The translations under genes were made by a program, and so were the position numbers. A stretch of 64,000 bases of DNA, taken from the NCBI GenBank assembly GCA_907165135.1, contig OU015567.1:2914001-2978000 (forward strand), in the 5' to 3' direction. Positions 1 to 64,000 of this stretch are shown here, in pieces. How positions within the stretch are numbered: position 1 is the first letter of the stretch; every line of letters begins with the position of its first letter. The notes under the pieces are model-generated. The model saw nothing but the letters and a program-made list of their open reading frames with translations, did not search any database and was not told the DNA's origin. This stretch comes from Oikopleura dioica (taxonomy: Eukaryota; Animalia; Chordata).

Positions 1-87
1 AATCTTGTTGCTTAAAAATTTAGATATGTAAGGGTAGAAACCCCCTTTATTTCAAGTAATGCGTCGAAAAATGAAACAAAAATTAAG

Positions 88-537
88 GTTATCGAGTTGG
101 AAAAGGAAAATCAAGATGGAAAAATGATACTAGGCTGCTCTGTCGGTGGAGGAATCGACCAAGATGAATATCAAAATCCATTTAGCAAAGGAGACAGGTA
201 CTTATTTCATCGCTTTTGGAGCTTATTTAATTTTCAGTGGAATCTTCGTTTCAAAAATCAGAAGGCTAAGTCCAGCAGACAAAGCAGGACTTGAAGTTGG
301 AGACAAAATTGTCGAGGTAAGATGAATAACTGACCCGTTTTGCCTATTTTTCAGGTGAATGGAAAACAGTTGACAAAGATAAGCCACGAAAACGCGCTGA
401 AATTGCTGACAAATGACGCTGAGGAGTTTCTTGAGCTAAAAGTGATGCGAAATATGGTGACTGATGATCCGCGATTGATGATGAAACGAGCTGCTGTCGA
501 ATTCAAGGTCGCTCGCTCTAGCCGATTTATGGAGTAA
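88..537 (+). CDS. TAX1BP3: PDZ-domain protein, TAX1BP3/TIP-1-like (3 exons visible, 5' end outside window)
   Basis: Spliced product VIELEKENQDGKMILGCSVGGGIDQDEYQNPFSKGD-GIFVSKIRRLSPADKAGLEVGDKIVE-VNGKQLTKISHENALKLL matches the TIP-1 signature (GFSIGGGIDQD..QNPFS; GL..GDKI..VNG); two short GT-AG introns. Confidence 0.78.
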
Positions 538-643
538 AAAACTTTCTTCGATTCGTTTTTGCAATTTTACTTTGTGTTTTTTGATGTCACCTGCCACCTG
601 CTTTTCTTCAAACAAATTAATTTCTTAATAAAATGAACATTAA

Positions 644-1313
644 GGACCCCCCCATCAAGATGAATTTGGTCAAAATTTTCTGTATTTTTTGGTCGTTTTG
701 GGTTCTTTAGACAACGAGGAGAAACTTTTATGTTGAAATTTTTTCGCTGCTATAGAAATTTTTGACTAAAATTGGCTTTAAAAAATGAAAATTTGCATTA
801 TATTTTTTATGAAAATCCTTGGTTTGCTATATTTTCATTTTAATTAAGGGTATACCCATCTTAAAATGCATTTCCATCATAAAAACAGTCAGAAAAATAT
901 AAATTATATTATATAATCGAAGGCAGTTTTTTGAAGAAAAACTTAAAATTGAAATCTGTAAATTTGCCTTTTATTCGACTTATAAATTTTTAACGGGGCA
1001 GTCCTCCTTAAGTTCGTCGACCAAAAACTCTCAAAAGAGGAACGGTCGTAGCTTAGGGCCTTAACTTTATCCTGTAAAAAAATTAAGGGTATACCTCAAC
1101 TAAAATCCTAAAAAAAACTTTCACTAAGCAACTTTACCTATAAGGGCCTGTATACCCTTAAATTTGTAATCAAGAGATTATCATAAGGGGAACGGTTGCA
1201 GCCGAGGGTTTGATCTAAAGGTAGCAAGTGAAAGTAAGGATCTACCTTAGACAGTTTCTGAGAAAAACTTTCACTAAACAGCCCCTTTTTCACGATTCTT
1301 GATGGGGGGGTCC
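644..1313. mobile_element. Non-autonomous TIR element, TTAA target site, GG..CC termini (Kolobok-like)
   Basis: TTAA(640-643)|GGACCCCCCCATCAAGA ... TCTTGATGGGGGGGTCC|TTAA(1314-1317); same terminal motif as 62593-62931. Confidence 0.85.
848..1157. mobile_element. Probable nested TTAA-flanked MITE(s) with GGGTATAC termini
   Basis: TTAA|GGGTATACC at 844 and 1083; GTATACCC|TTAA at 1150-1161; lies inside 644-1313. Only 8-bp termini. Confidence 0.4.
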
Positions 1314-1388
1314 TTAATGTCAAAAAAAATCCTTACGATTAAATTAGTCGCTCAAATTATCTATCACGTCAAAAACTACCTACTATTA

Positions 1389-1610
1389 CAGTCAGGTCTT
1401 GCAATTGCGCGAACTGCAATTGCGCGGTTTTTGGCGAAAATCCCGAAAATTTTTGCATTTTCCTAAAATGCTTTTTTTGATAGTAAAAAGAAAAGAGGAG
1501 AAAATTCAATAAAATTGGCCCATTTTCAAAAAAAAATTGACGGCTTGCAATTATTTGGTTTTTGGCGAAAATCCCGAAAAATAAAACCGCCCATTTGCAA
1601 GACCTGACTG
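1389..1610. mobile_element. Tc1/mariner-type MITE
   Basis: TA|CAGTCAGGTCTTGCAA ... TTGCAAGACCTGACTG|TA; TA TSD and CAGT ends; internal direct repeat GGTTTTTGGCGAAAATCCCGAAAA x2. Confidence 0.88.
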
Positions 1611-1799
1611 TAATCAGGAACTTTAATACTGAAATAATTTGTTTACATGAAATGAGGCACTTCCCATTAAAAATTTTTCGATCCTCTGAAAAGTTGAAAA
1701 TTATACACTGACCTTTGGGCCCCGAAGCGCCGAGCCCTTTCATCAGCAGATTCAGAATTTTCGATAAATAAACCAGAGAAAAGCCAGAAAATCGAGACT

Positions 1800-3306
1800 A
1801 TGAAAATTCTTTGGCCCCTCTTTACTGCAGTTCTAGCTCAAGAAGGGGCTTTTGAAGGAGATGAAGGTGTTTATGTCAGGTAGAGATATTCTGTCAAAAG
1901 AAGGTAAAACAGGACTTCTAGACCGGCGTTTGGACCAGAAATCAGAGGAAGAATGCAGGCTCCCCGGCCGACTTTGAGACCCGTTGGTGGAGGAAAACGA
2001 CCGATCAAGAAAGTAGCGCCAAAGAAAGTTGCAAAGAAATCCCCAAAGAAAGTCATCAAGAAGAAGCCAATCAAAAAGGTGCCAAAGAAGAAAGTCCCTC
2101 CTCGACCGAAAACGACAAAGAAAACAACAACGACTACCACCACGACCACCACAACTTCTACGACAACGACTGAAGAAACAACAACAGTTCCAGCAACGAC
2201 TACAGTAGAGACCACAGAATCGGTTGTTGAAGAACAGAGAGAAGTCGTCGAGCTTCCAGGAAATTGAATCAAATTTGAGCCAAGAATGAAATCAAAGCAT
2301 TTTTGATCCAAAAACAGAGATCAATGAGGCAAAAGGCTGGAATACTTACAATCAGTACCCAAATAACTACAACAACAACCAGGTCCAAAATGTCGATCAA
2401 TACATTACCCAGGTAAGATAACGGGGAATGAAATTATTCAATTGAATAATTTCAGACGGCGCAGGGATACGCTGCTGGAGATCCCCACTTTATGGTGGAG
2501 ACAGAGGGCCAGCCGCCAATTTGCTTCGATTTCAACCCGCCTATGGATGCTGATTTGAACTTGTTTTCAGACCCAGAGAGTGGCTTGATGCTCACAGGAA
2601 ATTATTGAGAAAATTTTTTGAGATTTTTACTTTGAACAATTTTCTTAATGAAAACAGCGACGTTGGAGGAAAATGAGAAAGGCGACGAGTTCATCACTCA
2701 AATCCACTTCCGATCGCCGGACGGCTCTTTTCTCAAATTCGGACTCAATGGAGTCATGGAAGAAGGCCTCGATGGGGAGCGAGGGATCGTTTCTGACCCT
2801 CTCACTGGGGATCAGATTTATGGAGACTTGAGTTTCTTCTCCAACTGGTATGACTTGTTATGGATGAAAAAGTGAGAGAATATCTTTAGGAATGAAAACG
2901 GGCTTCATGAGCATACAAAAGTCAAAGTCGAAAATGGACCAACTTTTATCGTTCGATCGAATCTGATCCACAGAAATCTTCAGGTGAGCGCTCCATTCTA
3001 TATCAAAAAAATAACCATGTTTAGGTTGCTGTATCAGATGCAGCAGGCGTTTCAAGCCGAACCAAGGGCGTCATCGGCCTTTTTACCCGACCCAACGCCT
3101 ATTTCGTCACAGAAAAAGGCCCCACAGAAGACGAAGAACAACTTGCCTCAGTTACCATCAAGTAAGATTTCAAGCCAAGTCAACCTTCAACTCAAAATTC
3201 TAGCGGACACGATTTCAACGCCCTCCTCCAGAGATTCCACCACACAGAAGCGTGCTGGGTTATTGCCGAAATGGACGCTTTGGATATGCTCGCGATTTTA
3301 GCTTGA
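1800..3306 (+). CDS. Secreted protein: signal peptide, Lys/Pro-rich tract, Thr-rich mucin tract, ITI heavy-chain C-terminal (ITI_HC_C)-like domain
   Basis: MKILWPLFTAVLAQ signal; KKVAPKKVAKK.. then poly-Thr; GDPHFMVETEGQPPICFDFNPPMDADLNLFSDPESGLMLT resembles ITI_HC_C (GDPHF..CF..L.L..DP..G); last exon ..HHTEACWVIAE..ILA*; two GA-AG introns. Confidence 0.72.
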
Positions 3307-3342
3307 TAACTTTCTACCTTGCAAATAAAATAACACTTTTTT

Positions 3343-3900
3343 TTAAAGCAAGGTATTATTTGGAAGAACAGAGTTTGATTCAGAATTGAGAGGGTTTTTC
3401 AAGTTTCGATTTTCCCATCGCTCGTTCCAGTATCGCATGGTTAGGAATACTTTTTCACAGAAGTGGCATTCTTCAGATTTGGGTCGATCTGGTCCTTTTG
3501 GGCTTGTTTTCAGGGGAAGAGATTCGGATGTTTCGGAATTTTCAAAGATTGTCATTTCACTAGGAACTCAAAGTTATCGACAAAACCTTCTTTGGATATT
3601 TTACCTGATGAAACTTTTGTCAGCTCGTCGGGGCGTCAAAAATTTCCCCTCGGAAACCGACCAAATTGAAGTTGAAATTGAGGAAGATTTGATCTCTGAC
3701 ATTTTTTGTTGTCTCAGCTGCGGAATGAGCTCTCCCGTGAAACTGGATTTGAATTATTTACAGTGCTTGTGCATGTTGCAAGGGCAGAAAAAAGAATTCA
3801 TTCAAGGGATCATTTGCATAATCGTTTTGTTTCTTGATCAAAAATAGGAAGACCATAAGCAAAGAAGAATTTTGAAATGCCTGCAAAATAATCATGGCCA
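3343..3900 (-). CDS. Possible small hypothetical gene
   Basis: Minus-strand segments with GT/AG boundaries; last segment has ECHFCEKVF (CxxC). Model not closed. Confidence 0.22.
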
Positions 3901-4160
3901 TATAAATGAACAAATAATAGAAGCGTTAACTTCTATCTTGCATAACTTACAGAATTTTTGAATTTGATAAAACAGTGCAGAAAAGTTGAATCAGCTGGTG
4001 GAGCGCGTCACAGATGACGATGTGCAGCAAAAAAGGTCTTATCGCCGCTCCGGCCAATCAGTGTGCCCAATCACTATCTGTCTGGTACCTAATCTTCTTT
4101 CCTTTCCAAGAGTTTTCCAAAAGAAATTTCTTCAAAGCCCTTTTTTCATAAAAGAGAAAA

Positions 4161-7100
4161 ATGAGACCAATTTACAATGCTCCAAAAGTGGCCGAAAAGA
4201 AGGACAAAAAAGCAAAATCTTCAAGGTAAAAGCGACAACTAGAATCTTCTCTGAATGTTACTGTAGCTCATTTCTCCCTTTGCACATGCAGCACTGTATC
4301 AACATGTCAAAACAGCAATCAGACAAGACCTACGTCGCCGACGCCAAAAAATCAAACTCGAAGAACTCCTTCCGAGTGACGGAAAACCAAGGCTACAAGC
4401 AAGCAAAACAAGTAGCTGCAGAAACCAGCGTCAGAAATTATTCTAAAACGAAAGAAGAAGTGATCAAGACATTCAAGGGCGCGCAGAACTTGGGCTACGA
4501 CAATCCGGAATTGCAGAGACACAAGAAAATTCAAGAGCAAGTTTCGAAGAATATTTACAAAGAGGATTATGAATTGGAAAAGGATGCGATTTATTATCCA
4601 GCGGATTGGAATCCAGGAAAGAGTTTGCATTTCTGCTTCACAAGACCCAATTTATTAAGTCTTGAACTTAGTTATTTGCACTGGGCAGTATCAACCATGT
4701 GATGATATAATTATTTATTACGCTTCGAATCCTCTTCCTCCAAGAAAATCCTTACGGCCGTCTTATGGTCTGTCTTTGAGAAATAATTCGTGCCCATTTA
4801 AATATTTAATAAGTAGAAAAACCATAACTGTAAATTTTTTTTCATTTTATTTGAATTTTTTGCACTTTCTGTCTAGTGTGAGAATAATTGCATCAATGTC
4901 AAAAAGTTGAAACCACCACTTCTAAATCAGATAAATCTTAATCTTAAAAAAATCTAAAAAAACAAGAAAAAGGAAAATTTAATCAATAAAAGATAAATTT
5001 CGCCAATTTTTCCAAATTATTTGGTCAAAATTTTTCAATCATCAATTAGTCAAAAATCAACTTGAAAAAGGCTATCAACAACAACTCGCCACGAAAAACG
5101 AAGAACTTTCTTCAAAAAAACGCTCTGAGCTCGCAAAAAACGACTACACTTTCAACGCCTGCGAGACGGAAATCTACAAGAACCAGAAGTCGAAGAAAGA
5201 GTCCGAGCTTCAGTACAACAAAGATTGGGAAGAATCGAAAGCGAAGATCAAAGGCACGACCGAAACCGTCGAACTCGCCCGCGTCAAAGAAGTAGCTCAA
5301 ACGCAAAGCCAGCGAATTTACACTCAAAATGGCAAAGAATTTCTGAAAAATTACGATTTGAACAAAGGATTGATGAATCGAGGAGACATTGCTCACGATG
5401 TCAATTCGAAGAAAACGAGCGATGTTTTGAACAAGAATTACAAAGCAGATTGGGAAGACAGCAAGATGAAAACGGAGTTTGAGAAAAACCTGGGAGAGGT
5501 TAATGGAATCAAGGTTAGGCCAATTTATACTAGCGGCTGTTCTGACTCAGCAACTCAGCAGATAGAAATCTAATATTTTTAACCTCTTCGATCGAAAATC
5601 AAGAATATTCATCTGCTCTTTTTTTCTTACTCGGTTAATTTAGCATACACTCGAAACATCAAAAAATGTCATCGACGCTTCCGGCGCTCGCTACAAAAAA
5701 GATGCCCAAGAAACCAACCGTCAAAACCAGTTCACCAAGACTTTCTGCGATACCGAGCACTACAAGACTTCGAAGAAAATCACCGAAGTGACGAGAGATT
5801 CGATTTATCAAAAAGGAAAGCAGGATATGATCAAAACGCACAAGGGTTTTCAGTCGCTTGATATTTCCAAAGTGCCTTCTTTCCAGGTACAAATACGGCC
5901 CCCGCGCGCCAACAGGTTAACATGTCTTTTCAGCAACACGAAGCCAATCAAAAACAACTGTCAAAACACGCTTATTCCGAAGACTGGAATCTCGAAAAAG
6001 ACTCTGTTTATTTCCCCGCTCACGCGACCGAAAGCTACGAAAAGTAAGTGGAACTTGACTTTCATCCGTGACAATGGACGGATTATTTTGACAACAAGCG
6101 TGGCCCCAGTCACGTGAAAAAGTGAACATCGAAAAAATGCATAATCTTATTTTGGATGAGCCTTTGAACTTTCTTTTCTAGTGCCCAAAAAGCGCAGGAA
6201 GCTATTTCCACGTCGAAGTACAGGAAAGATGCTGAGAAGACGATGAAGGTACTGTAGTTGATAAATGTTTTCATTAACAATGATAATTTTTAGGAAGGGA
6301 ATAATTTCAACATCGCGGAGTCAGAAAAATATCAAAATGACAAGCTCAGACAACAGGTATGAATCATTACGTTTTAAGGGGGTAGAAACAGCTTTCTCGA
6401 TTTTCAACTGTAGCTACATAGAAGAAAACATAAGATTTATTTATGTTAACGGCTATTCCTCATAAATGTTCCTAGAAAAGGGGTTGAGGTTCACAAAACT
6501 GTGAATGAAATTTGTTTAACTATCAGGTGACTCGAGATATTCGTGTTTGAAAAGTGGCGAAAAAAGAGAATTTCGGAGAGATGAGTTGCTTCTGAGCCCG
6601 CTTACTCAAAAAATTGATGACTAAAACAAATTTTGAGGGAAATGCTCCTAGAACTAAGATGTTTCTATCTAAACCTGAAAAGAAAATTTGAAAATAAAAG
6701 ATTTTCTTGTCTGTAGCACCGGTCAAAAATCGCCTTTTTCGGAAAAAGCCGTTTCTACCCCCTTAATACGAATCGTATGGGATTATCATGACTGGAATTT
6801 TTGACTCGAAATTTTTACAAATAACTATCATAAGCACGAAAAAATATTGATTCTTGATTATGAAAATTTTGCCAAAATCGATGTTGACACCCTTAAAATA
6901 GATGAAAACGTGTCTAGAAAACGGTGTTCTCCTAAGTTCATGTAGAAAGAATGATATAAGTACATTTCTCTTTATCGCGGATGTTCAAATTGGTCGGGTA
7001 GCCTTATCACCAGTTCACGTTTTTCTACCATCCTTTGATAAGCACAAAAACCGATCTAAGCAGTTTTTCGGCGTAAAAGTTAAAGCGTTTTTCAGGTCAC

Positions 7101-10100
7101 TTCGGAGAAGGCTTACAAGGAAGCTTGGGAAGCAGAGAAGGCGAAAATCAAGGGAGATACTGTCTCCGGCCAGCTGGAGCAGTCGAAGTATTTGGCGAGT
7201 TTGAGGGTAAGTCGTGGACAAGTATTTTTGTTATTGCTGCTCGACAGTAATGAGCACTTGAAATGGTTATGAGCGGTGAACGTGGCTTATAATGAACTTG
7301 CCGCGCAGATGACATAACTTCGTCAGTTTCTAGTTTTTCGAAAGACTGTTTTTCTAAAAAATCATTTATTGAATCAGATCATGAGGAAATCAGAAAATTT
7401 TCTTGATTTGAGAATCGTTGAACGCTGTTCGGCATTTTGGACAAGTTTTTGGATTCAGGGCATTCAAGCAAGAAAAGCAAAATGAGTGAAAACAGGTGAC
7501 AATGCAGGCTTGTTGATGATCCTCGCCATATTCCTCCAAGCAAACCCCACAGCAGTTCATGTTGTTCTTATCAACTTTCTTCTTAGCGCCTTAAATTTTG
7601 CTTAGATTTAGGAGCAAACAGTCATTTTACCAAGTTTTTTGGAGTGGAGGACTCTCGCCCAAGTGGACTCTCGCCCAAGTGGACTCCCGCCCAAAAGGAC
7701 TCTCGCCCAACTTGGGCGGGAGTCCATCTTAGGCGAGAGTCCATGTGGTAATTTTCAACCATGAGAAACAGAAAGTTGGGCGAGAGTCCATCTTGGGCGA
7801 GAGTCCACTTGGGCGAGAGTCCTCCACTCCAATTGTTAATGACTATTCAATGACAAAAGAAAGCAATGAGCTGTATATAATATATATGCGATGTACTTTA
7901 TATAAATTAAAGTTAGGGTTATGGGGCACTGGGCAAAATGACAGAACAACCTTACCCGAGGGTAACCCTAAGTAACCCTAGACTAGACCCCGGAATCTTA
8001 GGACCTAAGGGGCGAAGCCCCGTGGTAAGGGGCAATTAGATTTGATAATTTTGGCTGAAAAGAGGTGCAGTAGGACTGACCTTCTCTTTCAACCTAGTCG
8101 AAGATTAGCACTTTTTTTGAGAGTTCCCGTTTCGGTTCGTCCAGCAAGATAAGCGAAAGCATAAATTCTTTGATGTGAGAAAATATTGCGCTTCGGTAAT
8201 AAAACTGGAACTCTCAAAAAAGTGCTAATCCTCGACTAGGTTGAAAAAGAAGGTCAGTCCTACTGCACCACTTTTCACTACGCCTAACTTGGGCGGGAGT
8301 CCATCTTGGGCGGGAGTCCACTTGGGCGAGAGTCCACTTGGGCGAGAGTCCTCCACTCAGTTTTTTGATCTCATTCGCCTTTGCAGTTAGTTCTTTTACT
8401 TTTTGCTCGAGGTTTTGAATGGAAGTCTGAAAATCTGCATCAGCTTTTTTCGTTCGAGTAAGCTTTTTTCCAAATCTTTCATTTCTTTTTGATTTTTCGA
8501 TGATTTTTCTCTCTCTTGTTCGAGGGATTTTTTTGCAGCTTCAAGATCCTTGTCGTTGTTTTTCAATTCACGAAGTCGTTTGATTTCATTTTCATGATGG
8601 TGAATTTCGGCATCAATTATTGTTGACTCATTCTTGATTGGATTGCAGCCGGTTTCATGGTGCTTGAAGAACTCCTTGTAAGAAAATTTCGCACTGCATT
8701 CTTCGTAAGGACATTTGAATAAGAGACCACTCATATCAGAACATGGTTTTCTACCAATAAGTGGAGTAAAAGGATTACACATTTGGCACGGGTCCCTTTT
8801 CTTTATACAGCTTGATCACAAATTATCGAACGAATAAAAAAAATAATATACCCACATCTAGAACACTCATAAAATTTCCCTGTGTTCTCTGAATGGATGA
8901 AGATTGCTGGTATACTTTTGTTTTGTTCTTCGGTCCGGGACCACATCCTCTGTCAAAATGAACAAATTTTTGTCATCAAGCTCCCATATTCAGTCATTCA
9001 AATGTTTGCATTTCGAATATTACCTCGGCTCATAAATCCAACACAAATCTCAAACACAAAGGCCTGCATAGCTAAGTCACCTCAGAAGAAAACTGAAAGT
9101 CCCCGCCGTGCCTTACAAGGAGCTTCGAGTAGCATCTGTCACTCAAACAAAATTAAGGACCGAAATTACAAGGCCGATTACGAGCGGACGAAAGCAATCA
9201 ACAACGTGGACTTCAACACGCCCGAGTACCTCCGCGCCAAGCAGAATCAGTTCATGCTTTCTGACAGGTAAACTTTCCAAACTCTTCGTTATATCTCCCT
9301 ACATATCATCTTTTCTCATAATTCAATTCAATTCAATTCAAAATGGAGTCGCTTCCTTGTTTTGAAAGCAGAGAAAAACATGGACATTGACGCGCAACTC
9401 ATTTTAGAAAACGATAGACGCGTCCCAAAACATTTCCATTTTTTGCTCCATTTCTTGACTCATTCTTTGTACTTTTAGACACTTTTCATCCGCTTTAGTC
9501 TGAGCTCGCAACCTGTGTAGAAAACCTGAGTCAGGTGAAGAAGAGCTCGAATCACAATTTCAATTTTTTTCTTTATACTGGCGAAGCCGCTTTGCGGCTT
9601 CGTTTAAAGAAAAAGCCGCTGCGCGGCTTTTCATTTCAGCTCTTTTTTACCTGACTCAGATTTTCTACACAGGTTTGCGGAGCCGAGGCTTTAGTTATAA
9701 CAATAAAAAAATTGCTCGTTCCCGAAAAATAAATTTTTCCTTATTCAGAAATTACTGGAAAGATTACGAAGGACCGGAAAGGGAAGACGATTCCGACGGC
9801 GAGGAATATACAGAAGAGGAATTGGAAATCATGCGTCGCGCGTACGAGGAGCATTTGGCACGTGAGGCCGCAATGGAACGCCAACACGAGGAGAAAGAAG
9901 AGGAGCAACAGCAGATTTCGCAACATTCGCCAGAGCAATCAAGTGGTAAGAAAAAAGAGGGGTGAATTTTGTTGAAACGTGCGCAACGTTAACCTGTTTG
10001 CGTCAAAAACACGTTAAGCGCTGAAAATTCCAGCGTCTCGTTTTTAATCCGTCTCGAAACCGCATTTCGTTCTCTTTTGAAGCTATTTCCATGTTTTGGC

Positions 10101-10376
10101 AGCTTTTTTACTTCAAACGCTGAGTTGTGGCGATAATAAATTATGCGCCCCGTCAAGCAGGTAGTTTTTCTCGTGTATAATTTTTAAAATGAGTTGAATC
10201 GCTACAATTTCATCTTTTTTCACGATGCTTTTTTGAGGGATAAAATCAGGGGATGAAAAATTTTTTTAGATGAAGAGGAAGAGCCAGAGCCAATAAGAAA
10301 TGCTGATGGTTATTCAAGATCTCCCATTCCTGAGTATTCTCCTGCAAGTTCTGAGTCTGAGTCAGAATCTGAATGA
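4161..10376 (+). CDS. Nebulin-repeat actin-binding protein (nebulin/NRAP family) with acidic C-terminal tail
   Basis: Many SDxxYK-type modules across exons: QSDKTYVADA, SKNIYKEDYELEKDAIYYPADWNP, SELQYNKDWEESK, SEKAYKEAWEAEK, DRNYKADYERTK..TPEYLRAKQNQFMLSD; final exons EEYTEEELE.. and ..SESESESE* (TGA 10374-10376). Start codon uncertain. Confidence 0.85.
6378..6762. mobile_element. TTAA-flanked MITE (Kolobok-like) in nebulin intron
   Basis: TTAA|GGGGTAGAAAC ... GTTTCTACCCCC|TTAA; similar terminus TAAGGGTAGAAAC near position 29. Confidence 0.7.
7642..8358. mobile_element. Composite non-autonomous Mutator-like element, 9-bp TSD
   Basis: AGTTTTTTG at 7633-7641 and 8359-8367; >50-bp TIRs GAGTGGAGGACTCTCGCCCAAGT.. 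built from 14-mer GGACTCYCGCCCAA repeats; extra internal right end finishing at 7829. Confidence 0.92.
8056..8277. mobile_element. Hairpin MITE nested in the Mutator-like element
   Basis: ~72-bp inverted arms 8056-8128 (TGAAAAGAGGTGCAGTAGGACTGACC..GAGAGTTCC) and 8207-8277 with few mismatches; no clear TSD. Confidence 0.75.
9504..9683. mobile_element. Small MITE-like inverted repeat in nebulin intron
   Basis: GCTCGCAACCTGTGTAGAAAACCTGAGTCAGGTGAAGAAGAGCT vs AGCTCTTTTTTACCTGACTCAGATTTTCTACACAGGTTTGCGGAGC; two internal hairpins. Confidence 0.7.
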
Positions 10377-10506
10377 TTAAATTTTTCTGTTCAAGAATAA
10401 AAAAAAAAGTTTTCGAGTTCAGGAGCACTTTTTATTTGAATTTTTTTGTACAGATATTTCTTTCAATTCCGCATTTTGTATTTACACAATTTTCGTTTTC
10501 AAGTTT

Positions 10507-12100
10507 TCACTTTCTGTTGTTCTTCATTACTTTTCGCTTCATCGAGGAGTAAAAGCGCTGAATCGCCCCGTCGAGTTCATCGTTGTTGTCGCAATTTTCG
10601 TTACGCCGCGCGTTGATTGCCATCAATTTATCTCTAAAATAATTGAGCCATAACAGAGGTTGTTTTGATTAAAATAAGCTTGCCTCCACTCTCGCAACGT
10701 ATCTAAAGACATCACCAAATTTGAATCTGCACGCGTCAGGCTCGAGCTCGCACAGGATCGTTGCCGAATCACGCGCTAGAATTTCTATTATATTTGGATA
10801 AATAATAAAGAGCATCCTCATTAAGATCTAAGAAAGAACTAACGTCTGCGATAAACTTCGCTCTCTGGCACAGCGCGTCCATTTTGTATTCTTTCAATCG
10901 AGGCACCATGTTTTTCATCATTTCGCAAACTCGCTCGGAGAGATCGTACGCGAGGGCGTCTTCAGAAGAAATTGAGCTCTGGCAAGTCAAGTAGTTGGGA
11001 ACTGTTGTCCAGCGATTTTTGTTCGAGACGGTCCAGGTGTTGTCGGTTGGACAGCCCTTTCCCTCGTCGAAAGAACCGGAAGAGAAAGCTGAAGAGGAAT
11101 TTTTTGTTCGAAAAAGCTCAAGAAAGTACCTGTTCCAAAGAAATTTGCTTTGCTCTGCGGAAGAAGCTGCCAAATTTGAAACTGCGAGTTGAAGAAAATC
11201 ACGTCTCCTCGATTATCTAGCCACGCATCTTGGTCAACTGCTCGCTGGAACGTTCTTTGTCCGTTCAGAAGATCGTGGACGATGATATTTGAGCAGCAAG
11301 AGTCGCCCTGTTGAGCATTCTGACCAAGAAATCGATCCGGGGCGAAGTTTGAGTCGGATTCGGAATTTTGGACTTGGAGAGGACCGTTTCTGTCATTTGA
11401 TTTGTCCACTTAAAAATTGATGACTTTTGTCCAATCAAAATGCTTGAAAGAATTTCAAGGCCAATCAAAATAAGGAAAAATCACTTGGCCTAATAAGAAG
11501 CTGATGATTTAACGATTTTATCAATAAATTATTTAACAATTGATTAATTTTGATTAACTTACTGTTAATCATCAGCCTTGATTGAGCAGAAGCCACTAGA
11601 ATTGCTCGGACAAATTTCATTTTTCTTGTTTATTTCTTCCTTTTTTCCAGCAACTCTCTATTTCTTTTTGGGGTTGAAATAAATTTCCCAAGGTTTAAAA
11701 TTCTCGTAACGAACTTTAACGTAGACTGACTCAATCTTATTTGCGAGGCGAGACGCAAGTTCGAGTCCCAAATCGTGACGGTTCACGCGGCGGAACGGGG
11801 CGCCACCGCTCGAGCACTCTCTTTTTCAAAACTTTGCAGAAAAACAAATGAGCCGCAATAACCCCAATGGAAAACTCGTTTCCAATTATGATTCGTGTCT
11901 AAACAGAGAAACATCATTAGTGACAAGGAGGGAATATTCGCTCGCGTTTTCATCTTTTATAGCACCACTCAGCAACAATCTTATCACTAACTACCTATTG
12001 CTCGTTTTTCGGCACGTCCGAAATGTAAAAATAAGAGAAATTAATGAGTGTTTACATTTTCTGATTATTCATTCTTAGCAAGAGTTCAGCTTGGTACACC
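10507..12100 (-). CDS. Multi-exon hypothetical protein
   Basis: Open exons with GT-AG boundaries (HDLGLELASRLANKIESVYVKVRYENF; NIIVHDLLNGQRTFQRAVDQDAWLDN; GCPTDNTWTV..CEMMKNMVPRL; ..MKNNRK* at 10507). No family recognised; 5' end uncertain. Confidence 0.5.
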
Positions 12101-12320
12101 AACTTGAGTAGAAAACCAAATTCCTACGTCCGAGAGCTAAGAGTGTAAAAATAGTAATTTGGTAATTTTCATGTGATCGTACAAAAGTTTGAAACGTGCG
12201 CGAGCCAAATGAATTTAATCTGACCCCGCCCTTAAAATCGTGCATTAAATTTTTTGATGCTACGATTTACAAAAAGGAATCGAAGTTCTCTCAATCAAAG
12301 GCAGATTTTTTTTTCCTGAT

Positions 12321-12600
12321 AATTAACGCCGGAACGCATGGCGACCAATTAATTGGTACAACGCCCTTTAATGGCATTTCGACACATTTAGAAATTTGCA
12401 TATTTACTCATATTAATGAAATAATATGGGTAAAATATGGAGATGAAATTGAAGCTAAGCGTCTAAGAATTATTAATCTCTATCATTTTAACAATAAACA
12501 AATCAGTTTCATTGTTAAAAAGAGCTGAAAGGGGCATGCCAATTAATTGGTACGGTCTGCGTTCAGCATTGAAAAAATTTTATGCGTTCCGGCGTTAATT
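12321..12600. mobile_element. MITE, copy 1 (TTAA/TA flanked)
   Basis: AATTAACGCCGGAACGCAT ... ATGCGTTCCGGCGTTAATT, subterminal CCAATTAATTGGT palindromes; homologous to 52015-52290 in opposite orientation. Confidence 0.88.
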
Positions 12601-12639
12601 CAAAAGATTTGACGAATTATCAAAAATCAGAAATACAGT

Positions 12640-15600
12640 TTATTCAAATTGGAGAAAAAAGAAGGCAAAGAGTAAAGAAAAAGACAAGGAAATCAGTTCA
12701 GCAGAAGATTTGCAGTGCTCCTCTTCAGCATAATCGCCGATGCACAAAGCAAATTCCATGACGTGAGCGACCATGACCTGCTCATGCGTTCCGGTCATCA
12801 AGTGCGCCCATGGTCCTTGCGCGTACACTGCAACGTCTTCCGCTCCGTGAGTTTCGCCATTGGTCCCGGAAGGGTTGATATTTCGTACTGCTGTCGGAGC
12901 AAGAAGATTTTCAAATGGCTTTTTTCCGTTCGAAGTATCCCACTCGTCTTGGTACTCGCTGGGCAATTTGCGCACGCAAGTTACTTTTCCACTCTTTTAG
13001 ACGTTTTCACAAAATTTTGAATTTTTGAAGCACATTTTCTATTTAATCTTTTTTTTTTGCATGCAATTATCGAATAAATTTTTTTATCAAAAATTTATTC
13101 TTTTTTTCTATTTTTTTATCAGTTCATGAATAAAAGCCCGAGAAACATAATAATCATAGATGACAGTATTTTTCCACTTGCTGATCCGTCTTCATCCTTT
13201 TCAGTTTCTGCTTCGTTACAGTGAGGTTCTTCGGCGTAGTCGCCAATGCACAGGGCGAATTCCATCACGTGAGCAACCATAACTTGCTCGTGTGTGCCCG
13301 TCATCAGGTGTGCCCAAGGACCCTGGGCGTAGACTGGAACGTCCTCTGCCCCGTGGGTTTCAATGTATTCTCCTGACGGATCCCAGCTTTCGTCGGAATA
13401 AGTTCTGACGGCAGTTGGAGCGAGCAAATCAGCAAACGGCTTGTCTGTATCCCATTCGTCACTGTACTCGCTCGGCAATCTTCGTCCGCACGTGACGTTT
13501 CCGTACTTAAAGTGTTAGCAAAGAAGATGAGCGAATTTATTTCATGCAAGAATCATCAATTATTTCATTTTTAACGCATTCCTGATCAGTTTTCTCGTGA
13601 ATATTGTATCCCGGTCCATTTGCATATCCTGAAAAATACGAAAGGAATTCAAAAGGCTCAGTAGGTTACCAAGAATCATGACATTTTCTCCGTCAGGTGA
13701 AGTTTGACTTCCAGGGCCGAAGATGTTCTCTCCTCGTTTTCCATAAGCGCCAATGGAGAAAGTATGTGAGTGGTCAGCAGAAACCATAACTTTTTGCATG
13801 TTTGGGAAAATCGGTCAATAGGACTTTTCTGTTATTTTGATCAAACATCTTCCGATAGTTTCATTCAAATTAACCATCTCAAGTGAGTTGCCGATCATCG
13901 TATCGAATTCTTTCCAGTCATAAAGGGACCTTCAAGGGTTCAAAAATATCCGATATTTGGAGAAAATTGTTCTAGAAATAATTTCAACCCGTCATTAACA
14001 GGCATAGTATCATGATGCGCCAAGTCAATTTTTCCACCTTCGACAAAAAGGTAAAATCCATTCGGATTCAGGGACAATTTTTTGATGGCCGCTTCTGCCA
14101 TGAGTCGTAACTGTGGTTCCTCCGGCGCCTGAAATCGTTAATTTATTCTTGATTTCGAACAATTAACCCGAAAAAGCAAGACAACACTTACAAATTTCTC
14201 TCGAACGTATTCATATTCCAGATGTCGATCAGCATAAATGCCGATAAGACGCTGCTCAAGAGTCAAATTGTCCATCGCTTTTCGTAATTCTGATTCAGTT
14301 TCCACCAGGGTCACGTTGCCATCATCTTTCCATTCCTAAATAAATAAAGATTCAAGAATTGACCATTTACGGAATCAACTGTATGAAAATTTTCATAAAA
14401 TATATGATAATTTTCGAACAATTTTTCGACATTCCGCGAAATTTGAATTTCAAATTTCAAAATATATTTTAATCGGAAGAACGAAATTCCGTAAATGATT
14501 ATTAAAAAACGCAAATAATAAACATAATGTTTACGGAATTTCCGTATTTCGAAAAGCGCAAATCAAATAATTACCTGAATCAAATTGCGTCCATCCAATC
14601 TGTCGACAAAGAACTCGCGCCCTCCTCCCATGATCACATCAATATCGTCGTGCTCAAAAAGCTGGAGAGCAAGGTCCTTGCAATCTTCCATATCTTTTTA
14701 ATGGCTCTTGATAATAATCAATGCTTTCGTGTGAAAGATTTCCGCTCTACCGAGTAGGTGTGATCGGCAATCGCCGTATTTTAGATTCATTGTCAATTTT
14801 TAGATGGAAAATCTCAAGATCGTTCAAGCCGAAAAACTTCGATCAGATCATTTGATTTTAGATCAAACTCGAGAGTCACTGAGGGTGACCAAGGATAATG
14901 AATACGAAGAAACGTCACGCTTTACGTAAAACGTGAGGAATAACTGGAAGATGATCTCTTGCGTTGACGCTAAAGTTCGTGGTAAATGTATTTTTGACAC
15001 CTTTGACTCTTGACTTGTCTGTCTTTTGAGACGTAAGGTTGAAAACTGGCCAAGGACGTAAATAATAGTTCAGCGGAAATGATTCATTCTCGCTACCGGT
15101 CACCACTTCGCTGAAATCAACAACGACTATCGATTCTTATCGTTTTTATAAATTTGAAGAACCAAAGCCTTTGTCGCTGACATTTGGATCTTGTTTCATC
15201 CGCTTGTCCGAATACCATGTCCTTTCGGCGGATTTGCCAAAGACACCTGAAGGAGAAGCGTGGTTCACATAAGTCGTAGTGACGAAACCGACAGATTTCC
15301 CGGCGGCTTTTGCTTTTTCCAGAACTGACTGTACTTCGTTTCCGAGTTGGCTTTGGCAGTCTCCTCTCCGACCGGCAGCCGTTATTCCGACCGTGCCGTA
15401 ATTTCCTTAGTAAACATTACTCACAAAAGTTCAGAACACACCATAAATATGTTTAAAAAATCATCTTTTCAAATAAATGTAATTCTGGAACACCCGGCTT
15501 ATTAAATTAATGAACAACTCCATCGAGATCATTTTCAATAAAATTCTTTGTAAATTGAAAGATCACTTATAGATCACAGTAATTCTGTACCTTTGACTCC

Positions 15601-16074
15601 GGTCAAATAGGCAGTAGCCGTACCAGCAGAATCAGGAGTCTGATAGTCAACATTGTAAGTCTTCACGAGCCCTAGAATTTATGCAGGTCAGAATATAGTC
15701 CAAGGATTTTCTCTTCGTTTGGATTAAAATATTCCTATTTCTTTACCTGTGTAATCAAGACTTTCCATGCTGGAAACATGACCCTCTCCACCAGCCAGGA
15801 TCCTCCCAGCTGTCACTGATGGAACTCCCATTCCGTCACCAATGAACAAAATTGCATTCTTAGCCTTTCCCTTGATTTCCGGTTTTTGCTGCATTTTCCT
15901 CAACCTCTCTTTGCCAACATCTCTCCAATAGCCTTCCTTTTCTTCTTCCACCGGCCACGTGACCTCGATTTTCTCTCCCTTCTTTCGAATAGACGGGTGG
16001 TACTCTTCATCGTGGGCTTCCACAATCGCCGAAAGGCCAAGAAAAAGCGAGGAAAGCTTCATTTTTCCTAGCAA
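12640..16074 (-). CDS. ALP: Alkaline phosphatase (GPI-type C-terminus) with two alternative last exons
   Basis: Signal MKLSSLFLGLSAIVEA; KNAILFIGDGMG, active site PDSAGTATAYLTG, TTTYVNHASP, DVIMGGG, VSADHSH, GYANGPG, ETHGAEDV; hydrophobic C-terminal tails. Confidence 0.95.
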
Positions 16075-16498
16075 CTTTCTTTCGCAAAAGAAATAAGTGA
16101 TTTACAGAGCGTCAAATAGTCTTGGCAGAACTTTTATTTGAAGACTTGATGGGTACACATCAAATCGCGGGTTTGAATATACAGAACTGCAATTCAATTG
16201 AAAAAAAATGACCCGATTCTGGGGTCGTGTTTGTCAACAAATAGAAAGACAGAGAGAGCCGACTAATTCGTATTCTACCATATTCCGATTATGATATTCG
16301 TCATTGAACTTCTTCTAGCCCCGATCCTGGCAAGTCCGGTTATAGCGCCTCATAGAATTCTGAATTATCAGCGCTCTTCGGAAGTTCTAACTCGTCTTTG
16401 TCTGCCTGGTGGCGCTATCCTAGAAGTATAAAAGTAACGTTTGACTCTTTACCTCTTTGTATCCCGGTTTGACAAAAATAATAAGAAAGAAAAACAAG

Positions 16499-17219
16499 AT
16501 GAAAAACATTTTATTCGCATTTTTAACGATGTCAAATTGTCTAGCGCGGAATCCGACCTTTGTAACTTATCAAAACTTGGAAGGATTTTTGACGAGCAGT
16601 CTTGAAAGCTGCATTTTATTCACAGAAAAAGCGATGCAGATGAATATGGCACAAGGATATTTTGCGATTCCAGAAGCAAATGGATTCGGCGTCTATTGTT
16701 TTCCGCTGAGCAGACAGATTTCCAGAGTCAGACGGCATCGAACGCACATTTTTGATAAAAGCAGACATTACAGGTAAAGCCTTTCGGAAGAAAAAATCAA
16801 GTGTAGAAAAAAGTCAAAATCGATCGTAAATTTGGATATGAAAAAATTGAAATGTGAAATCCTTCGTAAAAGGGATTAATTTTCACTTATTACTATTAAT
16901 TATAATTTTAAAAAATTGATATTTGGATACGATTTTTAAGCTTAAATAAAATTAATAACTATGTAATTCCGAATAACTTTGTGGTTTTTTATTATTTTTT
17001 GTTGCTACGTCTTTTGTAAAACCCATTTTTAGTAACAACTTACAACCACACTCGCGAATTGAAGAAAACAGCTTACGAATCTTGAGTGGCAGCCGCCAAC
17101 ACTCTCAAAATTACTGCCGGCTAATCGCCGCAGCCTCATTTCACGACCACTTTGAGTTCAATTCTAGTGACCGCAGCTGCTCCCTGTTGCGTAAAAGCAG
17201 CTCAAAAGACATTCTGTAA
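16499..17219 (+). CDS. Small secreted protein; PAN/apple-like Cys pattern at C-terminus
   Basis: MKNILFAFLTMSNCLA signal; phase-2 GT-AG intron 16774-17032 joins to NNLQPHSRIEENSLRILSGSRQHSQNYCRLIAAASFHDHFEFNSSDRSCSLLRK..*. Confidence 0.55.
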
Positions 17220-18310
17220 ATCTGTATAAAAACTGTAAAAAGAAGACTGTAAATGCTTATCTAATAAATGAAGACCTAAAAGAGCTGTTCGTTAAATAAC
17301 CTTAAAGATCGAACAACGCTATTTTGGAACTTATCCAAGAATCGTGAAATTCTAGTAAAAACAAGCACAAATCAAAAAATTATCATCCACCGTGGATGCT
17401 TCCGAAAATTCGTTGTAAAAACATCAGAAGACCTTTAATTTTATGAAAAAAGGGATTTTTGCCTCCCATCAGTTTTGCGGATTTACATACCGCCCGTAAG
17501 TGGCTCCTTATCGCGACTCAAAAAAAATCCTTATCACTCAAACGAGCGCTATCTCACCGAGACGAGCCGCAGTAATGAGCTCATTTTACGCAAAAAACGA
17601 CCAAAATGCTACCTAAACTCATCACGATTTCAAAATTTAAAGATTCAGGCGTTAGATCTATCTCAAGTCACTGATTTATCTTTTCGTTATTTATTTTTCC
17701 CGCCTGTGTTAGTAATCTATCCTTGTTTTCAAAACGGGATCGGGTGGATAAGGTCAACCTGACATGCGAATTATGCCGAAAACGTAATTTGATCACCAGA
17801 CTCAAGCGAAGCGTTTTTCCCCTACAGCGGGATTCGAAGATGAGGAACCCTTAGAGCTTCGAAATTTTTTTGATTAATTCTTTTTAGGTTTTGTTATAAT
17901 TTCGATAAAGCTCTTTTTTCGCTTTCAATATCAAAAATTTTGCCGGTTTTAGCTTGATTAAAAACCGCTATCTTTTATTATCAAATCGGTCCAAACATGA
18001 TTGAGCAGCGTTGAACGAACTCGTTTATAATTGTTTTAACGATGGATTCTCAGCCTTCAACCCGGTGTCTGTGAGCGCGGTAGCAAGGTCGACCGCGCGG
18101 TGCCGCTCTAGAATCTCAAGGCGACTTGCGCACTACTCAGAGCATTTTCCATTGACCCCGACTATTGATGGCGTCCCTCCAGGCGCACAAAACTATAAAC
18201 ACTTTATAAAGCCTTTTTTGATAGAAAAATCCGCGCGATGAAGAAAATACGAAAATAGAGAAAGTTCAAATAAAATTAGAGAAAATGAAAACGTGAGCAA
18301 ATTTCAGAAG

Positions 18311-21238
18311 ATGATGAAAATCCTCTTTGGTCTAATTGGATTCGTCTTCCTTGGCTTATATTTTTGTGCCACCTTCCTTAATACGGAAGTGTCGATTTTC
18401 AGGTAATTTTAAACAATATAAGACGGTAAAAGATGATTTTCCAGTTATTTCTTTTCATTTTATCGTACTAGCTCTCTCCTTGTCCTGAAACCTTCTTTGT
18501 CAGGCTCTTGAATAAAGCACTCGTATTTTGAATTCAAACTCATGTCCAACGAATTCTAGCGCATACGGCTGGAACTTACAAAGTGACAACTCTCTGGAAT
18601 GGAAAACATGGTCCAACAATGCGCCCAAGGCACGGTGAAATTTTTAAACACTTTTGCTTTTTGCAGTTTTGGGTTGATGAAAGTATATTTACACTTGAGT
18701 TTTGAAGCTTGAGGACAGTTTTACATGTAACATGCTCTAAGCTCATTAGCAAACATAAGTTCACCGAATGTCAAGGGGCACATTCCGCGGCTAGAAAGAC
18801 CAAGCAGCGAAAATGCAGAGGAAGATGACTTAGAGGCAGAAAATCGTCTGGTAGACACAACAGTCGATGCAAAAACTGAGAGCAAATCTTATGACTCAAA
18901 AACCAGTGAAAAAGAAAGCCCCGAACCAGAATTCGAAGAAAAATCGTCGAATTCCGAAAATGATGACTCATCGAAATCCTCAAAACCCGTCGAAAACTCT
19001 AGTTCAACAGAAAATCTTGAAGAAATCTCTTCAGAAGAATCTACTTTCCCCGAAAATGATTCGCCAAAAACTCAAAAATCACAAGAAAAATCGGCAAAAG
19101 AAAAGCTCTTCAAAATGACATTCAACCAAGAAAACGTAATTGTAAAAGAAGGAATGAGCATGAAAGAAATTCATGAAAAGCTCATGACCAGATTGCCGAA
19201 ACCGTATTATGAAGAAGTTTTGAAAATGCAATATCCTTTGGAAAATTACGAAAGCCACAAAAACAAGTACAGTTTTTTATGGAATTTCTGGACATCAAAT
19301 TTCTGGACATTTTTCGGATTTTAAGGGGTTTTCTTGGGACAAATTCAAAGAGAGGGGTTATCAAATTTCTGGACATTTTTTTCTCAACAGATGTCTTCGA
19401 CATCTAAATTTTTAGTCAAACTTGAGTTATTTATGCCAATTTCATCTATAAAGAGCTATTATTCTTCGAAAATCTTATAATATAACAAGAAAGACGGCTA
19501 CAGCGCGTTTCTTTTATTGTTCTTTAGTAATTTTTTTCAAAAAAATCGTCAATTTTTCCGTCTCGAAAAATTTTTAAGCAATTTTGTTGGGACATTTTTC
19601 TGAAGGCTCTGTATCAAATTTCTGGACATTTTCGGGAAAAATGGGGGACAAAAAATGTCCAGAAATTCCATTATTAACTGTACGTCGTATTCTCGGTAAC
19701 AAAAAAATTTCTTTAAAAAAATGCCGAAAAATCGTCAAAATCTCTTAAATCTTTTTCATTTTCCCTTTTTTAGAGAGCGAATCAACATTTTGTTCTGGTT
19801 CGCCGGGCCGCGAAAAGATGAGCGCCGAAAGCCCTTCAAAGAACGTTGGATCGGCCCAGGAAATCACGAATATTGTGGCGACTGCTTCATCACCCCAAAT
19901 CGTCGTTGGAAAGAAAAGGCCGACGCCATCGTTTTTTCAAATGGCAAGTTGCTTTCCTGGCAGCTTTCTGGACATTATCCGTCTGAGCATAATTACGAAA
20001 AGCCGTATCCGCCCTGGCCAGATGTGACGAAAAGGGATGAAAAACAATGGTGGGTGTTTTACAACAGAGAAAGTGCTGTTAAGGAAAACAGGGTTTATTT
20101 ACGACAATAACAAAGTTTTTCCTATGAATAATGGGAAAAGATTGCCGCAAGTGAAATTTAATTGAAATGAAACCCTCCAAAAGAGCATCAATCAACAACC
20201 CTTCTTTTTCTACAAAAAGTCCTCTGAAATCGAATCCGCATTCAATGGAACGATGAATTATCGCCGCGACTCAGATTTCGTAAAATCCTTTGGTGATGGA
20301 TCCCGTGCCAATGCCGACCGCTATTTTGTCAATGGAACGAGAAAGGGAAGCGACGAGAGTTATTTGCAAGGAATTCTAGAGGAGAAGAAATTGTTGGAGG
20401 AAGATGTGGTTGCGGCGTGGTTTGTTTCGGACTGTGATCATACTGTAGGAGCAGAAATGAGATGGGCGTATGGGAAGAGGATGATTGATGCGGGCATCAA
20501 AATCCACGGGTAGGAAAAATAAACGATGAGATAACTTTTGAATATTTAAATTTGATGACTTTATTTAGAGAGGGCGAGTGCTTCAACAAAGTAACGGACC
20601 GCAAATTTTCGAGGATGTCGACCGCAGACTTCAACCTCGAGCACGTTAAATTCTACCTCGCCTTCGAGAACGCCTATCACTGCGACGACTACATTTCCGA
20701 GAAATTCTGGCGAAACGCGTTGACGAATCGGGCGGTTCCGATTGTTTTCGGGCCGAGAATTGGGGATGTTGATAAAGTTGCGCCGCCGAATAGCTTTATT
20801 CATGCAGAATGGTTTAGTTCGCCGGAATTGTTGGTTGAATATGTTAACTGGTTGGCGGAAAATGACGATGAATATTTAGGTGAAATAAGCTTTTGATCTA
20901 ATTTAAAAAATCATGTTAAGATTACCATCGCTGGAGAAATATCGCCCCAGAAAAACTAGCCCATCCAATCGAAGCAAAATTCAGCGCCCGAGTCGAAGAT
21001 ATGGCACTTTGTAATTTGTGCCGCAAGATTCGGGAAAACCGCGAAGGCGGAATTCGCCAATACTACAAATCTGTAAGCGCCAATTTAAAATTGGAAGGAG
21101 GTAATTTTCGTCTTTTAGATAATGAAATGGTGGTCGTTAGATGCCAGTCCAGAGTGCCAAATGGACACGGTTTATCCGGAATACTTGTACAAAATTAAAA
21201 ACAACAAGGTCGTCGAAAAAATTGACGGCAAAAGCTAA
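18311..21238 (+). CDS. Alpha-1,3-fucosyltransferase (GT10), type II membrane protein
   Basis: N-terminal TM MMKILFGLIGFVFLGLYFCATFL; long acidic stem; KADAIVF, MNYRRDSD, FYLAFENAYHCDDYISEKFWRNAL..AVPIVFG, PPNSFIH motifs. End coordinate approximate. Confidence 0.93.
19280..19670. mobile_element. MITE with 3-bp TTA TSD (PIF/Harbinger-like) in fucosyltransferase intron
   Basis: TTA|TGGAATTTCTGGACAT ... ATGTCCAGAAATTCCA|TTA; internal repeats of CAAATTTCTGGACATTTT. Confidence 0.78.
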
Positions 21239-21424
21239 CACAAAATGAGAAAATCGCTAGAATTTTGAAAATCTGCTCTTGCTAATTGAAAGTCATATTT
21301 ATTTATTTAAAATTTTAATGCAGTTCACTATTTATAAAAAAAACTTTGTTCATCTTCTAACTGCCAGTTCAAATACAGTAAAAGACAGTTTTCACAGACA
21401 GTAGTTCTTGTTTTGAGCATTAGA

Positions 21425-23110
21425 CTAGTACTTTGAGTAGCTAGAATATTTCGAAGCCGTTGTATATTTTGTCCCAGTTGATGGCTTGTAAGCTGAGCCA
21501 ATTGAAGAGCCGACAGATGAGGTTGAAAATCTTATAGAAGATGAGGAAGATGATTCATTTTTTCTCACCTGGAAGACAAGCTCCTGATAGAAGAGGAACC
21601 AAATCTGCTGGAAGAAGAAGTTCTCGTGGTGGCGCTGCCGAGAAACGGCTCTGGAACGGTGACTTTTGACGGTATCTGCACTTTCATTGCTAAAAACACA
21701 ATTGAATCAAGTTCGGGAAAACATCGTGCTGGAAAACCTTTCAAGTTGTTTAAATAAGCTGCGTCCATCGCCGGCCGCTTTTTCTTTTGTTTCGCTTCTT
21801 CGGCCGCCTTTGCCGCCGCTTCTTCTGCTTTTTTCTCCTCGGCTTTTCGGGCTTCTGCTTCTTCGCGTTTTTGCTCTGCGATTCTGTCGATTTCTTTCTT
21901 TTTCTCCGAATGCGGGCAAATTCGACTCTTGATTTCGATCGGCTGTCCGTCGAAAACGAATCTGCTAATATCAACTGAAAGGATTGAATCAAAGGGGAGC
22001 AAAGAAGAACAAATACCGTCGGGGAAGTTTTGAAAGGCGTAGGTTTGGAAAACAGCTTCTTCAGCAACAGTCCTTGTTGACGTCCTCAAATAGACTGGAA
22101 TGTCGGCATGATCATCGATGTAAGTTGAGATTCCACGGACAAGGTTTGCAGCTCCTTCGGCTTGTGGATCACTTTTAGGGAAAATGAAGTTAAAACAAGA
22201 ATACAGATAATTCTATGGTAAAAGAAAAACTTCCAAGCAGGACAGGGTTGTAGGCCAGCTCGCGCTGGCCCTCAACCTTGGTGAACTTGGAAGAACCTCC
22301 AGAGCTGGTGAAACTCTATCAACAGTTTTTTTCCTTCCGAGCGCGTGTTGTCTATTGGGCCGGCGACGGCCCAAATCGACTGAGTTGGATAAGATTCGAA
22401 CAGTACGAGCAGAATAATCCGTACTTATCCTCTTTTGCCCTCGACTTGGACCACCAAACCAAGTCGTCACCGAAGGATTTAGAGAAAAATCTGGTTATAA
22501 ACTCATTTTTTTTTCGAATAATCATTTTAGTTTTCTTTTCTTACCTGAATTCGACATTCGTGTCATCCATTTCGGTCAAAATCTTCCCCATCAGCCGAAC
22601 ATTCTCCACTTTCTCCCCTCTTTTTCTATTGAACGCTTCCAGTTCGTCAACACTGACATCAATAAAGAACTCGTCGCCAAATTCTTTCTCTAGCTCGCAC
22701 AACTCGGCAATATAAAATTCGTCATTTTGAAAAGGAATACTGGCAGTAGATCCGCCGAAATTCGAGTTTTTTGATTTCTCTTCTAGATCATCTAGAATTC
22801 CCATGCTCTTTTCTCTCTTTTTTTTTTTGTTTCTATTTTTATTTTAAAAGGATGAAGCAGGGCGGGTATATGGGCAGTGTGCGTCATGAGAGGGTGAACT
22901 TGGCTGATTAGGAGGCGATAAGATGACGAGCAAGAAGATCTGTTACTTGAGTCTCCCGAAAATTTCCCGAAAAATATGAAAAATTCAAGAGTTTTATTCG
23001 AGCTTTCCTTTGACAACATCAGTCAGACTGTACTTCCTCTTGTATCTTGCTACCCATCTTTCAAGATCTCGTTCGCTCTCAAAATCTTCTCTAATCGTCT
23101 TCGTCCTCAT
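21425..23110 (-). CDS. Multi-exon hypothetical protein with Glu/Ala/Lys coiled coil and Ser-rich tail
   Basis: ATG 23110 (MRTKTIREDFESERDLERWV); exons incl. 22541-22804 and 21565-22089 (EEAEARKAEEKKAEEAAAKAAEE); last exon ..SKYSSYSKY*. Confidence 0.55.
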
Positions 23111-23229
23111 CCTTTTTTTTGAAAATTGAGGCAGCCTCTTGACAGAAAAAAAAGAAAGACAGCTGATTTCGAGGTATTTTGCGAGGTTTTACTAAGTTTC
23201 GGGGTGCAGGTGAAGAAAAATACAGCTTT

Positions 23230-25738
23230 TCAAAAGTCGCGATATCTTGGCGTCTCACTTGGTCGTCGACTGCCGTCGAAAGACTCGGTTATGTTGCTCC
23301 GCGTATGCTGTCGGCGATTAGGCTTCTTTGCTCCCATGAATTCCTCTGGCTTATCCAATCTTTGGAAACATAAGCAAAAGGTAGTAAAGGTTGCACTTAC
23401 GTTATGCAGACAACCCCATGCATGCATGTGTATCGCTCCATCTGTCCACAGGCAGTGTCGATCTCGCCCTTTGTTGGACAAAACGACCAAATATTCAAAA
23501 GTGGGTCTGGATGATCCGTCAAGATTCCAGTGAAGTAGATTTTGTTGTTCACAGTTGTCATTTCGCAGTGATTTATCTAAAGAGTGTCGATCATTTTGTG
23601 ACACAAGAATAAGTACATGATTGGGGAGAGTAATGGCCATTTGACTCCACTCATCAGTAGAAGGCTTGTATTTGAAGATTTCGGACGTTTCGCCGCCGAG
23701 AATCCAGATTGAACCACAAGCGGATGCGGCTTTTTATTGGTCATAAAAGTTAAGAGGGCATAAATAGAAACCATAAGATTGCTTTCTTTTTGAGTGCTTC
23801 TTGAAAAAAAAAATGAAAATAAAAACGAGAAAATGAATCAAAACCTGGGTAAGAACATAAAATACAATCAAATTTTTCTTTGTTCCGATAAAAGAAAGTG
23901 AATAAATAAATTTTGACCAATTTTCCTGCGACTGGATTTTGAGGGGAGAGAGTCCTGTTTCCCAAACTCCACTGATTTGTTATCGAGTCATAAATTTGCA
24001 GCTTATTGTTCGCGCCCTTCATGTCGAATTGTCCACCAAAGCAGAAGATCTTTGCATTGTAGGCACTCACGGCAGGATTCGCGACCGCTTCGATCATTGA
24101 GCACATGTCTTTCCAGCAATTGTTGAAGAAATCATACCTTTAGAACTTATTTTCATTAAAAAATAGAGAAATTCTTACTTTTCAACAGCGTCAATTCTCT
24201 CTGGCGGCTGTGAGCCAGTCCCAGGGCCACCAAAGCCACCGATAACGTAAGGACTTCCCTGACAAGAAGCCATTCTGTGGCCATATCTTCCAGTATTGAG
24301 TGGAGCACCTTAAATCATTAGTTTCTTCGGGCCATTAACAGCCTTACCTTTGATCCACTGATCGACATTGATCTGATAAATCCAAACCTCTTTATTATGC
24401 ATTTTGCCGCCAGTTACAATGATCATATTCTTGCATTGGCAAACAGAATAATCCGTTTTTGTGAAATTCGGCAGCTTCGCAAATTGCTTCCACATTCGTT
24501 GGAGAGGATTCCAAGCTTCAACATACGGCGCATTGTAGCCCCCAACGCGGTCGGATCCACCGATAGAGACGAGGACGTCGAGACGGGAGGAGATCTTGCG
24601 AGGCTTGAATCGGATACTGTCGCCAGCAACGCCTGTTTGTAGATTTTTGTGAGAGCGAATGTGTCAGAAGTTTTTCATTCTTTATAAACAGTACGAAAAG
24701 TACCAGTACTAGACCTTACATTACGGGATGAATTAACTTTATTTAATCAATTTCAATTTCAGACATCATGAAATACTCTACAGCCAACTAAAATTAAGCT
24801 GTTATGGTTAGTTTCTTTTAGGAAGTCTAGAAAAAAACGCGGAGTGTTTCTATAAAAATCCATTTGCTAAAATATGATATTTCCTAGTTTCAGCAAGAAT
24901 CGGAACCAATGTCATCGAGGTCTGCAAAAGCTCGTCCGCTTCAATTTCCGTGCAAAACTTCGTCGGGTGAATAAGTGGAAATCTCACGTGACTCATCAAT
25001 TCCGCCACATCTTTCGCTCTGCTTTTTCGGTCGTGGTCGATCCAACTTTTAACCGCTCGGTAAACGAGGACTTCGTCGTTGACTTCCAAGTCGTCGCCTT
25101 TGATGACATCGACGATGACTTCCTTCGGCATAAGTTTGAATTCGTCGTGACTCATCACTTCCATGAACTTTTCAAGAATCATTTTCTCTGCGTCCATCGA
25201 GAGCTTCTCCAACCCATGCGCATCAGCAAAGTGCTTCATTCCCAAACAATTGCAGGGATCGAGCTGTTTCTCCATAAAAGTCGTGCAGTTTCGACGCAAA
25301 AGATCGATTTGAAAAAGATTTGCCGCTTCGAGGAGCATTTGGACGTTGCTTTGGTCGATTGTGGTTTTGGCCGTGTAGAGAAAAGTTAAAAGGACTTCCA
25401 TTACTTCGCTTTGGAGACCGTTGATTTGGACGAGCATTTCTTTTGACTCTCGGTGGTCGTTGCAAAACATCGCTCTGAAAATCGAAGATGAAAAAATGAG
25501 GTCGATTTTTTTTCAATTTTTACCTGAAATAATTTGATCCTGCGACAAGAACAGCCCTGTGACAGGCAAACTCCTTTCCAGCGACTGATAAAATCACATC
25601 CGTGAAGAGATTATTTTTCCTCAAATCGTTGAAGGTCTTCATCATTCTTCCAGCATGAGCTGCGTCGAAGACTTCGATCTTGTCGTCGGATGGGTTCTTT
25701 GAACTGTCGAAAATTTCTGCTTCGACTTTTGGCGTCAT
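23230..25738 (-). CDS. Kelch-like BTB-BACK-Kelch protein (KLHL24/35-like)
   Basis: BTB: [58 protein letters not shown]..VRFPL; Kelch repeats IIVTGG, YVIGG, IFCFGG, LLLMSG. Confidence 0.93.
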
Positions 25739-26578
25739 TGCTTTCTCTATTACTTTTATCTCTAGAAAAAGGGCTCAAATAAAATTCAAAGAGGAAGTTT
25801 TTTCAATTAGAATTTTTTGCTCTTTGAAAAAAATTGAGACCTTTTTTCCTTTTTGAAGATTTGGAAAGGGCTGAGCCATTCGCGGGGAAGTCTCTTTAAT
25901 TTCTCTTTCAGTAAGTGGCCCCTGATTTGGCGACGAGTCAGTCTTTTTCTCAATCACAGTACTTTATCGAGGAGCGTGGACAAGTGAGCTATCGTTGGTA
26001 AGGTGGCACGATATCAAGCCGTCTTTACACTTTTCAAACCTTTTCGATTTCACAAGATCTTGCGCTCATCCCTCCCCCGGCGAAAATTTTAAAAACCGGT
26101 CATTAAATTTAATTATAAAAGAATCGAAGAAGATCGCGCAGATTCAGAATCTTGGCATTAAATCCTCGGTAAAAGGACCTCAATTAAATTTTGCTCATTT
26201 AAATGTTGATGATTCAAATTTTAGAAGAAAATATTTTTATAACAGAAAAAATACACAGAAAATGTTGCTGAGCACCAATAATTTTTTGACTTATGATTTT
26301 TTTTTTCTAAATCAATGAAAATCTTGTGTTTCTTCCGTAGCTCTTACTTGCAGTTTTTTATGTTAATTTTTCATATTAATAATCTTATTCGCTTTAACCA
26401 ATAAAGAAAAGAAAATTGCTCAGCCAAAAAGAGTGACGCGTGGTAGATCTGACTCTGACTGAGCTCGTTTTATCATTCTAGCGCCGTGTGATTTCAAAAC
26501 GCACATTGCTTCTGTTTTTTTATTATCTACGAATATTTTTCGGCTATAAATTGAAAGAGAACAGATAGATAGGAAAGC

Positions 26579-29097
26579 ATGGGAAACTGCTGTTCCTCAA
26601 AAAAGCAAAATAAAACAGTTGAAGAACCAAAGATACAGGTGAAACATATTCAGGCGGTATAAGATATTTTTCTTAAGAACTTGATTGCATATCAATAAAT
26701 TCTTTCTTAGTGATCTTCACTATCTTATTGATTGAAATTCCACTCGCAATAATATTTCGATTCTAGCAAAATTTTACTTTTGAACACTTTTTTGGGTAAT
26801 TGCCAAAATTAGCTGAAGCGAGTCTTTGCACCTAAATTCCTGCTGAGAATAAATTTATCGCTTCGTCGTTCTAAAATCTCTCAAATGTAAATTTACAGGA
26901 AGATACAGATGCCCAACCAAGTCCCGAAAAACATGATGCCACACCTCCATCATTTTCTTCATGCACCCCCAAATCTTGCTCTAAAAAGACCGATGCCGTT
27001 ATTGAGCCAACCTCAAAAATCGCGGATGAAGAAAAGTCAAAATACGACAATTTAAACTCGGATTCCCTTGAACCCGTTGTTGATGCAAAACTTGATCTTC
27101 CGGAAAACGCCGAAAAAACCTCTATTCGTTCTGAAAAAATCAACGCTCCAAAAGAACTTGATTCTGAAGCAGTCAATTCTTTCGCGGATGCCCTTAGTTC
27201 CGATTGCCAACGAGTTGTCTTGGACGAAGTTAATTTTCAACAAGAAGATAGTCAAGAAACAATGATAACTCCTGATTTTGTCGAAGAAACGCTGATTCAA
27301 CCAGTCGAAGTAGAAAATGATGATTTTGAAGGAGGATCGAGGATTGAAGGAAAAACGCTTGAAGAGTTTGTCAATGAAAATGCAGCACTTCCAATCATCG
27401 ATAATTTCGAGAAAGATGAAAGTTCTCCCGATGTTTCTCGCCTTTCGAGCCAGAAGGAAGACGATTTAGAAATTGAAGAAAATGAAGATGATGTCAAAAA
27501 GCTCGAATCGTTGGCAAAAGTGATTTCGTTTTGAGAGGAAAAGTAGGAGTAACTGTATTTTAGGCTCCTGATGCTTCAGTAAGATCTGCTTGCGAAGTTT
27601 TGCATGGTTCGTTCAAATGCATGATTTGTTTAACAGAGTGACACCCTTAATTATGTTGTTCAAAAAATAACAACTCTTCCTCTCAAAAATTTTTATGAAA
27701 TTTTTAGCCAAAAGTTGTTTGGGATGAAGCAGAAACTCGAGGTGGTAAAAGAAGAGGGACTGATTTATTTGAGCGAAGACGGCAATTATGCGATCAGGTT
27801 ATTTTTTATCAAAATTTTATAAAAAAAATTTTTCATTTCAGCACACTATGGAGAGTCAGCGTGACGGGCCAAAGGAAAAAGTTCCCAAAAACAAAAACAG
27901 CGCTATAAAAATTTGAAGGTTACGATGCCAGCTTAATTTATTGAAACTAACTATTTATCTCGCCTACCGAAGCATGTTTTCACATCGTCTGCGGATCAGA
28001 ATAGCTTCAGATTCGTAAGCCGAGAGGTAAAATCGAAAAACAATGACGGATTTTCATTTTGACTATGACAATTTATTCAAAAAGCAATGGAGGAGATCTT
28101 TGAGGAACTTTTTGGAGGATGACCTTTTTGCGACGAAGCAGAAGGTGGCGAATTTGGCGGGAGGAATGAGGACTCCAGCGCAGTCGAATGAATTCTTGAG
28201 CTCCATTGCCAAGGATGATGAAATGGCCAGGTAATAATTTAAAACTGTTTCTTCCGTAAATTATTGTCTCGTAAAAGAAACAGTAAAAAAGCAGAACAGA
28301 CAGTAATTCCTCCAAATCTCCCCCTTTTATGCCCAGACAAAAGCCCTTTCGATTCTGATTTCCCACGTAACTGTCAATTTCTCTTACAAAGTGCGTTCAT
28401 TATCATTTTTTTGATCAAACAGACCTTCGAGTTATCAAATAATAATTGAACAAATGAGATCAGAGACTCTTTTTTCGATGAGTCGAAAGAATTATGATTT
28501 CATCAACGAGCTCAATTCGTTGCTTTCAATCGATTTGTATAGGGAGAAACTGAGCAAGAGATATGCGGAGATGGAGAAGCGAGGCCAGCTGGGGCAGAGA
28601 AATCCCGGTGTCAAGAAGGCTCCACAAGTTTCTCAGGTAAATTTCTTTCTGACCACTTCTTGAGACCCTAACGTCCAAGATTGCTATTGAAACTTTGGTG
28701 AAAAGGCTCAAGATTGTCCAATTTTTGCTTATAGTTCTGGGCTCTCCTCAAAAACTCGTCATTTTTAGGAAAATCTGTACAATTTCTCGCAAAATAAGAC
28801 CATCTCCGATTTCGACCAGCCCCCTCCTCGTCCAAGAAGATGGTCACGTGGCTCAACCCAGTCTCTGGAGTGCGAAAAAGTGGATACAGATCTCTTACGC
28901 TCCGATGAGAAAGTATTTCAAGGTACAGTAAATACTGAAACGAGCAGCATTCATGAATAATTTACTGTAATATACGCCTTGTAGTTCGACAACTTATGGA
29001 CAAAGAAACTGGAAAGAGATTGGAATACAACAAATTGGCCGCTGTGCCGAAAAATCAGGAAAAGCTGGAAAGCGAAATCAACGAATTGAACTTTTAG
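26579..29097 (+). CDS. Hypothetical protein with MGNCC acylation motif and long acidic low-complexity region
   Basis: MGNCCSSKKQNKTVEEPKIQ|gt; large acidic exon ~26898-27520; several later exons; putative stop ..EINELNF* 29095-29097. Confidence 0.5.
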
Positions 29098-29199
29098 ATG
29101 ATTAATGATGACTTTACTCTAAATAATCTAATTTTTTTTTTGAAAAAAAGTCATTTTCAAAGCTTTTTAAAAGATCCCAAATCCAGGCACGTTTTCTCT

Positions 29200-30387
29200 T
29201 ACAGTCACAAAGAAGGGATATTACTGTTCGTTCTCTAAAAAGGATCCAACAAGGAATAATCCAGGCTAATCCTGTCCTGTGATTCGCATCACGTGCTGAC
29301 AGAGCATTTTGTCCGACTGTTTGTCCCTCCAGATGAGGGATTGATCGATTTCCCATTTCCAACTCCTCCGTTCGTTTCAACCTTTTTTGAACGAAAGAGA
29401 GAGAATTTTAGATTGAGTGCTGAGTCATCTGATTCAGCTCACTCACATCTGGCTCAGTATATATCGACTTGAGTCAGGACTCAGGAGGCAGCAGTCATTG
29501 ATTGCTTTTTAATAGAATTCGAAGGCGATAAATCAAATATTGAGAGATTGAGACGGAAAGAAAGAACCGCGTTTTGAACCCATTCGAACCGCTCTTTTTT
29601 TTGAGAAAACTGAAACAAGAATCGTCAATCGAGCCAATTGCTGAGCGTAAGTTAAAGAGAAATTCTTGAGAAGCCATGTAGTTTTTATTATTTCCTTCAG
29701 AAGACGCTTGCGTAAGCGACAGAATCGCGGAATTCAGCAACAGACAGCCTGATGTGGTGATAGACATGGAGAAAGCGAAGCTTGATTTTTCTTCCTACAG
29801 CAGCGGCAATTCGACTTTGAGCAAAGCAGAAGAAGAGAAATTGTCGCCGGAAACGTTGAAGAAAAGAAAAGCCAGATATTCAGGTTGATTCTAATAAGAA
29901 ACATTTATCGAAAACCATAATATTGCCATAAATTTGACGAATTGGAAATTTTAAAAATCAATTTTTCTTTGACTATAAAAACTTACAACAGTAATAAAAA
30001 GAAGTAGTATTTCCCTTAAAGAAATATGATTGTGCGTAATGTCGTTTTTTTACGAATTTAATTTTATTTAAAATTAATTATTACCCAACTAAATTTCATT
30101 CAGAGAATGAGAGCACTGGAGTAGATCTGAGGCGAAAAATGAACGATGGTTTTCAAGAATTCCTCGATTTTGTCGATGATTGTCAATCTGAAGCATCCGC
30201 TGTTCTTGAAGGTAGAAGATGCTTAGCACTAGAATTCCATACTTTCTCTAGGGAACTTCGTGAAACCAGATCCAGACAAAGAAGACATGTTCAAACGAAC
30301 CCTTTCTCAGCGAGGAAGAGAATCCCCTTGCCCCCGCCATTGGGGGGAAGTGTAAGCGGACCTTTCCTCGACTCGTTCATGATCTGA
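29200..30387 (+). CDS. Hypothetical protein (fragmentary model)
   Basis: Open segments EKAKLDFSSYSSGNSTLSKAEEEKLSPETLKKRKARYS| and ENESTGVDLRRKMNDGFQEFLDFVDDCQ..; boundaries uncertain. Confidence 0.3.
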
Positions 30388-31637
30388 TTCTAGAACTGCG
30401 GATTTAGAAGAGCTTCCAAAAATGACCAGACCAGATCGCAAAATCGGCGGAACTTCCTACAAAGAACTAGCTGCTTTACCTCCGAAAAAATTTTAAGAAA
30501 AAAATGACGCTGTATTTATAAATAAGAAAAATAAAAAATAAATGGAAGAAATAAAAGAGTCAGTCATTCAGCGCATGAAGAGTTAGAGACAGACGCGATA
30601 AGAATTATTTTCGAAAAATCGTCGCTTATCCAAAGTGCCGTTCAAGCGCGGAGGTTGCGAGCCTAGATCAGCTCATGTAAAAACCGACCGGGCAGAATTG
30701 ATCTCGATTTCACGTTGCCTTTTTCATTGTACTATGTGATTCCAGTGTCATTCAAGGGTCGAAAAGAGGAACCTTTCATTAAATGTTATCAAGAATCCTG
30801 ACTCAGGTTTATACACAGGTTTCCGAGACCAGATCGAAACCCCCAGGAAACTTTTCGTTCGAATAAAACTGGAGGTTCACTGATGCTTGCCGCGTAAGTT
30901 TGTTGTTGCCCAAACAGATTTTCTTTTGTCCTGATTGTTGTATGTACATGCGGATGTGCATAGGCAACATTCGCAATTGTGCAATAGACGTTGTGCTCCA
31001 CGAGAAGTGTAATGTGTAAATTGAGTGGCGCCCGGGTGCGCTCTAAACGCGCTCCATCCTTTTTTCGCCTCCTCGCTCCTCCGCCGCCAAAATAACAAAG
31101 AAAAAATTATTTCCTGAATATTTTCTTTTTCATCTAAAAATTTTGCAGAGAAAATTTTCTAAGAAAGCGACGAAACAAGAGAAAGTAGAGAAAGAAAAAA
31201 TTCGTCTGTTGGATGAAGATAAAATATTTTCTTACTGTTGGACAATTACTTAAAGCCGACAGTTTCAAAACAGAAGTACGTTACTCGATGAAGTTGTTGA
31301 TATTTTGAATATTTTTTTAATCATGTTCTAGTTTTAGTTAATTGGACGGGGAAGGATAAAGATAAGGGTACTCGAGTTTCGCCCCACGTTAATTTTTTCT
31401 GCGTTTCTATAATCTCGGCTAAAGTTAAGTACCAGTGCTAGAAACTGCTTTATTCCAAGTCGACTGTCAAAAGATTTTTTCGATGAAAAATTGACATTAG
31501 ATCATGTAATGTCAAGTTGGCTTTGTTTCGAATCCCATTTTAATTACATTGCTTATTATGAAAAAACAATTCTTCTTGAGCATGATAACCAGAAGTTGAA
31601 AACGCTGATAATGATAATGATAAATTTGTTGTTGTAG

Positions 31638-34600
31638 GAGCCAGATGGTCTCCACTGCTCACGGGGAGACTGGCAAGCCCACATGCCCGGTTTCGACCCA
31701 AAACGACTGTCCCGAAAATGGTCGAAATTGCAGAAAGCCAAGTTGAAATTGTTCGGCGGCCAGGCCGCCTCGGAAACCTGGAACTGGGTGGCCCAAGTCA
31801 GCGAGATTGGCGACAATGCGATGTGGTCAGAAAAAAAAAACTAAGCGAAGGGCGTTTCAAAATGGGCTTAAATCAGGCATTCTAGCGCCTGTCAGGAGCT
31901 TGTTTAAATCTTGATCGAAAGGGACGATTTTTTTCGTGTTTTTTTGTTTTGCGACTGTCTCGAAAATATTTTTTGAAATGACGAAATTGGTTGTTTCCCG
32001 GAAAGAGTCCTTGAATATTTTCGACGATTGATTTTTGTATCGCTCAAACGTGAGAGTACCCCGCGATCTGTCTAAATCCTCCAAGTCCGCTCCGATTTCA
32101 AAAAGAACGCTGCTTCATTTTCGAAAAGAAAAGCAGCTCTCGGAAAGCGATCCTCTCTCTTTCGTTCATTCTGAATTCTTAATCAGCCGGCGTTTCGGGC
32201 TAAGAATCGTTAACGAAATCAACGCACCGCTCGTTACCACTGCGACTCAATACTGGGCGGCTTTAATTTATGAACGAGCACCGCTCTTCGTTTTCGTGAT
32301 TATTTCTCGAGAAGAAAGGATTATTGAGGACACGAATTTCGTCATTCGGAAATTTCAACGATGATTTTCGATTTTTGTGACAAAATTTTTTTCGACAAAT
32401 ATTTCGACTTTTACGACGAAAATCATCATTTTTGTTCCTGAAAATTTTTCTGACCACAGAAACAGGCCACTGCACAGCTTCAATCATCAACAAAAATTGG
32501 GTCATCACCGCTGCCCACTGCCTCAAAGACTCACCTACCTCAGCGATCGACTTGGAAACAGTGGTCCGCACCTTTGTCGTCAAAATCGGCATGAACACTC
32601 TCGTCAAAAGACCGACCTTTAGAATTTCCGATGCTTTTGTTCCGGATGAAAATGCGGATATTGTCCTGATTCGACTGGCGATGTCGATTGATTTCAAAAA
32701 GACAAACTCGGGGGTCGTCTGTTTGCCGCCAGATGGACATAGAGAGCATCAAGAACAGCATTTTTATAAAGTCAATTGCTACTCGGCCGGGTTTGGGTTT
32801 CTTGGAATGAATCCGATCACCCCCGCCAAATATCTTCAGGTAGTCAAAATTGGGAAAACAGATGATTATATAAAAACCATAAATTACTCACCAAATTGGG
32901 AATTCCGTATTTTCAAAAAGTATCAGATTTGATAACAAAATAATTTAAAATCTGCGGTTTAAATTGAGAAATCTATCTTTATATTCCGAATATAATATTC
33001 GAAAACAAAATATTTTTCAAGTATTTTTTACGAAAACCGATCTTCGATGTTTATTTTCTGAGTCACGGAAAAAGGTTATTTTGGGGACCAACAAAGTCCC
33101 TCTGCTCAAATTAACTCCAAATCAAATCAGTGGCCAGTCAATTAAAATTAGCCCCAGTCACATTTGCAAAACTCATTTTCGTTTCCTAGGAAGCGCCGTT
33201 CCCCGTCACTAGCTGTAAGATTTACAGTACGATCATCAAGGACGACATTTCCAACTTGAACCTTCTCTGCTCGAGGCAAGACAAAGACGGCTCTCACGCT
33301 CTCTGCCGGGGCGATTCTGGCGGCCCTTTGTTGTGCATCACCGATATTTCCCCAATGCTCGTCGGGGTCGCTAGAACTTCGACAGGATGCGAGCGGCAGC
33401 GGTTTTTCGGACATTCGACTTTCACCAACGTCGTTTTTTGGAACCACTGGATTCGCGAAACAATCAAGGATCGAGAAGACTCAATCGTCTGCTTTGAGCC
33501 GTTCAGAATGGCGAAAATCACGAAACATGCGCTAGAATTTCTAGAGCTAAGGGACGTCAATGCGAATAGATTGATGAGGCTGAATGTGAACAAAGGATCA
33601 GTTGAAGAATCAGTCGTTTATTGTAAAAATGTAAGAAAAAAATCGAAAAAATTGCTCATTTTTTGCATTTTTTTCGTTATTTAGTTCACTCTAGAAATCG
33701 CTTGAAAAGCCGATAATCTTCCTGGCACAGCATTATCAACAGTTTTCACGATGTTCAATAAGTTATCTTATCACGCTCTTTTCTATCCGCTTCTTCTAAT
33801 TATTCTCCCTTATCTTTTATTTTCAGCAATGCGAGCGATCAGCGGGCTGTGTTCAGTTTCTCGTCCTTGGAACAAAAATTTGCTTCATTATTCTTCCTTC
33901 TGTCACAGAAACGGGCAAGTTTCGCAGCGCACTGTCCTCGGTCAATGTCAAACAAGGGCTGGAGATGTGGCATGGAAGGATTCAACGGACGAATTCGGAT
34001 GGGAAATCGAGCGAATGCGGCGTTGTGAGGAGAAGTCCAATGCTAGGTCTCCATTTTTCTAGGGTTTGAGTGGCTAAAAAGAGGGGTTAAGCAGGGCGCT
34101 TCTTTTTTGGGGGAGCGGGGGACTGGCTTGCTCTCCCCCCCTTCTCCTACCTGGCTCTTGTCGGCTTAGTAGCTCACATTTTCTCTGGAGACCAAATGAA
34201 AGCCATATGTTTCTTTCAAGAAAAAGTACACCATGGAATACCTCAACACCTACGATACCAACTGGGGCGCATTTAGGCGAATATTCGTCAAGCAATACAG
34301 TATCACTTACCGCTACAGAGTCAATCAGGTATATATTCTTTCTTTATTGATAAAAAATCATCATAAATCTTAGCTGGAAAATAAGTCAACAGAAATTGAA
34401 ATCGACATGTACACATTGTATCGAAAAAGCGGCGCAGAGCCGAATTTCGACTACTTGACGGAGCGTACAAACTCTGAACTGGCAAATTTCATCGTTAACA
34501 AGATCGATCTTCCATCAGCCACGGATATTGGTGTTTACTTATCAAGAGTTCTCAGGTTCTCCTGCTTGTTTTAATTTATATTTGAATGCATATTTTAGCT

Positions 34601-34934
34601 CGTATATAATGACGATCAATTTTGAAGAATCCATGAGCGTTTTTGGCGTCAATACTCCTGTTCAAGTTTGCAGACCCCTCTTTTCTTGATTTCCTGATTT
34701 TAATTCTAGTGCAACAATATGTTCTCCACGTGCAACTGCGCCGACGGCTACGTCCACATCGACAATTTATGCGTCGACATCAACCAATGCGCCAAATTCA
34801 CCTCCCTCTGCGGCGGTTCAGAATGCATCAACACTCCTGGAAGCTACCACTGCAGAAACACAGAGATTTTCCAGCGACGAGCGACGAGCTTGGAAAATCA
34901 TCAATTTCATAAAGGCAGCTTTGGCTCAAAATAA
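31638..34934 (+). CDS. Mosaic trypsin-family (S1) serine protease with C-terminal extension ending in EGF-like modules
   Basis: Activation-like KLFGG..WNWVAQV; triad WVITAAHC, DIVLIRL, GDSGGPL; downstream exons to CNCADGY..CVDINQC..CINTPGSYHC (Ca-EGF). True start not located. Confidence 0.88.
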
Positions 34935-35049
34935 TTTGACAGGGCTTCAATTGTATTAAAAAATAAAAGAATCGGACAGTTTTTGAGCTCGGAAAAGATA
35001 CGCGAATATGGCGCCTCTACGAAAAAAGGCTTTTAAACGGCAGAGGAAG

Positions 35050-35225
35050 ATGTATAAGCAGGGACCGCCCCGCTAATCAGACTTTCTTTGAGAAGGTAAT
35101 TTGTCAATTCTGGTTTTCTTAGATTCCAAACTAGGGACGTAAAAAGGTCGGAAAAAAGGGGCGGAAGATTCTTGCCCGCTTCTGATTGGCTCGCAAAAGC
35201 AATACCGCTCTCTGATTGGACCCTT
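35050..35225. promoter_or_regulatory. Candidate promoter with GC boxes and two inverted CCAAT boxes
   Basis: GACCGCCCC, GGGGCGGAAG and two CTGATTGG motifs ~30 bp apart in an intergenic gap. Confidence 0.35.
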
Positions 35226-35499
35226 CGACATTTCCTCCTAATCACTTCCCTCGTGCCTCAGTTTCAATCCCTTTTTTAGCTGATGAATATCAACGATTCA
35301 GTGAAATTACTCAAAGCCATGAAGGATAAAATCGACAAGATCTACAAATTCTGCAGCGCGAAAAAGCGAAAAAACGTCAACTACTCCTTCGAGAAAGCCT
35401 TTTCAAAACTCATCAAAAGATAGCCTTTACAAATTAATTTTACATAACTCATTTTCACTGCCAAACCAAAAAGAACACAGAATAAAACTTGGGTTGAAT

Positions 35500-36020
35500 C
35501 TTCCAACCTTTCGGGATCCCGAATGTTTCGGGATTTCCCGAAACGTTCGCAGTCAAAAAGAGCCTTTTTGTCTTCGAACCTTTCGGGGATTGTTTTCAAT
35601 AATTTTTGGCACAGAAAATATTTAAAGCCAAACAGTAACGTAAAAGTACATCTTTATTGAAGCAAATAAAGGCGCGAAGGAAAAAAAAATAATTAACTGT
35701 AATAACTGGATCTATAACTCATGAAGTTCTCTATAAGACAGGCGCGGAGCGCACAAATTCTCTTTGACTGCAAATTCAGCATTCATAAAAGGTCTGCCCT
35801 TCTTAGACCATCGAACTTGACGAAAGAAGATAGAGTTATCTTTTTGATTAGTAAAATGCACTAATTCGGCATTTATACCACTTTTTATAACGTTATCCTC
35901 AACAAAAGTCCCGAATGATTCGGGCGATCCCGAAAGGTTCGGGAAATCCCGAAAGATTCGGGAGTAATCCCGAAAGATTCGGGAAATCCCGAAACATTCG
36001 GGATCCCGAAAGGTTGGAAG
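35500..36020. mobile_element. TIR element whose ends carry arrays of CCCGAA-N3-TTCGGG palindromes
   Basis: CTTCCAACCTTTCGGGATCCCGAATGTTTCGGGATTTCCCGAA (35500) is the reverse complement of ..TTCGGGAAATCCCGAAACATTCGGGATCCCGAAAGGTTGGAAG (36020); no TSD seen. Confidence 0.75.
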
Positions 36021-36191
36021 TGACGACCTAAAACTTGCAATGAGATGACCATCTGCCGATGCGTATTTGTCTAATTTCAAAAGACTTAGCAACTCAGAAA
36101 TGAACTCAGACGAACGGTTCAAGTCTATGCAAATATTAAATTTGAAGACTGCAACTTTCAAAAAGTTGAGAACCCACAACTCGGCAAAAAA

Positions 36192-37887
36192 ATGACGCTT
36201 CACAATTTTGAACCTCCTCTTCTCAGCGAAAATTTGTACAGCCGATTGTATGACTTGCATTTTTTGACCAGAGAATTTGGATATTTTTCGCCTTTTCAAA
36301 ATGGACGATATTTGGATAGTCCCAACCAGATTTCGAATTTGTTCGAGTTTTATCGAAAGCCTTGGAATACTTTTCAGAGAAGACGAATTCAACATGAAAG
36401 ATTTGATTTCGACGGGGAAGAAATAATTCTGGAAGACGAGAAGGAAGACTTTTATGATGCATTTTTCGACGAGCAAATAGAAGACAAAGAAGAGAATAAG
36501 CATGAGGATCATAAAGAAGAAAACAATAACTTTGAATTTATTGATGGGCCCGAAGACAATCTTGTTAATCGGTTTGCGGAAAATATTTTTGAGAAGATTT
36601 CGGCCTGGGAAGAGAAAACAAAAAGAGACAAAATCATGAAAGAAAAAAAGATGAGAAATAATATTGTCGAAATTTTACGGGACATAATCCTGAACGAGCT
36701 GAGATACAAGTCATTCTTTCAATCACAACAAACAACAAAATCGACCTTTTATCGTCAAGAAGATGGAAGATTCATTGTCGCCGAAGAAGCAGAAAAGATT
36801 TTGAGCAACAATCAAAAAGATGTTGAGAGACAACAGGACATAAGCGCCAAAAAAACTCCCCTTGAAAAATATGTCGAAAAAGATGAAGAAAATCGCGAAC
36901 ATATAATTTTGATCTCAAGAGATGAACGCAAAGAGTCAGAAGATAGAAGAAGGATCGAACGAACAAAAAGATTGATGGCATTATTAAAAATTTTGGAGTC
37001 TTTTTCTTATGGGCTTGTTATGTCACTGTCGATTTGTTATGATGTCACCATGCAGTCGTCAATCCTAGTTTTTTCCTTCTTTTTGGGTAAAAACAAGATT
37101 TATGTTTTTTTTGTGGCTAAACGTTATTCTTAGGTGTCTTGATGATTTTTTCTGCTGCCTTTTTCAAAGGTATGTCCTCTGGAAATGAAGCAATTCCATT
37201 CTCTTGTGACAAAGAAGTCGAGTTTGTCGAAAATATGAAAATTAAAAAAGAAGAAAAAGCACTTGTTCTCGACAAAAAGTCAGTTTGCCCGAATGTCAAC
37301 ATCAGTGATGAGAAATTAGAAACAGATGAAGAAGAAAATTACGACTTCTGGTGGGACACAATCAAGTTGGATCTTTCATTTGAGCAAAAGATGGAGATGA
37401 ATCATCAGATGATCGACTCCGGCGTTTTCGACATGGACTTTCAAAAGGCTGCTGTCGAAGCGCCCTCTATGACTTTGGAACGAAAGGGATCTGATGTTAC
37501 AATCTTGTGCTTCGAAGAAAATATCCACATCGCCTCCAAGGCCGCAGATGTCATTTTTGAAAGGCATCAACTGGAATGTGACCTTATCAAATTTTCAAAA
37601 ATGGATTCTCAAGGTATGATGCCTCATGAGCTTTTACATTCTTTTCGAAGGGATGGAGTTGATTCTCCAGTCGCTGCAAAAGACGAAACATTTGGTAGTG
37701 ATCGAAGATGAGTGGTCAAACACTGGAAACGAAGTTTTTATGGCGATAAGGGATTGTGAAGGCTACAGGTATGCCTGAAGTACTAGAGACGGGGGAAGCT
37801 TATAATATATGCTTCATGAATAAAACCATAATTAGTTTCTACTGCGAAAGGAAGACTGGATACGGAAGGATAATCAAAGTCAAGGAA
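36192..37887 (+). CDS. Hypothetical acidic/charged protein
   Basis: 313-aa and 190-aa open exons (36192-37133, 37139-37711) plus short 3' exons; no motif recognised; ends approximate. Confidence 0.5.
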
Positions 37888-38206
37888 TAAGAACGAGATC
37901 TTGAAGCCTCACTGAAGCTCTCTGTATAAATACTTCAATAAAAAAAGCTGCAAGATATTTAATAAAGTCTTATTAATTCAAAAAGACCCAAATTAATTTA
38001 ATAAATTCAAAAGAAAGAGAGTGATTAAAAAAATACAGAAAGGATGAATTTTATTTCAGAAAAAATATACAATGAAAATATAGAGAGAGAGGGACTCATG
38101 CAGTCTGGGCATTTTACTATCGATAACTTTGGCAAAATTTTTTACAAGTAAATGAGCGATTCTGTAAGTTTCTTAGAGACCATGGTGCTTTTTGCTGCTC
38201 GTCAGT

Positions 38207-40164
38207 TTATTGATATATCTTCAAAGGGGCTTTAAAATGTTTCGCTTTCACAAAACGCATTTTTAAAAAATTTTTCAACCCCTTCCTATGAAATATGCTT
38301 TTTGCAGGACTCATGGTGAGCTTTAACTTCGGAAAAATCGCATTACTATCATCATCGGAGCTTAATCCAGAGTCTGATCGTTTTGACTCGTCCGAATCAT
38401 CATCGGAGATCACGGAACTGATAGTCGATTCTTGTTCTTCTGAATTGTCCGCCACATATCCGGATGGGTTCATCGACTATCAGCGAGTTAAGAAAAAAAA
38501 AAAAGAAAAATTTCTCATTTTCCAAAAATAAAATTTCAGAATTCTTGGGACTCAGGTTTTGCTTAACTCTAAACTGAAATCGCCACATGTCCCGGCACAT
38601 ATCGGAGATGTTGCGCGTCGCTTTCCAGTCGAGATCTTTTAGCGCCTTATCGGGAGCACACCATAACCAAGCTACATCTCCGGCTCGGCGTTCCACAGTT
38701 ACTTAAAAATTTCATTAAAGAAACGCCCCCCTGGAGCTGTACCTGTAGGAATCGGTCTTCCAGAAGCTTCCCTGAACGCATTGACAAGCTCAAAAACCGA
38801 GGTGCCTTGTCCTGTTCCGAGATTGTAGCTTTCAAAACCGCGCGACGCAGTGTCGAATCTCTTCATCGCTGCCAGGTGCCCCTTTGCCAAATCCACCACG
38901 TGAATGTAATCTCTCATTCCTACGACGCAACTCAGTGAGCATATCCAGAAGTAACCTTACCAGTTCCATCATGCGTTGGATAGTCGTTTCCAAAAACGTT
39001 GAGGTGCGGTCTTCGGCCAATAGCAACTTGACTGACGTAGGGCATCAGATTGTTGGGAATTCCTCGCGGGTCTTCGCCGATCAGACCGGATTCGTGGGCG
39101 CCAACGGGGTTGAAGTAGCGGAGATTGACGACGGAGAGATTCGAATTGGCAACACAGGCGTCGGCGAGAATTTCTTCGACATGCAGTTTCGATCTTTTTG
39201 AGTTTTTAAAGAGCTCTTTTAATGAAAATCATTTCAGCTTTCGAAAACATTCCTTGCATAAGGATTGGTGGTTCCGCCTGTCGGTGATTCTTCTGAAAGG
39301 GGCAGATCATCAATTGTTTTTGCTGGCTGATAAACTGTTGCTGAAGAGCTAAAGATGATATTTGTACAGTTAGCTCTCTCCATTGCTTCTAACAGTGCGA
39401 CGGAACCACCCTGGTTCACGCGATAATAGCTTGTTTTTGGTTTTAAAAATCATGATTGGTTACGTGAAAATTAGTTTTATGATCGGTTTAAAACCCTAAC
39501 TAAGCGGTTTTTCTTTCGATTCTCCAACAGCTTTGAGTCCTGCGAAGTGAATGACGGCGTGTTTCTTTGAATGACCAAAAGCAAAGTCCAAGTCTTGTGG
39601 ATCCGTAACATCTCCAAGGACAAATTTTAGCCTCTTCGCGGCAATTGGTCCAACGATTTGTTGCACGCGTTCGAGGGAAGGAGGAATGCCACCAGCTCGT
39701 GTTGGAGGAGCGGTGTTACTGCAATCGTCGATAACTGTCACGTGATGGCCGGCTTCCAGGAGCTCGACAACTGTGTGAGAACCGATAAATCCTGCGCCAC
39801 CGGTTACTGTGAATAAGGTTTGAAAATGGTCGATAGCTGCGTTATTTCTGGAGAAAAAACTACGGTACAAAGAACCCTAAAAATGTTCTCCATTTTTTCA
39901 AACCGGGCCTAAAATTTCCATTTCGGAATCCGGAAACACCATTTCTTTCAAAATCTCTTCCGATTCAGGATCTTCTCTGTCCGATTCAACTATTTTTTCA
40001 AGTTCTTGCAGGATCTCCTCTTTGTGATTCAGAATCTCTTTTGAAGGTTCGGATTTTACGATTTCATCAGTTGGTTCATCGGCAGAAGCAGCAGGCGGAG
40101 TAACGAAAAGGAAAAGTAGAAAAGCGGTTGAGGCGCTCAAGAGTCGCGACCCATGAGCCTTCAT
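38207..40164 (-). CDS. GALE: UDP-glucose 4-epimerase family protein with predicted signal peptide and extended C-terminus
   Basis: [40 protein letters not shown] (YxxxK), [55 protein letters not shown]. Confidence 0.93.
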
Positions 40165-41139
40165 GATGATCTTCTGTTAATGAGAGCCTGATGATAAGTT
40201 ATTAAAGATAAGGAAGTCGTGCGAGCATGAGTACTTGAAATTATTACGTAGCTTTTTCTAGTTGACAATTATACGTAGGAAGTAGGAAGAATTCTTAATT
40301 GGATTTAATAGAAAAAATTTGCGTCAATTGCGATTAAGAAATTTGACTTTTAGTTTCTAAATAATTATTTGAAGTAAATTAAAGTTTCATTTTCACAGAG
40401 TAAACTAAAGGGTTACGGAATGTCAATTTTTTGTCAAAAAATCGATTTCTTATTGTATTTTGGCAATGAAAAACTGAAGTAAAAAAGGGATGATACTTTG
40501 AAAGTGAGTCATTTTCTTTAGCACCTTTTCGTTGATTTATTTGCTCAACATATTTGAAGGCTTTTCTCTTTATATGAATCTTACTTTTTTGTTGTTTTCG
40601 TTCAAGAATTAACGTCTCTTAGCAAGACATTTATGAAAATTTCTCCTCAAGTCACTTCAATTCAAATGTAGTCTGAGTTCGATGCCCTAGGGCGCGACGG
40701 GTTATCAGTTAAAAATGAAAATCTTGGTCTTTTATTAACTCTTGGTTAGGAGTAAACATAGCGTTTTTGATAGAGGAAGTGAGCAGAACTGCGTTAACAA
40801 TGATTTTTTTGCTTCATTGGGCAATCAAATTTTTCGTTTTTCTAAAATATTATCAAATGATTGTCGTTTTATAAAGAATAATTATTAAGGCTTTTATCAG
40901 AAACCAGCTTGAAAAAAGGAATGACATCTTCAAGTCATAGTTTTTGTACCGAATTGCTCGTATAAGCCGTTGAACTTCCTTGAAAATGTGTCCCTGAGTT
41001 GGATGATATTTACGCTTGTCAAATCGAATTATTCAGAAGTGTCAGGCATCGTGAATTTTGCTCCTCTAAGAGCGAAAGATCCCGATATAAATGCCAGGAT
41101 CAGACTAAATCTTATCTAATCACAATTTTAAAAGAAAAA

Positions 41140-41980
41140 TGAGCGACAGGATGCATGTATTATCTCGGCTTCTAGTGCTTCGGTTTTCAAGTTGAGCACT
41201 TGTTCTCAATTATTCAGTGTCTTCAACTGTACCGAGCGTTTGATTTTCCCGAGAAAAGACAGGTAAAATGAGAGGAAGAATATTTCTTTTTATTTTTCTT
41301 TTCGCGATTTCTTATGGAAAAGACGATTTTAGGTCGGGATTTTAGAGACGGAAGATGAAATTGCTATATTTAAAGCTTTTTAATACTCTATGGCTTCTTT
41401 CATTCAAAATAATCATAGATTGAAAAGACAAGTGATCTTATGGTTTTTCTTTACTCTATTTTTTTTTCTCTTATTAAATTCCTTGACAGCAAAGAATGGA
41501 AAACGATCGAAGAACTCGGATCCTTTCTCACTGTTCTTGAGCGATGCAACTGCTCGAGTCAAAAACTCAGCGACCAACTAGCCCAAATCAAGGGCCAGGA
41601 AGATCTCCTCGGATGCGATTGCTGCTGGAACGGGCCCTTAGGAACTGCCTGTCTTTGTCCAACAAAACTCAAGTTCAAAAGTAAATTCATCGAGCTCAGC
41701 TCATGGCTTCTCAAACAGAAAAAACGTAAGGCAGACGGAAGAGAGCCGAACATGATGAATTTTGAAGCGGCGGAGAAGTCACTGGCGTATAACATGGGTG
41801 AGTTTATTTTTTTTTTCTAAAGGAAATTCATGTCGGGTTGCTCGGTGTACCAGTCGGCGAAGAGATTCAGAAATTGGTCGCATTCGTTGTCACTTGAGAA
41901 CAAATTCATTCCTTCGCCGGAATCGAGCACTTCTGCAAAGCGTTAAATCTTTTTTTCAATATCAACTCACTATTTAATTT
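41140..41980 (+). CDS. Hypothetical Cys-containing protein (fragmentary)
   Basis: Exon KEWKTIEELGSFLTVLERCNCSSQKL..GCDCCWNGPLGTACLCP..AYNMG|gt; flanking exons unclear. Confidence 0.35.
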
Positions 41981-42285
41981 TGCTTTCAAGCAGGCTTGTC
42001 TCAAGTTGTTCATATCATACAAGTTTAATCCCTTTACAATTGATAGTAAAATCGAAAAGATCATTTTTTGCTTTGTTTTTGATGGCTTTGGATACGGCTG
42101 TCTTGTTTATATAGCGCTCCAGAAGAATTAAGAATGAATGTATTAATTTCTCGGTACTTATAGAGAGCTGCTCGGGTTCAAGCCGTTGAACCAGTACCAA
42201 GTCAATTTGGCAAGAAGCATCTAGATAATAGAAAGTTCATTGAACTTGCTTCTGAAGTTCATTAATTCAGGGCAACTGTACAACT

Positions 42286-43244
42286 TTGGTCTCGAGACGA
42301 AAAATCGCGGCGAATGCTTCCGTTGTCAAGCCGCCTCCAAAACTTGCGAAGCTCGACCAACATTTTTTCAAAGCAGGCAATCTCGAAACGGACGACTCGA
42401 CGACTTCTCCATCGAAACTTACCATGTTTCTCCTACAAGCATTTCTTTTGGCAAAGAATTCACGACAATTCTAGTCCCAACGAGCAAAATTAAGTTCCAA
42501 GGCCCACTGGTACGGATTAGTTTATCTATATCTGAAAGTGAAAAATTAAGGACGAATTGGAATTGGCCTTGGAACAAGAAAATCAAGCATTTTTCGATTT
42601 TGATCGAAAATCAAAAATGATAAAGAAATCTGGGGCTCAAGCGATTGGAAATGTCGAAGGGATGAAAGCTTTTTCTGGGCGGCATTCGAGGACGATGAAA
42701 AACAACGACGACGAATTCGAACTGGGTTAGCATGAATTGACTCGAAGGATAATTATTTTTCTTCAGTAAAATTTCCGGAAAAGCTTTTGAAAATCATGAC
42801 CGACGAGTTAATTTCTCCGCAAAATGCCCTTTCCTTCGACCGAGCAGGAGCTAATCGAGAAGAACTGATCTCCGGAGAACGAGAAAAGCCTCTGAAACGA
42901 TGTCTACCACTTCTAGTGCCTTTGAGGAGAACGATGAGGACTTGGGGAGTCAAGGAGAGAATGAGATGTGCTGATCCTTTTGGAGAGTTTTCTAATTTCG
43001 CGCAAATTATTCATTGAGCATTTAAGTTCTTATCTGTCTATTGCAGATTGTGCTGAAGACTTTTAAAGTTCGTTCAATGTTGAATGTTGCTGTTGAGAAC
43101 CCTTACTTCATCCGAGCGGTTTGGCAAGGCGAAAAGGTACTTTCTTGTCGATCTCCCTCGATGATGGGTCTTTTTAGAATTCTACTTTTCCGTATCGCCA
43201 TCCTTGCGTCATCCAGCTCCGACTTTCAGGGATTCGAATTATGA
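42286..43244 (+). CDS. Hypothetical protein (fragmentary)
   Basis: Open segments 42286-42474, 42787-43017, 43041-43244 separated by intron-like AT-rich gaps. Confidence 0.3.
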
Positions 43245-44308
43245 AATTGTAACACTCTTACTGTTCTTTCAATGAAATTCTTTAAATTATTTAAAATATA
43301 ATTTTGCTGTCTTAAATTATTCGTCCGCTTCCAATTTTAGAATCGCTTTCATAGATCCAGGTATCAAGCAAGACAAGTCCTTAAATGCCCTAGCAGATTG
43401 AGTCAATAAATCTGCAGTTGTCAACAAATCATTGATCATGCAGTCACTTTAATTGTCAATACCATCACTCAACTAATTATTTGCTCGCCCCAGATACCAA
43501 TGTTTCCGGAGATACTTCTGGCGGGGGAATCAGCCGATACAGATGATAACGTAAAAGTCTGTCTTTGTACAGTAAGTTTGACAGTTAACTTAAAAAGGAA
43601 ATGACGAGGAAACGGTTTGACTGGGACATTTTTTGACGAATGAAATAAATTCATGCGTTACGAACACTAAGTAAAGTCAAGTTTAAAGACAAAGAAATCA
43701 GACAAGTTGTGACCCGATTATAAAATCAACATTTGAAAGAATAAAAAAAAATAAATTGCGAAAAAGGCAACCAGAATTTGCTTTGATCATGAAAAACCCT
43801 GGAAATTCTAATCAGAACTATTTTTGAAGATCTTGACAGTGAGGAAGTTTTTGACACAGTCCAAATACAGCTTCGAATAAACTGTCAAAACTTTGTATTC
43901 AAAACTTTTTTGGGGTATTCTCAAAATTTGCTACTGTGTCAAATATTCATAAAAAAGAGAAAAATAAAAAAACAATTTTTTTTCATATAACATAAAAAAA
44001 ATCAAGCAGACAACAATCTTTGATTTCCAAAACACCAGAACTGCAAATAGCCCTGATCAAATCTATCAGAACAGATTGACCAGATTATCTTAACTTCAAG
44101 GACTTCCACAGGGGGCGCGATGTCGGGTAAGACAAGATTCCCGTGACAGGAAGCAAGAGTTCAAATTTTCCTATTTTTCCTCAGTGAAAGAGATAGCTAA
44201 GCCTTGTGAAAAAATAGGCGTTGCTTTAAAAAATGACGGTTTCGAGAAACCGTCGAATCGTAAGCAAGTTTTTGCGCAGGTATTATACCCGTTAAATTTA
44301 TTTTCTAG

Positions 44309-46886
44309 GCGCAAGCAGTGGCAGTAGGAGTATCACTTGTTGCTCTGAGCTCCACCATCACATCGCCGATCCTTTATGGAAAGTACGAATTGAATGACGA
44401 GGGCGACACGAACGTCTGCTCTGAAAATCCTTGCAAGAACAATGGACAATGTTCAATCGACGGAGATGGCTACATTTGCGCATGTAACGAAGGCTTTTCT
44501 GGAGCAAACTGCGAGATCAACCCTTGCGATCAAAGTCTTTGTGTAAACGGAGAATGTTATGCTGTTGATGATGAAAATTTTGCTTGCAAATGTGACGACG
44601 GATTCTCTGGAGATCTATGTGAAATCACTCCTTGTTCCAATAATCCTTGTCAATATGGCACTTGTGAAATTGTCAACGGAGAATACAGCTGCAGCTGCAA
44701 TACTGGTTTCTCTGGCAAAAACTGCACAATCGATCCTTGCTCGGGGGATATTTGTCAGAATGGAGCGATTTGTGATTTTGATAAAGATGATGGGACTTTT
44801 ATCTGTAAATGCTCGCCTGAATTCACAGGGTCGTTATGCGAGAAAGAACCTTGTGCGTCAAAGCCGTGTTTGTATGAAGGCGTGTGCTCAGTTTCTGGAG
44901 ATGGCTACGCTTGTCTCTGCCCGGGCGGTTTTTCCGGAGATAACTGTGAAATTACACTATGCACGAACAATCCATGTAAGAATACAGGAGAGTGTCTGAT
45001 CGAAGGAAATTCTTACACATGTCTCTGTCCTCCCGATTTTTCCGGGAAGAATTGTGAAACAACACCATGTGATCATGATCCCTGCGAAAATGGAAAGTGT
45101 ACCATTGAAGATGGAAACTGGTACTGCGATTGTGATGATGGATTCGGTGGGGATTTTTGCGATAAAAATATTTGCGACAGTGGAGTTTGCAAAAATGACG
45201 CCAGTTGTGTCTATGACGAGGAGAAAAAAGAATACGAATGCATTTGCAAGGAAGGTTTTATTGGTCAACACTGTGAAACTGAGCTCTGCAATCCAAATCC
45301 TTGCATGAATGGCGGAAGTTGTCACGTTAACGGGACCTCATACGATTGCAGCTGTCCTCAAGGATTTTATGGTGAAAATTGTCAGAAAACCCCTTGTACA
45401 AATAATCCTTGTGAAAATGCTGGAGAATGTACTTTTGATGAAAATGGTTCGTTCACATGCTCATGTAAAGATGGTTACAGTGGAAGCCTCTGTGAAATCG
45501 ATCCTTGTTTCGATCATGAATGTGTTTTTGGCAGTTGTCAAGTTGACGGAGCTGGTTACATTTGTAATTGCGATTCTGGATATTCCGGAGAGTTTTGTGA
45601 ACTTGATCGTTGTCATGATTATCCTTGCGAAAATAACTCCACCTGCATTTTGCATGTTGACTTTGCAGAATGCGATTGTCTTCCGGGCTTTTTCGGAGAT
45701 TTTTGCGAAAAAGACCATTGTTACAACAATACTTGTGAAAATGGAAGATGCGAAGCTGGAGAAGACTCGTATACATGTGACTGTCGCATTGGCTTTTCAG
45801 GGGAATTTTGTGAGATAACTCCCTGTGACAAGAAGCCCTGTGCTTATGGAGAGTGCAGTTATTTTGGTCCAATTTGGTCGTGCGAGTGTCCAACTGAGCT
45901 ATTTAGCGGCAGAGATTGTTCAATTACTCCTTGCAATAACACAAATCCTGACCTTCCCCCAGCATGTTTCAATGATGGCGAGTGTAGTATGAACGGCGAT
46001 GATTTTGTATGCAAATGTCCCGAGTTCTACACTGGGGAAAGGTGCGAAACGTTTCCTTGCATGGATCGGCCTTGCCAAAATGGCGGAGCATGCCAGAATA
46101 CCGGGGATGACTCGTTCACGTGTGAGTGCCCTGAAGATGTTACAGGCGATTTGTGTGAGAACTTGCCTCCAGTGACAAACACTTGCTTCAATACCGAATG
46201 TGATGGTGTTTGCATAGAGATGGATGATGGACCAAGATGCTTCGAAAATCAACTTGTGGGATTTTGGAACAACAACAACAATGAGGTTAGTTTGTTAATA
46301 TTCTTTAATTTTCTTAAAAATTCAGCATTCTGTAACGTGCGGAAACGCCTATCTTCCTTATATGCTCACCACACCCGAGATTGAAGTTCATCATATTGAG
46401 ATTGAGCCAACTTACAAACTAAATGAGTACTTTATCAATACACATGGTTGTGGAGCGCAAGGCAATTGCCGAGCAAGTTTTGCGAAAGGTAAAAGTCTTT
46501 ATTTCGCGTACACTGTCTATAAAAAGATATGCTCGAGATCGGCGATGAAGTCAAACACGAAAATGAGGGAAAAACGGGATTTTTGCAAACTTGGAAACTT
46601 GAAAAAGCATGCAACGTTTGTTAAATTATGGATAATGAATTTAATATGAACTCTTTATAGGAACCAGATTGTCAAGATTTTTGGATTAAAACGACAGTCA
46701 ACAACACTAATGGTACGATTTAAATTTTGTTTGAAATTATTCCGAGATTTAGGAGTTGAATTGGCTTGGAGAGGAGAAGAAAAAATGTTTTTATCAATAA
46801 AAGTATTGCCGTTTAATGAAAATGACCCTCAATTTCAATGGACTCTTGTGACTAATGAAACTGCTAACTTCCCCGAAATGCATTAA
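44309..46886 (+). CDS. Protein with 16 tandem EGF-like repeats and a non-EGF C-terminal region
   Basis: 688-aa ORF with regular six-Cys units ending G.F/YSG..CE; hydrophobic stretch AVAVGVSLVALSSTITSPILY before the array; short 3' exons end ..NFPEMH*. 5' exons unresolved. Confidence 0.9.
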
Positions 46887-47215
46887 ATTTAATCGTTTTC
46901 AACATGTCAACCGATAATAAATGTTTTTTTTTGAAAAATCCACCGTCAATTCAGTCAAAATCAAACAGCGCTATCAATAAGCGGAAAGGAAGCAGGTGAC
47001 GCTTTGTCTCGTTACAAGACGCAAAAACGATAAAACTTCACTTTATTTCTTCGCTTCTTATTCGGATAATCAAATTTCAAGCAAATAATCCCTTCTCTGA
47101 CAAATTCCAGTGTTTAGCCCTGTCCTTGGCCCGCGGCGGTTTTACCCTGAGCCCGGCTCCGGGGTCACCGTAACTTCATAAAAATCATTTTAAATTTACG
47201 CTCCCTAAATAAAGG

Positions 47216-48510
47216 ATGAGTCTAGCAATATTTTTCAGTGATAAGAGAAATTTCGTAATCACAATTTTATCAATCACACTATTTTATATTTTCATTTGCG
47301 AAAGTTCTTTAGAAGAAATTTCAAGTAAAACATTTGATGCCGAGAATTTATCAACAGCAGAAGAAGGTTTGAAATCGAAGTTTTCATAAGGAAAAATAAA
47401 AAAGTGTTTTAGAAAGTTGTGTTCTGAAAACGAAACTTGCTGATTTTGATGAATTGCCGTTAATAATTTTGACGAGTAATCCTGGAAGCGGGAACACTTG
47501 GTCCAGATTGTTGATTGAAACTGCGACGGGGTATTATTCTGGCTCAGGAAAGGGATGCAAGATTGCTTTTTCCACATTTTGTTTCGATTATTTTTGTCCC
47601 GAAAAAGTTTACAATGAGTTAACAATGTTCAAAAACGGCTTCATCGGCGAGCTAGAACCTCCAACGAGTGGCAGAACCGTTGTTGTAAAAAGCCATTCTA
47701 ACTCGAATTCCGAAAATGCAGATGGGATTGTCATGGTGATAAGAAACCCGTACGATTCGTTCAAAGCAGATTTTAACCGGCAAATGAGCTCAACGCATAC
47801 CGGACAGGTTGATCCAAAGATTTATAATAAGACCGAGTGGGAGCAGTTTATTGAACGTAAGTCGCGAATTTCACGATGAAAATTTAATAAAAATTCTAGC
47901 TCGAGCAAAAAGATGGGCTTCTTCCGTATCCTGGTTCCCAAAATACGCAAAAGAGGTCAATATTCCAATCAAGACAATTTTCTACGAAAATCTTTTGCAG
48001 GGTAAGTCATCCCGAAAATCAGCAAAACAAGCTGAAAAACCTTCAGATTCGTCGAAAGAGATGAGTAAATTTCTCGATTGGTACAGCGACAACTTCCAAA
48101 TTGAAATTCCTGATCGAGAAAATCGACTTTCCTGTATGTCCGAAAGCCAAGGAGCGTTTTATCGAAAGAAAGAGCCGCTGAAATTCGAAATTTTCAAGCC
48201 GAAAATGAAAACGACGGTCAATTATTACATCAAAAGAGTTATTGTATGCCAAAACAGAAACGTTAATTTGAATTTATTCAATTTTCAGAAATTCTACGAA
48301 GAAAATAACTTCGAAACCGGCTTGCTCGAAACCTATCTAAAAGACACCGACGAAGAAGAAGACCCAGAAATTCTTCATGATTACGAAAAATCCGATGAGC
48401 GGCGGCAAAAACACATGATTGCCTCGATAGACGAAAAAGTAGAGTTGAGAAAGCTCAACAAGATCAACCCGCTTCATATTTATTATAGAAGCAATCCAAT
48501 GCTCTGCTGA
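47216..48510 (+). CDS. WSCD-type sulfotransferase (type II membrane; no WSC domain seen)
   Basis: TM FVITILSITLFYIFIC; 5'-PAPS loop LTSNPGSGNTWSRLLIETATGYYSGS, VVVKSH, 3'-PAPS motif MVIRNPYDSFKADFNR, as in WSCD1/2. Confidence 0.85.
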
Positions 48511-48626
48511 GAGTCCTAAATTATCTTTATTCTTCAATTTTTTGTATTAAATATGATATAGTTAACGCAGTTATCATTTCAATCTCTTGGATCTTTTTTT
48601 ATTGTTTCCTTAAAATCGCCGTTGCG

Positions 48627-51600
48627 CTAGAACAGAAGGGTTGGAATCGAGACGACGCCGAATAAAACAGTCAGGATAAATGTTCCTAAGAATGATGCTT
48701 CGTCCAGTTGATTCTTCAGATAACAAGTGATTTGCAAAGCGGTCAGGATTGAAAGCATAATAACTGAACATTTGAGAGTGATTTTTTGAGAGTTGATACC
48801 TGAAATCATGAGAACAATCGCAACTGTCTTCTTCTTCGCTTTGAAGACAAAGAACACTGATCCGGTTACTGCTGTCAAACAGAGGGCGCCATAAGAAGAG
48901 CTTAGAACAATCGCGAGAATCGAAACTTCGTCATCTTCTTCGTTGTTTTCAGGAGAGGATGTTGATGTTATCTCCGGAAGAATGGTCGTGTCTATTTCAG
49001 GCAGAGTAGTTTCGTCGATTATTTCTTGATCAGATGTCGTAGGCAGTAGCTCAATCGTTATTGGAATCGTTTCTGGCGATTCTGTCGTCGGGGCCTCAGT
49101 TAATGGCGAATCCGTCGGGAAAGACTCAGTTGTTGGAATTTGGCATGCATTGCAAGACTCCTCATCATCCTCAAACATGGTCAGATTAATAGAATCTTTG
49201 AAATGTTTTAGAATTTGCAGTTGTTCGGCTTCAGTTTTGGCAGATATCTCCAATTCAACAGTGAAGAAGAATGCATCACAGTCACTCTTATCTTTCTTGA
49301 ACGAGCAATCACAGTCGGTTTCACAGTGTGAGCAGAACTCGTCTTCTTCGTGATCTACGCAATCAAAGTATTCGAGATCTAAATGAATTTTAATATCAAC
49401 AAAATCATCTAAAAATTATACATTTTGAGAGTGGTCGAATATCCGGTAAAATTTCTTCTTGAACTTGAACTTCTTTTGTAATAGTAAGAACATCTTCTTT
49501 GTCCAATTCTTTAAATTCTTCCATATTGGCAAGTTCGTCAAGTGTCTCTCCTGATTTTTCAGGGGTCAAATTTTCAACGATACTTTCCTGGACAGAATCA
49601 AGTGCATCGTAAGTCTCAAAGAATACAGTCTGTCAGGGATTACAAATTTAATTGTTAATTATCATTTAATTCCTTAATTAAATTCATATGTTTTCAAATC
49701 CGTTCCAAAGAGTGCTCAAATATCTTTTCAAGCGGATGAGATTGTATAGTTGATTTTCTCAAGATTGACTTTTCCCTTTTCGATGATTTCGAATAGAGTA
49801 GACATCGATCAAAAATTGCAGCATCATAAAACATGCTCACACTTTGCTCTTGTCCCGGCGAATTCGATACTTTTATAACGGTCATCTCTTCATTATCGTC
49901 CAATGTCAGTTGCTCATGAAAAGTACCAAAAGAACTCAAGGAGTTTCCAACCATCGTCAAAATGTTGTTCTTCCAGAAACCTCGTCCCTGACGAAACTGG
50001 TTAAGCTCCACAGAACTTGTTAAAATTGGATTGCAATTTTTCTTGAAAACGTTGTTGCACCCTTTTAATGATTTATTGTGGTAAAAAAGAAGAAAAATAC
50101 CTTCAGGAAGAGTAAGTTTTAGAGAAGGATGAGCCTTATTTCCCTGATTTCCTCCAAGGATATATATTTTATTATTTATTTCAATGCTTAAATGATGCGA
50201 TAAAAACATTTTTAAGTCTGTTTGATCAATTACATCTTCAATTGATTCGCAACAAATTCTTAACTGTGAGCGTCAAGGACTTTTGAATTCCTGAGAACCT
50301 ATCCTATTTTCTTCCATTCAGAACCGTCGTAAGCTTCAAAAGCCTCAGCATTAGCCAGTCGTCGTCCGTGAGAGACCCAATCTTGTTCAGGGTAGGTCAC
50401 TTCCGTCCGGCCCCCGGAGATAAGAAGACCGAATTTGTTTGTTGATAGCAGCGATGGGTACTCAGTGTGTCCAATGTTCAATTTTGCATCTTATTTTTAT
50501 CGATAAAAACATTTAAAATATATACAAACTTGATTTGTCGAATTTCTTCCCAGAGAAGAAATAACATGTGTCTGGTGCAAAACCAACTCCACAAATCCAA
50601 ACTTTTCCTTGGAAAATTGCTGCAGCACCTCGCGCAAATCCTCTGTAGATTTTGTTTGTGTCATACTCTGGTAAACGGGTCTCACTGCGTTTGAATTCTC
50701 CGTCAGCAAGATAAACAACATTTTCTTCGAACTTTCTGTTTTCACCGAAAATCAAGTCTTCGCCACCAAAAAAATAATGCTTATTTCCGTAAAATGAATA
50801 CATGGAGCCACGTGTGAGGATACCAGTTGTGTTTATTTTGAATTCCCCTTCTTTTTCGATGAGTTGATGTTGAAGTAAATTTGTATTGATAAGAAGTGCT
50901 CTTGGCCAACCGACAGTTGGGAGACACACATTACTGCTACTGTCAATGGGCATGTCTCCCTCACATTCAATATGCTCCGGACAAATATCAGCAAAGAAAT
51001 CAGGCAGACACTCAAATGATTCAAGACAAGTTGGAAATTCCTTCTCCAACGTATCAAAAACTTCACGAATAACATCTTTTATCCGATCACAAAGAGCTTG
51101 GTTTGTAGGCTTGTCTGCGGGACATTTCTCCGCAAAATTCAATATGATATCACATGGAAATATCCCGTTATTTGCATCTTCGATGCCCATCATAAGATTC
51201 ATAAATGGTTCAAGAATTGGGATATGAGGCGGTACTGGCCAAATGTTAGGCAGTTGATTCGTCGGATCGTCCTCAAACTGGCCAGGAATTGCGATTATTT
51301 CGTGGGAATCCTTGCAGTTGTCTTTGACTTTGTCTTCAACTATGAGCGGATTCGTTATCGGTTCATCTGTCACACCTTCAGGCTTTTCGTCATCAGGCCA
51401 CGAAAAAGATCCAGAGCAATTGAACAGACCCTCGCAAGCTATGGCAGTGATTGCTTCGAGGTTGAGCTCGCAATCTTGTGCATTTTCGGTAGATCCACAT
51501 GGGTTTTCAAGATTTATCTTTAACAAAAAAATAATTGATTTTTTAAACTTATTACAATATATTTTACCGTTGCACTGAAACTGCTCAACGTCTGTCCAGT

Positions 51601-51757
51601 TCCAAGTCCTAAAAGCGCAAGCAAAATTTTTTTCATAATCGACTCTCTTCCTTGATTTCAACAGCTCTCTCTTATGAAAATTAATGATTTCACAACTATG
51701 ATACAAAAGCGGTTCGTCAGAAAGTTGACGTTTTGATGGACATTTGTCAAAACTCAT
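48627..51757 (-). CDS. Large Cys-rich/propeller-like membrane protein (family shared with 58179-61963)
   Basis: Cys-rich N-part; propeller-like strands KHYFFGG, KVWICG, LLISGG, IYILGG; acidic/Thr-rich stalk (TTESFPTDSPLTEAPTTE); two to three C-terminal hydrophobic segments. Confidence 0.6.
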
Positions 51758-52014
51758 GCCAATCTATTAGCTTAGAACTAAATAAACAGTTTTCGATAAA
51801 CGGCAACTGGAATTTTACCTGTTTGCACTCATTTCCGATGCGGATGAATCTGACGATAAATGCCGTATTTCGAGACCATTTGACTGAGTTAGGATTATTG
51901 ACGAATGTGAATTAGAATGCTTTTTTTTGAAAAAAATTCATTCGAGTTGCATAAAATATTAAGATCAAAATATTTACTGCGTGGTTTTATTTTTCACCAG
52001 AGGCATCTTTATTT

Positions 52015-52290
52015 TTAACGCCGGAACGCATAAAATTTTTTCAACATTGAACGCAGATCGTACCAATTAATTGGTATGCCCCTTTTACCCTTTTTTAGCA
52101 ATGAAACTGATTAGTCTACTGTATAAATGATAAAGATAAATAATTCTCAGACGCTAAGCTTCAATTTTATCCCCATTTTAAACCCATATCATTGCAAAAA
52201 TATGAGTAAATATGCAAATTTCCAAATGTGTCGGAATGACATTAGAGGGCATTGTACCAATTAATTGGTCGCTGTGCGTTTCGGCGTTAA
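52015..52290. mobile_element. MITE, copy 2 of the 12321-12600 family (inverted)
   Basis: TTAACGCCGGAACGCATAAAATTTTTTCAACATTGAACGCAGATCGTACCAATTAATTGG ... CCAATTAATTGGTCGCTGTGCGTTTCGGCGTTAA. Confidence 0.88.
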
Positions 52291-52681
52291 TTAAAAAAAT
52301 AGGGGTTAATTAAACAATTGTCAATTGCTTTGTTGTGGTTTTCTAATTGAGCGTGCTTGACTGGTGAAAGAATATTAATTGCGACAGGATGATGCGGCTG
52401 ATACTGTAGTGATATTATTTGGACAGCGATCAATACTGTCTAAGGAGACGGGTGGCTGTAAAATTGAGCCCCGGTGCCCATCTGCCTTCCACTTCTGATA
52501 AATAATTCACGAACTTACAAGTTTTTCACTTTCGGGAGCAATTTTCAGCCACCATCTCCCCTCTCCCCAATTGAATATTCTATCAAGGATCTACCCGCCT
52601 TTCAGCTACTGGAACTTTTGAGGTCGACAGCTCAAGAAAAAAAAAGAGAGAACTTGATAGAAGAAAAATACTCAAGGGGAA

Positions 52682-55003
52682 ATGAAAATCAGAGGACTTT
52701 TGCTGTTGACTTTGAAAGAAATTGTTTTTGGCGCTTTTGGAAAGGAAATTTAGCAAAAAATAAAAAAGCGAAAAATTAATTCTAACTTTTTTCTTCAAAA
52801 ATTTTCGAAACAAACAATCACTAAATTTCCCGCTAAAGAGTTGCCCAGATCACTGCCTCTGCGACCGTGGCGGCTACATCAACTGCTTCAATTCGAACAT
52901 GACCCTTTTTCCCGAATCATTTCCCAACTCGACAACAGTTTTAAAAATGGACAGAAATCGGATTCGTTCCGTCGATCTCCACACCCTCCTTCCTCATCGA
53001 GCCAATATCACCTCAATCTTCATCAGCAAAAATGAGCTCATCTCTTTTCGATGCTCAAATCAAGGATACATCTTCAAGTTTTTGACGGAGCTGGATTTGA
53101 GTTACAATTATTTGAATTTTTTTGGCTGGGACTGCTTGAATGAGGGAAGGGTTAAGTTATCATCAGGATAAAGAGACATGTATCTCTTAGTAAAATATTC
53201 ACAAAAAGTCATTTGTCAACTAGTAGACAAGTGTAAAATCATTCTCCATTATTGAACCCGTCCAAGCTGCCAGGATTGGAGTATCTCCGCCTGAATGGAA
53301 ATCGGCTCATGTCACTTGGTGGAATCACTCAAGCAATCGATTCGTACAGGACCCGCTCAGAAAGATAATCCTACTACAAGAATATTTAATCCATCCAATT
53401 CAGTAATTATCAGCATCGTTCAGTTTTCAGAGCGCGTTTAACAGGCCTTCATCTCTAATCCGCCTTCATCTCGAAAATAATCCATATTCTTGCTCGTGCG
53501 ACATCGAGAGCTTTGTCACGTGGTCTGACGCGCTAGAAAAGCGAAATCCAGGTGTCATCGCGAAATTCGACCAGCTCAAGTGCGAGTCGATCAATCCAGA
53601 AGTCACCAAACAAATCGGATTCCGCGATTTTGCTTCTGAAACTTGCGAAGATCTTCCACTTGTTATGGAAATGGTGAATTTGAACACGGGAGAGATTATC
53701 CAAAAAGATATTTCCAAAGACTTTGTCCTTGAAGATCTATCAATCCAGTTTTATGTCCGATGCTATCACAATTCTAGCGACGAAGGGATGAAAACCAGGC
53801 TGTTTTCTCGAGGCGAGTGGCAAGAAGATAATAAAATCGTTGTTCAGCGGCTTTATCAGGAGCTTCTAGTCACGTGTATAACCTCCAAGGTAAGATAAAG
53901 GGTTGAAAACACGGGTTAATTGATTGAGCAATTAAAAATTCACAGCCACTTACTCTCGATCCTCGTTGCTCCTTGAATATTAAAATATTCGAGCTAGGGT
54001 TTGAATTCCGTCGTCAAAAGTCGCACGATTTTCAAGCAGTCTCGTGGCGTCATTCACCAGCCAAACTGGGAAGGAATGAATGATACTGAAGGCTGTGACT
54101 GGATAATTAACATGGCTGAGAAATCAACAATGACCTGGAAGGCTCACAGGTCAAAGAAGTATATTTTCATGCAGGAAGGATGCCAAGTTGAGGTCAAACA
54201 AGACTCAGCTAAACAGATGACTTTTATGGAATTGAATATTGGCGAACATCCAGCAAGAGTAAGTAAACCTTCTATACAGATTTTTTTCTCTCAATGACAA
54301 TGTTCATTTTTAATTGTAGTTGATAACCATGCGGTATTGTCTGGCAGACAGGCTCTTAAAAACAAAACGTCTGAGAAGCAACAAATCAGCTCACAAAGAA
54401 ACAGTCGGATTTCGCTTTAGCCCACTTCCGAATCAACTGTCATCAGGGGGGCATATCTTGGCACACTTTTTAGTTTTTCAACAGTTTCAGTGAAATCCAT
54501 TTTTCTCGCGAAATTTCGATTCGAATGATATATTTATGTCTTACCTTCTGCTGCATTCAGTTGTTTTGTCCGCACTTTGATGAAAATGATGAGAGAACTT
54601 CCGCTCTGATATAACCCGCTTACACCTGGGACCCAGCTAATTTGCTAATCCTCGTATCCTACCGCGCTTCCTACCGCGTTACTTGCGAGTGCCTCAGCTG
54701 TTCGCCCCTCGAACCTCTCGCGCGCCCTTTTGGAACTCGCTCTGGGCTTGGCCTGGAAAACGTCTCTGATCCCACGCTGGGCACCAAGACTATCTGGTGA
54801 TGATTTTCAGCATCGTTGTTGTTGGCGCTGCTGGATTTGGAATGCTCTCCGCTGTTGGACATTTCATTCTTTCTGTTCGAAAAAAGCCCAGAAGAAGATC
54901 AACAAAGTCGAATGATCCAAGCGATCAAAAGGGCAAAGAAACTCTTATCTTAGCCGCTGAAACTGACGGAAGTCATTTTGCGACCTTTTTGTTCAAAGAA
55001 TGA
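52682..55003 (+). CDS. Type I membrane LRR protein (LRR-NT, LRRs, LRR-CT, CUB-like segment, TM)
   Basis: Signal MKIRGLLLLTLKEIVFG; SCPDHCLC..INC; LTELDLSYNYL, LEYLRLNGNRL; NNPYSCSCDI; GCDWII; TM IFSIVVVGAAGFGMLSAVGHFILSV then RKKPRRR. Confidence 0.8.
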
Positions 55004-55061
55004 AAAAGTCAGATTGTATACGAATAACTGTGTATATTGAACTTGTAAATAAAAAAAAAAG

Positions 55062-56610
55062 TTAAATTGTCGACTCGACGGACGGAGTTCTTCTTGCTGA
55101 TTTTCTCCCACGCGATACGCGAAAACTCGATTCGTTGCTTCCCGTGAAGCTTCTCAAGAAACTAGAATCGGGGTAAAACAGGGTTTTGAAAAATCATTGG
55201 TACCTCATTTGAGTAATCGAATCTTGCTTTGGAAGCCTTCTTGTTGTCTGCGACCTCAAATTGGCGAATTTCATCTAGAAAGTTTGATCTATGAACTGAA
55301 AAAGTGACACCTTAAATTTTCGTCGAAAATTTTTGCCAACGAATGAGAAAAGAATCGGGTTGAGAATTGGTCCAGTGTATATAAGAATATCATCCGCTTT
55401 CTCGAAGAAATAACAGTCCCTGTGAGAAAGATGAATATTCAAAACTCGGAATAATTTGAAGAGAACAAAGCACATCCAGCTGATGAGATTTCCGCAGAAA
55501 CTAGCGATGATCGTAACGAGTAGGTATTTATTCTTCGAGCCTTGTCGATTCGAGCCTTAAAAAGGTGTGGGTTTGCTTTGTGGAAAAAATTTTTGACGAA
55601 CCCGAGAGGCGTGAAATTCGTTCTCTGGTGAGTTTGACTTCTTTCAAAATTTTCACATAAGAATATCCGGAGATGAATAAGGGGATACAAAACCCAAGAA
55701 GAAGAAAAACAATGTCATAGAATTTCTGATTCCGGTATTGTTTGATAGCGCATTTGTTCAAATTCCGACAATCTTCTTTTTCAAGGCTTGAAAGTTGAAA
55801 TCAACAAGGAGAAACTCAAGTTTTCAAGCGTATTTCCTGTGTCTTCTCCCTCCAGCAAAACTAAGCATTGATCTTTGTCTAAATGATGCCAATTGAGCAT
55901 ACATTCCGACTGATTAAACGCATTCAAGCTATATTCCGCCGCTTGAAAAGTCGGGATTGTGATGAAAAACGCACTGAGCCAGACCAAAATCGTCAAATAT
56001 ATAAACCGCTTGTGGTCGAAGTCAATTAGGGAGATTGCCCCGTCTTTGCCAGAAATTGCGTAGTAACGATCGAACGAAATCGCGGCGATGGAAAAGATCG
56101 AGACTGTTAGAAACAGCTGGTTGGAGCCTTGGTAGTATTTACAAGTGAAGGAGGAACCAGGGCGCCAATTTCGATTGAATTCTTTGTACAAGCCGAGGAT
56201 GGAATGGACGAGGACGAGGAGGTCAGATATACAAAGATTAATGATAAGCCAGTTTGAAGCTGGATTTCTTCTACTTCGAGGTTGAAAAAAACAATGGTTA
56301 GATTTCAGGAAAAATGAGAGTCAACCAGTCCTAAGAGACGAAATAGATACATAAATAATCAAAAGATTTGCAGGTACTCCCAAGCTGATATACGTGATAA
56401 TCGCTAGAATTGATTTTTATTGGAGAAAAGCGGAGTTTTTAGTTACCGATTTCTTTGAAAATAGAGGCAGAATGTTGGTCTTGAATCAAATGATCATCTG
56501 ATGTTGTATCAAGTTCGTAGAGCTCGTTAAAATCGTAAAAGTCGAGCGAACTTGAGCTACTTGAGCTCAAATCATTTTCAACAAATTGGCCGAAATGATC
56601 ATTACAGGCG
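55062..56610 (-). CDS. Class A (rhodopsin-like) GPCR, peptide-receptor-like
   Basis: TM3 SIFSIAAISFDRYYAI, TM4 LVWLSAFFITIP, ECL2 Cys, TM5 LLGFCIPLFISGYSYVKI, TM7 ILNPILFSFVGKNFRRKF. Start uncertain. Confidence 0.88.
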
Positions 56611-57275
56611 CTGAAAAGAATTTTTACGGAGTCGAATCACTGCACTTGAACTGACCATAAGTCGGATCTGAACATACTCAGCTCTTCTTCCCATCTGGAC
56701 GGTAATCTCTATACGTTTTCGTCATATGAGTTTTCGATTAAAAAAATGTAATAAAAAGAGCGAAAGAAATAAAATCGTAGCACTTCAGACTTTGAGTAGT
56801 GCCGTGTCCAAGTGTGCGTCAAATGTGTTAATTTATTGTTTGTTCTGATGTCTTTATAGGCGACGAAAAAACTCCCTGAATGAAAACTACGCTCCTGAGA
56901 AGAAGAATCGTGTCCCGCTGCGAGCACACGAAATATCGAAGAGAGGCCTTACAGCAAATTATTTATCTACTGCTCGTTTTTCACCAAAAAATCTAATACG
57001 GTTTTCTTCGTCTCTTGGGTTTGATAACTGTTGTAGTGAACTGTTGCTTTTTTGCGTCGAAGGAGTAATTTTAATTCAATTAAAGGGTATATATTCGTTG
57101 GTTAACCACTGCGGGCGACCTTTTCCAACAGACAGGGATGCAAATGCTCTAAATGTATGTAAACATCATCAAATCTACGGAACATCGGATGGCAAATTCT
57201 TCTTGCTGATAATGACATAAGAACAGTTAGGTTTGAACGGTCTTAACGCATGAACGCACAAAATATTTTTCCTGC

Positions 57276-57842
57276 TGAACGCATATTGCGCAGATTTCTG
57301 CGCAGTACCTTCAGAGCGCTCTAGCGACGACTGTGGTCGAGATTTGAAAAAATCAAAGCTACCAGAATGAAGCTCAGACGCTTGCCAACAAGCTTATAAT
57401 AGTTTAAAATCCTAACACTAACCCGAACCTTGCTAAAAATAATGATTTCTCAAGTAACTCGATAATGAACCAGTTTTTTTCAATTTTCTTCGATTTCATT
57501 GATCGCAAATACAAATGTGCAAAATATATACTTATGATAAAATTTATATTTAATTTGATGCAAGAATGCGATTAAACGTGGAAAAAAATAATTTTCATCG
57601 AGGGAAAAATTAATTTAGAGCTGTTGAAAAGCTAAAAAATCATGATTCGAAAAAGTCGGAAATTTTCGTTCTGAAGCCAAATTTTTATGCTGAAGTCAAA
57701 ATTTTTTTTCGATGCCAGATTCGGATTCCTCATCGAAAAAGAGCTCCTAAAGTGGGGGTCCATTAAAAATTTTGGTCAACTAAAGTAAGAGATATCGAGC
57801 TTTAAAGGGGCTCTGCGCAGAAATCTGCGCAATATGCGTTCA
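57276..57842. mobile_element. MITE-like element with 30-bp perfect inverted repeats
   Basis: TGAACGCATATTGCGCAGATTTCTGCGCAG (57276-57305) vs CTGCGCAGAAATCTGCGCAATATGCGTTCA (57813-57842); no TSD found. Confidence 0.6.
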
Positions 57843-58178
57843 AGCGTTAAAGAGCATTCAAATCTCAAGGTTGTCAAAATCCTTTCTTTGGCCTTTCTTA
57901 AAGTAGGTTTCATGGTTCAAATCGTCTCTCGCCATTTTAAAACTTGGTTATGAGAAATATGAGTGCGGAAGAGAAAGTAAAGGTTTGAAAAAGACATTGA
58001 AGACACCAATTGTTGACATTTTAGTGCATGGGATGCCATTGCACCGGAGTTCTGAGGCAGCATAATGGTAACACTATTCTTTTCCCAAAGAGAGGAAAAA
58101 TTCTTTACCAATTTGATGCAGTTGGCAAATACGACCTCAAACCACAGTAAAAGTTTTGTTTTCTTTCTGATTGTTTGA

Positions 58179-61100
58179 TTGAATTCTAGTGGTTTTGAAA
58201 CGCTGAGGCAAAGGTACACATATCTTGTGCTTGGTTTTATCTTTTGGCAGTCGATTATTCTCGCGACTAATTTCGCTGGACTCGAAAAACTCGGACCAAA
58301 GTACACTTTCAAAACCCTCAGTTGTGGTAGAAACTACAAGCAGTGCATGATGGAGTTTTCTTATAACGAGTGCTACCCTAGGTTCAAAAGTTGTATGCAA
58401 GAATTTGGCGATTTCGTGTTTCCAACTGGCAATCTGACTATTATCAGTGAAAGAAAAGACAAAAAAATTAAGCATTTCACCGAGAAAGAACATAAAATCA
58501 ATCTGAAACGCTGTAAAAGACTTAATTTTTATGGTAAAAATAACAAAGAGGGGACACTCGGAAATTTTCTTATTGTTTAGAAATGAAGATCTGCTCTGGT
58601 CTCTGCTCAAAAATTGACGAAAATGATCATGCTAAATGCCAGGAGCTTTGCAGATCGCTGATGAGTGACACTGGTAGAATCGATAAAATTTGTCCTTTTG
58701 AGAAAAATTGTCCCGCAGGATGCCCTTGTCCATTTTACGAATGTGAATATATCGATAACAGAAAGGTCAATTTCGCATGGTACTATAACGCCACTGACCC
58801 ATTGTTTCAACTCAAAAATAATACGAGAACAAGAAGTGTGGGAGACAAATTCAAGGATCTGCTGAAAACTTCCTTTGATCCTTTCGAAGAAGACATTCAA
58901 CACCTGTCTCGTCTTGTCTCCTTCAGTTTATTCTCCATGCGAAGAAAACAAATTTTCGAGAGAGTCATCTATCAAGAAGAATCATATATAGAACCGGATT
59001 TCAGATCCCTTGTTATCCCTCCAGTTAATATCACGCCCATCATCGCCTGTATATTTTAAATTTCTTTAAGATCCAAATTCTAACATTTGTTAAGCAAAAC
59101 AACTCGTTGCGGAAATTGAAGTAGGGCGGCCAATATCTTCTAAATTCGGGGAAAATTCCAAGGAAGAAACCTTCAGGAACTTCTTCGGCTTTTTCAAAAC
59201 ATTGTTTCATCGAGGAAATCATTATCTATTCAATGCGCGTCTTTGTTCCTACGTTTTGGAATCTGGCACTTCTGAGTTTCAGAATTTAGGAATCGTGATT
59301 TAACATTACCTGCGGCATTTGGGTAGTAGGGGGTTATCATTTGAACTGATCCTAGCCCTAGACCTAACCCCCCTTAAGGGACCCCGCCGACCGAGCTCCG
59401 CGCGCGCTTCTAGCTCTTTTTCACTCTCACTCTTCAGCTGGTTTAATTTTTTCGATCATCGTTATTTTTTGTACACTAACTAAACTTTTTATGCTCTTTC
59501 ATCTACATTGCTTAAAATTTTCACAGCTAATCGTTACGCTGAGTTAGGGCGAAAACATTGGCGCTCTCTTTCAAGTGTACATAAGTCCTCGAAATATTCG
59601 GATTGACACTTCGAGAGTGCCCTCATTGAAAAGCCCGTGTTTTCTTGCATAAGGCTTACTTATTGAGATTTAATAAAAATTTAAGCAGCTCTCGTAATCG
59701 AGCGGTTAATAAAGGTTCTTCCGACGAGCGCAGCGGGAATCCCGCGCCAACAGTGTAAAATGGCCGTGTTTCACGCCGAGCGCTCCAGGTAACCCGCATT
59801 AATCCCACGATAATCAGGTAAGTAAACGCTTCCAGGAAATCTCAATAAGTAAGCTTTATGCAAGAAGGCACGGGCTTTTCAATGAGAGCAGTCTCGAAGT
59901 GTCAATCCCATTATTTCGAGTACTTATGTACACTTGAAAGAGAGCGCCAATGTTTGAGCCCTAACCCAGCGTAACGATTAGCTATGAAAATTTTAAGAAA
60001 CGTGGATGAAAGAGCATAAAAAGTTTAGTTAGTGTACAAAAAATAACGATAATCGAAAAATTAAACCAGCTGAAGAGTGAGAGTGAAAAAGAGCTAGAAG
60101 CGCGCGCGGAGCTCGGTCGGCGGGGTACGGGTATCGATTTTCTAAAGGTGTTTATATTGCCTGTACGACATTTATTATGTCGTCTATTGAATTCTACGCA
60201 AAATTCTGAGCATTTTCGTTGTTTAATGTAAGCTGCTATCACTTGTCGTTTTCGAGATATGAGCGCTAGAAATCTGGTCGATAAAAATTTTTTGGCTTCA
60301 ATTTTTATCAATGAGGCCTTTTTTGAAAGCTCAGAGCACGAGAAACATCATGGTGTTCTTGGTTTTGCTTTAGACAGGATATTTTGGATTCTAGAGCCAA
60401 GACATGAATCTTATTTTCAAAAAATGCAAAAATCGCCGAGATCAATTTTTCAAAAAATTATTTTCGATGTAAAAGTTTATTCACTGTTAATAAGCTTCTG
60501 ACAAAATTAAGATCAAGGTCCGAACTTTCATATAAAAATATGAAATATGCATGTTTACAGGCTACATTTCTCGGAATACGGCCAGTTTTAGGGCGAATTT
60601 CGACCTAGATCAAAACTTTGAGGCGAAATTTTGTTAAAAAACCTAAGAGGAAAAAAATTTCCTTCTGACAAAATTAAGATCTAAGATAGTTCTTTATTTA
60701 GAAATGATTAGAAACCTTCCACCATTTACAGGTTTTCAGGAATACGGCCTCAAACGTAGCCTGATCGATACCCGTAGCCTTAAGAATTCCAAGTCCCTTA
60801 CCCTAACCATAAGCCCTAATTCTAGAGATATTGGATCGCTCGAATCATAGGCTCGTCGAGGTAAGGCGAATCTTTGTCCAAAAATCCTAAGGTAAAGTTA
60901 GGATAGGCTAATTCGCCTTAGTCGAATTTAGGCGAAAAGGCGAGAGAGACCCCTCTCTACGGACATTTGAAGTGGATATACTTTAGGTACTAATTTGGTA
61001 TCTTAGAATTTATTTACTGCCTCTCGAAATCACTCATAATAGATGTAGAATGTGACCTGTTTGCTCGCCAAGTTGGAACATTTGGACTATTTTCTTGGAC

Positions 61101-61963
61101 AAAAAGTATGACTCCAAGTGTTGCTGCTGTTTTTAACGATAAATTCTGGTTCTGGTAAGGAAAATTTATAAGATACTTAATCAAAGGCGATTCTTAGTGG
61201 ATCGATGCTTTATCCTGACAAGTGTTACTTCATCAACCCAGACCAAAAGGGGGCTAAAACTGTTATTGAGGCCAAGGGCCGCATTCTTACTCGCTCAATA
61301 TCTCCGCTTTCTTCTAATTATGGCCGACATTCGTTTGTATCCAATAACAAGCTGAATATTTTACAGCCTAATCCTCAAATTAGGACTGTCGATTTAAGCA
61401 CAATGAATGAAGATCCAGATGATGACTGGGACTCATGGAGATATGAGGATCCTCTGTGGGAGTACGAGTTTAGAAATGAGTCTTTCGTGAAAGAATATTT
61501 CTCAACAGGCATGTTCTCTATGGAGAGTCTGCTCCCTTACGATACTTTTATGAATGATTTTTATCCAATTCCAGACCGAAAAGGAGTTCTCTTTGTTGCA
61601 GTCTTTCGATACCGAGAATTCGACGAAAAACCGTTTAAACCAGCAGGATGCAAACAGTGTCCGATTGTTCCGCGAAAAAATTGGACAAAAGCCGAGTATT
61701 TTATCATCCTCTATCGATACGTTTTCGGTCGTTTTATTCGGCTTTCGAGAATGGAAACCAATTTTCGTTATGAAAGCAAATTACGAGGATTTGATTTGAA
61801 AACGCCGATTTTCAAAGATGTTTCGGCGCTGGAATCTGATGGTGACATCATTCTTCTTTCCAATTCTGAGTCAGAATACTTCAAGCTTATTTTCGACGAA
61901 GAAACGAAAGAAACTGAACTGGAAGGATTCGAAATACCTGGAATAAAACTTATTGCTGCTTAA
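58179..61963 (+). CDS. Cys-rich/propeller-like family protein, probably one gene spanning a repeat-filled intron (~59310-61030)
   Basis: N-terminal hydrophobic segment; CQELC..CPFEKNCPAGCPCPFYEC; after the intron VAAVFNDKFWFC-GSMLYPDKCYF and a 252-aa last exon. Joining across the intron is inferred. Confidence 0.55.
59378..60126. mobile_element. Foldback element with ~290-bp inverted arms
   Basis: ACCCCGCCGACCGAGCTCCGCGCGCGCTTCTAGCTCTTTTTCACTCTCAC..(59381) continues as an inverted match to ~59838-60126; left end preceded by TTAA|GGG. Confidence 0.9.
60495..60750. repeat. Degenerate direct repeat, 167-bp spacing
   Basis: CTTCTGACAAAATTAAGATC at 60495 and 60662, each followed ~60 nt later by TTTACAGG..GGAATACGGCC. 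Confidence 0.5.
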
Positions 61964-62982
61964 GGGTACCTAGGTCGAGTTAAGTTACCCCCTAAAACCA
62001 TTTTCTGACTATAGAATCAGATTTTTCTCATTCTGAGGAACAAAAAACTCTAGAATGACCCTATAGCTTTCTTAACGTTTTCACCGTCAAAAACCACTGT
62101 GAAGTTAAAAATCTATAGGAAATGCTAGAAGCTCAAATTTGGGCGAGAAATTTTTTATCTCCAATTTTGCTGATCAAGGGCTTGAATGAAAGCTCATGGC
62201 CTGGTTTACATCGTGGTGAAGCTTAAAATCGCCCCAGAAAATAAAACTAATTCCAAAATCGGGTTAAATGGAAGCTTACCAAGCAAAAAATGCCAGATTC
62301 GCGAAGACGAGCCCAAACTTTTCAAAATATTGTTAAAAAATCTTCGAAATCCTAAAATTTGCTCTGTCACGATTGAAGAAGAGGCTGTAAACTATATAAA
62401 TTCAAAAAGAAAAAAATTGTTTGAATGAAAATTTTCGCCTGAATTTAGCGTTGAAGTTGGCCATTTTAGGCCGAGACGCCAACTTTGACGACATTTTTTT
62501 CTGAAAATTTCTTTTGAAATTGAAAAAAGTGCTCTGTCACGATCCGAGATCTATCGAATAAGCTTTTAAAAAGATTCTTTCGTAAGGATTAAGGACCCCC
62601 CCGTCAACAAATTTCGAAAAATCTATTTTCGGAATTTTAAAATTTTGACCCCGGAAATGGATTCTGCAGGTCAAAAAACGATTTTGAGGCTTCATTTTTT
62701 GGGGGTCTATCTCGACTCTAACACCCTCAAAATCGCGTTTGAAAATCGGACTTTTTGACGAAAATTGACGAAAAAGTGCCAATTTTGCTATAATTTCAGA
62801 TTTTTCTTGGTCAAAAAGTGCTCCGAACAAGTTTTTTGTGATTAATTGAACTTCCAGGAACACTAAGAAGCCAAAATATGGGTTTTTTGAAATTTTCGAT
62901 TTTTTGGGGAAAGTTGTTGACGGGGGGGTCCTTAAAGGGTAGTAATTTACCCTCAAGGATGGCGAACTCGACCCAGGTAGCC
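61964..62982. mobile_element. TTAA-flanked non-autonomous element (Kolobok-like), host of a nested insertion
   Basis: TTAA|GGGTACCTAGGTCGAGTT ... AACTCGACCCAGGTAGCC|TTAA (2 mismatches). Confidence 0.75.
62593..62931. mobile_element. TTAA-flanked element of the 644-1313 family, nested
   Basis: TTAA|GGACCCCCCCGTCAACAA ... TTGTTGACGGGGGGGTCC|TTAA. Confidence 0.85.
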
Positions 62983-63598
62983 TTAATCTAGGCTCGGCTG
63001 TTGAATAAAATTAATAAAAATAGCAATTTATGTTCATTTCCGTTGTCACTTAATCGTCGAATGTTCCGATATAAGTTCAGAAGTGGAACAAGCAGAAAAA
63101 GCCAGCCAAACACACTTTTCTCCGCATGCCAACTTCTAAACCCAGTCTCGATAAAAAAAAACATCTCTTTGTCGATTAATCAGATCGTGAAATCGACAAG
63201 CAATCTGCCTCAGAAGCGGGAAGATCTTCTTCGGCCACACTACCTATCAAATTTCATTTTCCAAATTCAAAAACTCTCTCTTTTTGCCGACTTCTTCAAT
63301 TCCAGATAATAGTAAATCCTAGAATTCTCTTTTCATGATTAAAATCATCTTCTTTTTCCCAAATTACTTTTTGCTATCGACATTTTCGACCCAAAAAAGT
63401 AAGATTTCGTGTCGACCAGTAGGAAGGACTTTCTCCCTTCTGATTTCCGCTAAATCGTCCAATCTGGCGCTGCCTTTTTAGCGCGCTGTCTCTAGATGTG
63501 AGCGGCGACTTCTCCAGAACTCTTATTTTTGCCGGTGCGGAGCGGAAAGTGAAAAACAAGGGGAATTCGCGACTTTGGTTATCGGAGAGATTAGAGAG

Positions 63599-64000
63599 AT
63601 GGCTGGGCGGAAGTCACAGAGACTTCGCAACCAAAAGAGGTTAATAAGAAAGTGATAAGACTGATAATAACGGGATTTTGACATGAAAATTTTTTCTCAT
63701 TTTTTTGGCATAAGAAATTTTAAAAGTTAAATGCCTTTTAATCCAGCCAAAATGAACCGAATTACTAAACCGCTTTATCAAAATTCTTTTCAGTGCGGCG
63801 AATAAGGACGGAAAGAAAAAGGCCAAAGTCAAGTCTAAGAAGGAAACATCGAAGGTAATAGTAACATCTTAGTAGCAAAAAGAACTCAAATTTCATTCAG
63901 AAAGTCGAGCCCGTTCCTCCAGTCGTTGTGAAGAGCGAACCTCCATCCGAAGAGCCGCAGTCGTGGAAGAGCTTGGAGCCATCTGTCCGCGCATCCCTTC
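63599..64000 (+). CDS. 5' part of a basic, probably nuclear protein (runs off window)
   Basis: MAGRKSQRLRNQKR|gt..ag|AANKDGKKKAKVKSKKETSK|gt..ag|KVEPVPPVVVKSEPPSEEPQSW. Confidence 0.55.

Follow-up and report, generated by a model that had tools for sequence, protein, structure and literature searches.

Introduction

In the textbook animal route, cytosolic GALE supplies UDP-Gal and UDP-GalNAc, which SLC35 transporters then bring into the Golgi. Ordinary GALEs open with M..(I/V)LVTGG, and the one GALE that we checked in the literature, that of Cryptosporidium, has no signal peptide. The plant enzymes MUR4/UXE and GAE and the animal enzyme UXS1, GALE-family/extended-SDR nucleotide-sugar enzymes that carry an N-terminal hydrophobic segment followed by a linker, are described as type II membrane proteins. 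In MUR4, a plant GALE-family UDP-xylose 4-epimerase, the catalytic domain is located in the Golgi lumen (PMC3283625).

Here, we analyzed a 64,000-nucleotide stretch of DNA from the appendicularian Oikopleura dioica (contig OU015567.1, positions 2,914,001 to 2,978,000; hereafter the window, with positions counted from its first letter) and describe a GALE gene whose first exon, unlike the start of ordinary GALEs, encodes a signal-peptide-like segment. The signal is shared by six related species or lineages, and thus it is probable that this normally cytosolic enzyme enters the secretory pathway. In view of the fusion and the clade-wide signal, the best-supported reading is that of a candidate secretory-pathway epimerase of the GALE family, as had been proposed from the window sequence, with the location itself a prediction. 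We give a probability of about 0.7 to the gene being an appendicularian GALE orthologue with a cleavable signal, a spacer, a catalytic domain and a tail that works as a lumenal or secreted epimerase.

Results

A signal-encoding exon is fused in frame to the GALE catalytic domain

A sequence-only reading of the window had proposed that a catalytic ORF lacking an ATG is joined to an upstream ORF through a GC..AG intron. The catalytic ORF (39496-39870, minus strand) indeed has no ATG, and the Rossmann start appears only after the acceptor at 39807/39806. The upstream ORF (40164-39898) begins with 28 signal-like residues followed by DEPT, and joining 39909 to 39806 across 102 nt keeps the frame and restores the ILVTGGAG strand. 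The RNA runs carry the same species label and come from a divergent lineage (10/10 differing positions checked match L004); at 90% likeness, their reads covered only parts of exons 6 to 8, with one read each on exon 1. Because the runs derive from this divergent L004 lineage, the junction 39908/39807 was tested via orthologous mRNA and genomic contigs. The orthologous mRNA P0156/L004, which has a 95-nt 5' UTR without an upstream AUG, reads ..DSGMEILVTGGAG, exactly the same junction (..GMEIL/VTGGAG). In L001, an orthologous genomic contig of a related lineage with the same structure, exon 1, its phase 1 and the splice positions are all kept, and the exon 1 indels relative to the window (3, 15 and 3 nt) are all multiples of 3. 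Intron 1 of L001 is an 89-nt GT..AG intron at the same position as the GC..AG intron of the window, and conservation between the two sequences ends exactly at the intron 1 donor and restarts at the acceptor. Furthermore, the dN/dS of exon 1 was 0.40 against L001 and 0.54 against L004. Since the same exon 1 in the same phase is found in L001 and the same junction in the P0156/L004 mRNA, these results confirm that the in-frame fusion of the signal exon to GALE is real, far beyond chance.

The gene has eight exons and a corrected C-terminus

The complete gene lies on the minus strand and has 8 exons, with a CDS from 40164 to 38173 that encodes 504 aa (Table 1). Four or five of its seven introns are non-canonical. 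For intron 2, no canonical alternative preserves the frame, its removal is required by the conserved protein stretch across the exon 2/3 junction, and L001 has GC..AG at the same place. The intron 3 junction (..NPYAR/SKLHVEE) is common to all orthologous mRNAs, and the intron 6 junction (..WRFQ/SMNPSGY) was found in the L004/P0156 mRNA and in 3 RNA reads of the L004 lineage. A canonical GT donor for intron 6 at 38567 (6 nt on, adding Phe-Arg) is not favored because the two-residue insertion is present in no orthologue. An apparent alternative splice from 38573 to 38314 (51 reads) was also rejected, as its ends would be the nonsense pair TT..CC. The reads average 265 letters, about 159 nt of the acidic exon 7 are too divergent to align, and the 51 reads are most likely ordinary exon 6-7-8 mRNA.

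Table 1. Features of the appendicularian GALE gene in the window.
Feature	Positions	Strand	Description
Conserved upstream region	40165..40280	-	~110 nt near-identical between window and L001 (intron 1 not alignable)
Exon 1	39909..40164	-	256 nt, phase 1; signal-peptide-like segment, acidic helical spacer, then Met82-Glu-Ile-Leu
Signal-peptide-like segment, aa 1-28	40081..40164	-	MKAHGSR / 14-residue h-region / TPPAASA; predicted cut after ASA
Acidic spacer, aa 29-81	39922..40080	-	Fast-evolving, frame kept
Met82-Glu-Ile-Leu	39910..39921	-	Conserved Met at the usual GALE start-codon position
Intron 1	39807..39908	-	GC..AG, 102 nt; absent from mRNA L004
Exon 2	39500..39806	-	Rossmann start through ..GESKEKPLS; Pfam Epimerase 1.4e-14; human GALE 1.3e-18, best solved match
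Intron 2	39430..39499	-	70 nt, non-canonical TT..AG, or GT..AA if slid one base
Exon 3	39253..39429	-	Catalytic Ser motif SSSATVY (39350-39330) and start of NPYAR
Intron 3	39194..39252	-	GA..AG, 59 nt
Exon 4	38961..39193	-	Completes YARSK (Tyr/Lys) motif; carries NLS sequon
Intron 4	38920..38960	-	GT..AG, 41 nt
Exon 5	38743..38919	-	Splice model, Pfam Epimerase search
Intron 5	38702..38742	-	GT..AG, 41 nt
Exon 6	38574..38701	-	GDVAWLWC at 38681-38658
Intron 6	38477..38573	-	97 nt; TT..AG, or GT..TA if slid one base
Exon 7	38286..38476	-	End of GALE core (NPSGY), then acidic Ser/Asp tail with RSDSGLSS
Intron 7	38219..38285	-	GA..AG, 67 nt
Exon 8, coding part	38173..38218	-	Ends in stop TAA 38175-38173; one residue (I/L) apart from P0156
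3' UTR	38050..38172	-	Runs to AATAAA 38055-38050; from sequence only

At the 3' end, the sequence-only reading had to be corrected. It had placed the end at 38207, which is a read-through of the last intron (38285-38219), and the real stop is the TAA at 38175-38173. Seven-exon models ending at 38207 were discarded since the orthologous mRNA and 37 reads reveal a further intron; with this intron missed, the C-terminus was wrong and its "basic tail" is intron read-through. The 37 reads, all of the L004 lineage, go from 38286 directly into exon 8, while 4 unspliced reads of the same lineage start GTGAGA there. In addition, the L004 mRNA joins ..SIFHR straight to exon 8, and the junction-spanning motif is kept in other species. 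The C-terminal tail had a dN/dS of 0.04 against L004, and the tail region is disordered in an AlphaFold2 model of P0156. At the 5' end, an in-frame TAA lies 15 nt 5' of the ATG at 40164. The conserved upstream region holds an acceptor-like site (TTAACAG/AAGATCATC) 9 nt 5' of the ATG and may serve as a spliced-leader acceptor or core promoter.

The catalytic domain is a GALE with an altered sugar pocket

The gene is a member of the GALE family. P0156 scored 372.4 bits with the galE equivalog model TIGR01179 against a cut-off of 262.3, and P0154 and P0155 scored 362 and 367, respectively. Human GALE was the best solved match (1e-116), with the catalytic domain aligned end to end, and the window exons match Pfam Epimerase piecewise. 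The P0156 core, which is 94% identical to the window protein, was used as a stand-in for the alignment with human GALE (1EK6, 1HZJ). The motifs SSSATVY and YARSK, reported as intact in the sequence-only reading, align with human Ser132 and with Tyr157/Lys161, respectively. The GxxGxxG motif is present as TGGAGFIG (39804-39781), and the ILVTGGAG strand that leads into it is whole only after exon 1-exon 2 splicing. The dN/dS of the catalytic core was 0.02. In contrast to GALE/GalE, the window protein carries 81 extra N-terminal residues, made up of the signal and the spacer, and a tail of about 70 residues.

The appendicularian sequences also differ from GALE/GalE in having W-L-W where the latter have A-C-Y or A-Y-W. 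GDVAWLWC aligns gap-free with human GDVAACYA, both in the P0156 core and in the window exon; thus, human Cys307 corresponds to a Leu flanked by Trp, in agreement with the earlier assignment of this gatekeeper. The W-L-W triplet is invariant across the 8 appendicularian sequences, and none of 122 other GALEs has it; these others include 84 with C, 17 with N and 1 with L at the Cys307 position. This pocket change makes the substrate range of the putative enzyme uncertain. In a phylogenetic tree, the 8 appendicularian sequences formed one clade with support of 100/100. The deep nodes of the tree lack resolution, and no claim was drawn on a horizontal origin or on placement relative to vertebrate GALE.

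The signal is conserved and appears cleavable

Signal layout was judged by a heuristic: an n-region, an h-region of about 7-15 residues and small residues at -3/-1, beginning at the first AUG. This layout was found in the window protein and in six orthologues (L001, P0156, P0157, P0154, P0152 and P0153). In the orthologue signals, the n-region is charged or short, the h-region is 11-15 residues long and the site is of the A-x-A type, and the -3/-1 sites across the window and the six orthologues are ASA, ALA, AFA, CGA, VAA and VAG; in L001, the n/h/c layout and the ASA/DEP site are the same as in the window. The maximum Kyte-Doolittle hydropathy over 10 residues was 2.44 at the window N-terminus, above all of 111 ordinary GALE N-termini (1.78 +/- 0.21, highest 2.24), and it was 2.4-3.2 in the signal-bearing appendicularian N-termini. 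These features suggest that the signal functions and is cleaved. All signal-bearing sequences have a basic or neutral N-flank and an acidic C-flank, and the positive N-flank and acidic C-flank of the window protein favor a lumenal C-terminus. An N-x-S/T sequon at the exon 4 NLS loop is present in all signal-bearing orthologues and not in P0155, and this positional conservation is suggestive of lumenal exposure. The number of sequons was not discriminating (2-3 per core versus a mean of 1.96 in other GALEs) and was dropped as lumenal evidence.

The hydrophobic N-terminus could alternatively stay uncleaved as a type II signal anchor, which would make the protein a Golgi-membrane enzyme with the spacer as its stem and a lumenal catalytic domain. 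We took an uncleaved N-terminal transmembrane segment of at least about 18 residues, together with a stem, as the mark of such an anchor. In the window and L001, 21 consecutive uncharged residues follow the basic n-region, and the catalytic domain of MUR4 is lumenal. The spacer, whose length and composition vary between species, looks stem-like, with a long helix at residues 49-78 in the AlphaFold2 model of P0156 (block-mean pLDDT of 87 over 51-70). However, P0154, P0152 and P0156 have uncharged runs of only 11-15 residues, which are not long enough to span a membrane, and by eye P0153 has a similarly short run; all N-termini have Pro or Gly breaks and small -3/-1 residues, like cleaved signals. 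We therefore consider an anchor rather unlikely, even though it would also solve the problem of retention.

This problem arises for the soluble, cleaved protein that we prefer. The window protein has no membrane anchor beyond the signal, and it has no KDEL-type ending. It resembles soluble KDEL-type ER residents in its signal peptide, acidic C-terminal region and terminal Leu; unlike them, it ends in HHGL, with Gly at -2, which does not match the preferred endings. In a human reporter screen of KDEL-receptor rules, Glu at -2 was strongly favored and Pro at -3 was excluded (Raykhel et al., 2007; PMC2140024). The C-termini of relatives are TREL, PRDL and TPEL; only TREL fits loosely, and HHGL and TPEL do not fit. 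KDEL-like ER retrieval is a weak reading of these ends and was rejected for the window gene. With a misfitting HHGL and no anchor, lumenal retention of a soluble enzyme lacks an explanation, which counts against a lumenal location. The same features, a signal peptide with neither an anchor nor a fitting retrieval motif, would suit a protein that leaves the cell, for example for the house or the body fluids, plays no metabolic part in the lumen and is perhaps not even an enzyme. Such a role is highly improbable, given the very strong purifying selection on the core and the retention of every catalytic and NAD-binding residue. UDP-sugars are not known to be available outside the cell. Moreover, the literature searched contained no link between an epimerase and Oikopleura, and the word "epimerase" was absent from the Oikopleura house papers searched. 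The link to the house suggested in the sequence-only reading is thus far speculative.

Transcripts start upstream of the signal codon

In each signal-bearing orthologue transcript whose 5' end can be read, the signal Met is the first AUG. It lies 23 nt after a complete 40-nt spliced leader in the full-length cDNA L006, and the signal Met of L007 to L010 has either no AUG or an in-frame stop ahead of it. The spliced-leader sequence used for this matching agreed at 40/40 bases with two cDNA contigs. A second possible start is Met82, since all orthologues that reach the region have M[EDQ][IL]L there, at the position where GALEs normally begin. In P0155/L005, a spliced-leader mRNA that lacks the signal, the first AUG is this conserved Met, which follows the leader at a distance of 72 nt, and the 24 codons between the leader and the Met are open. 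The absence of the signal from P0155, together with the conservation of Met82, means that a cytosolic form may coexist or even dominate. In its strongest form, this would mean that the functional enzyme is mainly cytosolic and made from Met82 by an internal spliced-leader acceptor, an internal promoter or leaky scanning, with the signal-bearing form minor or regulatory. The tail also has a DSGxxS-like motif, and motifs of this type are known in cytosolic degrons. Nevertheless, the assembled mRNAs of six lineages begin upstream with the signal Met as the first AUG, and exon 1 stays open and in phase with dN/dS below 1. P0155, moreover, represents a different gene or species rather than a demonstrated isoform of this locus, and its position in the clade is not fixed by the tree. 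A mainly cytosolic enzyme is thus improbable in our estimate.

Discussion

The gene model, the in-frame fusion and the conservation of the signal across lineages place a bona fide GALE orthologue behind a putative targeting sequence. Under the secretory-pathway reading, translation from the first AUG would yield a signal peptide (1-28), an acidic spacer (29-81), a complete GALE domain and a mostly disordered tail. The growing polypeptide would be guided by the signal through the ER translocon and cut by signal peptidase after Ala-Ser-Ala. The NAD-loaded dimeric epimerase would then sit in the lumen of the secretory pathway, or be secreted, and a lumenal epimerase would interconvert UDP-sugars at C4 beside the glycosyltransferases. 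Residence in the lumen, enzymatic activity and substrate are thus predicted from sequence features. The arrangement recalls MUR4/UXE, GAE and UXS1, but the appendicularian segments are short and cleavable-looking, the catalytic domain is that of a GALE orthologue, and MUR4/UXE belongs to a different kingdom.

A bolder, doubtful possibility is that appendicularians moved their main or only GALE into the lumen, so that the C4 epimers of UDP-sugars are made in the ER/Golgi and not each imported, with W-L-W marking a changed substrate range. If the lumenal reading is true, that range might, for example, leave out N-acetylated substrates or take in pentose or uronic UDP-sugars, and the move might compensate for a nucleotide-sugar transporter lost in a gene-poor lineage.

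In practical terms, the analysis yields a corrected gene model with eight exons and a changed C-terminus. The appendicularian W-L-W offers a natural experiment on the specificity pocket of GALE. If true, this would be the first case in an animal of a Leloir epimerase that is lumenal or secreted, with a signal conserved across a whole chordate clade, and an animal parallel to the plant Golgi epimerases. It would provide an entry to the rewiring of nucleotide-sugar supply in a chordate that evolves fast, is poor in genes and secretes on a huge scale.

Fusion of exon 1 to the catalytic exons

The minus-strand ORF 39496-39870, which encodes the beginning of a GALE-type Rossmann fold, lacks an ATG; the fold does not start until (V).., behind the acceptor CACAG/ at 39807 (minus strand). 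Upstream on the same strand, another ORF starts with an ATG at 40164, with an in-frame TAA 15 nt 5′ of it. With a 102-nt GC..AG intron removed between 39909 and 39806, the two parts stay in frame, and this splice model agrees with the sequence-only reading, which had joined a catalytic ORF lacking an ATG to the upstream ORF by a GC-AG intron. The exon pieces match Pfam Epimerase/GDP_Man_Dehyd in colinear order, and the best solved relative of exon 2 alone is human GALE (1.3e-18).

Exon 1, used as the query of a word search, found P0001 (68% identical), which is located on L001, a 920-bp metagenome contig that also holds exon 2. When L001 was aligned with the window, exon 1 was kept apart from three indels (3, 15 and 3 nt; exon length 277 nt in L001 vs 256 nt in the window, both phase 1), and the likeness stopped exactly at TTTAG/G and restarted at CACAG/T. 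The exon 1 donor is GT in L001 and GC in the window. Approximately 110 nt 5′ of the ATG are also almost identical (window 40165-40280, minus strand, vs L001 1-138), and the introns no longer align. This upstream region contains GCTACGTAATAATTTCAAGTAC and, 9 nt 5′ of the ATG, a T(T/G)ACAG/AAGATCATC resembling an acceptor. In the mRNA of the more distant L004, the 5′ UTR is different, leader-less and 95 nt long.

Full-length transcript-derived orthologues were collected by an exhaustive search with exon 2 and then by a word search with its match P0003, which turned up no named database record for appendicularian GALE proteins. Identity with the window protein is 87% for full-length P0156 (506 aa; mRNA contig L004) and 94% for its core; P0156 reads ..DSGMEILVTGGAG, which is the proposed junction present in mRNA. 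Taken together, this orthologous mRNA and the genomic structure of L001 establish the exon 1/exon 2 fusion, as had been proposed for a signal exon and a GALE core. P0157, P0154, P0152 and P0153 also have an N-terminal hydrophobic segment with small residues at -3/-1, a variable spacer and M[DQ][IL]LVTGGAG.

Translation starts and the conserved Met82

The signal Met is either the first AUG or preceded by an in-frame stop in L004, L007, L008/9 and L010. The 5′ ends of L006 (contig of P0154) and L005 (contig of P0155) carry a cap-switch remnant and then the complete 40-nt Oikopleura spliced leader, and the first AUG of L006, which lies 23 nt past the leader, codes for the signal Met. Met82, the Met of the window protein at the usual GALE start, is conserved everywhere among the appendicularian orthologues. 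P0155, from the leader-bearing full-length mRNA of another appendicularian (L005, nt 9-120), starts exactly at this Met without a signal; 24 open codons separate the leader from its MDLLVTGGAG start, and the C-terminal motif is absent. At the window locus, a cytosolic form from an internal start at Met82 is possible. The position of P0155 inside the clade is not fixed by the tree, so this protein could represent a paralogue, a loss specific to its species, or an isoform type made by internal trans-splicing.

The 3′ end and the introns

RNA runs with the same species label (90% likeness) covered parts of exons 6 to 8, with one read each on exon 1. All differing positions checked in the reads (10/10) had the L004 bases; thus, the runs represent a divergent lineage and are no test of the 5′ junction in the window genome. 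In the L004 lineage, intron 6 is removed (read loose end CAG/TCTATGAACCC.., giving ..WRFQ/SMNP..), 37 reads pass from 38286 directly into ATATCTGAACAAACTGACGAG, indicating a further intron after 38286, and 4 unspliced reads start with GTGAGA just past 38286. An apparent joint of 38573 to 38314 (51 reads) is best read as ordinary mRNA with an acidic stretch of ~159 nt too divergent to align: as a splice it would have TT..CC ends, the reads average 265 letters, and the intervening part is marked 'not known'.

An eighth exon is required by P0156 and the RNA reads. The last intron (67 nt) is spliced out according to P0156 and the 37 reads, and the CDS ends at 38173. The resulting C-terminal end differs from P0156 by one residue, and the junction-spanning motif SIFHR/YINKL has counterparts in other species, e.g. 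SLFAK-YVQL and TLFSR-FVHL. The basic C-terminal tail of the sequence-only reading is thus replaced, since P0156, the reads and the conserved junction motif identify it as intron read-through. On the plus strand, a 190-aa ORF (37139-37711), probably part of a neighbouring gene, is convergent on the epimerase 3′ end.

Four or five of the 7 introns are non-canonical, a share far higher than the 11-12% reported for O. dioica (PMC8008620). The L001 counterpart of intron 2 has GC..AG ends.

Introns of the epimerase gene
Intron	Position	Strand	Ends
1	39807-39908	minus	GC..AG
2	39430-39499	minus	TT..AG, or GT..AA if slid one base
3		minus	GA..AG
4		minus	GT..AG
5		minus	GT..AG
6	38477-38573	minus	TT..AG, or GT..TA if slid one base, or GT donor 6 nt on
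7	38285-38219	minus	GA..AG

Family and sugar pocket

The best solved match is human GALE (1e-116) with Ser, Tyr and Lys aligned, and the TIGR01179 galE cut-off is passed. Eight appendicularian sequences form one clade on a long stem, with 100/100 support that concerns the clade and not its deeper placement. GDVAWLWC (38658-38681, minus strand) stands opposite human GDVAACYA, which confirms the Trp-flanked Leu gatekeeper noted earlier at the human Cys307 position and extends it clade-wide. The Trp-Leu-Trp triplet is invariant in 8/8 appendicularian GALEs, signal-less P0155 included, and absent from the 122 other GALE sequences compared, where the middle residue is Cys (84), Asn (17) and Leu (1). 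The residue at this position is the known determinant of N-acetylated substrate fit (PMC5349592).

The putative N-terminal signal and the predicted destination of the protein

The maximum hydropathy over 10 residues was 2.4-3.2 in 7 appendicularian N-termini vs 1.78 ± 0.21 (maximum 2.24) in 111 ordinary GALEs. Their uncharged runs span 11-21 residues, and the N-flanks are basic or neutral and the C-flanks acidic; thus, by the positive-inside rule, the catalytic domain is predicted to be lumenal. Exon 1 evolves fast, with dN/dS of 0.40 and 0.54, still <1 (core, 0.02-0.04; tail vs L004, 0.04). The AlphaFold2 model of P0156 has an N-terminal helix, a confident long spacer helix, a high-confidence GALE core and a tail that is disordered except for one short helix at SIFHRYLNKL. 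The tail of ~70 residues (38173-38455, minus strand) is under strong purifying selection despite this modelled disorder. Conserved in the tails of the window protein, P0156, P0157 and P0154 are RSDSG[LV]SS (DSGxxS-like) and an [ST]-hydrophobic-F-x-[RKH]-[YF] motif, with Leu always last.

The window protein ends in HHGL and its relatives in TREL, PRDL or TPEL. Human reporter rules strongly favour Glu at -2 and tolerate all residues except Pro at -3 (PMC2140024); only TREL fits these KDEL-receptor rules, loosely, and HHGL, PRDL and TPEL do not, so such ends hardly account for retention. By analogy with MUR4, an enzyme with a lumenal catalytic domain (PMC3283625), a type II anchor would be possible where the segment is long and unlikely where it is short. 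In several unrelated GALE-like proteins (P0050, P0114, P0115 and P0136), VTGG is preceded by a long N-terminal extension with transmembrane-like segments, so membrane-anchored GALE-family enzymes seem present in other lineages, probably of protists or algae. In the literature searched, we came across no description of an animal GALE with a signal. These sequences are best explained by a GALE that is orthodox apart from a conserved secretory signal (probability about 0.7). Cleavage of such a signal, with no membrane anchor, would give a soluble protein, lumenal or secreted.
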